A stretch of DNA of 63,987 bases, filler included, from Globobulimina sp. (taxonomy: Eukaryota): NCBI GenBank assembly GCA_003354225.1. It is 8 parts of 8 records of this genome, joined end to end, with 100 filler letters (N's around TTAATTAATTAA, not from the genome) between each part and the next. Parts side by side here need not be neighbours in the genome. Positions count along the whole stretch, not along the records: positions 48,580 to 56,551 come from PIVH01000103.1; 7 more parts are not named here. The stretch is one strand, 5' to 3'. This document shows, piece by piece, positions 1-63,987 of the stretch (within the stretch, counting starts at the first letter, position 1; every line of letters begins with the position of its first letter). A program made the position numbers and the translations under genes. The notes below the pieces were generated by a model. The model did not search any database. It saw only the letters and a list, made by a program, of their open reading frames with translations, and was not told the DNA's origin.

Positions 1-7
1 GCAAGGG

Positions 8-688
8 ATGAAATGTCATTTTAGTGACGAAAGCATGGCAATATCCATTGATACATATAATTCGTATGTTGCACAAGAATGTATTTCAAATGGATACGGT
101 GATATTATCAATGACATATCGGGCGGTACAATGGATGAGAATATGTATAGCATTGTTGCGGAGTTAGGAGTGCCATATATTTGTATGCATTTGAGAGGGG
201 ATCCATCCACAATGCAAAACAAATATAATTTGCAATATGGTGATAGTGATCATATGGAAGAGTTTATTGATATTTTGAATACGGAGTTGCATGGAAAGGT
301 GGAGAGAGCAGCAGAACATGGCATTGCAGCATGGAATATTATATTGGATCCAGGCATTGGTTTTGCTAAAAATAGTGAACAGAGTCAGTATTTATTACAT
401 AATATGTATAAAGTTAAAAATGGTACAAAGTATCCAATATTGAGTGGTTGTTCAAGGAAAAGTTATTTAAATCAAATTTTGGGAGCGGATATTAATAAAA
501 AAGGAGTGGATTCGATGGAAAAAATAATTGGTACACAATCTGCAATAACTGCATCCATATTAAGTGGTGCAAATATTATTAGAGCACATGATTTGTATAC
601 AATGGACATTGTACGCAGAGTAACTGATAGTATATTCAATGTAAATCATGATAGACATGTTTCGCGTTCTTCTGGTACTAGTATTTAA
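8..688 (+). CDS. Dihydropteroate synthase domain (5'-truncated; probably the C-terminal part of an HPPK-DHPS/FOL1-type fusion)
   Basis: DHPS motifs ISIDTY, IINDISGG, ICMHLRGDP, IILDPGIGFAK, GCSRKS, IIRAHD. Confidence 0.92.
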   Translation: MKCHFSDESMAISIDTYNSYVAQECISNGYGDIINDISGGTMDENMYSIVAELGVPYICMHLRGDPSTMQNKYNLQYGDSDHMEEFIDILNTELHGKVERAAEHGIAAWNIILDPGIGFAKNSEQSQYLLHNMYKVKNGTKYPILSGCSRKSYLNQILGADINKKGVDSMEKIIGTQSAITASILSGANIIRAHDLYTMDIVRRVTDSIFNVNHDRHVSRSSGTSI

Positions 689-1396
689 ACTGTAAAAAAA
701 AGATCAAAAAAAACAAAACTTATCCGATCCTTATCCATCCCGCCTGGCACTAACGTTCTTGTTTTTATTCATAGTAATTTAATAAAACTCAAAACTCAGA
801 TTATGGCGCATATGGGAAGCACCTCGCTTTTATTTAGTATGCCAGCACAACGGCAAAATTTGACATCCAGCCATTGTTTTGTTAAGTGATCGAGATGTAT
901 TCGTATATATATAATCATATATGACATACATAACATATGACAGCTAATAACAACGACTAATTTAAAAGTATTATCATGTAATTCAAAAAACATTAAAGTT
1001 AAACAAAAAAATAAACCAAAACCAAAACCAAAACCAGAAAACAAAGAGGATGAATAATCATTTTGTGCCATGAACACGTAAAGTTATTTAAAGTTATAGC
1101 TCAAACATATATAATAAGCGATAAATAAATTTTATAATAATTAGTATATTTTTTCTGTAATATTATTTTTTTGCATGCGTTTTTTGTTGTAATTGTATTC
1201 GAATTCTTTTTTTAATTCATTTTTTTTATCCATATGATATGTGAATGGTTTGTAAGTTGGTTACGTAATTTACAGCGCAGAGTTGCTGAAATTTCTCGAA
1301 ATTAAGAGACTAGTTTTGTACCTTAATGATAATCAACTGCAAATTAAGCAATTAACAAAAAACTTTCCAAACTCTCCCTCCAACAACTCCTCAACC

Positions 1397-2432
1397 ATGC
1401 AAACAGTGCTGTTGTCGGCGTTATTAGCAGTTGCTTACAGTCAAGATCAGTGCGTATATACCGCCAATAACGGTTTATATGTGTTTAATTTGACCGGCAT
1501 TAGCCGCTGGACGTTAGAGCTCGAGAAACCAGATCATTTTTATTATTATACACCGTGCCGTAATGGTATCACCTGTCGACAAGGCAATGCTGATTTTGCC
1601 GCAAATTCAGCTCAATTCAAACAAGGTGCAAATCAATGTACTCATTATTTATCGGTGGATCATCACGAAGCAGCGCAATATTCCTTTGTAGGCGCATCGT
1701 GGCGGTTTCATTACGAAGATGGTGAGCTCTGTGATATAACGCAAGAGCCGCGAAAAAACACTGTTTATTTTCATTGCAATAATGTCAATAACCAAAATCC
1801 CGCACTATTAGAGTCCGTACAAGAGACTGGAACTTGTGAATATGTGTACAGTATCGCATCGACATTGGCTTGTATGCCCACTAATGATCATAATGCAAAT
1901 TGTCAGTGGCGAGTAAATGATGGGAAGAGTTGGAGTTATTTAGATTTATCTGCATTGAAAGGCGAGGTGGCACATATGCGTCTTGGTACTACTGGCTATG
2001 AGATGTATTATTCAATTTGTGCCAATTCATTACATTGTTATCAGCAGCATGCGAATACTGTGATGTCGGTGGTGGATAATAGGAATCTCGGCACTTGCGA
2101 GCATTCATTAGCTGTTTGGGAGCAGGGACAAGGTATTTTTGTTTATTGTACGCAAAATCGCACACATTAATTGCTTGTATACAGTGCAACCACATTTAAT
2201 TCGAGATGAGGGTATCGTGCATTGGACTTTTCATTATTGGAATGGGCAGACATGTTCCAATGGGCAACAGGGCGTAGAGCAAATTCGGTTTTTCTGTGAT
2301 CCGCAGGTGGAGAAATTTCGAGTGGATGCTGTTTATGGTGAAGGCAATTGTAATTTTGATATGAATATTTCCACTAAAGCTGCGTGTCTCGATCAAGAAC
2401 CAAATTGGGTGGATGCGAAAGCATGGTTTTAA
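1397..2432 (+). CDS. Secreted protein with two mannose-6-phosphate-receptor-homology (MRH)-like Cys-rich domains; 2 exons
   Basis: Signal peptide MQTVLLSALLAVAYS; repeated YYYTPC/YYSIC, F.Y.(D/N)G..C, F.C and C.(Y/F)...I.(S/T)..AC patterns; GT-AG intron 2133-2184 joins the two ORFs in frame. Confidence 0.7.
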
Positions 2433-2580
2433 ATGATTAAACATGTTTTTTATGTTTATTTTTGTATATTTATATATAAATTGATAAGTATTAATAGAAA
2501 CCCTTATTAGTTATTGCTATTCATTCAGCACATAATGAAAAAAAAGATAGAGTTTTTATTCTTTAAATTCCAAAAAAAAC

Positions 2581-3706
2581 ATGGGTTCTACTTGTGAAAC
2601 TTGCACCAATTCCCATAATTCAAAAGTAATCTTAAATGTAGCAGTGATTCATACAGATTGGGCAGATGCAGTGACTAAAAATAATTTAGCTGGGATTGCA
2701 GGTACGGTTTGCTTCTATTACGACTATGCAATAGCATGCATATCCCAAATGTGAATTGGTTTTAAAAAGGATTACATGCCGAAAATCCGTCATTAATAAA
2801 CGAATATGTTGATCAAAGAGGATGTGTTGCAATCCATTATGCAATACGCTCAAAAAATGAACACATATTACTTTATTTACTAAAACACGACGCAAATATC
2901 AATGCTCGCGGTGGCACAAATTACAATACACCATTACATGAAGCTGCTTTGGCGAATAATTTCAAAGCAGTGAGCTATTTATACGGCCATAGCAAAATTA
3001 AAGTAAACGATAAATTGACAAATAATGAGAATAAAACAGCCATAGAATTATGTCAACATAAAAGAAAATATGTTACAGCAAAAGAACATGGGTACGTACT
3101 ATGTGTATTTATTTATACATTATGCAATATTTATTTTAATTATAATATAGAATTGGGGAATCTCGTCAAAGAGCATTGGATAGGAAGCCGTCATCGATAT
3201 ATTTCCATGGTCAAAATTTGGAAACAACATCAAAACAAACGATACATAGAATAGTGATGGAAACGAACGATGAAAAACTATTTGTGAAGCGCAAGAAGGA
3301 GGAAATAAGATATCGGGAAAAAGCAGTGACTCGATTTGGTGAGGATTGTGGTGTTGATATTGATGAAATTGCTATGGTTTTGGTAGAAGGGAATGCAATA
3401 AAAATATGGCAACAATTAACAAAGAATAGTGGTAGGAATAAAAGGAATATTAACAGGAACACGGATTGTGTGACAAAACAAACAGAGATTCGGAAGATAT
3501 TATTGGGTTTAACAAATGCAGCATTTAACAAGAAACATTTTAAAAAAAAGAAGCCGCCCGACCAAGCACTCAAATTATTGACAAGGGCGTTATGCAAAAA
3601 GTTACCAAAAAAAAATGGTAAAGCCATTTTGGAAAAACAAGTGTTTCTTAAACAATTCCATACGTTTTTGTTTCAAGTGCACAATGAAATGATTGTTAAA
3701 CAATAA
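2581..3706 (+). CDS. Ankyrin-repeat protein with N-terminal MG..C acylation-like motif; 3 exons
   Basis: MGSTCETC start; AIHYAI...LLYLLKHDANINARGG...TPLHEAA ankyrin motifs after splicing introns ~2702-2769 and 3092-3150. Confidence 0.7.
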
Positions 3707-3844
3707 TGATGTCTGCTGTTTGATTTTGATAATTTTAAAATGTGATCTTTTTTCCCAATTTAAAGGTGTTGGATATCAAAAATACTGTTTGTGATTAGAA
3801 CTTCGTTTTATTCAAAAAAAAGTTGGTATAATTATATAATTTAA

Positions 3845-5914
3845 TCATTGATATGTACCATATGTTTGTTTTTGAAACTCTTCAAACTGATCATCTTTAA
3901 AATATCGATTACTTCGTTTAAAACTTTTAATTTGATTTGTGACATCCTGTGATAATCTCTGCTGTGCTTTATTAACATGTATAAAAAATCTCGGCCAAAG
4001 CCATTCCATATCGTCCAACTTAAACAATACTGCGCCAGGACCATAATAGAAATAACATTTTGCCTGATTTACCATTGAAATATGAAAAGATAAACCAAAT
4101 TTATATCCGTTGACTGCTTCAAGCATTCGTATCGGATCCGGCTCCTTTTTCATTGGGTTTGGAAACAAATATTCAGAGCTTAAACCAAGTCGTTGTTCCG
4201 GAATTATTTCATATTGTTTCGTCAAAACACCATAAACTTTTGGTTTAATTAAATAAATTTTATCCTTCCAGGTCTTATTAATATTGATTCTTTCATCCTT
4301 ATCAATATCATAACCAATTCCATTCACTGTTTTATGTTTTACATTTTCAGGATTCCTTCTATCGATAATATAAATAAACCGTTGATATCTTTCCTGTGTT
4401 CCACGAGCTCGATGATCCCAAATATTTTGCAACTTTGATGCTCGTATCCCACTGGATTCAATTTCTGTTATCCAATAATTTTCATTCAAAATATATCCAT
4501 CCAAATCCAGGATTTTATCCAATTCCCAAAATTCATTTTGTACACTATTATGACCCGCTGCTTTGCCCAACAACTTATATTTGGAATCATTGTTTTTTTT
4601 GAGACCATACAACATTTCATCATTACTATCCATTAAGAACGGCATCATATTTTTCTTTGTTCGTTCCGCGACACATTGCGGAATTATCCACACATCGAAT
4701 TGTATGGGAAGAAAGGGGTAATTTCGTTGAGATAATGCTTGGATTTGATGGCAAAATCTATGAAACGTTAAGGTATATTTTGCGAACATTGACAAAGAGT
4801 CACATATTTGTGGGAAAAATTCAAATCGTAAATTGAAGATTGGTAAAATACGTTTGGTTAAAGATTGCATCGCATGCATTAAAACTTGACTAGTTTTGAC
4901 ATAATTGCTGGATAAATATTTTGTAAATGGGTTATCTCTTTGAAACCATTGGATTGAATCATAATTATTAGCAACATCATCAAAGCGAGGTTGAATATTA
5001 TTTTCTAAATTAATTCTATGTTTATGTAATCTGTAACGGCTAAAAGTATCCACCAACCACAATAATATTGGATGCTGATTCTTTATATCTAAAGCTTTGG
5101 CGATACATAAGTTAACATCTTCAGGTTGTCGTTTGCAATCAGAATCAGAATGATTTGGAAAGTCTGGATGTCTGAATACCGATTCACATTCCGTTTTGAG
5201 TAAATTTATCGTATATTTCATTAATTTATCATTAAATTCAATGTTCCATTCGAATTGTTTGATATTCATCTCAGTTTTGCCACAAATCGACTGTTTCATC
5301 CATTTATTTATTGCTGGTTTATGCGATGATAATGTTTTATTTTCTGTTATTTTGTCCAATATGCAACTTCCATCACTGTCTAATATGTCTTCTTTTATAT
5401 CATCAATGCTTTCATATTCTTGATCGTTGACTACATTTTTAAATTCTTTTACTGTTTTTGCCGCAATTTCATTATTGATTTTTTGAGACAAAATACAACT
5501 AATTTCATCACATAACATTTCAAATTGTTGCTTAAAAGAGTTGACAGAGTGGACAGAGCTGACATAGTTTGACTGATTATCGACATTCTCATTTTGTTTT
5601 GTATCACTGTCATAATTATGTTTTGCTTTAATATTCGAATATAAATTGTTCAATATTTCAAATATTTTATGTCGTTTTTCTTCTTCATTCATTTTATTTT
5701 CCAATTCTGCAATAAATGGAAAATTTGCATCAAATTCTAAATAACCACAGTTTTCATAATCATTCAATTCATCCTCAATGTCTTCTTCTTTTAATTCAGC
5801 CTCAAACACAAATTGCAAGAATTTCCCTTCACCTTCATCGTTAAAATAAGCTTCATTTAAATCTTTATAATATTCTGATAAGCCTTGATCAAGTTTCTCG
5901 AAAATGAATGTCAT
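3845..5914 (-). CDS. Hypothetical protein, 689 aa, acidic N-terminal module
   Basis: Long intact ORF; no family recognised. Confidence 0.75.
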   Translation of the reverse strand: MTFIFEKLDQGLSEYYKDLNEAYFNDEGEGKFLQFVFEAELKEEDIEDELNDYENCGYLEFDANFPFIAELENKMNEEEKRHKIFEILNNLYSNIKAKHNYDSDTKQNENVDNQSNYVSSVHSVNSFKQQFEMLCDEISCILSQKINNEIAAKTVKEFKNVVNDQEYESIDDIKEDILDSDGSCILDKITENKTLSSHKPAINKWMKQSICGKTEMNIKQFEWNIEFNDKLMKYTINLLKTECESVFRHPDFPNHSDSDCKRQPEDVNLCIAKALDIKNQHPILLWLVDTFSRYRLHKHRINLENNIQPRFDDVANNYDSIQWFQRDNPFTKYLSSNYVKTSQVLMHAMQSLTKRILPIFNLRFEFFPQICDSLSMFAKYTLTFHRFCHQIQALSQRNYPFLPIQFDVWIIPQCVAERTKKNMMPFLMDSNDEMLYGLKKNNDSKYKLLGKAAGHNSVQNEFWELDKILDLDGYILNENYWITEIESSGIRASKLQNIWDHRARGTQERYQRFIYIIDRRNPENVKHKTVNGIGYDIDKDERININKTWKDKIYLIKPKVYGVLTKQYEIIPEQRLGLSSEYLFPNPMKKEPDPIRMLEAVNGYKFGLSFHISMVNQAKCYFYYGPGAVLFKLDDMEWLWPRFFIHVNKAQQRLSQDVTNQIKSFKRSNRYFKDDQFEEFQKQTYGTYQ

Positions 5915-5966
5915 GTAGTTTTGAGTTTTATTGCAGAAAAAACTTTTATATTAAATTGCTTCGACA

Positions 5967-8036
5967 ATGGCGAATTTTAACCCTTACGCTGAAAACACAA
6001 CAGCATGGCTGGTACATATATATCCTCAAAATCTGAAAGCGCAAAAACAACTAAATGTCCTATTCTGTTTTTGAATAAAAACAGAGCACAACAGCGAGTC
6101 AAATATTTTTTATGCAACTTGGATTTATGTGCTACGAGGTGGGATTTGTAAAACAAGTATGGGCGCACTCAATCATTCTCAAAAATATCGAAGCTACATT
6201 TGTAGTTTAGACATCTACCAACACCGCACAGTCCACACAGTCTACTCCGCACTCACTGTGTGTATATATTATATATAGGGGGTTTTAGTATATTTAGCGT
6301 TTGGTTACACACTCTCAGAATCACCACATACCTTTTATGGAATTATATCCATCCCAACTAATCCATTATTATTTGGTGTGCAGCCTGAGGTTCACGACCA
6401 AGTATTAATTTCAGTTAAGAAATATACCAAATATACTATGTAAAATATGCATCTGTTTCTGTACGCACACATTCAGGCATTCTTCGCTTCAACATCCGCA
6501 AGTTTTGTTTGTTTGTTTCTGTCAATATACCAATACTTCCGTCCATATATATATATATATATATCCACACAGCAATAATAAGTGGCGCTGTTTTGCAGAG
6601 AATGAAAAACAAAGCGTATGTATATTGGTGCTCATTAACGGTATTAATCAATTTCTCCTTTGTATCGCACTGGATATGGCACCAAAACGGCTGGTTGCTA
6701 GAGCTTGGTTTTGTGGATGGAGCAGGGTCACTTGTGGTGCATGCAACTGCTGGCATGGCCTCTTTGATCGCCATTTGGAGATTAGGACCGCGGAAAGGAG
6801 TGGTCAATGCAGATGAGATCACTTTGAAACGCGTTGAAAGCGCCTCCAGGCCGATCATTCATGCAATGGGCGCTTTCTTTTTATGGTACGGGTGGTATGC
6901 TTTTAATGTGGCGTCGCCCATTGCAGGCAGTAAAGGCATAGGGGACGCGATTGGAACCACGGCGTTGGTCACTGTGATATCTCCCGTTTGCGCAGCCTGT
7001 GGAGCATTCATATTAATGTATTTTGAATTTGCCAGTTTGAGTTTTGAAGACTTATTAAACTGTTTATTAGCAGGCTTGGTTGCCATCACTGGGCCATGCC
7101 ATTCCTGCAACCCTTTGGAATCCGCAGTTATTGGCTTTATTGCGAGCGTTGTTTACTTTGTTTCAGCGTACGTTGTCAGATACAAATGGCATATTGACGG
7201 TATGTACTACATTTGCGTCTGAATTCTGAACGTACGCAAAAATCGATGCTTCTGTACATAAACATGTGCACAGATCCGATGCAAATCACGTCCATACATT
7301 TATGTTGCGGGATATTTTCATGTTTTGCAGAAGGCATCGTTGCAAATGATGTGTATGGAACTCCTGGTTTAATATATGGCGGGTTTAAGCATTTTGGTAT
7401 TCAGATATTTGGCATTATCGTCGTTTGTTTATTTAATTTTATTGTATGTTTGTTTTTATATGAATTGCTGTTGAAAAGAGTGCTGTTTCGCGGCCGTGAG
7501 ATGAAAGTGTCAGTGTTGGACATTTATTTGGGAACACAAATATTTGTCCAAGATTACGCTTTGGCGTTGGAGGAAGTGTTAGAATGTCAGACGAATAAAG
7601 GAAAGAGAATGTTGTGGCAGTTTCATAAATATGTGCATAGTCGCTTTGCCTCCGAACAGTTGGATTTCTTGATTGTTGTTCAAATATTAAATAATTACTT
7701 GGCTGCCAAAAATCGCAAGAAATCGCATGTCAAAATCGCGAAATATATAATACAAATTATTGACACTTATGTCGAAGAAGACGGTGTTAAATGTATCAAT
7801 GTGTCCGGGACTCAAAGATGCATTTTGCTTCGCATCAAAAGTCAGATATTATTTGAATTGGAATTAGAATTAGAAGTTGATATTGGTAGAGATGGGAAAG
7901 AGGAGGAACGAGAACAGGAAGAGGAAGAAGTAAAAACACCGTCAGATCCGAGGAGAAGTGTGTCATTAATTCGATATCGCGCAGGATATAACAAATCAGG
8001 AATGGATATAACGACAGAAAATATATTTAAAACATG
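5967..8036 (+). CDS. Ammonium transporter (Amt/Mep) fused to a C-terminal RGS domain; 6 exons, 3'-truncated by contig end
   Basis: Spliced product MANFNPY...IFFMQLGFMCYEVGFV...AFFASTSATIISGAV...SHWIW..GWL..LGFVDGAGSLVVHATAG...LWYGWYAFN...IDDPMQITSIHLCCG, then in the same exon RGS-like LEEVL...FHKYVHSRFASEQLDFL...IIDTYV.....INVS..QR; introns 6012-6084, ~6202-6278, ~6414-6476, 6502-6572, 7200-7273. Confidence 0.85.
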
Positions 8037-8136
8037 NNNNNNNNNNNNNNNNNNNNNNNNNNNNNNNNNNNNNNNNNNNNTTAATTAATTAANNNNNNNN
8101 NNNNNNNNNNNNNNNNNNNNNNNNNNNNNNNNNNNN
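8037..8136. other. Artificial contig linker (N-run + TTAATTAATTAA + N-run); same linker at 16151-16250, 24247-24346, 32330-32429, 40406-40505, 48480-48579, 56552-56651
   Basis: Identical 100-nt structure with stops in all six frames; flanking contigs decrease in length (~8014, 7996, 7983, 7976, 7974, 7972 nt). Confidence 0.97.
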
Positions 8137-8333
8137 ATCAAGAAGCAGAGGATATTCATATGACTGAGTAAATAAACTGACATTATTCATGCAATGTTTG
8201 TACTTTGTACTTTTCACGTATTGTTGAAAACTCTTTTTTTTTTTCAATGTAAAGGCTAGAGGGAAAAAATAAAAAAATACACGAGTGCAAGGATACAATG
8301 TAAGGTAGTTCGAGGGATACAATTTATTTGTGA

Positions 8334-9057
8334 TTAGAAAAATGACTTCCAACCATAAGCTAAAACCATAATCATTAATGTGATCACAAGCCAATCAAAT
8401 ATTTTGTCTCTACCACCACTATTTCTATTACTGTTTGTAGAGATATCTGGTTTTTGTTGCTGTTGCTGTTGCTGTTCGAATTGTTGTTGTGTTGACATTA
8501 TTATTTGTGATTTGAACTTTTCATAATATTTGGGAAATAGTTGTCTAAATTGAGGATTTTTACAATTAAATTGCAGTGACTGTTTTGCTAATAATTTGCG
8601 ATGATATGAATTGGATGAAATTGAGCCCATTCCATGTGATTCCTCAGTCATAAATGATACAAATCCGGTTAATATATTGGATACACTCCAAAAAGGGCTC
8701 CATGATTCCGGATGAAAATCACTATTTGAAAGACAAATCTTTGTATTTATTTGAAAGCGACCATTGGGAGTAAACAGCATTCTGTATATACAGTATATTT
8801 ATGTAATTGCGAGCAATTTGTACTTAATAAATCTTTACATTGCCATACATTGATGGTGGTTTATATGGATAATCCGAAGGAAACTTTAAAACTCCATGAT
8901 AAAATCCCTGCGCGTAGTCAGTTTCTGATGGTCCTTTTAATACGTAATGCCATGTTCGAATGTCTTTCTTTATTGGTATTGTTTCGAAGTATATATTTGG
9001 ATTTTTTTGTAGCTTTTTCAATTCTTTTTTGAGCCGCGCAACACACACTGTTGTCAT
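8334..9057 (-). CDS. UBC6: Ubiquitin-conjugating enzyme E2 J2/Ubc6-type, C-terminal membrane anchor; 2 exons
   Basis: RLKKE, WHYVLKGP..T.Y..G.YHG.L.FP.DYPYKPPSI|MLFTPNGRF..NTKICLSNSDFHPESW; intron 8782-8848; C-terminal TM. Confidence 0.92.
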
Positions 9058-9214
9058 GCTGTGTTTTGATGATTACTGACTGTTTTTTAGTTTTCGAGTG
9101 TACCTTGTTTTCGATCTATTTTCGGACAAGACATGTACGGAGATTCGTATATATATAAATGACACAGAAAACAATATCCTGGCACATATACTAGTATTTG
9201 AACAAAATCCCACA

Positions 9215-9784
9215 ATGGCAGCAGAAAAAAAAGAAGAAACGGTGGCAGGTTTTAAACGAATTGATCCGCCAAAAGACATAATAGTGCCAACAGATCAAAT
9301 TAAGACGGATACTGTAATATTTTGGATTGAAAGATCAAAAAATAAAAATGTTGTCGTTTATGAAGCACAGAAAACAAACAAAGCAGATCATTACAACAAT
9401 ATAGTTGGTTATTGGTTAGATATTGATCCAGAATATGTGAAAGCCGCTAGAAAAAAAAATAAAATGGATGATCGCTGCGAATTAAATTTTATTGAAAGAA
9501 AAATGGCATATGGATGGAGTTTAACATCCACTCAACACAATAAAAAAGCAAAAGTATATCAATTGGCACTTGTTTCGGTACCAGCAATGATTATGGATTT
9601 AATTACTGATAAAAATGGAAAACCACATGCGATTACAATCATCAATGGACAAAAATGTTATTTACGTAAAATATATGTTGCTACAAAGGAATCATGGTAT
9701 GGACTGCCAAAGGTACTGTACGTCACAATCACTGGCATTCAAATTGAAAATGGAACAATTCAATCGGCAAAAAAACAATTATAA
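9215..9784 (+). CDS. DUF4833-like protein
   Basis: FWIERSKNKNVVVYEA, YWL, ELNFIERKMAYG, L.KIYV, GLPKVLYV recalled as DUF4833 patterns. Confidence 0.65.
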   Translation: MAAEKKEETVAGFKRIDPPKDIIVPTDQIKTDTVIFWIERSKNKNVVVYEAQKTNKADHYNNIVGYWLDIDPEYVKAARKKNKMDDRCELNFIERKMAYGWSLTSTQHNKKAKVYQLALVSVPAMIMDLITDKNGKPHAITIINGQKCYLRKIYVATKESWYGLPKVLYVTITGIQIENGTIQSAKKQL

Positions 9785-9917
9785 CCTATTTACTGCTTTA
9801 TATTTACAGTAATTTACGATGCCTAGATCACAATTTACTGCACGTGAAGTGACTCAGAAAAACTACTAAACATTTATTTTTCTATTGACTTATTATATGT
9901 TATCTACAAGAAATTTC

Positions 9918-10550
9918 CTATTTTTTCCGTTCATGAGGAGGACGCGGCTCGATTAAAATTTCAGTTTGGAACAGTTCATGCAATCTTTGTTCGCGTTCGT
10001 CCTCATATTTTAATTTTTCAATCCAATCACACCATTTATCAAATTCAGAGAAATTTATATTTTTTACAAATTCTTCCGGATCTTTATTTGCGTCATTTAA
10101 CCATACTTGATATGATCGAAACAATTCCTCTTTAAAAGCTGGTCGAATCCATTCAATTTTCCATATGAGGTTCACCAAATGATCATATTCCGTGCACCAT
10201 GACATTAATTCATAGCAATAGTCGATATCGTATTTAACCCGAAATGCAACATAAGAGAAGGTGCCGCCTAGAATCAATGTTGGTGGCATCCAGAAATAAC
10301 GAATTAAACCGAGTCCGTATTTCAAATCAAAACCTCCCAACACATCTTCCGGGTCTTTGCCTGCTCTGATTTCTGCTTTTATGCGTTGCTGATCCTGAGC
10401 TATTAGCTTCACCACTTTTCTACGTCGGATGAAATTCTTTCTGGAATAGAAATATTAAAACACATTTATCATATTTCAGCATACGAATATTTCAACATAC
10501 GTCATAGTGAGTATTTCACCAAAAACATTTCTTCCGTAATTAGGGTTCAT
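9918..10550 (-). CDS. Hypothetical single-TM protein, probably 2 exons
   Basis: 165-aa ORF plus short upstream exon (MNPNYGRNVFGEILTM) across a GT-AG intron ~10442-10500. Confidence 0.5.
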
Positions 10551-10584
10551 GCTCTTGTAGTTTGAGGTTTTCTCTTTACCGCAA

Positions 10585-13075
10585 ATGATAACTTTTCAAG
10601 TATTATTGTGTACGTTTACATTATGGAATGCTGTATTAGCTGTAACCCAAGCATATAACAACACAATCTTAGCTGAATGGACAAGCACTGAAATAATTGA
10701 TTTAAATCTTCAAAAATCAAAAGCTATTTATTCAACAATATCATCTGTTGGGGTTTGGATCCTTGGTGGGTTTGAAATGGATGGAGTAACAATTTCCAAT
10801 TCAATTACTTTTTTAGATTTTAAAACCGATGACACAACAATTTATGATAATTTCTTAGATATTCAAGCAGACATTTTACCATTTCCAGTATATTGTAAAT
10901 CGCAATGTAGTACAACTGTAAATTTTAAAGACATTGTTATTGTCAGTCCCTACACAACGAATGATGATATTATTTATGATTTATTCATCTTTCATTCCTC
11001 AGAGAGAACTGTAACTTCGTTAAGTACTGTTGAACTTGAATGAGTTTAAATTGAAATTTAAAATATTAAATATTGTATACAAAATATTAAATATTCACCA
11101 CAGGAACAACGTTTCTATGGCCATTGAGGTAGCGGATGCCTGCATTACTTCGTCAATGAGTGATTCCACAGTTTGGATCATTGGTGGAATGGATAAAAAT
11201 GGAAATATTTTAGATGTAATACAAAAATATGATACTGAAACAAACGAATGGATACAATTAAATAATACGATGAACATTGCTCGGATGTCTGCTTCGTGCA
11301 ATGTGTATGATAATAAATTATTTGTTTTTGGAGGCACAATAAATCATGAAAATGATACAAATACCATTGAATATTATGATGTTAACAGTGAAGATGAATG
11401 GATCCTTTTACCAGTCAATGACAGTGTATTATCGCGTAAAACGCACCATCATCATTCCATATTAGTTGACAATATAATATTTAATATTGGCGGATTTAAC
11501 GCAGATTCGTATATAATGGATGCTTTTGTTATTAATACTCAAGATGGTGACTTTGAAACATTTGCACAAACAATGAGCAATTTAACTCATTTATATGGTA
11601 TATTTTGTGTTAATGATATACAGCGAAGATTTTTCCTATTTTCAGGTGAAAATGATGCATTAAACACCATTGAAATGATGGAATATTCAAACACCTTGGA
11701 TGAGGATATTAAATTTGATTATTTTGAGCCAACAACATCACCGACCGAAGCACCAACAGCAGCGCGAACAGGGTGGGATGATGTGGCCAAGGATAAGGTG
11801 ATTGAGATTTTAAATTCTAAATTGTTTGACCCAACCACATGGTCCACATTCACCATTGCTGTGGTGATGATCGCAGTGGGTTTAACTTTGATATCTTGTT
11901 TAGCATTTTGTCAACATAAATGTCGTTGCAATCTGTGTGGATGTCGTGGTACGGATGATGTAGAATGGTGGAGATTATTCCGGTATTCATTGCAAGTCTA
12001 TGATTTATTTACAGATATTAATTTTTCAGCAACGCTTTGGATGGAATGGAGCAAATGGACAGCGGTTGAAGATGATGCGAGCGCGGTAAACAAACAAACC
12101 ACATATTATTTTTACGCGGCAGTATTGTCGAGCGTATTTTTAGTATTACCGTATCTTTGCAATTTCTTATTTGTATTATGTCCGTGTGGTTTGCCATCAT
12201 TATTATCACAGCCATCTTACGCCGAGGCTAAAATGTGGATGATAGCTCGAGCTAAATTGTTTGCAGTATTGGTGTTATTATCGGGTGGTGCTTTTGCATC
12301 GTTAACCTTGGTCAATAGTAAAATGTTCGGTCTTTCCTTGTTTACGATGGGATTAAGCCGCCGACCGTTATTACAATTTACAGATATTCAAGTAAAATTA
12401 AGTGTTGTTTTGGAAAATATTCCGCAATTATGCTTGCAACTAAGTGTGATAGTTAACAAGTATTTGAATCCAGATATTTATAATGGGAATGTAATGGATA
12501 TGGTGACCGGAATGTCGTTGGTTTCCTCTGCGTTTTTAATCGTAATTGGCTTAATATCAACCTGTATCATAAAAAGCCAGAGCATGGATGATTTAGAAAT
12601 CACAATTGATGTCACTGCCAGTGAGGTGAATAAGAAAATCATCAAGAAAATCCATGCCTGCTTAGGCTTGCGAAACAGCATTGGACGTGAATTAAGTTTA
12701 GTATTTGGTGTAGCCGATGATGTGATTGAAGTGCCCCGGATAAATAGAACAATGTATGGATGTAAAATCAGATTATACATTGCAAAAACGGATATGTTGA
12801 AAACATTAAAAGATTTACAAAAAAAAACGAACGATATTGCAAAAGTGTTGTCGTTTTTGTTTCGCGTTGATGTTAAAGATATAGCTGTTTATTTGGTTGC
12901 CACCTCATCCGATGTTATTGATAATATTGCAATGGTGTCAGATAATAAGTTAGCTATAAATATGGAAGAAATGAGACAATTATCGACTCATACGGATTAT
13001 TGTAATCCACGTTTGGATGAAGATGATAAATTGGTTTCAGATGATTCTGATGATCAAAAGGCTCAGGATCGCTAA
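10585..13075 (+). CDS. Signal peptide + Kelch beta-propeller + multi-pass membrane domain (XK-like motifs); 2 exons
   Basis: Kelch GG motifs (WILGG, WIIGG, FVFGG, FNIGG); PTTSPTEAPT stalk; several TM helices with YDLFTD and LENIPQLCLQ; intron ~11019-11103. Confidence 0.75.
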
Positions 13076-13177
13076 ATATTTAATTTTATTCGTATATTTT
13101 ATAAGTTTTTGAGTGAGTGTATTGTGTACAATTTTAATTTGTTTTATTTTCTCTCCTTGAAATAATTGTGCTAAACC

Positions 13178-14440
13178 ATGTCGTTTAGGGAGCTTAAACG
13201 TATGTTTCCGAGTTGATGTCCGTATTGGCAGCAGTGTATGGCATAATATATAGTGTTCAGTGAGATAATGAAAAGTTTGGGATACGGAAGATTAATTTCC
13301 TTGGATAATTTCCGAAGGCCAAATTTCGAATTAGTTGCAGATATTTTATATTTTTTCTGTGATCGAATTGAATCATCGATTGATTTGAGTGATGACATAT
13401 CAACAAAATTGAAACGGGTTGAATTTATTAAAAATTGTGCAAATATTCTGGCATCCAAAACGCAGATAAAATTAAAATTAAAAAATCTATATAAATCTGA
13501 TGGCTATGCAGTCAAAGAGCTACTCAAAATTGCTAATTTCTTAAATGAAGCAAATAATATAAATGAAGAAGAAATAGAAATAGAAATTGAGATAAATAAT
13601 AATATTGGTACTAATTTAAACAAATTACGCGAATATACAAATTTGGGCAGTAAAATTGTCGAAAGTGGTGTTAAAATACATAACTTATTAAACAACAATA
13701 ATTCCGATAGGCATAACAGCAAAATAATTGATGAGAAAGTTATTATGTTTTTAGATGAAATGAGTCATAACATTGAAAATTATGACAATAAAATCAAGAA
13801 AAACATTGAAAAAAAGTTAAATCATTTAATAAATGATATTGATGATAACTTAAATGACTTAGAACAAGATAAACTCATTGAAATCAAAGAAAATATCGCA
13901 ATTTTCCAAAAGAAATTAAATGATAAAAATAGTGAGTATCAAAGATTAAATAAACGATTATTATCATTAAAAAATATAAAACCAGCATTTATTGAGGAAT
14001 ATGAAATATTGGAAAGTAAAAATATTGAAATATATGATTTATATACAGAGAAATTTCGAAATTTATCGTATTTACAATCTGAATTAAATAAATATAGAAT
14101 TATTGAATATGAAAAAGAGATGAAAACAAAAAAAAGATTAAAATCCGTGCAAAATAAATTAAGAGAACAAGAATTAAAATTATTAACAAATAATCACGAT
14201 GATGTTGATGATTTGGATTTATTTGATGCGAACCATAGAGAGTCAGGAAACTATGTATCAGCCGCATCGTCAATGACTAATACTAATACTAATTCAGCAT
14301 CGGCATCGGCATCGGCATCGGCATCGGCATCGGCATCAGCATCCACATCGGAAATGACATCACCACAGTCAATGAGTAGAAGCAATGATCGATCTATTGG
14401 CTCAATATCAGATATTGGTGATGAACGCATGCAATTTTAG
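13178..14440 (+). CDS. CLUAP1: Clusterin-associated protein 1 / IFT38 (intraflagellar transport B); 2 exons
   Basis: MSFREL|..SEIMKSLGYGRLISLDNFRRPNFELVADIL, LYKSDGYAVKELLKIA, KPAFIEEYE..E, Y.EKFRNLSYL; intron 13200-13253. Confidence 0.93.
14296..14342 (+). repeat. (GCATCG)n coding microsatellite encoding a Ser-Ala tract
   Basis: Directly visible tandem hexamer. Confidence 0.9.
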
Positions 14441-14549
14441 AGTTATATAGTTAGATTAATTTGACACTTTATTTATTTAAATGTGATATTAATTAGAAAA
14501 AACTTTGCTGCAAACACTCAAAAAAGATGGAGACGTGAAAAAACACCGT

Positions 14550-16150
14550 TTACAGTGATGAAGTTACTAATTGTTTCAATTTATCATCCCCCAAAATAAA
14601 AAGTAACAATCCACGAAATGCAAAATCATAATCGTCCCATGTCACTAACTGTTGAAATAAAAAGAATTGCTTTTTATCATTTGTAATTGATTGAAATCCA
14701 TAGAAAGCACCGGCAATTTGTCCACCAATTGAACCTGTACTATCTGCATCACCTAATAAATTTACACATTTTTCAATTGAATCCGCAAACGACTTGCTAT
14801 GATAAACACAATGTAAACCCATTGCTAATCCATCCATACAGTACGAGCCCCAATAATCAGCACTCACCGGATATCCATTATATTTCTTTCTGTTCCATCG
14901 ATCAAGATCTTTTCCACCTGATCGGGCATAAAATGTTTGTATTATTGGCAATTTCCCATATTTATTCTTCCAATTCCAACATTCTTCCAATCCATTTTCC
15001 GGCTCTGCGGACGCGATCAATCGTAAAATTAATTTTTTTGCATCACCCTCCCTTTGCAATAATTTATATTCCAAATCATCAACCTCATCACCATCATTTT
15101 CCTTTTTTTCTTCATTTAATTCTTTATTCGCATATTTTGCTTTTATCTCTGCCATTTTTGTTGCAATAATTTGAGTTTCATTCTCCAATATTTCCTTATA
15201 TTTATCACAAACATTATCCATAAATTTCTTTACCTTTTTATTTGCTTTTTGTCCGCTATCCATATGAATTGCACTCACAATAATATACGACATAAATGAG
15301 CACGCCTCGCCTGCGATATATCCGGGATGTGTAGTAAAGGAAGATTCCAATGCATATTTCCTTGCATTTGCCGTATTATTATGAAAATAGATGGGCACCG
15401 CAGCCAATCTCATTAGACTGCCGTTGCCAGAATCTTCGCGGTCATGTTTCACCTCAAAGCGAGCTGATGGACTCACCCCATGTTTACAGGAATATATTGA
15501 ACTCGATATATTTCCTCCCAAACCGCAGGAGGCGCTGCGGCTTTTATCCTTTCTAAAGGCATTATTGTATCCGTTATGCCACCAGTTCCAAAAACGTATT
15601 CTTATATCGCTCCCGTTATATTTATCATGGATAATTAATGAATCTGCGAGACATAAACCCATCGCAGCATCGTCGGTCCACTGCCCTCGGTCCAATTGGA
15701 ACTTATTGTATTCATTGTGATATTTTTGTTTTTTATAATCAAATCTTGGTCGAGAAGCATTGGGTTTTGCAATGGCTGTAATTGGCACAAATTCAAGTGG
15801 ATGGCCGCATGCATCGCCAATTCCCATTCCGATCATACAACCAACTGCTCTGTCAATGTATTTATTGTGTTTTGTAATATCATTTATCCATTGTTTTTTT
15901 AATTTTAGTGGTATTTTCTTATTTGGAAATATTGTATATGAACATAATTGATCTCGCATCATCTCATTTTTTTTTGTATCAGTTTTTTTTAAAAAACTAA
16001 AAAAGCCACTTGATTCTGTCTGATTTGCATCATGAAATTTGCCAATTGTTAAATTCATGGTTTTATCCACGGTTCGAACTGTATTCAATATTTCATTTAA
16101 TGTCATTTTGCTGGATTTTTGCAACATTTGCCAAAAAGTATCATCACCAG
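14550..16150 (-). CDS. ADP-ribosylglycohydrolase (ARH/DraG family), possibly 5'-truncated
   Basis: G..IGDACG.PLEF, GQWTDD, SGNGSLMRLA, S..TH, GDADSTGSIGGQIAGAFYG. Confidence 0.93.
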
Positions 16151-16560
16151 NNNNNNNNNNNNNNNNNNNNNNNNNNNNNNNNNNNNNNNNNNNNTTAATT
16201 AATTAANNNNNNNNNNNNNNNNNNNNNNNNNNNNNNNNNNNNNNNNNNNNGTTACATATAATTCCATATTTGTGTCATATTTTATATTTGGTGAGGGAGC
16301 TGGACCAGATGAAGCTGGCAGTCTTATTTTCTTTAAACATTTTCAATTGTAAAAAATAACAGAAATCCGAAATAGCAATGCAAAAGATAACAAACCATAT
16401 TTCTGGAAATTTCTTCTTCAAAACTTTAATAAATGTTTTCGAGTTTTATGTCAAGATCCTATAACAAAAGCCGTTGCTGAGGAATAGAAATAATTAATTA
16501 ATTAATAAACTAGTTGTGTATGTATGTCAATGTATAATTACATATTGATGACTATGATGG

Positions 16561-17475
16561 CTATGATGGGAATAAAGTATCATAGATATGCACAAATATA
16601 TATGTCATAAATGTCGAAATCATAAACACCAATATTAATGTTTTAATATCATACTGTTTTATCCCAGTACCACTTGTATCAATTGCCACACTATCAGCAC
16701 TATTTTGTATTTCTTTACATAAATCATTTAAATTGTCTCCATTAATATTATTTAATGGTTTCTTAACTACACTTTTAACAAATCGTTTAACCGTATTATT
16801 ATTCCATGATTTCATTTGCTTGACATCCAACTGCAAGCTTTGTATTTGTTGCTTATAATCCATATCATCATAATCATAGTCATCATCATCATTTTCTGCG
16901 TCTTTTTCTTCATTGTCATAATGTTCATATTCAATAATTTTGATTGAATCATTTATATCTAAGACACTGACCGCGATCCGATAATATAAATCATGCGCAA
17001 CACTGATATTTTTAAAGGCAATGCCTAAGTCATTCCGATCATTCATAAATGCAATATATCGCTTATTTAAATCTAAAATAATTGTAATGATTTGTCCAGA
17101 TTTGATAGGGAGTCCATATGTTTCATACTCGCTTTTTTGTGATACTTTCATGCCATTTGACGTATATCCATAATGTGGATATAATGTTTGTTTATGAAAA
17201 TTCATACCAACTGTTATTATGCTCGAACTGACGCCAATGCACATCTTTTGGGTCAAAAAAAGCACTTTTAATTTCCAAATATGTTTCCCTTTATTCACTT
17301 TAAGTGCGCCAAACACCGCATTATATCCATATTTTTGTGATTTTGTTGCGATTATTTTGGCTGGATTCAATTTAATTTTTTCTCCTTTGTGTTCCCAAAA
17401 TTCTGAATTTTCCTCATCTTTTTTAAAAATCATCGTGTCTTGACGACCAATTCTAGGTTTAACAAACGGCTGCAT
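16561..17475 (-). CDS. SPRY/B30.2-domain protein with C-terminal TM helix
   Basis: GKHIWKLKV, CIGV, YGY.SNG, GQIITIILDL..R.I.F..., YRIAVS; hydrophobic C-terminus. Confidence 0.8.
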   Translation of the reverse strand: MQPFVKPRIGRQDTMIFKKDEENSEFWEHKGEKIKLNPAKIIATKSQKYGYNAVFGALKVNKGKHIWKLKVLFLTQKMCIGVSSSIITVGMNFHKQTLYPHYGYTSNGMKVSQKSEYETYGLPIKSGQIITIILDLNKRYIAFMNDRNDLGIAFKNISVAHDLYYRIAVSVLDINDSIKIIEYEHYDNEEKDAENDDDDYDYDDMDYKQQIQSLQLDVKQMKSWNNNTVKRFVKSVVKKPLNNINGDNLNDLCKEIQNSADSVAIDTSGTGIKQYDIKTLILVFMISTFMTYIFVHIYDTLFPS

Positions 17476-17551
17476 TGTTTAAGTAATATTCCTAAGTGAA
17501 AAGTGAAAACAAAGTGTTTGAGATAATCTTAGAAACACTTTGCTTTGAAAA

Positions 17552-18409
17552 ATGAACACAACCAAGTTATTATTCAGAAACCCTATAAAAATTAACCCTG
17601 GATATCGCTATTTTGGCATTAAATCATTTGAAGTTTACAATAATTTTTTTAATTATACGATGGATGAATTCATAGCGACGTATATCGAAAATGATATCAA
17701 AGCATTAAAGAAAAACTGCGATAATTTATTATTTATTGGTGCTGGGCCAAAACCATCGATTACAAATTTAATTCCTTATTTTAATAAAATATATTTAGTA
17801 GAACCAAATATTTATTATCATGGTGAATGGAAAGCACTTAATTGGTATAACAATGATAAAATAATTACAATTCATGGAGCATTTGGAACATTTCCAGATA
17901 TTATAAGCACTCATATTAATTTTGATTATATTTTATCGAGTCATGTTGTATATTATGTTAAATTTGCAGACATGTTAAATACATTGAAATTGATGAACAC
18001 ATATTTAGCAAATAAAAGTTATTCGAAATGCATAGTGTCCGTCGCTAAAGATCCTCCGAATGGAAGTGATTGGAGTCATTTTGCACAATCTATACAGCCG
18101 CAATATAAATTACAGGAATTTCTTGAGGCAACACTTAAATCAAATAAATTTAATATTGATGATATTATTGATGAACAAGTCACAGAAAGTAAAGACAGAA
18201 ATGAATTAATAAATGTCTTATCAATGCATTTGAATGATTGTATTGTTGATTATGATATGGTCACAAAATTATTACCAGATCAAATTAATTATTTAACGCA
18301 ACAGTTTATTGATAAAAATTTAAAAGTTGATGATGAAAAAAATCAAAATGTGATTAATAATCATTATTCAAGACATTTTGTTTTGAAAAAATCAAAATTT
18401 TGTGCATAG
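17552..18409 (+). CDS. Class I SAM-dependent methyltransferase
   Basis: LLFIGAGP motif I, YLVEPN motif, FDYILSSHVVYYV. Confidence 0.75.
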   Translation: MNTTKLLFRNPIKINPGYRYFGIKSFEVYNNFFNYTMDEFIATYIENDIKALKKNCDNLLFIGAGPKPSITNLIPYFNKIYLVEPNIYYHGEWKALNWYNNDKIITIHGAFGTFPDIISTHINFDYILSSHVVYYVKFADMLNTLKLMNTYLANKSYSKCIVSVAKDPPNGSDWSHFAQSIQPQYKLQEFLEATLKSNKFNIDDIIDEQVTESKDRNELINVLSMHLNDCIVDYDMVTKLLPDQINYLTQQFIDKNLKVDDEKNQNVINNHYSRHFVLKKSKFCA

Positions 18410-18509
18410 TCAGATGAAAGCGGATCGGAAAAACTTTTTTTGTTTACATAATTTATAATTTATTATTACTCTTTGTTTTTTATTTATTTTGAACAATGTG
18501 TGCGTTCTA

Positions 18510-19077
18510 ATTAGTTGGTGCGGGTTCTAATAAATATGGAACAAATAATTGTTTTTTCTGTGTTGCCTAAACAATGATGAAACCATAGCAAACCAAAAAC
18601 TTGGCAAGAAATTAGAAATACGTACGGCAAACCTTAAAGTAGAGCGTCTGTCTTTGTACCAATTGTGCTGTAAATACCATTAATTTGCAAACACAATACG
18701 GACAAATAGAAACAATATACTGTCATATGACAACGCTATACTGTCAGAGAGAAACAATATAGGGTCAAATGGAAACAGTATTTGTAGACTTGTACATACA
18801 ACAGTATATTGTTTCAGTTGTACATACAACATTGTTTTAGATTTATTGGATGGCTCCGAAATTTCTTGCCACTTATCGTAGCAAAGAATGAAAATTCACT
18901 TTCTGATAAACCAACTGTTGTAATAATATCATCTTCCAACGCAGAAATAGATAAAACACAATGATATGAAGCTATCCATATGGTACTCACTGCAGCCAAA
19001 ATAATCCATTTTTCAGAACTTTCAGAGCGTAAAGAAATGTCATTGACATGATCACCAAAATTAGTTTGCTCCGACAT
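18510..19077 (-). pseudogene. Truncated MFS-like transporter N-terminus interrupted by the MITE
   Basis: KWIILAAVSTIWIASYHC..SISALEDDII..GLSESEFSFFATIS resumes as FWFAMVSSLF once the MITE and one TSD are removed, then stops. Confidence 0.55.
18603..18870. mobile_element. Non-autonomous DNA transposon (MITE), family A copy 1
   Basis: TIR GGCAAGAA...TTCTTGCC; 4-bp TSD ACTT at 18599-18602 and 18871-18874; homologous in reverse orientation to 26852-27134. Confidence 0.85.
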
Positions 19078-19123
19078 GATCAGCAAAAGTGTTTTTTTAG
19101 TTGGAGTGCATTAATTAAAAACC

Positions 19124-20254
19124 ATGTGCTGTGGGTCAAACTCTTCATTTCGAAGACATGAAAAACTGATCTCTGTCCCAGAATTGATATCCGGCGGTGG
19201 CTCGCTATATCCTCACCGTGATCCTTTTTCATCAACATGGTTATACACAAAAATTATATTTTGGTTTGTAGCCTTATTACTCAATGCATATTGCTATACC
19301 ACATGCTTATTGGATACAAATTATTATTCGTTTTTCTTATATTATAACAATTGGGTCCTATTAATAACATTGTTTTATTTTACATTTTCATTGATTTTAT
19401 CAATTCGAATCTATCAAAACACGCAGCCATACCACTTACCATCGTGCTTACAACCAATAAATCAATACTCTCTGTCAGACATAAATGATTTACCGTCAAT
19501 TCGCAATCTAAAATTAAACTTTTTACATAAATATACAAATATTGCATTCCATTTATCTGTGACTAATACCTTTGTACTATGTGTTGCATATTGGAGTGTC
19601 GAATTTGTTCATTCCATTCATGATTTTGAAAATTATTATAAATTCCCAATGCAGCTCAACGTTATCAGTAATTATGCCATTTTATTGCTTTTGATATTAT
19701 TTGATTTCTCCATCAATGCGACAAAATTAAGCTATTCAAATGTGTGGTATATATTAATTATGTCAATTATCTTTCATGTCTGGTCATTTGTGTTCAATTA
19801 CAATGCATTTCTATACCAAAATGACAATGATAATCTATCAGATATATCTAAATTGCCGCGCTTGTTCATATATTATAATTGGGATCAAACCACAGAAAAT
19901 AAATCAATTGTGACCCATTCATTGCTATATATCATATTCGTATCTTTTATATTATATTTATACATCATTGCGACTCATTTTATTTTGTGTTTTATTAAAT
20001 CATTTTTTTTATATAAATGGTCGACTATGAACCAAGCATTCATTGAAAATGCCTTTGATACAGAATTCGAAATGAATGAATTCAGCGATGCGACTGCTTT
20101 GGATGATGATATGATGAATGATAAAGTTGCTTTAGTTGGATACGGACATTATAATGACAATGTTGTTGGAAATGGCATTATTGTTCATGAAAAAATCAAA
20201 GATGAGCTGCAGAGCACAAACCCCACAGACGGTAAACAACAAGAAAGTTTATAA
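19124..20254 (+). CDS. Multi-pass membrane protein, rolling stone/FAR-17a-AIG1-like
   Basis: ~6 TM helices; FLYYNNW.L.IT..YF, V.YW, IYYNW patterns. Confidence 0.6.
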   Translation: MCCGSNSSFRRHEKLISVPELISGGGSLYPHRDPFSSTWLYTKIIFWFVALLLNAYCYTTCLLDTNYYSFFLYYNNWVLLITLFYFTFSLILSIRIYQNTQPYHLPSCLQPINQYSLSDINDLPSIRNLKLNFLHKYTNIAFHLSVTNTFVLCVAYWSVEFVHSIHDFENYYKFPMQLNVISNYAILLLLILFDFSINATKLSYSNVWYILIMSIIFHVWSFVFNYNAFLYQNDNDNLSDISKLPRLFIYYNWDQTTENKSIVTHSLLYIIFVSFILYLYIIATHFILCFIKSFFLYKWSTMNQAFIENAFDTEFEMNEFSDATALDDDMMNDKVALVGYGHYNDNVVGNGIIVHEKIKDELQSTNPTDGKQQESL

Positions 20255-20368
20255 CATTTTTATTGATACAATATTGTTTTTGTAAAATTTTTCTTAGCTT
20301 TCTAACAAAAAACGGTCCAATTTGCGGTCTTTCATTTGCTTTTGTGTCAGGATGACAATGTTAGGACT

Positions 20369-20828
20369 TTAGCGTTGCTTTCTCAGCTCCTGTACTCTCC
20401 AGACCATAAACGTAGATTTACTGACATTTGAGTTGTAAATATAATACATAAAGGCTGCGCTCATAGAACCATGAATAAAAACAGCTGTATATTTTTGATC
20501 TCTCAGTGCTCGGTCAATACATACACCGACATGGAATAAGAGCCAACCCAAAGCAAACACGATTTTAGTCTGACTATCCGGCTGCTTGGCAATTAATATC
20601 GACCCTGATATTTTTGTTTTGGTGACTTGCATCACTCACATTTAGCAAGATAGAAATATTAATACCAATAGAAAAGGAACCAAGCATCATACTAAATCTT
20701 CGTGCGTACATTGACCCATATTTATCCATTTTATGTCCTTTAGTAAAAATATGTGGCGCATACATTGTTGCGCATGCCGTTGCTAACTCCACTGTACCAT
20801 TCACATAAAATAGCGCTTTCAATGACAT
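20369..20828 (-). CDS. Small 4-TM hypothetical membrane protein, spliced
   Basis: Two overlapping hydrophobic ORFs with a plausible short GT-AG intron between them. Confidence 0.55.
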
Positions 20829-21205
20829 TATTGGTATATTGATGCACGCTACGCAGACATTATCTCAATTATGAAAGATTTTCGGTAGTTAATTCAAAAA
20901 GCTTTCTATTTTTAGTTTTTTATCTGCAAGCATCCTCTCGGCGCAGTTCAACCACTTGAAGTGTCCGCACCGGTTTAAGCCACTTCAGTAAGCTCAACAC
21001 TTCAGTAACAGTTGAAAAAAAGTGTAGATTTGGTCCACGCACAATCGAACATCCAACACATCATACCACACAGAATCAATAATAAATACTCAAAAAATAC
21101 TAAATTACGAATCAGCAAATCAATTTATTTCATTTTCCAAATCCTACTGAATTTACTCAAGCAATCCAGACTCAAATACAGAAATAACAAACAAAAAGAA
21201 AACAA

Positions 21206-22310
21206 ATGTCAGAAATCAACGACCGTAAGGAATCCGCCGTTCTCGCACCGCCGTCCATGCCCACCGACATGAACCAAGACAACAAAGATGGAATACTCAT
21301 CGAGCCGCCTTTAAAACGCATGAAAGTGGACGCGCCACAAATGCCGCATTACAACTCCCATAATATCTATTCTCGTCCGCCTGCACCGCCCTCCACACTC
21401 CCAATCCCGTCATTACCTGTCATAATCCCTCCCGTCACGCCATTAGACAACAACAGCCACACCGACAGCAACAGCACCATGCCGATAGACGGCGCTTTAT
21501 CCATAGTCGTGGCGCCATTATCGGAACCCACACAAGAATGGCCGTTATGTGCCTATTGCACCAAAGGCGGAGACTTATCCCGTTGCAGCAGTTGCCGCCA
21601 AGCTTATTATTGCAACAGAGACTGTCAAGTGGCCCATTGGGAGGTTCATTGCGTGATTTGTCAGCCGGGACCACCGCAGCCACCGCCCATCACTATGAAA
21701 AGCGGCAAGATCGTGAAACCGACACATAACACCGCCCACAGCCTCCCTTACAATGACACTTATTCCTATTCACCAAGAACGCCCTCCGCAGCCTATCACG
21801 GCCATCCTAATGGCAGCGGTCATGGACACAGACAGACTCGCTCCCATCGCAGGAATGTGACCATCGACGCCAGCGGCAAAGAGCAGTATTATTGCGAAGA
21901 CTGCGACCGCTATTTCAAGAATGGCCAGGCATTGGGGGGGCATCGGTCGAGGGTACATTCGAGCCGTCGCAATGGAATGGTGGACGCGGATGGCACGCCC
22001 ATTTATAATGGACCCAAAAAGTTTTGTTTCTATAGGTGTTTTGTTCCGTTTTCGTAGTTGTGACTTGTTTGTTTTCTGTGTTGTTGTTGGAAACAGGCGA
22101 CGAAGACCCAGACCTTCGCGAGCCAGACATGAGCCGACCGGCAGCGGACGCTATGTCTGTCCGCACTGTTCGAGAGAGTTTACCAGCGGCAATGCGTTGG
22201 GTGGACATATCAGCGGTGCTCATACCAAGAAATCCAAGAGGAATCTCAGGAATTATCAACCAGATAATGGTATGCCCAGATATGCGCGACCGAGACATCC
22301 CAATATCTGA
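21206..22310 (+). CDS. MYND zinc finger + two C2H2 (QALGGH/NALGGH) zinc fingers, putative transcription regulator; 2 exons
   Basis: CAYC....RCSSC..AYYCNRDCQ.AHW..H...C; CEDC..F.NGQALGGHRSRVH; CPHC..F.SGNALGGHISGAH; intron 22021-22096 yields a PKKRRR NLS-like motif. Confidence 0.88.
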
Positions 22311-22648
22311 AAATATATTGTTAGCATTATTGAAAATTAAAAGGAATTTATAACAAGTATTTGGATGAAAATGTAATCAAAATTGACAGTAATATGAAAT
22401 GTTATTCACATTGTTTTTTTTTTGAATTGTTTGGATTTGGTTGTTAATTTTGTTTTTTTTTCATAAAATTCATTATCATTTATTGCTTTATATAATATCC
22501 GATTGTAATACAATTTCGGTCGGTGTTGTCTGTGAAATTTGTGAGCCTGGAATCGGACTTACGTATTAGTCATAGTTAGATTTCATTAAAAACAGTTTAC
22601 GATCTGATTCGATGTGTTTTGCGTCGCATGCAATATGACAAAATATTA

Positions 22649-23031
22649 TCAATGATGCTTGAATTCAGAAGGTGTATCAGGACCCAATCTATGAACCCAT
22701 TTTTCAAATTCAATTTTAAATATTTTTCTTTCCGATGCGTAATTATCTCTCAGTTGTTCCAATCCTTTGCGTCTTCGATCAACAATCAATCGTCTCCGAA
22801 AATACAAATCTCGATCTCTCTTCCTGTCCAATCCCCATTTAGTTTGTATTCGAGGAGATCCATAATCTGCAAAAAGGAAATATGCATTACAGCAGAGTCA
22901 AAAAGCAATAATAAATAATAACTGTACAACCACCAATATCCAAAATGTAAGAGAGGAATGGGAGTGACAAATATGAGAACACGACCATACGCATACGTTG
23001 ATGCTTCCATTGCTTTGTTTGCTGCAGGCAT
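22649..23031 (-). CDS. Small hypothetical single-TM protein; 2 exons
   Basis: GT-AG intron ~22867-22922 joins two ORFs in frame (WWLYNYGSPRIQTKWGLDRKR). Confidence 0.5.
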
Positions 23032-23180
23032 GCTTTTTTAAAGTAGACCTAGTATAAATGGTTAAGATTAAAACCAGTTTAAAAGGCTCCGATGTACTGC
23101 TTTAGAAAATATTTTAAACAAATTACAATAAATGATTCTGTGTATCCTGTGGTTCATTATTCAATGAAACAGATGATTGT

Positions 23181-24065
23181 TTAGTGGTATTTCCAATTTA
23201 ATAGTTTCGAAATTTCGATAATCAAATCTCTAGCAAATTTACATTGTGTATCTTGACTAATTTTACTAAATTGAGGAACATGAATAAACAGATTATATTC
23301 ATTGTCATTATTCAATGAAAAGTGCAAAGAATTATAAAATATCCAATTGCAAACATATCTGCCCGGATCTGTTGATTTCGCCACATTATATCCGTATTGT
23401 TTGGCCATTATAACTTGTAATATGTCAACAGGTAAAGTTGTAGAATATTCATGATAAATATTCTTATTTTCTTTCAATATCATTTCTTTGTTCGGTTCCC
23501 ATCCCAACTCATCTGGATATCCCCTGAAATCTGCACAATTATATGCCACTGTTTCTAGACACAAAGTGCTCCGCGATGCTGCTACCCCGAAATGTAAATA
23601 GACATAAACTGCATTTTGGGCATATTTATCATTTGACGCACGGATTTCTTGTAATTTTTTTACGGAATTTACTCCTGAAACATGCAATATATTCATACTT
23701 TCAACACTGACATTTGATGCTATATTTGTATTATTTGAGATGTATTTTGACAAATTTTTTATTAAATGAGTTGTTGGGTTATCTTTAACTCCACAAAATG
23801 CTCCAAATCCAGTTAAATGGAATATTATCTTTCTTTTTGTTTCTTGTTTCTCATCGTCTAATTTTTTACTTTCATCTTCTTTGTTTTCATTTATTATCTG
23901 CTGCGAAATATACTCAATCTCTTCGCCATATCTATTCACAATTTGTTGATTTTGCAATACTGTCTTTGCTTCGTCTTTGGAAGTTGTTGCATGTTTTAAT
24001 AATCCGGAATGTTTCGCACATAAACTATTTAATACTTTACACAGATCTGCCTCTTCCGTCGCCAT
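23181..24065 (-). CDS. Pyroglutamyl peptidase I (peptidase C15) with N-terminal extension
   Basis: LTGFGAF.GV.DNPT, LHFGV, LE..A.N.ADF..PDE.G, S.DPGRYVCN..FY.SL, FIHVP (E/C/H triad). Confidence 0.92.
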   Translation of the reverse strand: MATEEADLCKVLNSLCAKHSGLLKHATTSKDEAKTVLQNQQIVNRYGEEIEYISQQIINENKEDESKKLDDEKQETKRKIIFHLTGFGAFCGVKDNPTTHLIKNLSKYISNNTNIASNVSVESMNILHVSGVNSVKKLQEIRASNDKYAQNAVYVYLHFGVAASRSTLCLETVAYNCADFRGYPDELGWEPNKEMILKENKNIYHEYSTTLPVDILQVIMAKQYGYNVAKSTDPGRYVCNWIFYNSLHFSLNNDNEYNLFIHVPQFSKISQDTQCKFARDLIIEISKLLNWKYH

Positions 24066-24346
24066 CCTTGGTGCTAAGAGCTATAAAAGTTCAAGTTTTT
24101 GAAAAGAGTTTTTATGAAAATAAACTCTATTAGACTACTGCCAATTAAGTTCGGAGGTTAAACATTCGAAAACCCATCTTTGTTTACTACCGAAGGGCTT
24201 TAGCTGCAAGCGTTCTAAAAAGTGATTCTTGTCCCTTTGGAACATCNNNNNNNNNNNNNNNNNNNNNNNNNNNNNNNNNNNNNNNNNNNNTTAATTAATT
24301 AANNNNNNNNNNNNNNNNNNNNNNNNNNNNNNNNNNNNNNNNNNNN

Positions 24347-24722
24347 GTGTTTGGACATATTGGTTCTCATCATATAATATTATTTGATTGTGTACGGTTG
24401 TGGTTGGTGAGATTATTAATGTTGAATTAGTAACATCTTGTATTAAATGGGTGAGATTCAGGAAATTAGATTGTGAGGGCGTTGCTGATGTGGTTATATC
24501 CGCTAAATATATTACATTGATGTTATCATCGACAATTCTGCACATGCATGATGTATCATTATCATCATAATGACAGCCTAAGTCATTTGCATAGTATGGC
24601 TCATTGCATGGTGGGTCAGACTCAATTTCCCAACATGTGTTGTAGGCCGGTCTTTGGCGTGGTCTTTGGCTGTCTGTAGTAACAGATAACAACAGAATTA
24701 TGGAAATAAGTCCTGTTATCAT
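24347..24722 (-). CDS. Secreted protein, 3'-truncated; Cys-rich segment then possible vWA start
   Basis: Signal peptide; INVIYLADITTS resembles the first vWA strand. Confidence 0.5.
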
Positions 24723-24883
24723 TGTACTTAAAAAAAACTTACTTTCTCAAAATAACCTTAAATAAAAAAAACTTACTTTCAACTAATACTCAAAAACAAA
24801 ACCAAGTCACATTGAGCACATTCCGTCATCATCTAAACACCGCGAAAACAAAACTCTAATCTAACACCAAACAGACCCAATAA

Positions 24884-25588
24884 ATGGCACAATACAGCAA
24901 TCAGCCCAGGAAGAAAAAGAAAAAGAAGAAAGACCATTATAAATCCCAAAAAGAGCATGGCAACAAGAAACGAATGGAGTTGCATGAATATGCCACAGCG
25001 ACCTTAGGTGCCGGGAACATGAGAGAAGCCGTTCGATTACCAAAAGGCGAGGATTTTAACGAGTGGATGGCGGTGAATACCGTGGATTTTTTCAACGAGA
25101 TCTCATTATTATATGGCATCATAACCGAATATTGCACGAAAGCATCGTGTCCGGTGATGTCTGCCGGGCCCAAATATGAGTATTTATGGATGGATGGCGT
25201 GAAATATAAGAAACCGCATAAATGTTCGGCGCCGGAATATATTGATTTGTTGATGTCGTGGGTAGAGGAACAGATTAACGATGCCCGGATCTTTCCCATC
25301 GAAGATGGGGTGCCTTTCCCTAAGAATTTCCGGCAAATCGTCAAAACGATACTTAAGCGGTTATTTCGTGTCTATGGACATATGTATCATCATCATATAC
25401 AAAAAATTGTGCAATTAGACGCCGAGGCTCATTTAAATACTTGTTTTAAACATTTCATTTATTTCGTCAAAGAGTTCAAACTCGTGGATGAGAGGGAGTT
25501 GGCTCCGCTCGCCGATACTATCAATCATATGTTGACCAAAGACGCGCAAAAAGGACATAAATATAAACCAAAATATCAATATAAATAA
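24884..25588 (+). CDS. MOB1: MOB kinase activator (MOB1-like)
   Basis: ATLG.GNMREAVRLP.GED.NEW.AVNTVDFFN, CPVMSAGPKYEYLW, ILKRLFRVY.H.YH.H, HLNTCFKHF. Confidence 0.95.
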   Translation: MAQYSNQPRKKKKKKKDHYKSQKEHGNKKRMELHEYATATLGAGNMREAVRLPKGEDFNEWMAVNTVDFFNEISLLYGIITEYCTKASCPVMSAGPKYEYLWMDGVKYKKPHKCSAPEYIDLLMSWVEEQINDARIFPIEDGVPFPKNFRQIVKTILKRLFRVYGHMYHHHIQKIVQLDAEAHLNTCFKHFIYFVKEFKLVDERELAPLADTINHMLTKDAQKGHKYKPKYQYK

Positions 25589-25979
25589 GCATTTTTTATA
25601 TCTGCGCAAATTCGCAGACTTGGCTCGCAAATTCGCAACATTTTAGCTGTATTTTTTTTTTGTTTTTTTTGGAAAGTTATTTGTGGTTTGTACGGTGATT
25701 GTTGTATTGCTATTTTTTTTGGTTGAATATATTTTTTTGTTTTGTTTTTTTATGTGAAATTAAATTTTTTCTTTCTGTGAGATCTTTTTTTTTTTATGTC
25801 ATGATTTCAGTTCCATTTATTGTGTCGTTCTATAGATAGAATAACAAGGTAGCGCGCACTGCGCAGAATGTTTCTAAGAATTTTGATCTAACACAGCTCA
25901 GTTTCGTTTTTAACCTCAAATATCAATGGCAATTAACTGAGAGACCGTAAAAACATTATGGGGGCAAAATCTGCAGAAA

Positions 25980-26832
25980 ATGGTGAATTCTGATTCCTTC
26001 CAAAATGTTTGGCAGCGACTAAATTTAAAAAAATATAGGATTTTGCAAATGAATAAGCAACATTTGCATGAAACTATCAATATTTGTTGTTATCAATTTT
26101 CAAGTCAAGGCGGGTCAATGGCGAGGATTGTGATGCAAGAGACAGTCGTTGATGCATATAACTTATTTTACCATGAATTGGTACATACTTTAAATACAGG
26201 ATTGAATTTCGTGATAGTTAATGACAAGAATCAAGTCTGTGCTGTTTACTTCGCATTTGATATAAAGGATTTACCAAAAAGATTTACCACAAATAGGAAC
26301 AACCACAAAATTGTACAATAAAATATTATTAAAATCAAAATTGTATCAAAAACATATGAATGAAAACATTTATTATTCGTTTGGTGAATTAATATATGAA
26401 CCAACAATGTTGGTAAGACCAGATTTATTACGATTAAAATTAGGAAGAATATGTTCTGAGCTATATCAGTCTTTAGCCATATCAGTCGGATATAAAATGC
26501 TGGTATTTACATTAAGTCATCCAATGAGTATCAAACATGCTAAAACAGTGGTTAGTGTTTATAGAGAGTGCACTGAATCTGAATATATTAATTTTAGTGA
26601 TTTTCGAATCGATGATGTGCATATTGATTATTATTATGATAAAGTACAGCAAGATCGTGGGTTTACAGATGATATGATCGATGAAATGAAAAAGAACTCA
26701 ATTTTGGGCGTTGCTTTTCAATTCGTTGATAAAATGAAGTTAAAATCAGATGATTTGTTTGAACGTGGGATGGAAGTATGGCAACAAAGAGCCAATTTGT
26801 TTTTTAGGAATATACCAAGAGCGAAATTATAA
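25980..26832 (+). pseudogene. Hypothetical (possibly GNAT-like) peroxisomal protein split by an apparent frameshift near 26300
   Basis: Two overlapping same-strand ORFs with no clear intron; C-terminal -AKL PTS1. Confidence 0.45.
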
Positions 26833-26851
26833 ATGCTTTATATTTCTATAT

Positions 26852-27134
26852 GGCAAGAATTTTCAGATCCATGCAATAAATCTAAAACAAGGTTGTATGT
26901 ACAACTGAAACAATAAACTGCACATATTGGCAAGTCGACAAATACTGTTTCCATTTGACATTATATTGTTTCTATCTGACAGTATAGTCCATATTGTTTC
27001 TGTCATATGTCAGACCGTATATTGTTTCTATTTGTCCACATTGTTTTTGCAAATTAATGGTATTTGCAGCACAATTGGCACAAAGACAGACGCTCTACTT
27101 TAAGGTTTACCGTACGTATTTCTGGTTTCTTGCC
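26852..27134. mobile_element. MITE family A copy 2
   Basis: TIR GGCAAGAA...TTCTTGCC; TSD ATAT at 26848-26851 and 27135-27138; internal homology to 18603-18870. Confidence 0.85.
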
Positions 27135-27207
27135 ATATTTTTCTTACATATTTTTCTATCGTATAAATAGTGTTTTTGCATTTTATATGTATTTTCTTAT
27201 CAAGCAC

Positions 27208-27332
27208 AAAGAGCATCCTGTATTCAGCGTCAGATTTTTATTGGGGTAAGGTATAAGCAAACCGTTTCTGGTGACTGATAAAGGTAAAAATAATATAGGT
27301 TTGCCTCTGACGCTGAAAACCGGATGCTCTTT
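27208..27332. mobile_element. Short foldback/MITE-like element, family B
   Basis: Imperfect ~27-bp inverted ends AAAGAGCATCCTGTATTCAGCGTCAGA / TCTGACGCTGAAAACCGGATGCTCTTT; related end at 58213-58276. Confidence 0.65.
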
Positions 27333-27518
27333 CATTTTAATATCAATTTAATTCTCAAAATGTATACAAAAATTAGTGTGCTGAGAAACAAAAAATTAGT
27401 GTGCTTTTTTACTCAACAAAACGTTATCATGATTTATGCATTGAGAGTATGCAACTGGATATCCAGTGTTTTTATCAAACATTGACGCATCTTTGCATCA
27501 TCCGTTCGTCAATCTAAC

Positions 27519-28022
27519 ATGGCAGGACAAGCAACAGTATCTGCAGAAGCAGAGGCAGGACGCAAAGCAGTCTGGAGTCGCAAAGCACCATTTTGTACTT
27601 TTTATTTGGCGGAAGAGAAACAGGATCGTATAGTGAGGGTAGAATCCATTGGCAAAAAAGGCGAAGATTATAAAGATCTTCTTGCCACTTTAGACGATAA
27701 GAATTGCAGATATTTTTTATATGATTATGTTACATTTGATCCTAAATTCAACAAAAAAAAAGAAAAAACTGTATTTGTGTTCTGGTATGTTATCAATGTA
27801 CGATATAGATTGTGATATAAAATTATGCGACTTTGCGATATACAAAATAGGTCACCGCCTAATTGCAATCAACAAATGAAAATGATGTACAGTGCCTATT
27901 TGGTAAATTTTAGAGATGAAATAAAATTTGCGCATCATGAGACATTTCAGGAAGAAGATGATTTTGAGTTTTTTAATCCAAAAAAGGAATCCGATGATGA
28001 GGATTCTGAAATGTCTGATTAA
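27519..28022 (+). CDS. ADF/cofilin family actin-depolymerising protein; 2 exons
   Basis: Y.DL...L....CRY.LYD, K.VFVFW|SP......KMMYS; intron 27785-27850. Confidence 0.85.
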
Positions 28023-28258
28023 TTTAATTCCATCTTTGATTCATTAATTATTAAGCAAACAATAAGAATTTTGTCATTCAAAATGTAAGTATATTTTATA
28101 GCAAATCATTAAAAACGTGACAACTTTTTTTTCCCCAATTTTCTTGTTTGAATCTCTTTATTTATGGTTGTTTCAACGATACCTAATGCCAAGCTGACAT
28201 ACTATCCTTGCACTCAAAATCTCACTGAATCGGAAATAAGTGGAAGTCAGCATCAATA

Positions 28259-29606
28259 ATGTCTCCGTCATGTCTGCTGTTTCTTTTATGCAACTGTTTA
28301 ATTGTCAACTGTCTGCGTACCCACATCCGCAACCTATCTGTTCTTCTGCAAGAAGCAAAACAAAACAACAACGTCATATACGGCAATCCATTGCTTACTG
28401 AACAATGCAAAAATGCATTATTGCCTGAACATAAACACAACATTCGATTACTGACTAAAAAAGGATTGCCAACTCCATGGTTCTGGTCTCGTGAATCGCT
28501 GGATGCCACAATAAACGGCCTAACCTTACATCGTCGATCCAAAATAACTCATTCACTGGAACCAGACCCTCCATTTTTAGCACCATGGTCCAATATGATC
28601 GCAAACGACTATTCGACGCAGTACAAAAATATGAGCAAGCATATAGCCAAATGGTATGTGGTGGAATCAAAAGGAAACATCACAAACACAGGAAATGAAT
28701 ATAAAAATGATTATATATCTCATGGATTCAGCAAAGGGCAATCGAACAATGATAATGTGTTCTATTACCATGTGGAGAAAAGTGGCAGTTCATCAATTGG
28801 TGGTATATAGCTCCAAATATTTAGTAAAATGATGAAAGTGATGTGTTGCTCCCAATATGTATCATAATCTTGCAATGTTTGTGTCAGTGTTTTAATAAAT
28901 ATTTTGAGCTATAGGTATACTCCGCGGCTCTGGATTTCGTCAAAGCTTAGTCTCCGAAAATTGGCTAACATCAACAAAATGTGGTTTTACTTTCTTACGT
29001 GATCCAGTTTCACGATTTATTAGCGGTTATTATACAGCGAATAGGTTAATTTATATGCGAAATATACCTGGAAAATACATAATTACTTATCCCCATCCAT
29101 ATAAATTCAAATGGTATAATATAACTCGGGAACCACAAAGATTTATACAGTTCGTGCAGGATTTAATGCAGTTTGGATATGAGTTTGTTAAAACTACTCC
29201 ATTGGAACATATAATGTCTCAAACATCCATTTTAAGTGTTACACAAAGTGATATTCATTTCATTGGTAGGCTCAATCAATTGGAATCACATTGGAATGCA
29301 CTGCATAAGTTTTGTGATAATGCAAAATTGAAAACGTTTCCTATAAACAATGATAATAAACGAATGGTAAAGTTTGGAGTTGAGGGATTAAACAAAACAG
29401 AAAATATGGAATATCTTAAAATGATGGATTTGGTGACATGGGAATCGGGAGATATATTACCTCCGTATGTTGCCATTGCAAATAGTTACGATCTGTATTA
29501 TAAGATTGTGAATTATTACAAACAAGATTATATATGCTTTGGTTTTGAGCACAGTTTTGACGAATTTAGACGTAATGTCATGATCAATCAGAAACTGCAG
29601 CATTAG
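28259..29606 (+). CDS. Golgi-type sulfotransferase (Sulfotransfer_2-like); 2 exons
   Basis: N-terminal anchor; YYHVEKSGSSS (5'-PSB), FTFLRDPVSRFISGY (3'-PB), FIGRL, YYKQDY..FGF; intron ~28803-28914. Confidence 0.85.
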
Positions 29607-29747
29607 AGACTTGTATACACAAATGTGGATTTTAGCAAAATTTAATTTTGTGTACGAACTACAAGCGGAGTTGTTGCTTGCATTTGCTTCTAGAATGTTT
29701 TGCAGATTCTTGGTACACTCTGCTAAAAAACAATACAATCACAGATA

Positions 29748-30865
29748 ATGGGTGCTTGCTGTTGCCAAAACATAAGCTATTCCAAATTAGACGATCCAGA
29801 ATATAGAGCATTCCCAACATTGCAACATAACTATGAAGAAAATGTATATTGCAGAACATATCCATTACAATTAATAGAAACCAACAAGAATTCATGGGAC
29901 ACAATGAGACATTTTAAGATTGTATTTTTAGGCGAATCCAAAGCAGGTAAAACATCAATTATTTCACAAAAAATATCCTATAAATTCGACACCGACTATC
30001 AACCCACAATCGAGGACTATTACGTTAAAGTTCATCGACTAAATGTCGATGATATAAACGGTTTCATTCAAGACGAGAATGCATTGGAAAATTCATTATC
30101 ATACAAACAATCCATACATTCACATAAAATATCAAACTCATTCTCTCAAAGATATGACAGAAACGGTAATAATTATAATAACTTGCCTTGTTATCACTGT
30201 ATTTTAGACATTCAAGACACGTCTGGATCTTTAGGTAAATAAATATTTACAACACAGCTACGTTTTGTTACAAATGTATGTAAAATATACAGATTTTCGT
30301 CAGAATATAAAGCAATGGATATGGAGATCACAAGTATTTGTCATTGTGTTTGATTTGACGGACAGTAAAACATTTATAAGCATTGAAAATTCATTCATTT
30401 CACGGATTATTGAACTTAGAAAATGTGAACAACCGCCTATTATTTTAGTGGGCAATAAATCCGATGAATTGTACACAAATACAATTGTTAAGAAACAGTT
30501 TTCAGAAACAACAAAAACAACAAATTCTGAAGTAAATATGGTCTCAAATCCAGCACGAAATGATCAGGAAACTGAAAAAAAGTTATTGTGTTTATGTGCA
30601 AGGATATATTGTATGATATTTATTTATTATATACAGAGTGTTAAGTGATGTGAAGAAGAATGATAAACGACAGGTAACATTGGATATGATTGAGGAATTA
30701 TGTAATAAATATAATATATCTTATATTGAATGTTCAGCAAAGGATAGAATTAATATCAATCATATATTTGATGTTTCTGTCAAAGAAAGATTATTTCATG
30801 AGGCGTATTGGAAAAAACAGGATTTCATGTTTCAAAGAAGTGGAAAGGATATGGCAATGTATTAA
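29748..30865 (+). CDS. Divergent Ras-family small GTPase, N-terminally acylated type; 3 exons
   Basis: G1 GESKAGKT, effector YQPTIEDYY, G3 DTSG, G4 NKSD, G5 CSAK; MGACCC start; introns 30235-30292 and ~30582-30636. Confidence 0.85.
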
Positions 30866-31029
30866 TATTTGGAAAGATTGTTTATACGAACATTTTTGAG
30901 TTAATTTTTTTTTGTTGTCCGATTTTATTTGTGTTGAATAAGTCATTTTAATTAATAACAGCTAGGAAGGTAAATAACTGTAGATTTAAATAAAATGTAC
31001 AAAAAAAAACAACCTACCAAAGAAGATAA

Positions 31030-31602
31030 TTAATCGTGTTTGATGTCATTTTGGTTGATCTGTAATGTATCATTAGTTCCTAATAATTTTTGTTGTTTTT
31101 GTTTAGCTCTTTGCGCAGTTTTAAATTTAAATTTTAATGTTTGTGAATGAATAACATTTTTAATTGCAATATAACCAAATATTAATTGGGATAAAATAAA
31201 TAATATTTGGAATATATCCAATGTTTTATCGATTATCCAATAATTGTTTCTTTTCCATTGTAATACCATTAATAATATTATTAATATTGATTGCGGAAAT
31301 ATTGTTAAAAATAAAAATCCAAATAAATGCGGTACTTTTTCACATAAATTACCTGCATATCCTAAATATATCCGTGATGTTTCAATTATACACCATAATG
31401 TTAAGATTATTGGGATGAAAGTTGATATTAAATCATTTGGATTATGCTTATTGTTAATAATAATATATTTAATAATACAAAATAAAATATAAACAATTGA
31501 ATATCTCCAATGAAAATATAATGATACTTGCAGTGGTAACGAAGAGATAATTTCTTCATATTTATTACCTGTTTTACTTGGCATGAGGTCAGAGTTCTCC
31601 AT
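31030..31602 (-). CDS. TMEM17: TMEM17-like ciliary transition-zone membrane protein
   Basis: SSLPLQV.LYF, E..RIYLGY.GNL.EKVP.L.GF..LT.FPQ; 4 TM. Confidence 0.85.
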   Translation of the reverse strand: MENSDLMPSKTGNKYEEIISSLPLQVSLYFHWRYSIVYILFCIIKYIIINNKHNPNDLISTFIPIILTLWCIIETSRIYLGYAGNLCEKVPHLFGFLFLTIFPQSILIILLMVLQWKRNNYWIIDKTLDIFQILFILSQLIFGYIAIKNVIHSQTLKFKFKTAQRAKQKQQKLLGTNDTLQINQNDIKHD

Positions 31603-31750
31603 TTCAGAGATGCAGCTGCGTTTCTCTTTAATGTTAGATTGAAAAACTCAAAAAAATCTCATGAGTAAAATCCAATCAAAGCGACGTCATTTATTTTATT
31701 AATTTACATTATCGTTTATATAATATTTTATATATGACACAAGCAACAAG

Positions 31751-32255
31751 TCATTTTTGTTTGACATATATGATTTTATAATATTCATCATCATTATTTA
31801 AGCCAGTCTTTGTTCCTAACCTGTATCCACCATTACTACCATGAACATACCACGACAGTCTATCATTACCATTTTCCTTTGCAGCGTCAGCATTGCAACA
31901 ATTAACTTTTGATACACTTGAAAACCCAAATGAGTGCATATCTTTCTTAGTGTTATGATACCAATATACTTTATATAAACCTTTATTTTTCGCATTATAC
32001 GGTATAACAGCTTCTGTTTTTGAGTTTGTTATTGTATGCAAAACCGAAGACGGTCCAAAAGCCCCTAAAATGATATGTTTCTTATTATATTTTTGAACGC
32101 CACCAACAAACACATCTATGGCATCACTGTTTTTACATAAACATCGTAATTCTTCCGTTGTCGTTGCATGTTTATATGGTTTATCATACACACATTGCCA
32201 TCCATCATTAATTAATTCCTGTGCATCAAAATCATGCACCACAGAATTATGACCT
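31751..32255 (-). CDS. Hypothetical protein, terminal exon (5' part lost at contig end)
   Basis: Compact globular ORF: GW.CVYD.PY.H.T, SFGFS, RLSWY.HG..GGYRLG. Confidence 0.6.
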
Positions 32256-32881
32256 TTCCATTTTGTTACGTTTATATTTATATTTATATATTGCTGTTAC
32301 ACATTGATCATGAAACAGATAGAAATATANNNNNNNNNNNNNNNNNNNNNNNNNNNNNNNNNNNNNNNNNNNNTTAATTAATTAANNNNNNNNNNNNNNN
32401 NNNNNNNNNNNNNNNNNNNNNNNNNNNNNTGTTTTAAAAATGTGATGATTGGGATTTGAACCCAAATATTCTTCAATAAGACGCTCTCTTTGAGCTATCA
32501 TCACAAGAATAGATTTGTACGCGGCCGCTGTCCACGGTCTATGGCCACGCTTGGTTTTTGTCCACGGCGCTCCGCATGCCGTCTCATAATAATTAGTTCT
32601 TGGGATTTCGCCCATTGATATTCCAATAATGAGTTGCTTTTCATTCTCGCCGCCTTAATATATGACGGCATTTATTCTCTCTTTCTCGCATTTAGACATG
32701 ATACTTAATGATTCAACGCTATTGCACTCAAAGGTTGCTTTTGGCATAACACTCGGTAACCTCTCGGGTGGACGTGGGAACTCTACAGTAGCATCTACTT
32801 TCATACAGTTAATCTTAGTCTAGGTGACGTTAAACTGAAGTTTTGTGTTTGCACACTAAGAAAAAATTAGTTTAGAGTACT

Positions 32882-34666
32882 CTAATAATAGTAATAGTAA
32901 TACCTAGGTTTAACCCAGTGTTTGAGCGATAAATAAAAAAAACACTGAAACAAACATGCCAATCCGCATAACATTAATATACAGTTGAACAAATTTACAT
33001 TTTGCATCTCAAAATTCTCCAATATACGATCACCTTTCACAGTTTTTGTTGAACTTAATTTAAAATGTAAATCATGAAAATCCAAATACATCATATATTT
33101 AGTTGCGTATGTAAACGGTGATAAATAATAAAATATCTTACAATGCATTTGTATGTCAGAGAATAATAACATCGGCCCACCACAAAATTGTCCAAAAATT
33201 GCTGTTGAAGCGAACACTGCGGAAAAATTAATTAGATAATCACATGATATCGTCGATAGAAATAAACTCCAAATCTCCATACAAGCACTTAAACAGAAAA
33301 AACATATAAAATGCATCAGACAGTAATGATAAAACTGATAATTATGCTCGAATGGCACCGGTTGAACTAAATTGATAGCAATGCCCACAAAAAGTAAACA
33401 ATTTAAGAGTATCCACGGCATCATCGATAAAACGGTGGATACACAATATGCCAACGGACAATATTTATTACTATGAAATCTTTGTGAAATATATAAATTG
33501 CGATTATCTAAAAAAAACATAATATTCGCTAAACTCAGCATTGCGCCATGTATTATTTCTCCATTTAAAAAATAAGTATGATTTTGGATGCTATTTCTTG
33601 TGTTTTGCACATCAAAATATTGGCAGCCAAACAGTAATCCACTAAAAAACATTGAAACTGCTCTGATCCAAAAAGATTGAATGTTTCTGGTATTTACTAA
33701 AAAATTTCGTTTTGTTAAAATGGAGATTTGTTTTCGGATTGAAATATTTTGCATATTTGTGGTGAATTGGAACATTTGTTGGTGATTATGATTATATGAA
33801 GATAATATTCGAAATATATTTTTTAATATTTTTTTTTTATGAATGAGATTAAATTTTTGAATTAAAATATTTTCATTCTTTTCATTATCGACAATATCAA
33901 TAATATCATCAATATGTTTGAATTTAGAATTACAAATCTGAACTAATACTAAATTAAAATATGGAATGCAATTTTGTGTTTTATCAAAATATAATGTTTT
34001 ACCATTTTGCAATATACTTAAATAGAATCCATTTTTATTCATCATATTAAATAGTCTTTGCGATGGTTGATGTATGGAAATAATAATAGTATGACCATAA
34101 TTTTTTAACTCATTTAAAATATTGAATATATTATATGCATTTTTGGAATCTAAACCACTTAATATTTCGTCCAAAAATAATACATTTGGTTGATTAATTA
34201 TTTGAGTGGCAATGAAACATCTTTTCCTCTCACCAAATGATGCATTTTTAATCAATGTATGCCGACATTTTATTAAACCAAAAGCGTTTAATAAGTCATT
34301 GATTTTCTCAATATTACAATCTTTTAAGTAGCACGAATATTTTATACATTCGGCAATGGTCAATTGTTGATTTAAGATGGAATCTTGTGGACAGTACACT
34401 GAACAGTCATAATTACGTGTTCTGCTTAAAATATTATTATAATATACCGAGCCTGATAAATATTTCTCTGAATTGCGCCTCATTCCACATAAGATCTCAA
34501 TTAAACTTGTTTTACCACTGCCTGAATGTCCTACAATGCATAAAACATTTCCTCCTTCCACATATCCTGAGATATTCTCTAAAATCTTTCTATTTGGCAC
34601 TGAATAATTTATATTCTCCCAGCATAACGACACTGAACATTTTAACTTGCTAAAGGAGGGTAACAT
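32882..34666 (-). CDS. ABCG-type half transporter (NBD-TMD)
   Basis: Walker A GHSGSGKT, degenerate signature SFGERKR, Walker B LFLDEILSGLD, H-loop SIHQP, ABC2-type TM domain. Confidence 0.92.
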   Translation of the reverse strand: MLPSFSKLKCSVSLCWENINYSVPNRKILENISGYVEGGNVLCIVGHSGSGKTSLIEILCGMRRNSEKYLSGSVYYNNILSRTRNYDCSVYCPQDSILNQQLTIAECIKYSCYLKDCNIEKINDLLNAFGLIKCRHTLIKNASFGERKRCFIATQIINQPNVLFLDEILSGLDSKNAYNIFNILNELKNYGHTIIISIHQPSQRLFNMMNKNGFYLSILQNGKTLYFDKTQNCIPYFNLVLVQICNSKFKHIDDIIDIVDNEKNENILIQKFNLIHKKKILKNIFRILSSYNHNHQQMFQFTTNMQNISIRKQISILTKRNFLVNTRNIQSFWIRAVSMFFSGLLFGCQYFDVQNTRNSIQNHTYFLNGEIIHGAMLSLANIMFFLDNRNLYISQRFHSNKYCPLAYCVSTVLSMMPWILLNCLLFVGIAINLVQPVPFEHNYQFYHYCLMHFICFFCLSACMEIWSLFLSTISCDYLINFSAVFASTAIFGQFCGGPMLLFSDIQMHCKIFYYLSPFTYATKYMMYLDFHDLHFKLSSTKTVKGDRILENFEMQNVNLFNCILMLCGLACLFQCFFYLSLKHWVKPRYYYYYY

Positions 34667-34743
34667 TGTATTGTAAACATTTAAACATTTAAAGTAAAGT
34701 GCAAGTGTCAAAAATAAAACAGAAACAGAAACAAAAACGCAAA

Positions 34744-35556
34744 ATGATGAGTGTTACTAGTATTTTCGGTGTAGCATTATTAGGTGTGGCATATTGTGAA
34801 TTAACAAATTTCGTTTCGATACCAATGACATGTGATGGCGGTCCACTTCCAGCGCAAGTACCATTTTTTATCGATCCAAATGGTGCAACGGATGGTTTAG
34901 TTCCTGTCGATGCTGTTAATTTCCATAATAGATATGAACACTGCGCAACTGAATTTTTTAATGATCAAATCGATGTAGATACATTTTTATCAGATGCGGC
35001 ATTAGCTGCGAATGGGCGACAATGTGCTGATGCCACCGGGCATTGTACTTTGTTTAGTGATGCGACATGGAGGGGAGAAATGGCGACACTCCAAGGATAT
35101 GTGGATGTGATTTCAAGCAAATATAGATTTGAGAGTGTTGGTGGGTTCGCCTATCGCATAAAAGGACAACGCAAATTAGTGCTTGAAATGGCAGATCCTC
35201 CGGAGGGTTACGCAGCGGGCCAAGAAATAACGAATGATTTTACACAGCAATTAGTGTTTGACGCGCAAGGCAAAGTGTTAAAGGTGACAACAGACACAAA
35301 AGGATTGGCAACAAAATTAGAGGAATGGGGCCTTAGCAATTTAGGCCGCTATGGATTTGCCAAAGTTAATCCTGTATCAAACACAATTCGTCGAAATCCA
35401 AATCCAAATACAATTGTCGCACTTGATGAAGAATCTGTGTTTTATATTTGTTTAGTTGCTGCCTTATTAGTTTTATCATTCACTGTTTGTACGGTGTCAT
35501 CGCAGAAATATAAATATGATAATCAAGTTGTGGCATATTCTGATGCAACTTTATAA
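34744..35556 (+). CDS. Hypothetical type I membrane protein (signal peptide, globular domain, C-terminal TM)
   Basis: Hydrophobic N- and C-terminal segments; intact ORF. Confidence 0.7.
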   Translation: MMSVTSIFGVALLGVAYCELTNFVSIPMTCDGGPLPAQVPFFIDPNGATDGLVPVDAVNFHNRYEHCATEFFNDQIDVDTFLSDAALAANGRQCADATGHCTLFSDATWRGEMATLQGYVDVISSKYRFESVGGFAYRIKGQRKLVLEMADPPEGYAAGQEITNDFTQQLVFDAQGKVLKVTTDTKGLATKLEEWGLSNLGRYGFAKVNPVSNTIRRNPNPNTIVALDEESVFYICLVAALLVLSFTVCTVSSQKYKYDNQVVAYSDATL

Positions 35557-35648
35557 TTTTTGTTTTGTTTTGTGATTGTGCTTTTATTACTATATTAATA
35601 TTCCAGTAACATTTAGTTACATATTTGTAAACTTTTTTTTCTCGGCCT

Positions 35649-36210
35649 TGATATTTGTGCTCGAATCCTGAAAACGATATGTGATCTGAATTCTGAAATA
35701 TGTTCAAATCTAATTTATTAATATCCAGCAGCAACACTCAGATTTGGCATGGTAATAAAGTAAGGGAATGATGAACCAGATTATATAAAGAAATTATTTG
35801 GATTGGTATAATTTGAGCAATAGCGAATAATAAACCAATATAAATACAATGATAAAATACTAATTATAATTTCATATCTTGTTGGAACACTAATATTGCA
35901 TTTGGGCATTATTTTAATTGCAATTGGTATTTGCTTGCTTTGTATTAATATTATGATATTTAATTTATTCTAAATTAGAACTGGAAAGATCAAATTGGTA
36001 ATCTCCAGTCTTCCACACTAATCACATATTCTTAATTTTGTGCCATATACAGTATATATTGGTTTATTGTTCGCTATTGCTGGTTCATCATTCCCTTACT
36101 TTATTACCATGCCAAATCTGAGTGTTGCTGCTGGATATTAATAAATTAGGTTTGAACATATTTCAGAATTCAGATCACATATCGTTTTCAGGATTCGAGC
36201 ACAAATATCA
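35649..36210. repeat. Long inverted repeat (131-bp near-perfect arms plus ~26-bp inner extension)
   Basis: 35649-35779 is the reverse complement of 36080-36210 (one mismatch seen); 35817-35842 pairs with 36055-36080. Confidence 0.93.
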
Positions 36211-36462
36211 GACTCAAGTGCAAGGATATTCGACGTACGAATCTCACTGTAAAATCAAATCAAATCAAATCAAATTGTAAGCAATATTACATGTTTAATA
36301 ATTCATTTTTTAGATTGCGAATATATTTTTAATTTAGCAATCAGTTTTCTGCGGTGCACAAGTTTGGTGACACCGATTTGTGTTAAAAATGCGCTGTATA
36401 TATTTATTTTAGCACATTTGTAATCTAAGATTTAAAAAAAACTTCTTAGTACGTACACTAAA

Positions 36463-37686
36463 ATGACCATGGAAACAAACCTTGAAATCAAACAAGATAT
36501 TTTATCAAATTGTCATGATAACAAATGTGGAACAAAATTAAGATTATTGTATTCATTAAGTGGTCATTCAGATCGTGTTTGGTGTTGTTCGTGGAATCCA
36601 AATAAAACTATTTTAGTCTCAACATCAGGCGATAAAACAATAAAACTATGGGTTTATTCATTGATGGACAATAACTTTAATTGTGTTCAAACATTGGATG
36701 CCCACACTCGAACCGTTCGAAGCATATCATGGCACCCTTCGGGAAATATGTTTTGTTCGGCTTCTTTTGATGGAACCATCGGAATTTGGAAGAGATCCGA
36801 AAATATAGAAAATATAAGCAATAATATATTGGAATTTGAATGTGTTGATTTGCTCGAAGGACATGACAACGAAGTTAAAGCTTTATCGTGGGACTGTTCC
36901 GGCAGATTATTAGCGTCCTGTTCTAGAGATAAATCAGTTTGGATTTGGGAATATGATGACGCTGACGATGGGTTTGAAGTTGCTGCAGTGAAAAGGTCAC
37001 ATTTAGGAGATGTTAAATGTGTGGAATGGCATCCATTTGAAGCATTTTTAGTATCCACCTCGTACGATGATACAATAAAAACTTATAAATATGATAAATC
37101 GGAAGATGATTGGTATGTTAATCAAATATTAAAAACACATAAATCCACTGTTTGGCACTCAGCATTTAATCCGTTGGATGGTTCCGAATTTGTAACATGT
37201 TCCGATGATCAATCGCTTGTAATTTGGGAGAAAATGAGTGTTAATGATAACGAGAATAATGAGAAGATGGATGTCGATGATGATGGAGATTTAGTAAATA
37301 TTGATGAGTTAGCATATAAATTACAACAACGTATTGAAAATGTCCATGATGAAGCTATTTATTGCGTTGATTGGTTAGTTAATAAAAACGATGGAGTTAA
37401 TATTATTGGGAGCTGTTCAGGCGATAATTCATTTAAATTATTTAATAAAAATAAGATCAAAAATGAATGGCAAATGTTGATTCAACAAAATGATGCACAT
37501 AAAAATGATGTGAATTGGATTGAATTTGGTCCTCGCAAAGAACAAGGTGTTTATCTCATTGCTACCGCATCGGATGATGGCTTAATTTCAATTTGGGAAA
37601 TGCAAACTGCAGTTGATTTGGATATGTATCAAGATGGTGACAACGAAGATGATGCATATGATGATATTGTTAATGCAATTGATTGA
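36463..37686 (+). CDS. CIAO1: Cytosolic Fe-S assembly WD40 protein Cia1/CIAO1
   Basis: GHSDRVW, HTRTVRS..W.PSG, ASFD, LEGHDNEVK..SW, LASCSRDKSVWIWE, DVK.V.WHP, SYDDTIK. Confidence 0.93.
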   Translation: MTMETNLEIKQDILSNCHDNKCGTKLRLLYSLSGHSDRVWCCSWNPNKTILVSTSGDKTIKLWVYSLMDNNFNCVQTLDAHTRTVRSISWHPSGNMFCSASFDGTIGIWKRSENIENISNNILEFECVDLLEGHDNEVKALSWDCSGRLLASCSRDKSVWIWEYDDADDGFEVAAVKRSHLGDVKCVEWHPFEAFLVSTSYDDTIKTYKYDKSEDDWYVNQILKTHKSTVWHSAFNPLDGSEFVTCSDDQSLVIWEKMSVNDNENNEKMDVDDDGDLVNIDELAYKLQQRIENVHDEAIYCVDWLVNKNDGVNIIGSCSGDNSFKLFNKNKIKNEWQMLIQQNDAHKNDVNWIEFGPRKEQGVYLIATASDDGLISIWEMQTAVDLDMYQDGDNEDDAYDDIVNAID

Positions 37687-37805
37687 TCCTTGCACAGCTC
37701 ACAAGATAACTAAATATTTTTATTTATCTGATGGCTAGCTTGCAGGCTTAGTTGCAGCACCCAAAAAAAGTGAAGTCTTGTTGATTTCCGCAACATGAGG
37801 AGATA

Positions 37806-40405
37806 ATGGTAAATCTTTCATTGGTAAATGTCTTATTATTAATCAATATACACCTGGTAAATAGTAAGAAACATACATATAAACACTATTATTCAATAAA
37901 AGAAAAAGACTGCACAAGAATGGGTTTAGAATGCATTAGTTTTGATGAATGTTGTGCAGGAATGACATGTACAAAAACATATATTTATGAACCAGATTAT
38001 ACAGTTTGCACTTATCCGACATTAGCTGCTGTTCCTTCAGTAATGTATAACTTTGATGTTAAGTAAATATATTCATTAGAATTTGATTTAAATATTATTT
38101 AAATATTATTTACAAGCCAGTGTGAAATACAATATGCCAAAGCATTAAATACAACAACTGCGATGTCTGTCGGATGTAATACAAATTCATTTAATATTCG
38201 AGTTGGTGGCGGATTCAGAAATATCCGAATTGAAAAGTATAAATCAACCACAACATTTAAAAGTATTCCATTAGATTCGAATTCAAATTGGAAAATTGAA
38301 AAAGCAAAAACATTAAATGTACGGAATGATGAATGTACAGAATTTGAAATTGCAACCAAATGTTGTAAAGCAGAGTGGGGTCCAAATTATGATGGTACTA
38401 TTTTGAATAAATTGCATGCATTGCAATATAAATTAGAATGTGATATTGTTAGTGGTGGAGCACAAGAACGTCTACAATTTCGTGAGATTTTGGCGCGAAC
38501 AACGTCCTGTGGTTTCACTGCAATGTCTTCCACAAATACTGCAATTACAAAACGTACTCTTTACCCACAATCGTATGACTGTAGAAATGAAGGATTTGAT
38601 GAGATTATATATCAAAAATGTGTGTTACATACTTATGTTGGTGATACTGCATATGATTATACATTATGGTTTTCGCAATATTTTTCAAAAAAACAAGCAA
38701 ATAAATATCATTTATTAGAAGAAGAATTACCGAGACAAGCTGCCAGAATGGCAATATTTGACTGTACCTATATTTCCGATGACAATAATGCGAATTTTCA
38801 ATTGTGTCCATCAAATCAGAATTATCAATGTGTTGGCGGAGGGTTTGAAAATGTGCGACAAAATTCAGGTGACACAAACCAAAATAATGTATGGATGAAT
38901 TGGCCATTAAATACAAAAGATGGTGTTATCCATGGATATGACAATAAGTCGGGTCATTTTCCATATAATGCAGACTGTTGTCATGTAACCCAAACAGATA
39001 AATGTTATAAAAAATTAATAAATAATGACCACACGGATAATGGTGGAGGCTGGGCAGCAAATTATGGTTTAAATTCAGACGGAATTATAGTTCATGCCGC
39101 ATGTTGTAGAATAAATCAACCACTCAATGATGCATTTTTTTATGATATTGCGGGTTTACCACCTTCAGCATTATCCACCTCTTCATTTTGTTAAGTGCTT
39201 TGTTTTTGTTTTTTGATGAATAATTGAATATATTTTGTATAATTTTACGACATATCAAAGCATGGATACCTGGCGGTACAGTATCACATTATTCGTCGTG
39301 GGGCACCGCTTTCGAAATCTTATCACCATCAATTAATTATATACAACAGACAACAACAACATCAGTAGTCGATGGATGTATTAATTGGAATGGTATTTGG
39401 GCACAAAAATATGACGGAAATGAAATAAGATATTGCATAAAAAGTAAAAAAAAGGATACTAATCCAAATATTTGTGAATTAACAGAATTGCGTAGTAACA
39501 CAATATTTTACTCAACAGATACCGTATCAGCAATATATTATCCGTGGAATTCAAATTCGATGATTGTTGGTACAATAAATGCAAATAAAAATGCAATTGA
39601 ATGGAAACAAAATGATAAATCTGAAATAATATTCAAATGGGATCGAAAAGATACAACAAATTCATATAATGATAGATATAATTTGTATAAAAGTATAAAT
39701 GATAAGGTGGTAATATTGCAATTAAATAAGTTTATATGGTACAGATTTGGTGAAAAAGCTGCATTTCCCTCGTTTGATAGTTGTCCAAATGATTATAGTG
39801 TATCAAAAAAATGGTTTGTTAAAAAGATTAATAATATATTTATTGATATATTTAACTCACAAAATGGCAAATCAATTATCAAAGCAGGGACTGCAGTAAT
39901 TCATGATCCTTCCGCACAATCTACAGTTAAACAGTCAAATATACAATTGACAGATCTGCAGATTTCATTAGATTGGTTGACAACAAATGAGATTTACATG
40001 ACATTGAAATATACGTTTGATCAAAAGGTATTTCATATAAATCCTGTAGATGCAGCAGATAATCCATGCGCTAATATGAAAGAAGCACGTTGTCAGAAAC
40101 ACGAAGGGGTGACAACTCCAATAAAATTAACAGTTACTGAATGGAATAACAAATTTGAATCATGTTCATTTGGATTTTATTCTATTAATGCGCAAGAAAG
40201 AGGATCTTGTAAACACAATCAATATCAATCAAATTTACCATTTGGTTTTTTAGACAACAAATTGGAATGGGATGAAGAGTTAAATTCATTTTCTTCTGAT
40301 TTATGTCCACCATTAACAATGTTATATGAGCACAAAAGTCCAACACTTTCAAGCTCATCAAATACAAAAATAGAATCAGATCAATGTGGCGGAGAGTCAA
40401 CAAAA
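37806..40405 (+). CDS. Large secreted cysteine-rich protein, multi-exon, 3'-truncated
   Basis: Signal peptide; knottin-like C-x6-C-x5-CC-x4-C; repeated C...VGGGF...CC modules; three colinear ORFs separated by intron-sized AT-rich gaps. Confidence 0.65.
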
Positions 40406-40831
40406 NNNNNNNNNNNNNNNNNNNNNNNNNNNNNNNNNNNNNNNNNNNNTTAATTAATTAANNNNNNNNNNNNNNNNNNNNNNNNNNNNNNNNNNNNNNN
40501 NNNNNGCATGCGGCATTCAAAGTCTAGGAAAAAGTAAAAAGGTGTTAATTTGAAGTGGAAATTTTTACATTTTGGTATCTAGAGACAATATTAACTGATT
40601 ATACGCTATATATTTGTTATTGGTATCTGCTATTTGTGATAATAACATGTCTATCAATTATTAATTTAAGCACCACATTCATTTATTGCATGATATTATT
40701 GCTTATTTAACACTACATTCACAACATGGTTGATATACAAAAAGTTTTATAATTGAAATAAGAATATTACGAATAATAAATGAATCATTTTTTGGCACTA
40801 AAACAATTTATGAGAACGACATACATTTTAA

Positions 40832-41629
40832 ATGGAATTTATGAGATTAAATGGATTTAAACCAAAACGAAAAGATTATTTTGATGTTTTTCTTCAAATT
40901 TGTGCATTTCCAAAAAATATCTCGAAAATATCGGTTCGATTTAAAATAAATTGTAAAGAACTGCAAATAAATACAGATTGGAAAGGAGATTTTGATATAA
41001 ATTGCCAAGGTTATTGTTGGTCGGAGAAGACACAAAATATATTATCATTTACAGATTTTAAGAATTATAATTTAAAACGAATAGAATTTCAAGTAAATAT
41101 AAATATTTTATCAATTTATGATAAAAGTGGAAAAAAAATCAATGCAAATGAATCAAATAAACATATAAAAAAAAATAAAGATATGGATGAAAATGATGAA
41201 AAAAAAGAATCTGAAGATATAAATAATGTTATTTTAGAATCATTAGTAACAAGAATGGATGAAATAAATTCGCAAATCAAATCATTAACAAATATGATGC
41301 TAATAAATCAACAAAAAAATGAGCAAAGATTAGCAAAATTAGAACAAATTACAAATATTTATGAAGAGAATAAAGAGTGTAAAGAAAAGGAATCAGAAGA
41401 ATGTAAAATTATAAATTGGATGAGAGATATTGTTGGATTTGAAGAATACACACAAATATTATTAGAAAATGGTTTTGATTCAATGGAAAATCTTATGGAT
41501 ATTACAATTAATGATTTAAATGAAATTGGTATTCATAAAATTGGACATAGAAAAAGAATATTTAAATACGCTCAAAAGTTAGCGGCTGAACTAATTGAAG
41601 GAACCAATATCATTGATACCGCACAATAA
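40832..41629 (+). CDS. MATH-like beta domain + coiled coil + SAM domain protein (5' region appears disrupted)
   Basis: C-terminal SAM WM..IVGFEEY...L.ENGFDSME.L.DIT..DL.EIGI.KIGHRKRI; upstream coding-like sequence in another frame. Confidence 0.7.
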   Translation: MEFMRLNGFKPKRKDYFDVFLQICAFPKNISKISVRFKINCKELQINTDWKGDFDINCQGYCWSEKTQNILSFTDFKNYNLKRIEFQVNINILSIYDKSGKKINANESNKHIKKNKDMDENDEKKESEDINNVILESLVTRMDEINSQIKSLTNMMLINQQKNEQRLAKLEQITNIYEENKECKEKESEECKIINWMRDIVGFEEYTQILLENGFDSMENLMDITINDLNEIGIHKIGHRKRIFKYAQKLAAELIEGTNIIDTAQ

Positions 41630-41739
41630 ATCTAAACACGAAACATATGACTTCCAATGAAATGTTTGTTATAAATATAGTTACCTAATCCGCTCATCTT
41701 TTTGATCTCTTTTTGCCAAAAGGATTAATTTCAAATCAA

Positions 41740-42573
41740 ATGACTCTAATACCAACAGTGTTGCTTACCGGCGCAGCGAGCGGTATTGGACGTGGAATTG
41801 CCATCGATCTCGTGAAACAGAAAAAATATAAACTCGCATTACTGGATATTAACAAAAACGGGTTGGAGCAAACTAAATCATTATGTATTGAACAGGATCC
41901 AGCCGCCAAAATTAAATTATTTGAATGTGATATCACACATATTCGAGCGACAAAATCAATCATTGATGATATTGCTGCCAATTTCGGTCCATTAGCAGTG
42001 GTCATTAATGATGCCGGCATTATATATAAACATCTAATCGATGCAGATATTGACCAGCATCAAGTTAAGCAATCGATTTTAGTCAATTTATGGGCACCAA
42101 TCTTTATTTGCAGCCATGCCGTGCCACATTTAAAGCAAACAAAATTGGATCATGCTGAATTAAGTTGTATGTCGATTATAAATATAACTTCTGCGTTGTC
42201 GACCGTAGTATACGCTGGGCCTGAATTTGGGGTTTATTGTGCTACGAAATTTGGTTTAAGAGGATTCACATTTTGCTTATTTGCAGAATTAAGAGATGCG
42301 GGAATTAAAGTTTGTCATTTAATGCCGGCGTGGACCAATACGGCAATGTTGGATAACCACAATGTGGTGGAAAGGAAGAGAGGCAATTTGGACCAGATAG
42401 TGATTGGTGAACAAGCGTGTCAGCCCAGTGATGTTGCTCAAACTGTCAACTTTATATTAAATACCTCATTGACGTGTGTTCCGAGAGAAATTATGTTATC
42501 GCCACAATATAATGAATATAAAAAAAGCGAATTATTTTTAAAATCAAAAGAGTTGCAACAAAGTAAATTGTAA
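41740..42573 (+). CDS. Short-chain dehydrogenase/reductase, peroxisomal (PTS1 -SKL)
   Basis: TGAASGIG, NDAG, YCATKFG, terminal SKL. Confidence 0.93.
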   Translation: MTLIPTVLLTGAASGIGRGIAIDLVKQKKYKLALLDINKNGLEQTKSLCIEQDPAAKIKLFECDITHIRATKSIIDDIAANFGPLAVVINDAGIIYKHLIDADIDQHQVKQSILVNLWAPIFICSHAVPHLKQTKLDHAELSCMSIINITSALSTVVYAGPEFGVYCATKFGLRGFTFCLFAELRDAGIKVCHLMPAWTNTAMLDNHNVVERKRGNLDQIVIGEQACQPSDVAQTVNFILNTSLTCVPREIMLSPQYNEYKKSELFLKSKELQQSKL

Positions 42574-42966
42574 TTGCGTCTATATAATTATTTTAATTTT
42601 AAATATCAATTCATTTTAATTTGTATACATTTCATGTTTGTAATTGTTTGCGTAATACATTCAAACTGCATGAAAAATAAGAACCAATCATTACTAAACT
42701 ACCAAAAATACACAGGCCGGTGTGGTCCAGATTGTATTGAATGTATTAATAATAACATTAAATACGGTTACGTCTTCTTAATAATAATACCATTTTTAAC
42801 GTCTTCTTCACTGAATTTCACGGTTGACAAATAAACTGTTTTTTGAAGTTTTTTTTTTTAAGTAATGTCAATGTCTTTAAAATAAGCAAAATTCAACTCC
42901 TAAATATACACTGTATTTATAATATTTAGTATTCTGGACTAGCCATCCTCAACCTCAAAGTCGATA

Positions 42967-43576
42967 ATGCCATTATTCTCAAGATACCCAACAGTACGAC
43001 CATGGCCAGAATTTTTTGAATTTAGTAAATTTGAGACACCAAAAAATCCACAAGAAAGAATACCAACAAATTTATCATATTATGCAGGGAATTACTTGGT
43101 GATTTTTGGTGTATTGTTTGTATTTACATGGTATGTCAATGTAATATGTTGTAATTATAATTGTGATTACTGATTACTGATAGCATGTCTTTGCACAATT
43201 AAGTTTGTTACAAATCTTTCTTTTATTGGGAATATTGGTCGTTGTATGTGGCGGATTTGGATTAAAAACTTATTTAAAGCAAGAATTGGAAAGAGCAGCA
43301 ATGCGAAGTAAAACACAAAAAAGAAAACAACAAAAAGTAAATAAGAAATATGCAACGTATTTTGTGTATGTTGCAATAATAATAATAGCTATGGCTGGCA
43401 ATGTGACATTGCTATCTTGTGTTATTTTAAGTTTACTAATAATTACTGGACACTCATTGTTACGAAAAAGGAATTTAGCATCGCGAGCTACTCATTTTAT
43501 GGATGTGTACAATGATTTTGGTGTTATCTCATCGGTCGCAGATTATATCTCGGAATGGGTCGATGATATCAATTAA
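42967..43576 (+). CDS. PRA1 (prenylated Rab acceptor) family protein; 2 exons
   Basis: RPW.EFF...F..P, RI..NL.YY..NY, H..LR.R; intron 43131-43203. Confidence 0.85.
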
Positions 43577-43670
43577 ATAAATAATTATTAAAAGTTAAAC
43601 TTAAATAAATTTAATTAAACAACAAACAAAAATATAATTAATATAATTATAGCTATTCTAACAAGTCTAT

Positions 43671-45164
43671 CTATCGCAATAATAATTTTCTCTTATTTGT
43701 CATATGCATAAAATCATAGGATTCGTCGCTCCATAAAGGACAATCTTCAAATTGAACCTGTTCTAAATTAAAAAAATTTGAACTGGGAATTGGGATTATT
43801 TCCCTTAACATTGGGTAATGATTTAAATCTTCCTCAGAAATTGCCACTGATAATTGGGAATTTTCTCGTTTTTCCCATTTTTCCAGACGTTCGAATTCGA
43901 CATTGCTTCCGGTCTCGTTATATTCTTTTCGGATAAATTCAAATTTTACTCTGTTTATAGTCGGCAATTTTGAGCAACGATTTAAAAACTCTATGGACGC
44001 TGCCTCGTTTTCATTGAATCGGGTGGAAACTTGCCATATTTGTGTACAAAGTTTAAATGAATAATATCCGCTAAAATGTCTATCCGGGAAATATCCCAAA
44101 GATAATAATGATTTTGGAAAAGAGATAGTTCCTTCCCATCGAACATAACGCAATGATAAATGTTGAATATTGTTACAATTTTGTAATAGAATTTGTAATT
44201 CATCATTTGCAAAATCACAACATGACAAAACCAGAAATCGCACGGATTCTAATCGTTTCTATGTATTATAATTATTTATAATATGATTATACAGATAAGA
44301 TATATTTATATCGGATTTGATATGATATCGGAATTACAATACCTCAAATTTTATTTGTTGTATCCACCAATTTTGTGAGAATACAGAAGAAGTAAATGAT
44401 TGCAAACCGAGACCATACAATGTTTTGGGGAAATATATTTTTGGCGGAATTTCAGAACTATCAAATCGGATAAAAAATAAATTTCTTAATCTACATTTTA
44501 AATCGATTGGTTTTCTGGTTGTTGGCGATAAGAGACATTCATCAGTTTCTCCTTCACCTCTTTCGTCACATATTATTACATTATCATTGTCATTGTCATT
44601 GTCATTATCATTGTCATTGTCAGTGTCGACGTCAGTGTACATGTCGCTGTTTAGTGGCGGCACGTGCACCATTTTACGAGTTGGCGGATAATCCAAATGA
44701 ACGGAATTAGCACTCGATGTGAAATCTAATGTCAATTGTAATGATTCTATGTTAATATTTGCGGGCCAATCAAGTTTATTCCATAGATCTGCCTTAAAAT
44801 TCCACATTCCTGCTAATAGTGCTACTTTTTGAATAAATGGATGTTGCGAAAATATATTGATTTCAACATATGTGATTCCATGGCCTCCATTTGATGATAA
44901 TATTTTCGGTGCATACATTGCATTGTCCTGCATCGGAAAAAAAGACATATCTGGAAAAACAGTGAAATTGTAGATAAAATTATATAGTCGTTTATGAATT
45001 CTTGCCATTATAGTCAACCTTTCTGATACTGTTAAACACCGCGATATATAAGTTACATTAAATTGGGGCAGAGTCATAAAATCTAGTTTCATGATTCGTG
45101 ATAAACACAATCCCGACATTGATGTATATCTATCTACCTCAGTTAAGGCTTCTCGTTTTGCCAT
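43671..45164 (-). CDS. F-box-like/leucine-rich-repeat protein; 2 exons
   Basis: DFMTLP...YISRCL...ER...M.RI.K F-box-like start; LRR-like IQHLSL and P.SL..L repeats; intron ~44259-44342; (DN)n tract. Confidence 0.55.
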
Positions 45165-45342
45165 AAGAGTCCGAAGGTTTTAGGTGTATAATTTACAGTG
45201 TATTATTTTTGAATTCACATGAAGAAACTGTCAATTACGCGGAAACTTATGTCATCAATCATTATGAGCATATATATATAGCTCAATATTTATTGTTTAT
45301 AATAATAATTAATAGTATTAGTATAACAAAAAAATAATTCTA

Positions 45343-46104
45343 ATGGAACCAAAAGAAATTGAAGAAAAAACTCATGTCGTAAATAATAATCAGCCAGAAC
45401 CAGAACCAGAACCAGAATCAAAACAAAACATTTCCAATATTTCAAATGCAACCAATTCAATGATTAACACAGTAACAGTTCCAAGTACCGGTACATTGGA
45501 TGATTTTATTAATACACCATTAATGATTCAAGAAAAACGTAAATTAAGACTCGATTTATTATCATTGCCTCCAGAGAAATTAGGTGAAATTATGTACGTT
45601 TTACAAACATCACAACCTCAGAATATTGAGCAAAAAGGTGATGAGTTAGAGATTGATTTAAAGAAATTAAATACAAAAACATTACGACATTTACAACGTT
45701 ACGTAGAAAGTGTATTTATTAAAGTCCGATATAATTCAATGACATCTCCGCAACCAACATTTATTACACCTGTACCTCAAACGATGTTACACAACAATCA
45801 CAATAACAATAACAATAATTATATCAATCCATGGCCAAAGCATAACAAATTACTGATTAACGATTTGATACAACAACAACAACAAAATCATCTTCATCTT
45901 CCAAACTCAAGAAATTTGAGAAAGAAAAGATCTGCATTCACAACCACTCAAAAAGAAGACATGGTTAAATTTTGGCAAAACTTGAATTGGCAAGTGACAG
46001 ACGATAAAGACTTGGGTGTTCATGCCGCAGAAATTGGTGTTACACTGACGCAGTTAAAGGTATTCAGGCAAAATAATAGAAAAAAAATATTGCGAAACAA
46101 ATAA
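45343..46104 (+). CDS. ET (BET extra-terminal/NET) domain + ZF-HD-like homeodomain protein
   Basis: EKRKL..DL..LP.EKL.EI..VL....P.....DELEIDL..L...TLRHLQRYV; C-terminal RKKRSAFT..QKEDM..F...L.W.......EIGV....LKVF.QNNRKK. Confidence 0.8.
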   Translation: MEPKEIEEKTHVVNNNQPEPEPEPESKQNISNISNATNSMINTVTVPSTGTLDDFINTPLMIQEKRKLRLDLLSLPPEKLGEIMYVLQTSQPQNIEQKGDELEIDLKKLNTKTLRHLQRYVESVFIKVRYNSMTSPQPTFITPVPQTMLHNNHNNNNNNYINPWPKHNKLLINDLIQQQQQNHLHLPNSRNLRKKRSAFTTTQKEDMVKFWQNLNWQVTDDKDLGVHAAEIGVTLTQLKVFRQNNRKKILRNK

Positions 46105-46169
46105 TGTAAAACGAATCTGTAATTAATTAATTAATATATATCAAAAGTCTACAAAGTCAAAAGTCTTTT

Positions 46170-48468
46170 TTAATTTAATTTATTTTCTTTCTTTCTTTTC
46201 CCTTTAGTTCTAATCTCCAAATGATTTTTTAATACATTATATCCAAAAAGAAATGCAGCAATACATGCAATAAATAACCAACCGCCAGCTTCAAATATAT
46301 TCCATTGCCACCAATATAGAAACAATATGGCAACGATGGCAGATAAAGATACAATAAATAAACCGGAAGAAAGTTGTACATCACGTCCAAATGTAATCGA
46401 TGTGCCAGTTGTAATAAACACATAGTTGAAAAAATATAATAATGGAAATAATAAAATAATACAAAATATCAATGGAAATAAAATAATTGGCTCCCTTTCT
46501 GCATTACCAAATGTATGCGATATCTTTTCCTTTGCTCTCCATTTTGGTATCTCATCATTAATGGGCTCATAATCTACATCGGACTCATCCTCTTCTTCTT
46601 CGATACAATTTATAGCCACGATGTTATTCCATGTTAACGACTCAGAATACAACGGGTCCCCAACAATTAGATTTAATCTATATTTGCCTCCAGATAACAC
46701 AGAGAATAGTCCGCGACTTAAATCGATGGTAATTCCATACTTTTCTTGCCTTGTTTTGGGTACAATTTGTAACACAGATTCGCCATTTTTATCATCCACA
46801 AAATCGATTATAATTTGATTTGCCTTCTTTGCGGATTTGACTTGAATCTCAATTTTGACTTTTTGTGATGGTGTCACATCATAGCTTTCTGATAACTGTT
46901 TTGGATGAGTCACCCTCGAATATCCATCTTGTGATTTTTTCACATATTGCATACCAAACACTGTTTTACTAATAAATGTAGTCACTTTCACGAGAGTCGA
47001 TATTGTTAATTCTTTCCCAAAATTATCATCATTCACCGTAATTTTCAATGAATAAATGCCATGAATGCCAGCATTACTTTCATCCGATGATAATTTTCTT
47101 ATTTCTTCACCAAATGGATATGAATATGAATATGTATTTCCTTTTTCTTTTATGAATGAGCCAATTGGACCTTGTTTTTGTTTGTTTGCAATTTCGACAC
47201 AAGACACAATCTCAATACGTGTATTCTCATTTGCTGCCAACATTTGTTCACCAAAAACATTTCTAATCGATATTGTTAATGCATTCTCTTCTTTGTGTGC
47301 ATCTGCATTTTGATTAAATATTTTATTCTCAATTTCTATGGATATTGGTCGTGATATGTCAAATAACACAGATGATTTCACCATATTCATTAAAATAATG
47401 ACATGTCGAGCTGATGTTGGGCCTATTAAGTGTTTTGAAGATAGTTTTAATTAAATTAATATCTGCGATTTTAATATTAATAGAAATTTATTATTTAACT
47501 TGTGGTGGATCGAAATGTTAAAATATATCTTAGAATATTTTCAACATATTGTTTATCATTAAATTTATCAAATTGTTGAGCAAAATGTTTTAATTCATTC
47601 ATTGATAACAAACTTTGCAAAAATTCATTTATTGATTCTAAGACAACAGAGGTTGCAGTTAATGAGTTTGAATAAGATATCATATTTTCGTTTAATTTTG
47701 AATAAGATGTCATTAATACATTGGCTGTCTCCACGAATGAGGCCAATAATTGAGTCATCTCTGCTGATTCTTTCATTTCTTTTTGTTGCTCCAATGTTAA
47801 ATTGGGAAGAGATAATAACTGGAAATGTTGCAATTGTTAATGATTAATTTCTGGAAATTTCAAAAACAAAAATAAATAAATTAACTAACTTTAGCAGTGG
47901 CATACAACGCCATCGATGTTTTATGAATCGACGATTTGGATTTTGAGGATTTAATTTGTTCAGTAAACAATTTGTTATTTAATTGAAAGCTTTGAATATG
48001 TTTTAATATCTCAACAATGTCAAGCGAGGAAGTGTCATATAAATTAGATTTTGTTTTTGCCAAAGTATAAATGCCATTGATTGAATAATAAACTTTGGAT
48101 AATTTATTTGCTGACAAACCATCGCTTAATTTCTTTTGTGATGCATCTTTGATCGAATCTAAACAGTTTTTGATTCGTGAACGGGATAATAATAAATTAT
48201 GAAATTCCTCCCACGATGATATTTTATATGATTTTAAAGTGGAACATAATTTATCTCCATTTTGTATGTCATTATTGCTGACAGACAATGCTTGTGTGGC
48301 ATAATAAGTGGTTGTTAATGATTTCTCAAATAAGCCAGTGCTGCTGTCTTGGGATGTGCCAATAATGGAAGATAAATAGTCTTCATCTGATGCTGTGTAT
48401 AATGTATCGAGGTAACTTTCATTCAATACAATACAAATACAAATACAGCACAAAAAGAATGACAGCAT
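46170..48468 (-). CDS. RPN2: Ribophorin II / oligosaccharyltransferase delta subunit; at least 3 exons
   Basis: Signal peptide; G.Y.L.LIVGD, I.HTF...E..P, three C-terminal TMs with LF.LYW...NIFE and G...L. Confidence 0.85.
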
Positions 48469-48674
48469 TGTTTTTATTANNNNNNNNNNNNNNNNNNNNN
48501 NNNNNNNNNNNNNNNNNNNNNNNTTAATTAATTAANNNNNNNNNNNNNNNNNNNNNNNNNNNNNNNNNNNNNNNNNNNNTTCAGAAAACAATCTGAAATT
48601 TCTTATACTCTATATATGTTATAATTTGGTTATTAAATTAATTTGAGAAAAAGAGAGAAAAATATATGTATATC

Positions 48675-49922
48675 TTACCAATTTGTATAATCAACGCGAT
48701 TTGCCCATGGATCAAATATTTGGCCAACATTATTATTGATGTTGTATTCATTGTTATTGGCAAAGTTATTATTCATAAAATTGTATCCATGGACCAATTC
48801 TCTAATAAATGTAGCAAAGTGTTCCTCTTTAAAGCACATATATCTGTATGACACATGTGGTAAATTGGATGGTTTCCATCCTACATATTTGAGGATTTTA
48901 GGATGCGGTATTTGGTTGTTATTGGCTAGGGATGAGCCACCAATTCTGAATGCATAAGAGGTATATCTCTCAGATTCTGATATATTACAAATCATTGTAA
49001 TTTCCTTTGCTATATCTAATAAGTGCGACGTTTCTACATTTATATTATTTTTAAATCTGAATAAGTTCTGATTTCTATCTATTTTAAAATATTTATTTTG
49101 CAATGCATAGTTATATGATCTTTTTAAATATATAGTTAATAATAAATAAGGGTTTATATAGTTACACGGACAGTGTTTATTTGTATTTTTTATGTATTTC
49201 TGTCCACATCTTGAGTCCCCAATGATTACTCTTTTTATAACACTTTTAAATTTTTGGTTTTTAAATGATACTACGAATAATTTAAAATACCAATCTAACT
49301 TATTTGGGGATGTATTTATGTGAAATAAATGTTTTAATTTAACTCCGAATTTGGTTTTGTTAGATTTACATATAATTAATTCACATGGTCTTGACATAGA
49401 ACAAAAATAAATTTGTGCTATTAATACTTTTAATAATTTGTCAATATCAATAGATAGCAGATGCTGTCCATAAGCTTTATAAAATTTTGTATATTTTATT
49501 AAATGTTTTAATTCAAACGGCAGTCTGCTTTTTGCCACTTTCCAATATTCAATTCTTAGCCCACTCTTAAAATCTTGAAAATCCATATCTTGTTTCCATT
49601 CGGTTTTGCTTCCACATAATTTGCATAGCCAAACCAAAGTAGATTGCCATGTATCAATTGATTGGACACTGCCTAATTGTAGTGCCCTTTCGGAGAACCA
49701 ATAAGTTATAGTTAGCGGATCCAATGGCATTTGCAGTGGGTCTTCATCGATTGTAAGGCAATATTTTGACCAATTTCGCAGACTGGAGACATAATGTATT
49801 TTTGTGCCATGTACTTTGTCTCGGGATCTTATTTTTTTTATATGTCTTGTATTTCGAGGGTCTTTTGGGGCAATTCTATTATTAGCTAACCGCGCATGAA
49901 AAAATACTATATACACACACAA
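48675..49922 (-). CDS. Tyrosine recombinase of the retrotransposon
   Basis: SRPCE (R), FKN (K), SYAFRIGG (H/YxxR), VGW, YRY (Y nucleophile). Confidence 0.88.
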   Translation of the reverse strand: MCVYIVFFHARLANNRIAPKDPRNTRHIKKIRSRDKVHGTKIHYVSSLRNWSKYCLTIDEDPLQMPLDPLTITYWFSERALQLGSVQSIDTWQSTLVWLCKLCGSKTEWKQDMDFQDFKSGLRIEYWKVAKSRLPFELKHLIKYTKFYKAYGQHLLSIDIDKLLKVLIAQIYFCSMSRPCELIICKSNKTKFGVKLKHLFHINTSPNKLDWYFKLFVVSFKNQKFKSVIKRVIIGDSRCGQKYIKNTNKHCPCNYINPYLLLTIYLKRSYNYALQNKYFKIDRNQNLFRFKNNINVETSHLLDIAKEITMICNISESERYTSYAFRIGGSSLANNNQIPHPKILKYVGWKPSNLPHVSYRYMCFKEEHFATFIRELVHGYNFMNNNFANNNEYNINNNVGQIFDPWANRVDYTNW

Positions 49923-50548
49923 ATTTTAAAATTTAATATTGATTGTTTGTAAATAGACTTTGATTGATTGTAAATTACAAAAAAATAGAAAGACAAAAAT
50001 GATAAACAGTAATGCCCAGAACGATTAACAAAAGACAATATTAATGTTAATGTTTAAAGCTTGTTGGGTTTCATTAGAGTTTCGAAGGTTTTTTAAGATT
50101 TAGCTCAAACGTTTTTTAGTCACTTTGCTTCCCTAATAAGGGGAGCGTGACACGAGCCAGAAACAGAGAAGATATCTGCTCATAGTCAACAACTAATATT
50201 GGAGCAGTCTGAGGAGGGCAATATTGTAAGCATTGCAAAATTTAACTGATTATTAATCAAAATTGGTGAAAGTGAATTTATTTATTTGACAAAGAAATAT
50301 TCAATGAAATTAACAATAAATAGTAATAACATATAAATTATCAATGGATTGATGATAATATAACATATTTGACACATTTCAAGCGATTTTAAACAGTTTT
50401 TAATATCAGTCAATTATAATTAAAATAAGTATACAGAAACACAATTTTTATGATTTATAATTATTAAAGTTATAAACGAGCATTTTAGGGAATGCTGAAT
50501 TGAAAATAAGTAATAAAATGAAGCAATTTATGAATATACAGCAAATTA

Positions 50549-52414
50549 TCAAATTTCCATATAGTATTTATACGGTGAGACAGCTCTGATATTTAAGGGT
50601 TGTTTTAACCATTTTATAAAGTTCGCATATTCAGCCATGTCATTCTCATAATTCATTAAAGGATTTTTAGCAAATTGATATCTGCCAAAATAATCAATAT
50701 TTGTTTCTGCTAATTTTAAATTAAATGTATTGCATAATTTATGGAATTCGATCATTTTAAAACGAGATAAGCGGTCTGGTAAAAAATTAAAGGCCGATGG
50801 AAGCCAAACAAAATGAATATAAATTTTATATTTTATCATTAATAAACATAATTCATATACAAATATCATCATATTATAGGAAGTCGACCATTTTCTAATC
50901 ATTGAATAATAACATGATGCATTATCAATATATAATTTTAATGTTTTTCCAGTTAAAAATCGTTTATGAGACTCAATTAATGTTAAAACACAATGGGCCT
51001 CTTTTTGATTAATAGATAGATCTAAGTCATTTTTATTGAATTTATATTTTGCGAAATAAGAATCAATGACATATCCTGCACCAAATTCGCATGCATCTGT
51101 TGCTGCGAATACATTTATTGACGGATTATTTAAAATTGTATACATTGATACAATTTTAATATTATCAATCCATTTGAGCCAAAAACGTAAATCATTAATA
51201 ACTGAAATGGGTAATATTATGCAATCTGATTTATTTATGCGACCATTACGTATATTTTTATGTATATAAGCCAATGATCTGTATGCTAAGGCTTTTGTGG
51301 CTTTATTTAACTGGCTCCAATGCATTATTTTGCCGGTTAATGATTCTAAAGCACGGCCAGTCGCAATTCTATATTTTATGACTAAGGAAATGAAATATTT
51401 TAACTGTTTCAAGGCTAAATCAGGTATTTTAAGTGTTTTATTATGTAAATTCCAATAAATACCATATATAATACCTTTCCTTACACAATTTACAGATTTA
51501 TGTTCAGAAACTTTGACTTTTAGTTCCTTCAATAAATTGTCAAATAAATTTGTTAATAAAATACAATCAGATTTGGATTTTGCGGCTATGACGAAATCAT
51601 CGATATGAACGAGAATTGAATTTATTAAATGTTGCTGTTTATTATTAAGAATACAATGATTTAAAATCCAGACTAAAATTGTTGAAAAATACTGGGAATT
51701 ACCGGGTGCTGAGGATACCCCATACGGTTGGCTCCGATCTCTAAACCGTAGGCCAAAAATGGAGTACCCTACAAAATCTGCATCGCTTTCAGGCAATTTA
51801 ATTTGTCTGAAAAAGTCAGCTAAGTCTCTCAATGACATATATTCATTGTTTATAAGTAATTTTGTATAGGTTTTCAAATTTGGGAGATCTCGCATGTTAC
51901 ACTTTTCTTTGCGAATCCATTGATTTATGGCGGTTTTACCTGAAGCATGAAATGAGCCGTTACGAATGACTCTGGTTTTAGTATATAATCCAAATTCGTC
52001 TTTTTTAGGTGTCCCAAAGATCATTAATACATATTTTGGGTCGTAATTAATGGGCTCAATTTGACCTTTGCTGCACTCCTCAGATAATTTATCAATAAAT
52101 GCAATAATATCATTTTGGGTACATACTAAATTATTAATTTTTGTTGACAAATTTGAAGGTTCCCAGCCTTTGTTATGGAAGGATTTCCATAAAGGAAAGC
52201 CATTTTCGATGAAATGGATTTCTAATTTACCATTTTGTTTAAGTTTGAGGTATTTTCTAAATGCATTTATATTAAAATGATGTTTGTTTTTATAACCTTC
52301 GGCGTGTAATGTTTGTAAATTTTTTACTTTCTTAGATATTACGGGATCGATCACTGAATTTAGTATGTACAGAGTAGATATTATTGGCACACAAATATTT
52401 TGTACAACAAACAA
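50549..52414 (-). CDS. Reverse transcriptase + RNase H (DIRS-type)
   Basis: PKK...K.RVI, DL.DFFRQI, PYG.SSAP, HIDDF; RNase H TDAC, INQKE, IDN, N..PDRLSR. Confidence 0.92.
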   Translation of the reverse strand: MFVVQNICVPIISTLYILNSVIDPVISKKVKNLQTLHAEGYKNKHHFNINAFRKYLKLKQNGKLEIHFIENGFPLWKSFHNKGWEPSNLSTKINNLVCTQNDIIAFIDKLSEECSKGQIEPINYDPKYVLMIFGTPKKDEFGLYTKTRVIRNGSFHASGKTAINQWIRKEKCNMRDLPNLKTYTKLLINNEYMSLRDLADFFRQIKLPESDADFVGYSIFGLRFRDRSQPYGVSSAPGNSQYFSTILVWILNHCILNNKQQHLINSILVHIDDFVIAAKSKSDCILLTNLFDNLLKELKVKVSEHKSVNCVRKGIIYGIYWNLHNKTLKIPDLALKQLKYFISLVIKYRIATGRALESLTGKIMHWSQLNKATKALAYRSLAYIHKNIRNGRINKSDCIILPISVINDLRFWLKWIDNIKIVSMYTILNNPSINVFAATDACEFGAGYVIDSYFAKYKFNKNDLDLSINQKEAHCVLTLIESHKRFLTGKTLKLYIDNASCYYSMIRKWSTSYNMMIFVYELCLLMIKYKIYIHFVWLPSAFNFLPDRLSRFKMIEFHKLCNTFNLKLAETNIDYFGRYQFAKNPLMNYENDMAEYANFIKWLKQPLNIRAVSPYKYYMEI

Positions 52415-52669
52415 ATGTGGAAATTAACATAAATATTAATTCACATTGACAAGTTTTTAAAATTTAAGAATGAAAATTAAATAATTAAAAGTAGGAAGAA
52501 ATTTAATTAAAATGTTGGAAAATTGTTGAAAATTTTGAATACGAATTAATATTTTGGTATAAATAGTTAATATTATCCATTCATAATTAGTTTGAACATA
52601 ACAATGTAAGCAAATATTAAGAAATGATATGAAAATATTAATGAATATTCATATAAATAGTATAATTCG

Positions 52670-53727
52670 CTAACGTTTATCACATTTCATTAATGGATGA
52701 TTTTTGTTATCAATAATACACAAATGGTCTCTCCCACATTTTTCACCTAAACGACAGTAATTATATGCATTATAAAAGCAACAATATTTGCTTTTTAATG
52801 AAAAGGGAGTGCCTGAATTTGCTAATAAATTTTGACACACTTTTTCAGCTGCTTTGGGATTTAAATTGCGATTTCTTTTCGGGGGTTCATTAGGTTTATT
52901 ATTTGGTTTATTAATTTGTTTGTTATTATTTGGTTTTGTTGGCATTTTATTCGACCACGATTTATTATAATTATTTGAATATGGAATCCTTACTGTTTTT
53001 TCATTATAACCCTCGGATTGTAAGTTATTTGCTGTATTTAATTTTCCCAAAATCAGCGCATTTTGTAATATTTGAAGTACTTTATTTGGTTTCTCATTAA
53101 ATTCGGATTTGTCATAAGATAAAAATGTGGCAGATAATAATTGATCTAATGACGATTTTGAATTCATAGTTAATTGCGATTGCATGATATTTGATGAAAA
53201 TGTAATATAATACGAATTATTTCTATTTAATGCATGTTTAATTCCTTTATTTATCCATGAAAATAATGAAGTTGCTGAAATGCGATCATTTTTAATTAAT
53301 GGTTTTAATAATTCACCAAATTTTGATAAATCAAACATTTTATAAGCACAAAATGCGCGAATTGTGCGAAACAGCAATTGTTGATTCATATTGGTTGGAA
53401 TTAATAAGCTTAAACTGTCAGAAATTAATTTGATAAATGAAATAATATAATTATTAATATTCACAGCATTCCATTTATTTACAAATAAAGATTTAAGCTC
53501 TTTTGTTATAGAATAATGATCAATATTTTTTATATTCGGACTTAAGTATTTAAATATTTTATAATACAGATCATAAACAGTAAAATCATCAGAAACAAAA
53601 CCACTGAAAAAGAGAATTAATTCAACTTTTACAGCAAATTTATCATTTTTGGTCATTATTGTTTTTATTTTTGAAGAATTTGATGGTGAATATAACTTAA
53701 TAATATTTGCCAAATTAAAATTACCAT
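52670..53727 (-). CDS. Retrotransposon Gag-like C-terminal part with Cys/His finger
   Basis: CCFYNAYNYCRLGEKCGRDHLCIIDNKNHPLMKC resembles the finger ending DIRS/Ngaro Gag ORFs. Confidence 0.7.
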
Positions 53728-53975
53728 CTTAACAAAATATTAATTTATTAAAATTTCAAAACAAAGATTCACAAAACTAACAGATACGCATTGTAAAAGG
53801 GAAGAATTGTGGTTGTTGTACATATAAATGAAATTAATGGGCAATGGAGAATTTAGTAAAAGAATCAATCGTAAGAAGTGATTTTATGTCACATACTAAG
53901 CGCCAGAAACCATTAAAAATTTACCAAAGTCATTGCAAACATTGTAAAATTTGGGGAAAAGAGAATATAAAGGTA

Positions 53976-56090
53976 TTAACTCTCTAATTCTGTTAAAACA
54001 TCGTTGTTCGTAATACGTGTACCCGATGGGGTATATTTTGTATTTAATAAATTGTTTAATTTGGTGATTGTTTTGTTTTTTTGTTTTGCAACGACTTGGT
54101 CAACCATTACGACAATGGGATCCTGCTTTTTTTGTTTGTCTATAACAAATCCTGTGATTTTATTAATATTTACAGATTCAAGACATTCAATGGTATTCGG
54201 GTCATCATTGTTGTAATCAAATTTAGGTTTTAGTGCGAATTGGAGATTATTTTGGATACGTTTATTTTCTTCAAATTTAAGTTGGAATTCGCGTGTAATA
54301 TCACTACGTAAAGTGGCTAAATCCGCGGCTGTAATTGCTTGAGGGGTGAATTTATTATTTCTGCTGTAATTATTTTGGTAATTTGGAACCATATTATTTG
54401 GGATTACAGCCATTTGTGAATTAATTGTAAAGGGATTTACGTTGCTTTGCTGTGTATTTAGTGGAGTATTATTTGTAGTTTGTGTTGGAAAATTATTGGG
54501 GATTCGCGCAATTACTCTATTTTGAGGGGAATTGTTTAGTTTCCTTCTTTTTAATGGAGGTTGATAATTGTTGGAAGTGTTGGAATTTGTGGGATTTTGA
54601 AAATTGTTGGCGACAATGTTGGAATTTGTAGGCGAATTATTATGAATCAATCCAATGGGAATAAATCTATTTGTTAATGTAGTAATATATTTGTTTAAGT
54701 TTAATATATTTCTATTTTTATCAATTATGCCTGTTTGAACTAAGTTTTTTGATACAGATTTTAACATTTTTGGATATAAACGATCAAATTTATTGTCATC
54801 TAAGTGCCCAATATATTTAATAAGCGCCTTAATTGTGGCATGTTTATTTTGTGGTGTATTTATATCAAAATTAAATAAAATAATATTGGCAATCATTGCA
54901 GTTAAAACTGAGCCAATATTAACTTGGGAGTTATAATTTGGTATTGTGTCCATTTTGTGTGATTCTGCTTTTATGGATGAAATAAAATTATTGTAATTTT
55001 CTTCGTTATCATCGACTAAGCGTTGGAGTGGATTTTCATTTGCAAGTAAATCAATTATTGAATTTGTAGCTGAATCCATCGAAAATAAGTTGTCTAAAGT
55101 ATTATTATTTATATTTGTTGTTTTTAAAACGCTATCAATTGAGGCTTGGAGATTATTTATTGGTTTGTTTAATTTTTGTGGTTTTTGATTTGGATTTATT
55201 TTCGGTGGTAAATTCATTGAAAAATTGTTTGAATTATTTCTATTTTGAACTTGCTGTGAGGCAGTTGGTTGATTATCAATTTCTGATTTTTGATTGTGAT
55301 TATTTGGGATCTGACTTAAAGTGGAAGATAACTGCGAAGGTAAGGAAGTATGTAAACCATTATACAATCCATTACAATCATTATTAATTATTGCAGCTTC
55401 ATCTTGTAAATTTGTATTATTATTGGTATTATCTCGTATTGTAGCTGGTGATAAGGAATCTAAATATTGTATACAATCAAATTGACGTATAACGGAATAT
55501 AATGTAAAGCCAGCTGATTTTTTAAATTCATTGAGTTTATTGGCTTTAAACTCCGAACAAGTTAAATAAATCAAATCAGACAGATTTCTGACTTTTGCAT
55601 ATGAGTCTTTATTGGCTCTCATATAACAAATATTTAAGAATAATTTTAAAGAATCTAAGACATTGCGGGACGATGTATTCGTGAACCAAATGAAATTTGT
55701 TGTTAATTGGAAGAAATGTATTAATATTAATAATTCACATTTGTTTAAATATAAATCGGGTTTTTGTTGATTTTTGGGTTTCTGTGGTGATTTTGAAAGG
55801 ATAGCTGAGTGTAATATTGCTTTACCAAAGGATATTTTCCAATTTTTCTTGGATATATTTTTAATATCATTCATTGTTAATAAATTAAGGAAGTTATTTA
55901 AGTGTAAATTTGCATATTGTGTATCAGCAGGAATTTGTTGTGGGGGATTATTTGTATTATTATTATTTACGTTTTGAGCTATGTTATGTTTTTCTTTTTG
56001 TTCTTTGTTATCTTTATTGGTTTTGTTTTGTTTGTTTTGTGATTGATGACTTTGTTGAAAATAATTGCTTTTCTTATTTCGTTGTTCCAT
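53976..56090 (-). CDS. Retrotransposon ORF1, N/Q-rich Gag-like N-terminal part
   Basis: ~700-aa low-complexity ORF at the element 5' end; PPLKRRK NLS-like motif. Confidence 0.6.
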   Translation of the reverse strand: MEQRNKKSNYFQQSHQSQNKQNKTNKDNKEQKEKHNIAQNVNNNNTNNPPQQIPADTQYANLHLNNFLNLLTMNDIKNISKKNWKISFGKAILHSAILSKSPQKPKNQQKPDLYLNKCELLILIHFFQLTTNFIWFTNTSSRNVLDSLKLFLNICYMRANKDSYAKVRNLSDLIYLTCSEFKANKLNEFKKSAGFTLYSVIRQFDCIQYLDSLSPATIRDNTNNNTNLQDEAAIINNDCNGLYNGLHTSLPSQLSSTLSQIPNNHNQKSEIDNQPTASQQVQNRNNSNNFSMNLPPKINPNQKPQKLNKPINNLQASIDSVLKTTNINNNTLDNLFSMDSATNSIIDLLANENPLQRLVDDNEENYNNFISSIKAESHKMDTIPNYNSQVNIGSVLTAMIANIILFNFDINTPQNKHATIKALIKYIGHLDDNKFDRLYPKMLKSVSKNLVQTGIIDKNRNILNLNKYITTLTNRFIPIGLIHNNSPTNSNIVANNFQNPTNSNTSNNYQPPLKRRKLNNSPQNRVIARIPNNFPTQTTNNTPLNTQQSNVNPFTINSQMAVIPNNMVPNYQNNYSRNNKFTPQAITAADLATLRSDITREFQLKFEENKRIQNNLQFALKPKFDYNNDDPNTIECLESVNINKITGFVIDKQKKQDPIVVMVDQVVAKQKNKTITKLNNLLNTKYTPSGTRITNNDVLTELES

Positions 56091-56907
56091 TGAATTCAAC
56101 GGATGAGAAATATCTAATTGTTTATGTGTTTTTGTGTTTGGTTTTTGTTTCTTTTGTTGTTTTAGGTTTTTGCAGAGTTATCACGTCAGTGAAAGGGAAG
56201 CAAAAAGTTGAAGTAAAGTTTTAGTGAAGACTTCAAATTTGACATACGCAAATTTAACAAATGCACACAACACAAACTTAAAATAAGTAGATCAAAATGA
56301 AATGTTAATATAGCATATTTCGAGATATCATGATGTTTTGAAAGATATAAATAGATTTTCAGTTGTATAAAAATGTGATAATAAGATATATAAATAGATT
56401 TTCAGTTGTATTATACAGTATAATCAGTATTCCTTAATTGAATAACCAATCCATTCCAAGTTATAAATGGTTATGTAATGCTATTAACAGATGTGTCATA
56501 AACAGTGCATGGTAATTTGCAATTGTTACATAATAAAAACCTCCATTGGCTNNNNNNNNNNNNNNNNNNNNNNNNNNNNNNNNNNNNNNNNNNNNTTAAT
56601 TAATTAANNNNNNNNNNNNNNNNNNNNNNNNNNNNNNNNNNNNNNNNNNNNTATGGATGATTATATGAATTGGATGGTATCACCATAAATTATATATATA
56701 TATATATATAATTATTGACTATCATTCTTTTTGATGTTCCTCTTGTAATTTTTATGTTGTAAATAACTTGTTATTGAATTCGATTAACACGTACTATTAA
56801 TTAATTCGTTTCTGGAGCGAGCGATAAAGCAAAAATACCTAATCATTTACACTCTAAAATTACTCTTACACCATCCCAACTTCGCAACACCAATTTGACA
56901 GTACCAA

Positions 56908-57746
56908 TGCGTTTGGTAATAAACTTTGTCATGTCAATTATTGAAAACAGTTTTCTATTCATGTGGTGTTTATCGCTATTCTTATTAATATATCTATCAC
57001 CTGTTTTATTAGAAACGTCAAATGAATTTGCTGCGAGTTCAATATTGATATTTGGAATGTTCACTATATTTGGCTCCTTTGTGTCGGTATTGACAAAAGG
57101 AATTTTCTGTATTGGTGGCTCAATTATCGCCACCGCTCCTTTTGTAACTATTTATGTTTTGTATGGATTTGGTCAGAACATTATTGATGGTATGACATCA
57201 AATCTTAGTTCTCCCATCATTATGAAATGTTTTATGTGGTGTATTGGTTCATTATTCACATTGTCGATTGCTTTACTTTTCGCTGATTTATGCTGTAAAT
57301 ATAAAATTGATCGTCACATTACAAAATATTTACGTGCATCATATGAGAGGCGACAATATGAGATTAATTATGTTAACAATGGAGCAGCCCCCGCTTCTGT
57401 GTATGAATCGAATTATAAGTATGGGAATTTTTGGGATTGCCATCTTTGTAAACAGCCATTTGATAATAATAACGCAGTACACTTACAATCCCAATGTATA
57501 TTGAAATGTGGTCATAGATTCCATTCTCATTGTATAAGAGCAAGGGAATTAAAACAGTTTAATGAATCTTATAATTATTCAAGGAATCCAAGAAAAACAT
57601 GTGAAGAATGTGGTGCATATTACGATCACACCGAAAAATGGCAATATATTCCTATTAATAAAGCATATTTTAATGAGATCCGAAATGAGACCGCATTGCG
57701 AGTGTTGCCAGATGTTATTGAGAATATTATCATTGATTTTATTTAG
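56908..57746 (+). CDS. Multi-TM RING-finger protein (paralog 1)
   Basis: Hydrophobic N-terminal half; CHLC...LKCGHRFHSHC...CEEC RING-H2 pattern. Confidence 0.8.
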
Positions 57747-58212
57747 ATATGTTTTTTTTACCTATATATATATATACTATGTTTGTGTGATGATAATCTG
57801 TACGCAGTGCGTAATGAGCTCGTACTTATTTTGAATGCAAATAAGAAGTTTCTCATCATATATAGCCAGATTATAATGCAGTGTGTTATGAGTATGTTTA
57901 TTTTGATTGTAAATACGTCATATGTCATCTCATGCAAACTTGTATCGTTTTTCGTTTTTCGTTTTCTGTTTTTTGTTTCGCATTAACATTTGATGTAATG
58001 GTATCAATTACAGTTATCATTGCCCAATGTCTTCTGTTTGATGCAAAAATGTATGTGTGTTTGAATATTAATGCAAATTAATTTATTATTGTCAGATTAT
58101 CCTTGCACTACGAGCTTTTTTCTACAAAACTCAACTTTAGTCTGTGTAGAATCGAATTTTAAACGCGTGTATGAACTATTTGCCGGACAATTTTTACCTT
58201 TCTTCTTCAAAA

Positions 58213-58280
58213 CACTAAGAAACGGTTTGCTTCGACCATTCCACAAAGCAAATATGACGCTGAAAACAGGATGGTCTTAA
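58213..58280. mobile_element. Terminus of a family-B repeat element
   Basis: Homologous to the reverse complement of 27211-27273 (AGAAACGGTTTGCTT...TGACGCTGAA.ACAGGATG.TC), followed by TTAA. Confidence 0.55.
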
Positions 58281-58484
58281 GGCCATAAAGGTAGACGCAC
58301 GCACCATTTGTGACAGCTGTTTGATAAGTTTTTGAAGAGAAGAAACCAGTACTAAATATTAAATAAAACATGCAATGACAGATCTGCAGATGGGAAGTGG
58401 GAATGGAATGCCATGATCAATGATTGTGTCGCGAGTTCTTGACTTTCGATCCTTTCACAAAATTCCCATTTGGTCCCGTTACAT

Positions 58485-58865
58485 TTATTGCCCTCTTTTT
58501 CCCGTCACTTTGAATCTCAATCTCGAATTCCAATGATTCTCCTTCTTGTAATGACCTATAACCCCGGGCATAAATATTTGTTTGATGAACAAAAACGTCA
58601 GCACCTCCATCGTCACAGGCAATAAATCCATATCCTTTTTCCGAAAAAAATCGTTTCTTGATCTACTCCTTGACCTACTCCTTGATCTACTTCTTGATCT
58701 ACTTCTTGATTTATGTCTTGATTTTCTAGAACGGTTTCTCTCAATATTTCTGTGTTTTTGTCTTGTTGGTGGTGATGATGGCGCATTTGCTCTCAACCAC
58801 TTATCCATGTGATTAGGATCAGATGGATCAATTCCATTCTCAATGTAAAATTCTGCTATAGACAT
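58485..58865 (-). CDS. Small RS-repeat protein, possibly frameshifted near the 3' end
   Basis: (RS)n tract; an alternative frame continues as plausible protein to ~58352. Confidence 0.5.
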   Translation of the reverse strand: MSIAEFYIENGIDPSDPNHMDKWLRANAPSSPPTRQKHRNIERNRSRKSRHKSRSRSRSRSRSRSRSRSRNDFFRKKDMDLLPVTMEVLTFLFIKQIFMPGVIGHYKKENHWNSRLRFKVTGKRGQ

Positions 58866-58921
58866 TTTGAGTGAAGTAGTAGTAGTATGTTTTGTCAGTA
58901 AAAGATTAGAGGATGAAACAT

Positions 58922-61589
58922 TTACTTTAAAATTTTTATCGAATTCGTATTTATTTTAAACAAATTAATGTATCGGAGTTTGGTAGATTTTATTTTTCGA
59001 ATTATTCTTTGATCCAATTTATTTTTCTTTTTTTTTTCATTTACTACCAACAATTCATCTAATTTAGCAATATACGGTGCCATTAATATATGTTTATAAT
59101 CATCACAACTTAATCGATATATAATATCAATACAATAAATACATTCAATTATATTTTGCGAGATATACATCATACAAAATATTGCTTCCATAATACCCAT
59201 TTTTAATAAGATTTCAATTTGTGTTTCATTTGATTGTTGAATAATTGCTGTCATTATAATATATGCTTCATTTTGAATTTTTTTACAATTAAACTTATTT
59301 GCCTCAATAATATGAATTATATGTTTAATAAACGAAGATTCATTCAAATCAATCAGCCGTTCAATAACATTTTCATTTTGTGACAATAAATGCGAAATTA
59401 ACCATAATTGTGCATATTGTCCACCTTTCTTTGTTAACGTTGTTTTATGCGCTAAAACTTCAAAATATTTCTCGTTATCACCTAAACATTCCATAATTTC
59501 ATTTTTTAAATCCATTGACTTGGATTCTGATTCTGTTTGTTGATAAATTCGCGATTGATCAATAATTGAATGCAATGTATATCCGGCTCGAGAGAAACAA
59601 GTCTTATTTTCCTCAGTATTGTCCTTCTCAAATGAACTGTGAATAAAATCTATTAAATATGTCACAAATCCATATTTTACCATATCACAACATGCCATAT
59701 TTGTTCTATTGTCGTCATTTTGATTCACATATTCTTTTGCACAAAATAATACATCTTGGCACATTTGGATATCATTGTTCTCGTTTGCTGATTTTAATAA
59801 ACCTAATAATATTTCACTGACATTGATATTTTTTATGGCATTAATAATATCCGAATTGATATCATCTTTATTACTAAAAATATGCGTAATTGTCCACGTT
59901 GCAACATTTTGCGTTTTGCCTGTATATAACGAGATATTTTGCATAATAAAATCATAAATTTTATGTTGATTCAGTTTTATTCGACATTCCATCGTTCCAC
60001 TTATCATTCATTGACAATTAATAATGTTATTCATGAATATTGCAGACATATTCATAATGTTTTATATCTGCAATGATTCATAAATAATATACATTATACC
60101 TTATATTGCCAATACACCAAATCGTAGCTTCTAGCAACTGATTGTTACACTCATTCATATCATGTCCAATGAATAGCAATTTTTTCAACACCTCACAACC
60201 GCCAAATATACAAATCAAAATTGTAAATTCATCGTTGATGGATGCAATATTTGTCAATGTATCCACTGCCATATATTGCAACTTAAGATTATTATTCGCA
60301 TACTTGGAAATTAATATTATTTTCAAAATTATGCCAGTTTTCATCAAATTATCCAAATCTTCCACACTCACTTCCTCCTCTTCATCTTTTCCGTGTTTCC
60401 TTAACAAATCACTCAAATATTTAATACCAACCATATTTTCTTCAACATCGGCGCTTAAAATCTGTAAAACAGTTTTTTGTAACAACTTATTCAACGCATA
60501 AAAATGATAAAATATGTGATCCACACCAATGCAATGAAATTGTTTCAATACATCATCGTCGTTATATGCGTCATTATATTCCACCTCAGCAAAATATACA
60601 TTTAATTCATTCAAATATTTTTCTTCTTTTTCTGCAAATTTGAATGAAAACACATCCAATTCCTCCTCATCTTTGATATCCTCCTCATTGTCCTCCAATT
60701 TTGTGGCTTCGTCCACCGCAAACCACTCAAATCGATAACCATTGCTTATAGCATACGACTTGTGATTGGAACATTGATTTAAAAATTGCAATAAACGAAC
60801 TACATTTCGTTTCTCGTCAAAAAAAGTTAATAATTTGCGGCAAATCCCGGTGACATTATGCTGCACATTGTAGATTTTTATAGTTCCCTTCCCGCGACTT
60901 TTCCAATGCCCTTCGTACTGACGGAAAGCGCGAATATCCCGACATTCGAAAATTGCTTCAGTTCTGCAATAAATGTTATATTTTAAGTTGGTTGGAGTTA
61001 AAAATAATTGGTATTTTTTGTCGTAAAAGGCGCCAATGGCATTGTGTAAAATCAATTCTTTCATATAAATGGAATAACAGCGCGCATATTCATTGTGATT
61101 GGCGATGGTATGGTATTCGCTTAATTTGCCGATGAAATTAATGGCGGCCATTTTTAAGGCAGCGTTGGTGTCGTCGGATTTGATTACATTTATAATGTGG
61201 TAAATGATGCCATTTTGGGTCATCTGTTTTGCAGTTGTTACGTTTTTATAATTTAGCTTATTATGGTTGAAAAAATAGGTTATCGTTTGTTGGTTTTTGG
61301 TCAATAATAATTTTATTAAGGACCGGACCTGATAATTTTGTAAGGAATGATATCTTTTTGCGTTCAATGTATTTGATGGTAAGCGGCCTAACAAAGCAAA
61401 AGAAATATTTATTAGTTGAAAAGAACGGAGGTCGATGAGATTTAAATATTTTGTGATGGACGAGATTATTTCATCTGGCATATGGCCGAGATTTGCAGAT
61501 ACAACGATTTCTGACGAAGGCGGCGGATTTATATCGCCTAAAATTTTAAATAATGCATTGTATTGTGATAAGGAGATGTTATGTTTCAT
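58922..61589 (-). CDS. F-box-like + RanBD-like + importin-alpha-like ARM-repeat protein; at least 2 exons
   Basis: LGHMPDEII..I.KYL...DL; WKSRGKG.IKI...W.A.D...F.FKF; LQYMAVDTLTNIAS, EATIWCIGNI|S; intron ~60000-60099; frame open upstream to ~61736. Confidence 0.7.
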
Positions 61590-62182
61590 GAAATGTGTAA
61601 TGACTGAGCGAATTCCGCCAAATAATTGAAGGATTTTATTGTCTGCGGTTTCTAATGTTTTATCATCAATTTTGTTGAGTAGATGGCGGCATTTTAAATT
61701 ACAACCAAAATCGTCCAGGTTGGTGTTGTTGGCGTATCATCAATTTTGTTGTAATGGTCCTCGCAATCGTCATCATATGGTATTAAAGTCCTCACCTATT
61801 ACATATATACACAAACAACCTATACAATAATACAAATAACATATGATATATATTCAGCAGCATTCTAATCTGTGAGATGGCTATCTGTGAGATGGCTATT
61901 TTTTGTGTGAGAAACCGCCAGTAACAGGATTTGGTGTGCGGACTAGCTGAAATCCTGGTGATTTATAATAGAATAATTTGTGTTACATTGTTAAGACTGT
62001 ACTGTTTTTGTACTGTAATATTTAGGAAAGATTAGCAGCTGCAGCTGTAAATGCAGTGTATTTTCTATGTTGATAAATTATGAAATTTTTATCGGAGTTA
62101 TAAGATAATTATTTAATAAAAAAGAAATTAAAGAGAATAAATTCAAGCTAGAAAAAGAAACAAAAGCATCAATTTTTACAAC

Positions 62183-62695
62183 ATGAATCGTAGCATCATC
62201 CTTTTAATTTTAATTTCAATTGGATTCATTGAAGTGAGTGGTGGATCATTGTTCAATTGGCAGCAACAGAAAGATCGGTGGATTAAGATGATTAGGCGCA
62301 TAAAAGTGGGAGATGTTGTATATAAGAGTCAAGTGGGAGATGTTGTATATAAGAGTCAAGTGGAGGAGGACCAAAACTTGATACTAACCTGCCAAAAAGG
62401 AAAGAGGGTAAAAGTGCAACCTGGCAGTTGGTACGGTATAAGAAATTATTGTTTACCTTATGATCATTGGTACAGAACACCAATTATTGGGGAGAACGAT
62501 GCACCTTATGATACGGTGGGCAACCTGTGCGATGGACGGCCTTTAGGAACATGTACAGTTTATGCTCGGAAGCGGCGCATGTCATATTCGGGTGTGGTCC
62601 GGTATGACCAATACAATGAAATGTTTGGTGATCCTGTACCCGGTTGTAAAAAGAAATTGACTGTTTATTGGAAATGTATCGTACATCACTTTTGA
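62183..62695 (+). CDS. Secreted SUEL/rhamnose-galactose-binding lectin
   Basis: Signal peptide; L.L.C..G...YG, C.GR..C, N..FGDP.PG..K.L.V.W.C; 27-nt in-frame tandem duplication (VGDVVYKSQ x2). Confidence 0.85.
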   Translation: MNRSIILLILISIGFIEVSGGSLFNWQQQKDRWIKMIRRIKVGDVVYKSQVGDVVYKSQVEEDQNLILTCQKGKRVKVQPGSWYGIRNYCLPYDHWYRTPIIGENDAPYDTVGNLCDGRPLGTCTVYARKRRMSYSGVVRYDQYNEMFGDPVPGCKKKLTVYWKCIVHHF

Positions 62696-63328
62696 ACTTC
62701 TTGTTTGTATCTTTGTGGTTATATTAATAATTAATAGTACGCAATTATTTGCTGTGCTTGTGTCATAAACTATAAAATCACCTGAATAATTTCGCCGGGA
62801 TGCTCTATAAACATGAATTGGAGGCTCCCCATTCCACCGTTGAGAATAATAGCGACAGCTGGCCTTCCTGCAAAATAAAATACATTTAGCAACGCAATAT
62901 GTGAATACTTGCGCAGATTTGGTCCATATTGTTGCAAAACACACATAGTTCCATACAAATAGTATACAAACACTAACATATCCCCAAAACATATTCAATT
63001 CAATAAGACCATAATCGAGAACCAAATCGTTTTTCAATGTAAAAGTTCGATAAATATATTTTCCCCACGGTGTAAAATTCAATATTATGCTAAAAAAACC
63101 AAAACCTTTGCAAACAGATCGGATAGAACTGGAAAATATATCGAGGTGTGCACGTGATGGTTGACAATGGCAACAGCAATATCTGGAATCGCATGTACAT
63201 GCGCATACGCATGGTGTACAGCAAAAACTGAGGAATATCTTGGCAATAATAACGGTAAATTCACACACTAAACATACTAATGGTGTGAATGTTAATATCA
63301 AACGAAAGTACCACCACATGTCATGCAT
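62582..63328 (-). CDS. Hypothetical Cys-rich multi-TM protein (3' end uncertain, overlaps the lectin)
   Basis: 248-aa ORF with ~3 hydrophobic segments. Confidence 0.5.
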   Translation of the reverse strand: MHDMWWYFRLILTFTPLVCLVCEFTVIIAKIFLSFCCTPCVCACTCDSRYCCCHCQPSRAHLDIFSSSIRSVCKGFGFFSIILNFTPWGKYIYRTFTLKNDLVLDYGLIELNMFWGYVSVCILFVWNYVCFATIWTKSAQVFTYCVAKCILFCRKASCRYYSQRWNGEPPIHVYRASRRNYSGDFIVYDTSTANNCVLLIINITTKIQTRSSKVMYDTFPINSQFLFTTGYRITKHFIVLVIPDHTRI

Positions 63329-63413
63329 GACTACTCTGAAAAAACCTTTTTAAGATTTTACACTCTAAATTTACTCGTACACCATCCCAACCCCGTAACA
63401 CCAACTTGAGACA

Positions 63414-63987
63414 ATGAACTTTGTCATGTATATGATTTTTCTATTCGTGTGGTTCAACTCGTTATTTGTATTTATATATTTATCACCGCCCTTATTAGAA
63501 ACATCAAATGAATTTGCTGCGTATTCAATAGTAATATTTGGAATTTTAACTATATTTTGTATGTGTGTGTCAGCATCACAATTGGGAGAAGATCCAGAAG
63601 AAGGACTTTCCGGTATTGTTGAGACAATTATCCTCACCGCTCACCTTATGACTATTTCTGTGGTGTATCATGATGTGACACATATTGATGTTGATGTGAC
63701 AGCAAATCTTATTTATTCAATCCTTATGAAATGCGCTATGTGGGGTATTGGTGTATTACTCACATTGGTACTTTTCGATTGCAGCCATCTCACCAAAAAA
63801 TATGTACGTGCACCACGCGAGAGGCGACAATATGAGATTAATTATGTTAACAATGGAGCAGCCCCCGCTTCTGTGTATGAATCGAATTATAAGTATGGCA
63901 ATTTTTGGGATTGCCATCTTTGTAAACAGCCATTTGATAATGATAACGCAGTACACTTACAATCCCACTGTATATTGAAATGGGGTC
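63414..63987 (+). CDS. Multi-TM RING-finger protein (paralog 2), runs off window
   Basis: Open frame from ATG 63414 to window end, homologous to 56908-57513; absent from the ORF track because it has no stop in the window. Confidence 0.75.
   Translation, partial: MNFVMYMIFLFVWFNSLFVFIYLSPPLLETSNEFAAYSIVIFGILTIFCMCVSASQLGEDPEEGLSGIVETIILTAHLMTISVVYHDVTHIDVDVTANLIYSILMKCAMWGIGVLLTLVLFDCSHLTKKYVRAPRERRQYEINYVNNGAAPASVYESNYKYGNFWDCHLCKQPFDNDNAVHLQSHCILKWG

Follow-up and report, generated by a model that had tools for sequence, protein, structure and literature searches.

Ngaro elements are described, in the excerpts available of two papers, as carrying one or more Gag-like ORFs followed by a reverse transcriptase/RNase H (RT/RH) ORF and a tyrosine recombinase (YR) ORF (PMC8547959, PMC3266345), with no methyltransferase and with ORFs that do not overlap (PMC3266345); an excerpt of the former presents Ngaro gene structure as lying beyond gene callers (PMC8547959). 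DIRS1 of Dictyostelium, as excerpted, has inverted terminal repeats, an internal complementary region, a methyltransferase and overlapping ORFs (PMC7192593, PMC3266345). Among other retroelements, Ogre "splices between ORFs" according to part of one source (PMC3735527), and Penelope-like elements keep introns through retrotransposition, a property called "highly unusual among retroelements" in part of another (PMC8557442). Penelope-like introns are for the most part found in the 5′ UTR or occur singly, and that excerpt does not report them as serving the alternative expression of separate ORFs. In retroviruses and in spliced LTR retrotransposons (copia, BARE1, Bagy2, Ogre, CRR), unspliced RNA is both the genome and the message for Gag, the remaining products coming from spliced RNAs; the retroviral scheme uses a single major 5′ splice site and several acceptors. 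We know of no settled account of how the separate ORFs of YR retrotransposons (DIRS, Ngaro, PAT) are translated.

The window, a stretch of 63,987 nucleotides from Globobulimina sp., consists of contigs of about 8 kb each chained by N44-TTAATTAATTAA-N44 linkers, and the neighbours of the element described here are unlinked to it. One contig holds an intact Ngaro-like YR retrotransposon, which we call W. Related loci are designated L001 and so forth; the family comparison covers 14 of them and W, 15 elements in all, with GC contents from 29 to 62%. The features of W are as follows (slashes mark candidate splice points).

48580 to 56551, minus strand: whole element as assembled, a separate contig of 7972 bp flanked by two of the linkers
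56091 to 56551, minus strand: 5′ non-coding region, with a 24-nt direct repeat at 56345-56368 and 56388-56411
53976 to 56090, minus strand: ORF1, ATG at 56090-56088, TAA at 53978-53976
53979 to 53981, minus strand: split codon A/GT, candidate 5′ splice site, exon end 53981, intron start 53980 (GTTAAT)
53728 to 53980, minus strand: spacer 1, candidate intron 1, 253 nt
52670 to 53727, minus strand: ORF2 exon, candidate acceptor AAG/AT at 53728/53727, stop TAG at 52672-52670
52354 to 52674, minus strand: spacer 2, from candidate donor C/GTTAG to candidate acceptor TCAG
50549 to 52353, minus strand: RT/RNase H exon, candidate acceptor TCAG/TG at 52354/52353, stop TGA at 50551-50549
49886 to 50548, minus strand: spacer 3, with a block of ~150 nt (roughly 49992-50142) of 80-100% identity to L001
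48675 to 49885, minus strand: tyrosine recombinase exon, candidate acceptor TTAG/CT at 49886/49885, stop TAA at 48677-48675

The gene order on the minus strand is ORF1, ORF2 (with zinc knuckles), RT/RH and YR. ORF calls place them at 53976-56099, 52670-53713, 50549-52414 and 48675-49922, all minus, at distances of 246-623 nt from one another, and the AT-rich spacers of the original prediction are present and carry many stops. Such spacers could be the decay of a dead copy with broken ORFs, or a consequence of a ciliate code in which TAA and TAG are sense; a Cluap1/IFT38 match (E 1.2e-64) points to a ciliated or flagellated host, which is also AT-rich, and the stops lying inside the candidate donors at junctions 1 and 2, seen at the outset as GT-TAA and GT-TAG and present, are precisely TAA and TAG. 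We find either idea very improbable, since the same four-ORF and spacer layout recurs in relatives of only 40-43% identity, all four W ORFs are open, and 63 of the 345 matching contigs of one DNA run are 99% or more identical. The ciliate code (table 6) leaves the frames unmerged, with TGA stops inside the spacers, and the standard code suits the host ORFs well.

The RT of W matches Pfam RVT_1 (E 7.4e-9; score 36 bits, cut-off 29.6), and its DD motif is invariant in 19 aligned relatives. The RNase H part matches RT_RNaseH at E 0.0036, its 17.9 bits falling under the cut-off of 24.8; precomputed PF17917 matches exist for 3 of 21 relatives, and D, E and D columns are conserved in the alignment. 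Pfam finds nothing further in the 621-aa RT ORF, no methyltransferase among other things, and the ORF stops shortly past the RNase H part. The YR ORF has the motifs SRPxEL and YxxRIGG; Pfam matched it in none of the 8 members, searching PDB sequences with a profile returned an integrase (3nkh_A, E 0.019), and Foldseek, run on an AlphaFold2 model of pLDDT 74.1, placed Cre recombinase first (E 1.1e-7), followed by XerH and lambda integrase, with 40 chains at E <= 1e-3. A Cre-like fold is predicted for the YR. ORF1, 500-780 aa across elements, is Asn/Gln-rich, matches no Pfam family and nothing in Atlas, and has a single detected homolog, the L001 copy. The zinc-knuckle Cys and His residues at the C-terminus of ORF2 are invariant; a low-confidence model predicts the protein to be helical, and at pLDDT 37 that model is unusable as a structure. 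Compared with L001, a 91% copy, the RT, ORF1 and ORF2 frames of W show purifying selection, RT identity by codon position being 0.92/0.975/0.65 and identity at fourfold sites about 0.5-0.6.

By domain content and order, W is Ngaro-like rather than DIRS1-like. Its RT and its tyrosine recombinase, found instead of a DDE integrase, place it in the DIRS order, and it resembles Ngaro in having a Gag-like ORF first, then RT/RH, then YR, in ORFs that do not overlap, with no methyltransferase, protease or DDE integrase. DIRS1 is likewise a YR retrotransposon with RT/RNase H, but its inverted terminal repeats, internal complementary region, methyltransferase and ORF overlap are not seen in W (long inverted repeats are missing from W, L001, L002, L004 and L008), and the methyltransferase that follows RT/RH in PAT-like elements is absent. 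The expectation of a DIRS-type element is borne out as to a YR retrotransposon, on the evidence of RVT_1 and the Cre-like YR model, and is narrowed to a Ngaro-like one. W differs from Ngaro in its two upstream ORFs (ORF1 and the zinc-knuckle ORF2), in family spacers of 60-850 nt, in ORF2, RT and YR frames that lack an ATG, and in splice-site signals at every boundary. The split direct repeats of Ngaro (A1-[ORFs]-B1A2B2) would fall outside the W contig, which is cut 95 nt past the YR stop, so that any terminal repeats of W are out of view; none are seen in the W or L001 contigs.

ORF1 alone opens with a nearby ATG. For ORF2, RT and YR, no in-frame ATG separates the preceding stop from the conserved start at 28 of 30 junctions in the 15 elements, and the first downstream ATG lies a median of 70 codons in (110 codons in the RT/RNase H exon of W), with family-invariant residues upstream of it. 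In-frame ATGs precede both split codons of L011, and an ATG comes directly after the YR split codon in L008 and L011; ordinary initiation is possible there. The downstream ORFs had been said to open with TTG. The lack of ATG is real, and the TTG "starts" are only apparent, because they follow from the convention used to call ORFs. Nor is there a fused ORF in the genomic copies, since the RT relatives compared (the best 150 of 1163) are all 760 aa long or shorter.

A same-phase AG stands just 5′ of the conserved start of ORF2, RT or YR at 30 of 30 junctions. The base at −3 is C in 18, T in 9, A in 3 and G in none, a pyrimidine in 27/30 as against 257/566 at interior A/G codon boundaries (binomial 4e-7), and an in-frame stop lies no more than 4 codons upstream of the boundary AG at 11 of the 23 junctions scored. 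The median AG-free run 5′ of 23 acceptors is 49 nt long, versus 16 nt for 173 other AG-to-AG gaps drawn from the same spacers (Mann-Whitney 1.8e-6), for acceptors that were picked by eye with the pattern already expected; an unbiased rule, taking the AG that ends the longest AG-free run, returns the chosen acceptor at only 4 of 23 junctions. Spacer 2 of W has no AG in the 314 nt from stop to acceptor (6.9 expected, P = 1e-4), a depletion that is strand-specific because the same stretch contains 14 CT. The pairs first proposed do lie at their coordinates and do fuse the frames, yet junction 1 of W admits 7 in-frame pairs and junction 2 admits 6, numbers comparable to those between unrelated host ORFs, and chance alone would be expected to give in-frame GT-AG pairs.

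At the other end of the putative introns, a phase-matched GT occurs at the homologous C-terminus of ORF1 in all five elements that hold this end, from 4 lineages: aga/GTTAAT in W and L001, aag/GTTTAT in L002, aag/GTAAGT in L004 and aag/GTACGT in L008. Unspliced readthrough meets a stop 1 to 24 codons later. The conservation spans 4 lineages and concerns a short motif in a loose alignment. The donor of W, GTTAAT, is far from the canonical consensus, the donor preferences of the host being represented by one supported and two inferred introns, and donor hexamers give no enrichment signal in host DNA. The donor exons of L004 and L008 do not share the main ORF1 frame, and a frameshift or a further small intron would therefore be needed. 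A donor near the ORF1 ATG or in the 5′ leader was considered and set aside: L004 has ATGA/GTGAGT, but the heptamer occurs twice more in its Ser/Glu-rich ORF1, and W, L001 and L002 offer nothing convincing, leaving the ORF1-end donor preferred.

The original prediction joined ORF1, ORF2, RT/RH and YR by three successive introns into one polyprotein, with intron retention setting the ratios of the products. W itself lends this some colour, with phase-matched pairs at junction 1 (A/GTTAAT..AAG/) and junction 2 (C/GTTAG..CAG/), a pair of a different phase at junction 3 (CC/GTATAA..AATAG/), and 83-87% identity to L001 over the first ~45 nt of spacer 2. The relatives speak against it. The GT at 52674-52673 (C/GTTAG) that would open intron 2 is a lineage-specific candidate donor that reads ATT in L001, and a phase-matched GT within the last 5 codons of ORF2 occurs in only 3 of 10 elements (W, L013 and L003). 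The nearest such GT in L006 is 6 codons short of the stop, and splicing from it would introduce a stop codon; L002, whose four ORFs are all intact, lacks one throughout the final 40 codons of ORF2. The RT end lacks a phase-matched GT in its last 40 codons in 5 of 12 elements, W included. In 4 of the 6 elements aligned, ORF2 stops 3-7 residues past the final Cys that is invariant, so its end is apparently a true C-terminus. At the third junction the AG proposed at 49876 (AATAG/A) is in another phase and reads AATCG in L001, whereas the AG 10 nt upstream, at 49886, is conserved both in L001 and in all 9 further elements in which the YR junction is present. Alignment of the other copies thus upholds intron 1 (53980-53728), whose donor and acceptor both keep their place and phase in relatives (5/5 for the ORF1-end GT; 30/30 for the AGs of all junctions together), keeps the acceptor of intron 2 (52674-52354) without its donor, moves intron 3 (50573-49876), and leaves the serial Gag-RT-RH-YR polyprotein without donors at the ORF2 and RT ends in most relatives. 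We consider the serial arrangement unlikely; a weaker form, ORF1-ORF2-RT confined to the W lineage, may hold.

What the conserved sites suggest instead, and what we hold to be somewhat probable, is that W is a recently active element in which one 5′ splice site serves three alternative acceptors of the same phase. A full-length RNA would carry a single donor within the last codons of ORF1 (53981/53980) and would be joined to 53728/53727 (ORF2), 52354/52353 (RT/RNase H) or 49886/49885 (YR), lending the ATG and body of ORF1 to each downstream protein as a fusion. Because the stop directly follows the donor, unspliced RNA would give ORF1 alone, and it would also be the template for reverse transcription. 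Splicing would be the counterpart here of the frameshifting that yields Gag-Pol in retroviruses. From the ORFs and the selection on them, the absent ATGs, and the conserved position, phase and context of GT and AG, we infer that the sites are used, how donor and acceptors pair, and what fusion products result. As in the retroviruses and spliced LTR retrotransposons, unspliced RNA would be genome and first-ORF message and spliced RNAs would provide the rest; those elements, with LTRs and a DDE integrase, form a separate class, and the donor of W, in phase at the end of the first ORF, would produce fusions with all of ORF1 in common instead of a brief leader. With the Penelope-like elements W would share the retention of introns by a retroelement, though their enzymes (GIY-YIG) are unrelated to those of W.

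Intron length counts against this scheme. The introns implied to the RT and YR acceptors are 1.6 and 4.1 kb, which would be very long for a host whose introns, as seen, are ~70 nt. The candidate introns had been called several-fold longer than those of the host; the host side of the comparison consists of one ammonium transporter intron of 74 nt (GTATGT..CAG), which homology supports, and two putative ribophorin introns, 67 and 77 nt long, for which ORF continuity is the only basis, with no support from Pfam continuity across either.

Spacer 1 is also better conserved than introns ordinarily need to be. It is 83% identical between W and L001, where fourfold sites reach about 50-59%. Each of its six frames contains stops and it shows no periodicity by codon, so that hidden coding sequence was rejected; it is a constrained non-coding element. 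Taken with the conserved blocks of spacers 2 and 3, identities run from 0.77 to 1.0 against about 0.5-0.6 at fourfold sites. Spacer 1 may therefore act in some other way, perhaps as an IRES or internal promoter. This bears on a reading in which nothing is spliced, the downstream ORFs being reached by internal, IRES-like non-AUG initiation on full-length or subgenomic RNA, with the spacers as entry or promoter elements. Some retroelements, such as R2, do begin translation without AUG, and the missing ATGs fit. Yet spacer 1 and the spacer 3 block fold no better than shuffled sequences (z −0.38 and −0.64), the spacers match no Rfam family, and internal initiation predicts neither a boundary AG with a −3 pyrimidine and an AG-free stretch, nor a single codon phase common to three ORFs, nor a phase-matched GT at the end of ORF1, canonical as AAG/GTAAGT and AAG/GTACGT in two relatives. 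We regard it as quite unlikely; splice signals, preferred from the outset over independent initiation, are still the best explanation of access to the downstream ORFs.

Whether the arrangement extends to a widespread Ngaro-like clade (host GC 29 to 62%) seems to us an evenly balanced question. Such a clade would use retrovirus-like splicing to make ORF2, RT-RNase H and YR as ORF1 fusions, with unspliced RNA as ORF1 message and template and the strongly conserved intron 1 as a ratio switch. If the one-donor scheme is correct, it accounts for the missing start codons of the downstream ORFs, and it predicts exact junctions that can be checked on RNA. It would also describe a retroelement, neither LTR nor retroviral, that keeps and relies on introns and tethers its enzymes by splicing to a Gag-like partner. 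No expression mechanism would have been worked out earlier in the DIRS order; this one would parallel Gag-Pol frameshifting by means of splicing, and would give the clade an annotation rule: an in-phase GT at the end of ORF1 and a YAG before each further ORF. Our search suggests that gene expression by splicing from one donor is not yet described for YR retrotransposons. The literature searched held nothing on splicing or introns in DIRS or Ngaro elements, and passages from individual papers (PMC8547959, PMC5890265, PMC3783388, PMC7192593, PMC8557442, PMC12477816, PMC3735527, PMC3266345, PMC6431247, PMC4157794) held nothing on introns in YR elements; a prior mention elsewhere, for instance in the paper that first described Ngaro (Mol Biol Evol 2004), is possible.

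Related loci did not appear in the viral-contig and genome-contig collections searched. Among the sequencing runs listed, a single DNA run and no RNA run contains the element. None of the 15 joints listed, of 34 in the contigs of that DNA run, matches a donor-acceptor joint, so no processed copy emerges from those 15. The ends of the L002 contig overlap by 119 nt, giving a unit of 8014 bp, which fits a head-to-tail or collapsed repeat and falls short of proof of one. Directly 5′ of the ORF1 ATG, a block of ~60 nt is 84% identical between W and L001.

The window is not a single stretch of chromosome: linkers of the form N44-TTAATTAATTAA-N44 recur every ~8 kb, and because they flank the element's contig (48580-56551, 7972 bp), genes that flank that contig in the window are no physical neighbours of the element. 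The eight contigs, each of ~8 kb, fall in length from the second onward, and the linkers carry a stop in all six frames. The element is repetitive in its genome; 63 of the 345 matching contigs in one DNA run are at least 99% identical to it.

Linkers, and open frames of the element in the window
8037-8136, 16151-16250, 24247-24346, 32330-32429, 40406-40505, 48480-48579, 56552-56651: linkers
ATG 56090, stop 53976, minus strand: ORF1, open frame
end 52670, minus strand: ORF2, open frame
end 50549, minus strand: RT/RNase H (RT/RH), open frame
end 48675, minus strand: fourth frame (YR), open frame

In Pfam, the third frame matches RVT_1 (E 7.4e-9) and, weakly, RT_RNaseH (E 0.0036), and ORF2 has a weak match to a CCCH finger; ORF1 and the fourth frame have no Pfam match. 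The fourth frame keeps SRPxEL and YxxRIGG motifs in alignment with seven relatives and matches an integrase structure at E 0.019 in a profile search, and its AlphaFold2 model (pLDDT 74.1) returns Cre recombinase as the top Foldseek hit (E 1.1e-7), then XerH and lambda integrase. Motifs, profile match and predicted fold together identify the fourth frame as a tyrosine recombinase. We detected no methyltransferase, protease or DDE integrase in the element, its ORFs do not overlap, and RT/RH precedes YR. Unlike DIRS1, then, the element lacks a methyltransferase and overlapping ORFs, and by the criteria in PMC3266345 it is Ngaro-like rather than DIRS1-like, on a contig that ends 95 nt past the YR stop, before terminal repeats could show. 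A perfect 24-nt direct repeat (56345-56368 and 56388-56411, 43 nt apart) lies in the 5′ non-coding region. Reading with the ciliate code was tried as a means of merging the frames and rejected; the frames stay unmerged.

We used an RT alignment to scan metagenome and WGS contigs and obtained 14 related loci. The closest, L001, is a 91% copy with a frameshifted RT and a decayed YR; L002, L004 and L013, related at 40-43%, share the gene order and have stop-filled spacers, and the remaining ten lie further away and range from 31 to 62% in GC. Between the window's copy (W) and L001, identity at the three codon positions is 0.92/0.975/0.65 for RT, 0.84/0.89/0.67 for ORF2 and 0.77/0.83/0.58 for ORF1, against just 0.49-0.59 at fourfold sites. 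We conclude that all the ORFs are real genes under selection and that both lineages were functional while they diverged. In a search of 1.8 billion proteins, no relative longer than 760 aa occurred among the best 150 of 1163 RT relatives, and among these the ORFs appear unfused at the DNA level. The L002 contig ends (1-119 and 8015-8133) are identical over 119 nt, giving a unit of 8014 bp; such an overlap fits assembly of L002 as a circular or head-to-tail unit, the outcome to be expected where an assembler merges the terminal direct repeats.

ORF1 alone carries an ATG close to where it begins. At 28 of 30 junctions before ORF2, RT or YR (15 elements), no in-frame ATG lies between the upstream stop and the conserved start, both exceptions belonging to one locus, L011. 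The first downstream ATG comes a median of 70 codons in (110 for the RT of W), and family-invariant residues precede it. With no start ATG and invariant residues ahead of the first one available, ordinary initiation, as far as these alignments can tell, cannot make the ORF2, RT and YR proteins, L011 being the exception in the ATG survey.

At all 30 junctions an AG directly precedes the first residues that can be aligned across subfamilies, always in the same codon phase, with one base contributed by the upstream exon and two by the downstream exon. At 11 of 23 junctions the boundary is pinned by the nearest in-frame stop, which lies just 0-4 codons before it. Since these acceptors were picked by eye, we examined features that had not been used in the picking. 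The -3 base is C in 18, T in 9, A in 3 and G in none, so that a pyrimidine occupies this position in 27/30 acceptors, as compared with 257/566 like interior codon boundaries (binomial 4e-7). Immediately before the acceptors the median AG-free stretch is 49 nt, versus 16 nt for 173 other AG-to-AG gaps from those spacers (Mann-Whitney 1.8e-6). In W, the 314 nt of sense strand that separate the RT acceptor from the ORF2 stop (52356-52669, minus strand) hold no AG where 6.9 are expected (P = 1e-4, 20000 shuffles), and they hold 14 CT, indicating that the depletion is strand-specific; the counterpart in L001 is AG-free over 222 nt. Against our choice of acceptors, a rule that takes the AG at the downstream end of the longest AG-free run recovered the chosen site at only 4/23 junctions.

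The original prediction joined the four frames by three serial introns into one polyprotein. Its GT and AG dinucleotides are present, and the pairs are in frame. Such pairs are not telling by themselves: blind enumeration yields 7 at the first junction and 6 at the second, and unrelated host ORFs behave similarly. Because these counts are at chance level, comparison with relatives was needed, and it separates the proposed sites. The donor at the end of ORF1 and the family acceptors are kept; ORF2 and RT have no conserved donor at their ends. The third acceptor, AATAG at 49876, is AATCG in L001, whereas an in-phase TTAG 10 nt upstream is kept in L001 and in all ten other elements with this junction. 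Overall, the observation is confirmed in part and its interpretation supported in part: the YR retrotransposon and the splice sites as such stand, the third intron and the serial polyprotein do not.

The donor at the end of ORF1 is a phase-matched GT in all five elements that include the region, at the same place in a short common motif, D-[VLC]-[LV]-x-[EK]-[LV]-[EQ].

Donors at the end of ORF1
W and L001: aga|GTTAAT
L002: aag|GTTTAT
L004: aag|GTAAGT
L008: aag|GTACGT

Left unspliced, translation would run from donor to stop over 1 codon in W and in L001, 4 in L002, 24 in L004 and 2 in L008. In L004 and L008 the donor exon and the main body of ORF1 are in different frames; a candidate 68-nt phase 0 intron inside the ORF1 3′ end of L004 (1941-2008, GTGAGC..TATCAG) would rejoin the two, or else that copy is frameshifted. 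The other two ends show no such conservation. An in-phase GT falls within the last five ORF2 codons in only 3/10 elements, and the fully intact L002 has none in its last 40; at the RT end, 5/12 elements, W among them, have none in the last 40 codons. The ORF2-end donor of W, C|GTTAG at 52674, is ATT in L001; a serial ORF1-ORF2-RT form is possible in W's own lineage.

One conserved donor and three acceptors of the same phase point, on balance, to alternative 3′ splice-site choice instead of serial introns. Under alternative acceptor choice, unspliced RNA would encode ORF1, ending one codon after the donor, and would also be the template; splicing of 53981 to 53727 would give an ORF1-ORF2 product, to 52353 an ORF1-RT/RH product, and to 49885 an ORF1-YR product. 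Such a scheme would explain the missing ATGs, the uniform phase, the absence of downstream donors, and the closeness of the stops to the donor, which they overlap or follow by a few codons (by 24 in L004). The scheme is inferred from DNA; among the sequencing runs listed as containing the element there is no RNA run. That the element needs splicing of some kind for its expression is, on the same comparative evidence, probable.

The rival that dispenses with splicing, internal non-AUG initiation of the downstream ORFs, has low odds in our judgment; what keeps it alive is a set of conserved blocks in the spacers. About 210 nt of spacer 1 (53770-53980, minus strand) are 83% identical between W and L001 (range 77-90%), above ORF1 or ORF2 and far above the ~50-59% of fourfold codon sites. 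This stretch shows no codon periodicity, every one of its six frames is interrupted by stops, its folding is no better than that of shuffles, and Rfam gives no match; by its conservation we judge it to be a constrained non-coding element. Spacer 2 is conserved like spacer 1 over its first 45 nt and its last 110 nt, and so is spacer 3 over a block of ~150 nt (49992-50142, minus strand), which has 80-100% identity with L001 and precedes the YR acceptor by 100-250 nt. The bin that contains this block (49910-50175) is covered more deeply by diverged copies from run X1 than adjoining bins are. These blocks might control splicing, act as internal promoters or serve replication in cis.

Retroviruses splice their RNA, as do some LTR retrotransposons, among them copia, BARE1, Bagy2, CRR and Ogre, the last of which "splices between ORFs" (PMC3735527); introns are also retained in Penelope-like elements (PMC8557442). 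Our search of the DIRS-order literature, which took in passages of selected papers, found no report of introns or splicing in the elements' own genes; an earlier mention is possible.

The host genome is AT-rich and densely packed with genes, which are read in the standard code. We recognized three of its introns in the window, two of them putative.

Host introns
7200-7273, plus strand: 74 nt, GTATGT..CAG, ammonium transporter gene, homology-supported
47834-47900 and 47415-47491, minus strand: 67 and 77 nt, ribophorin II gene, inferred from ORF continuity

The ribophorin II donors, A|GTTAAT and A|GTTAAA, resemble the element's A|GTTAAT. The host also encodes Cluap1/IFT38 (13253-14440, plus strand; E 1.2e-64), which indicates that it builds cilia or flagella.
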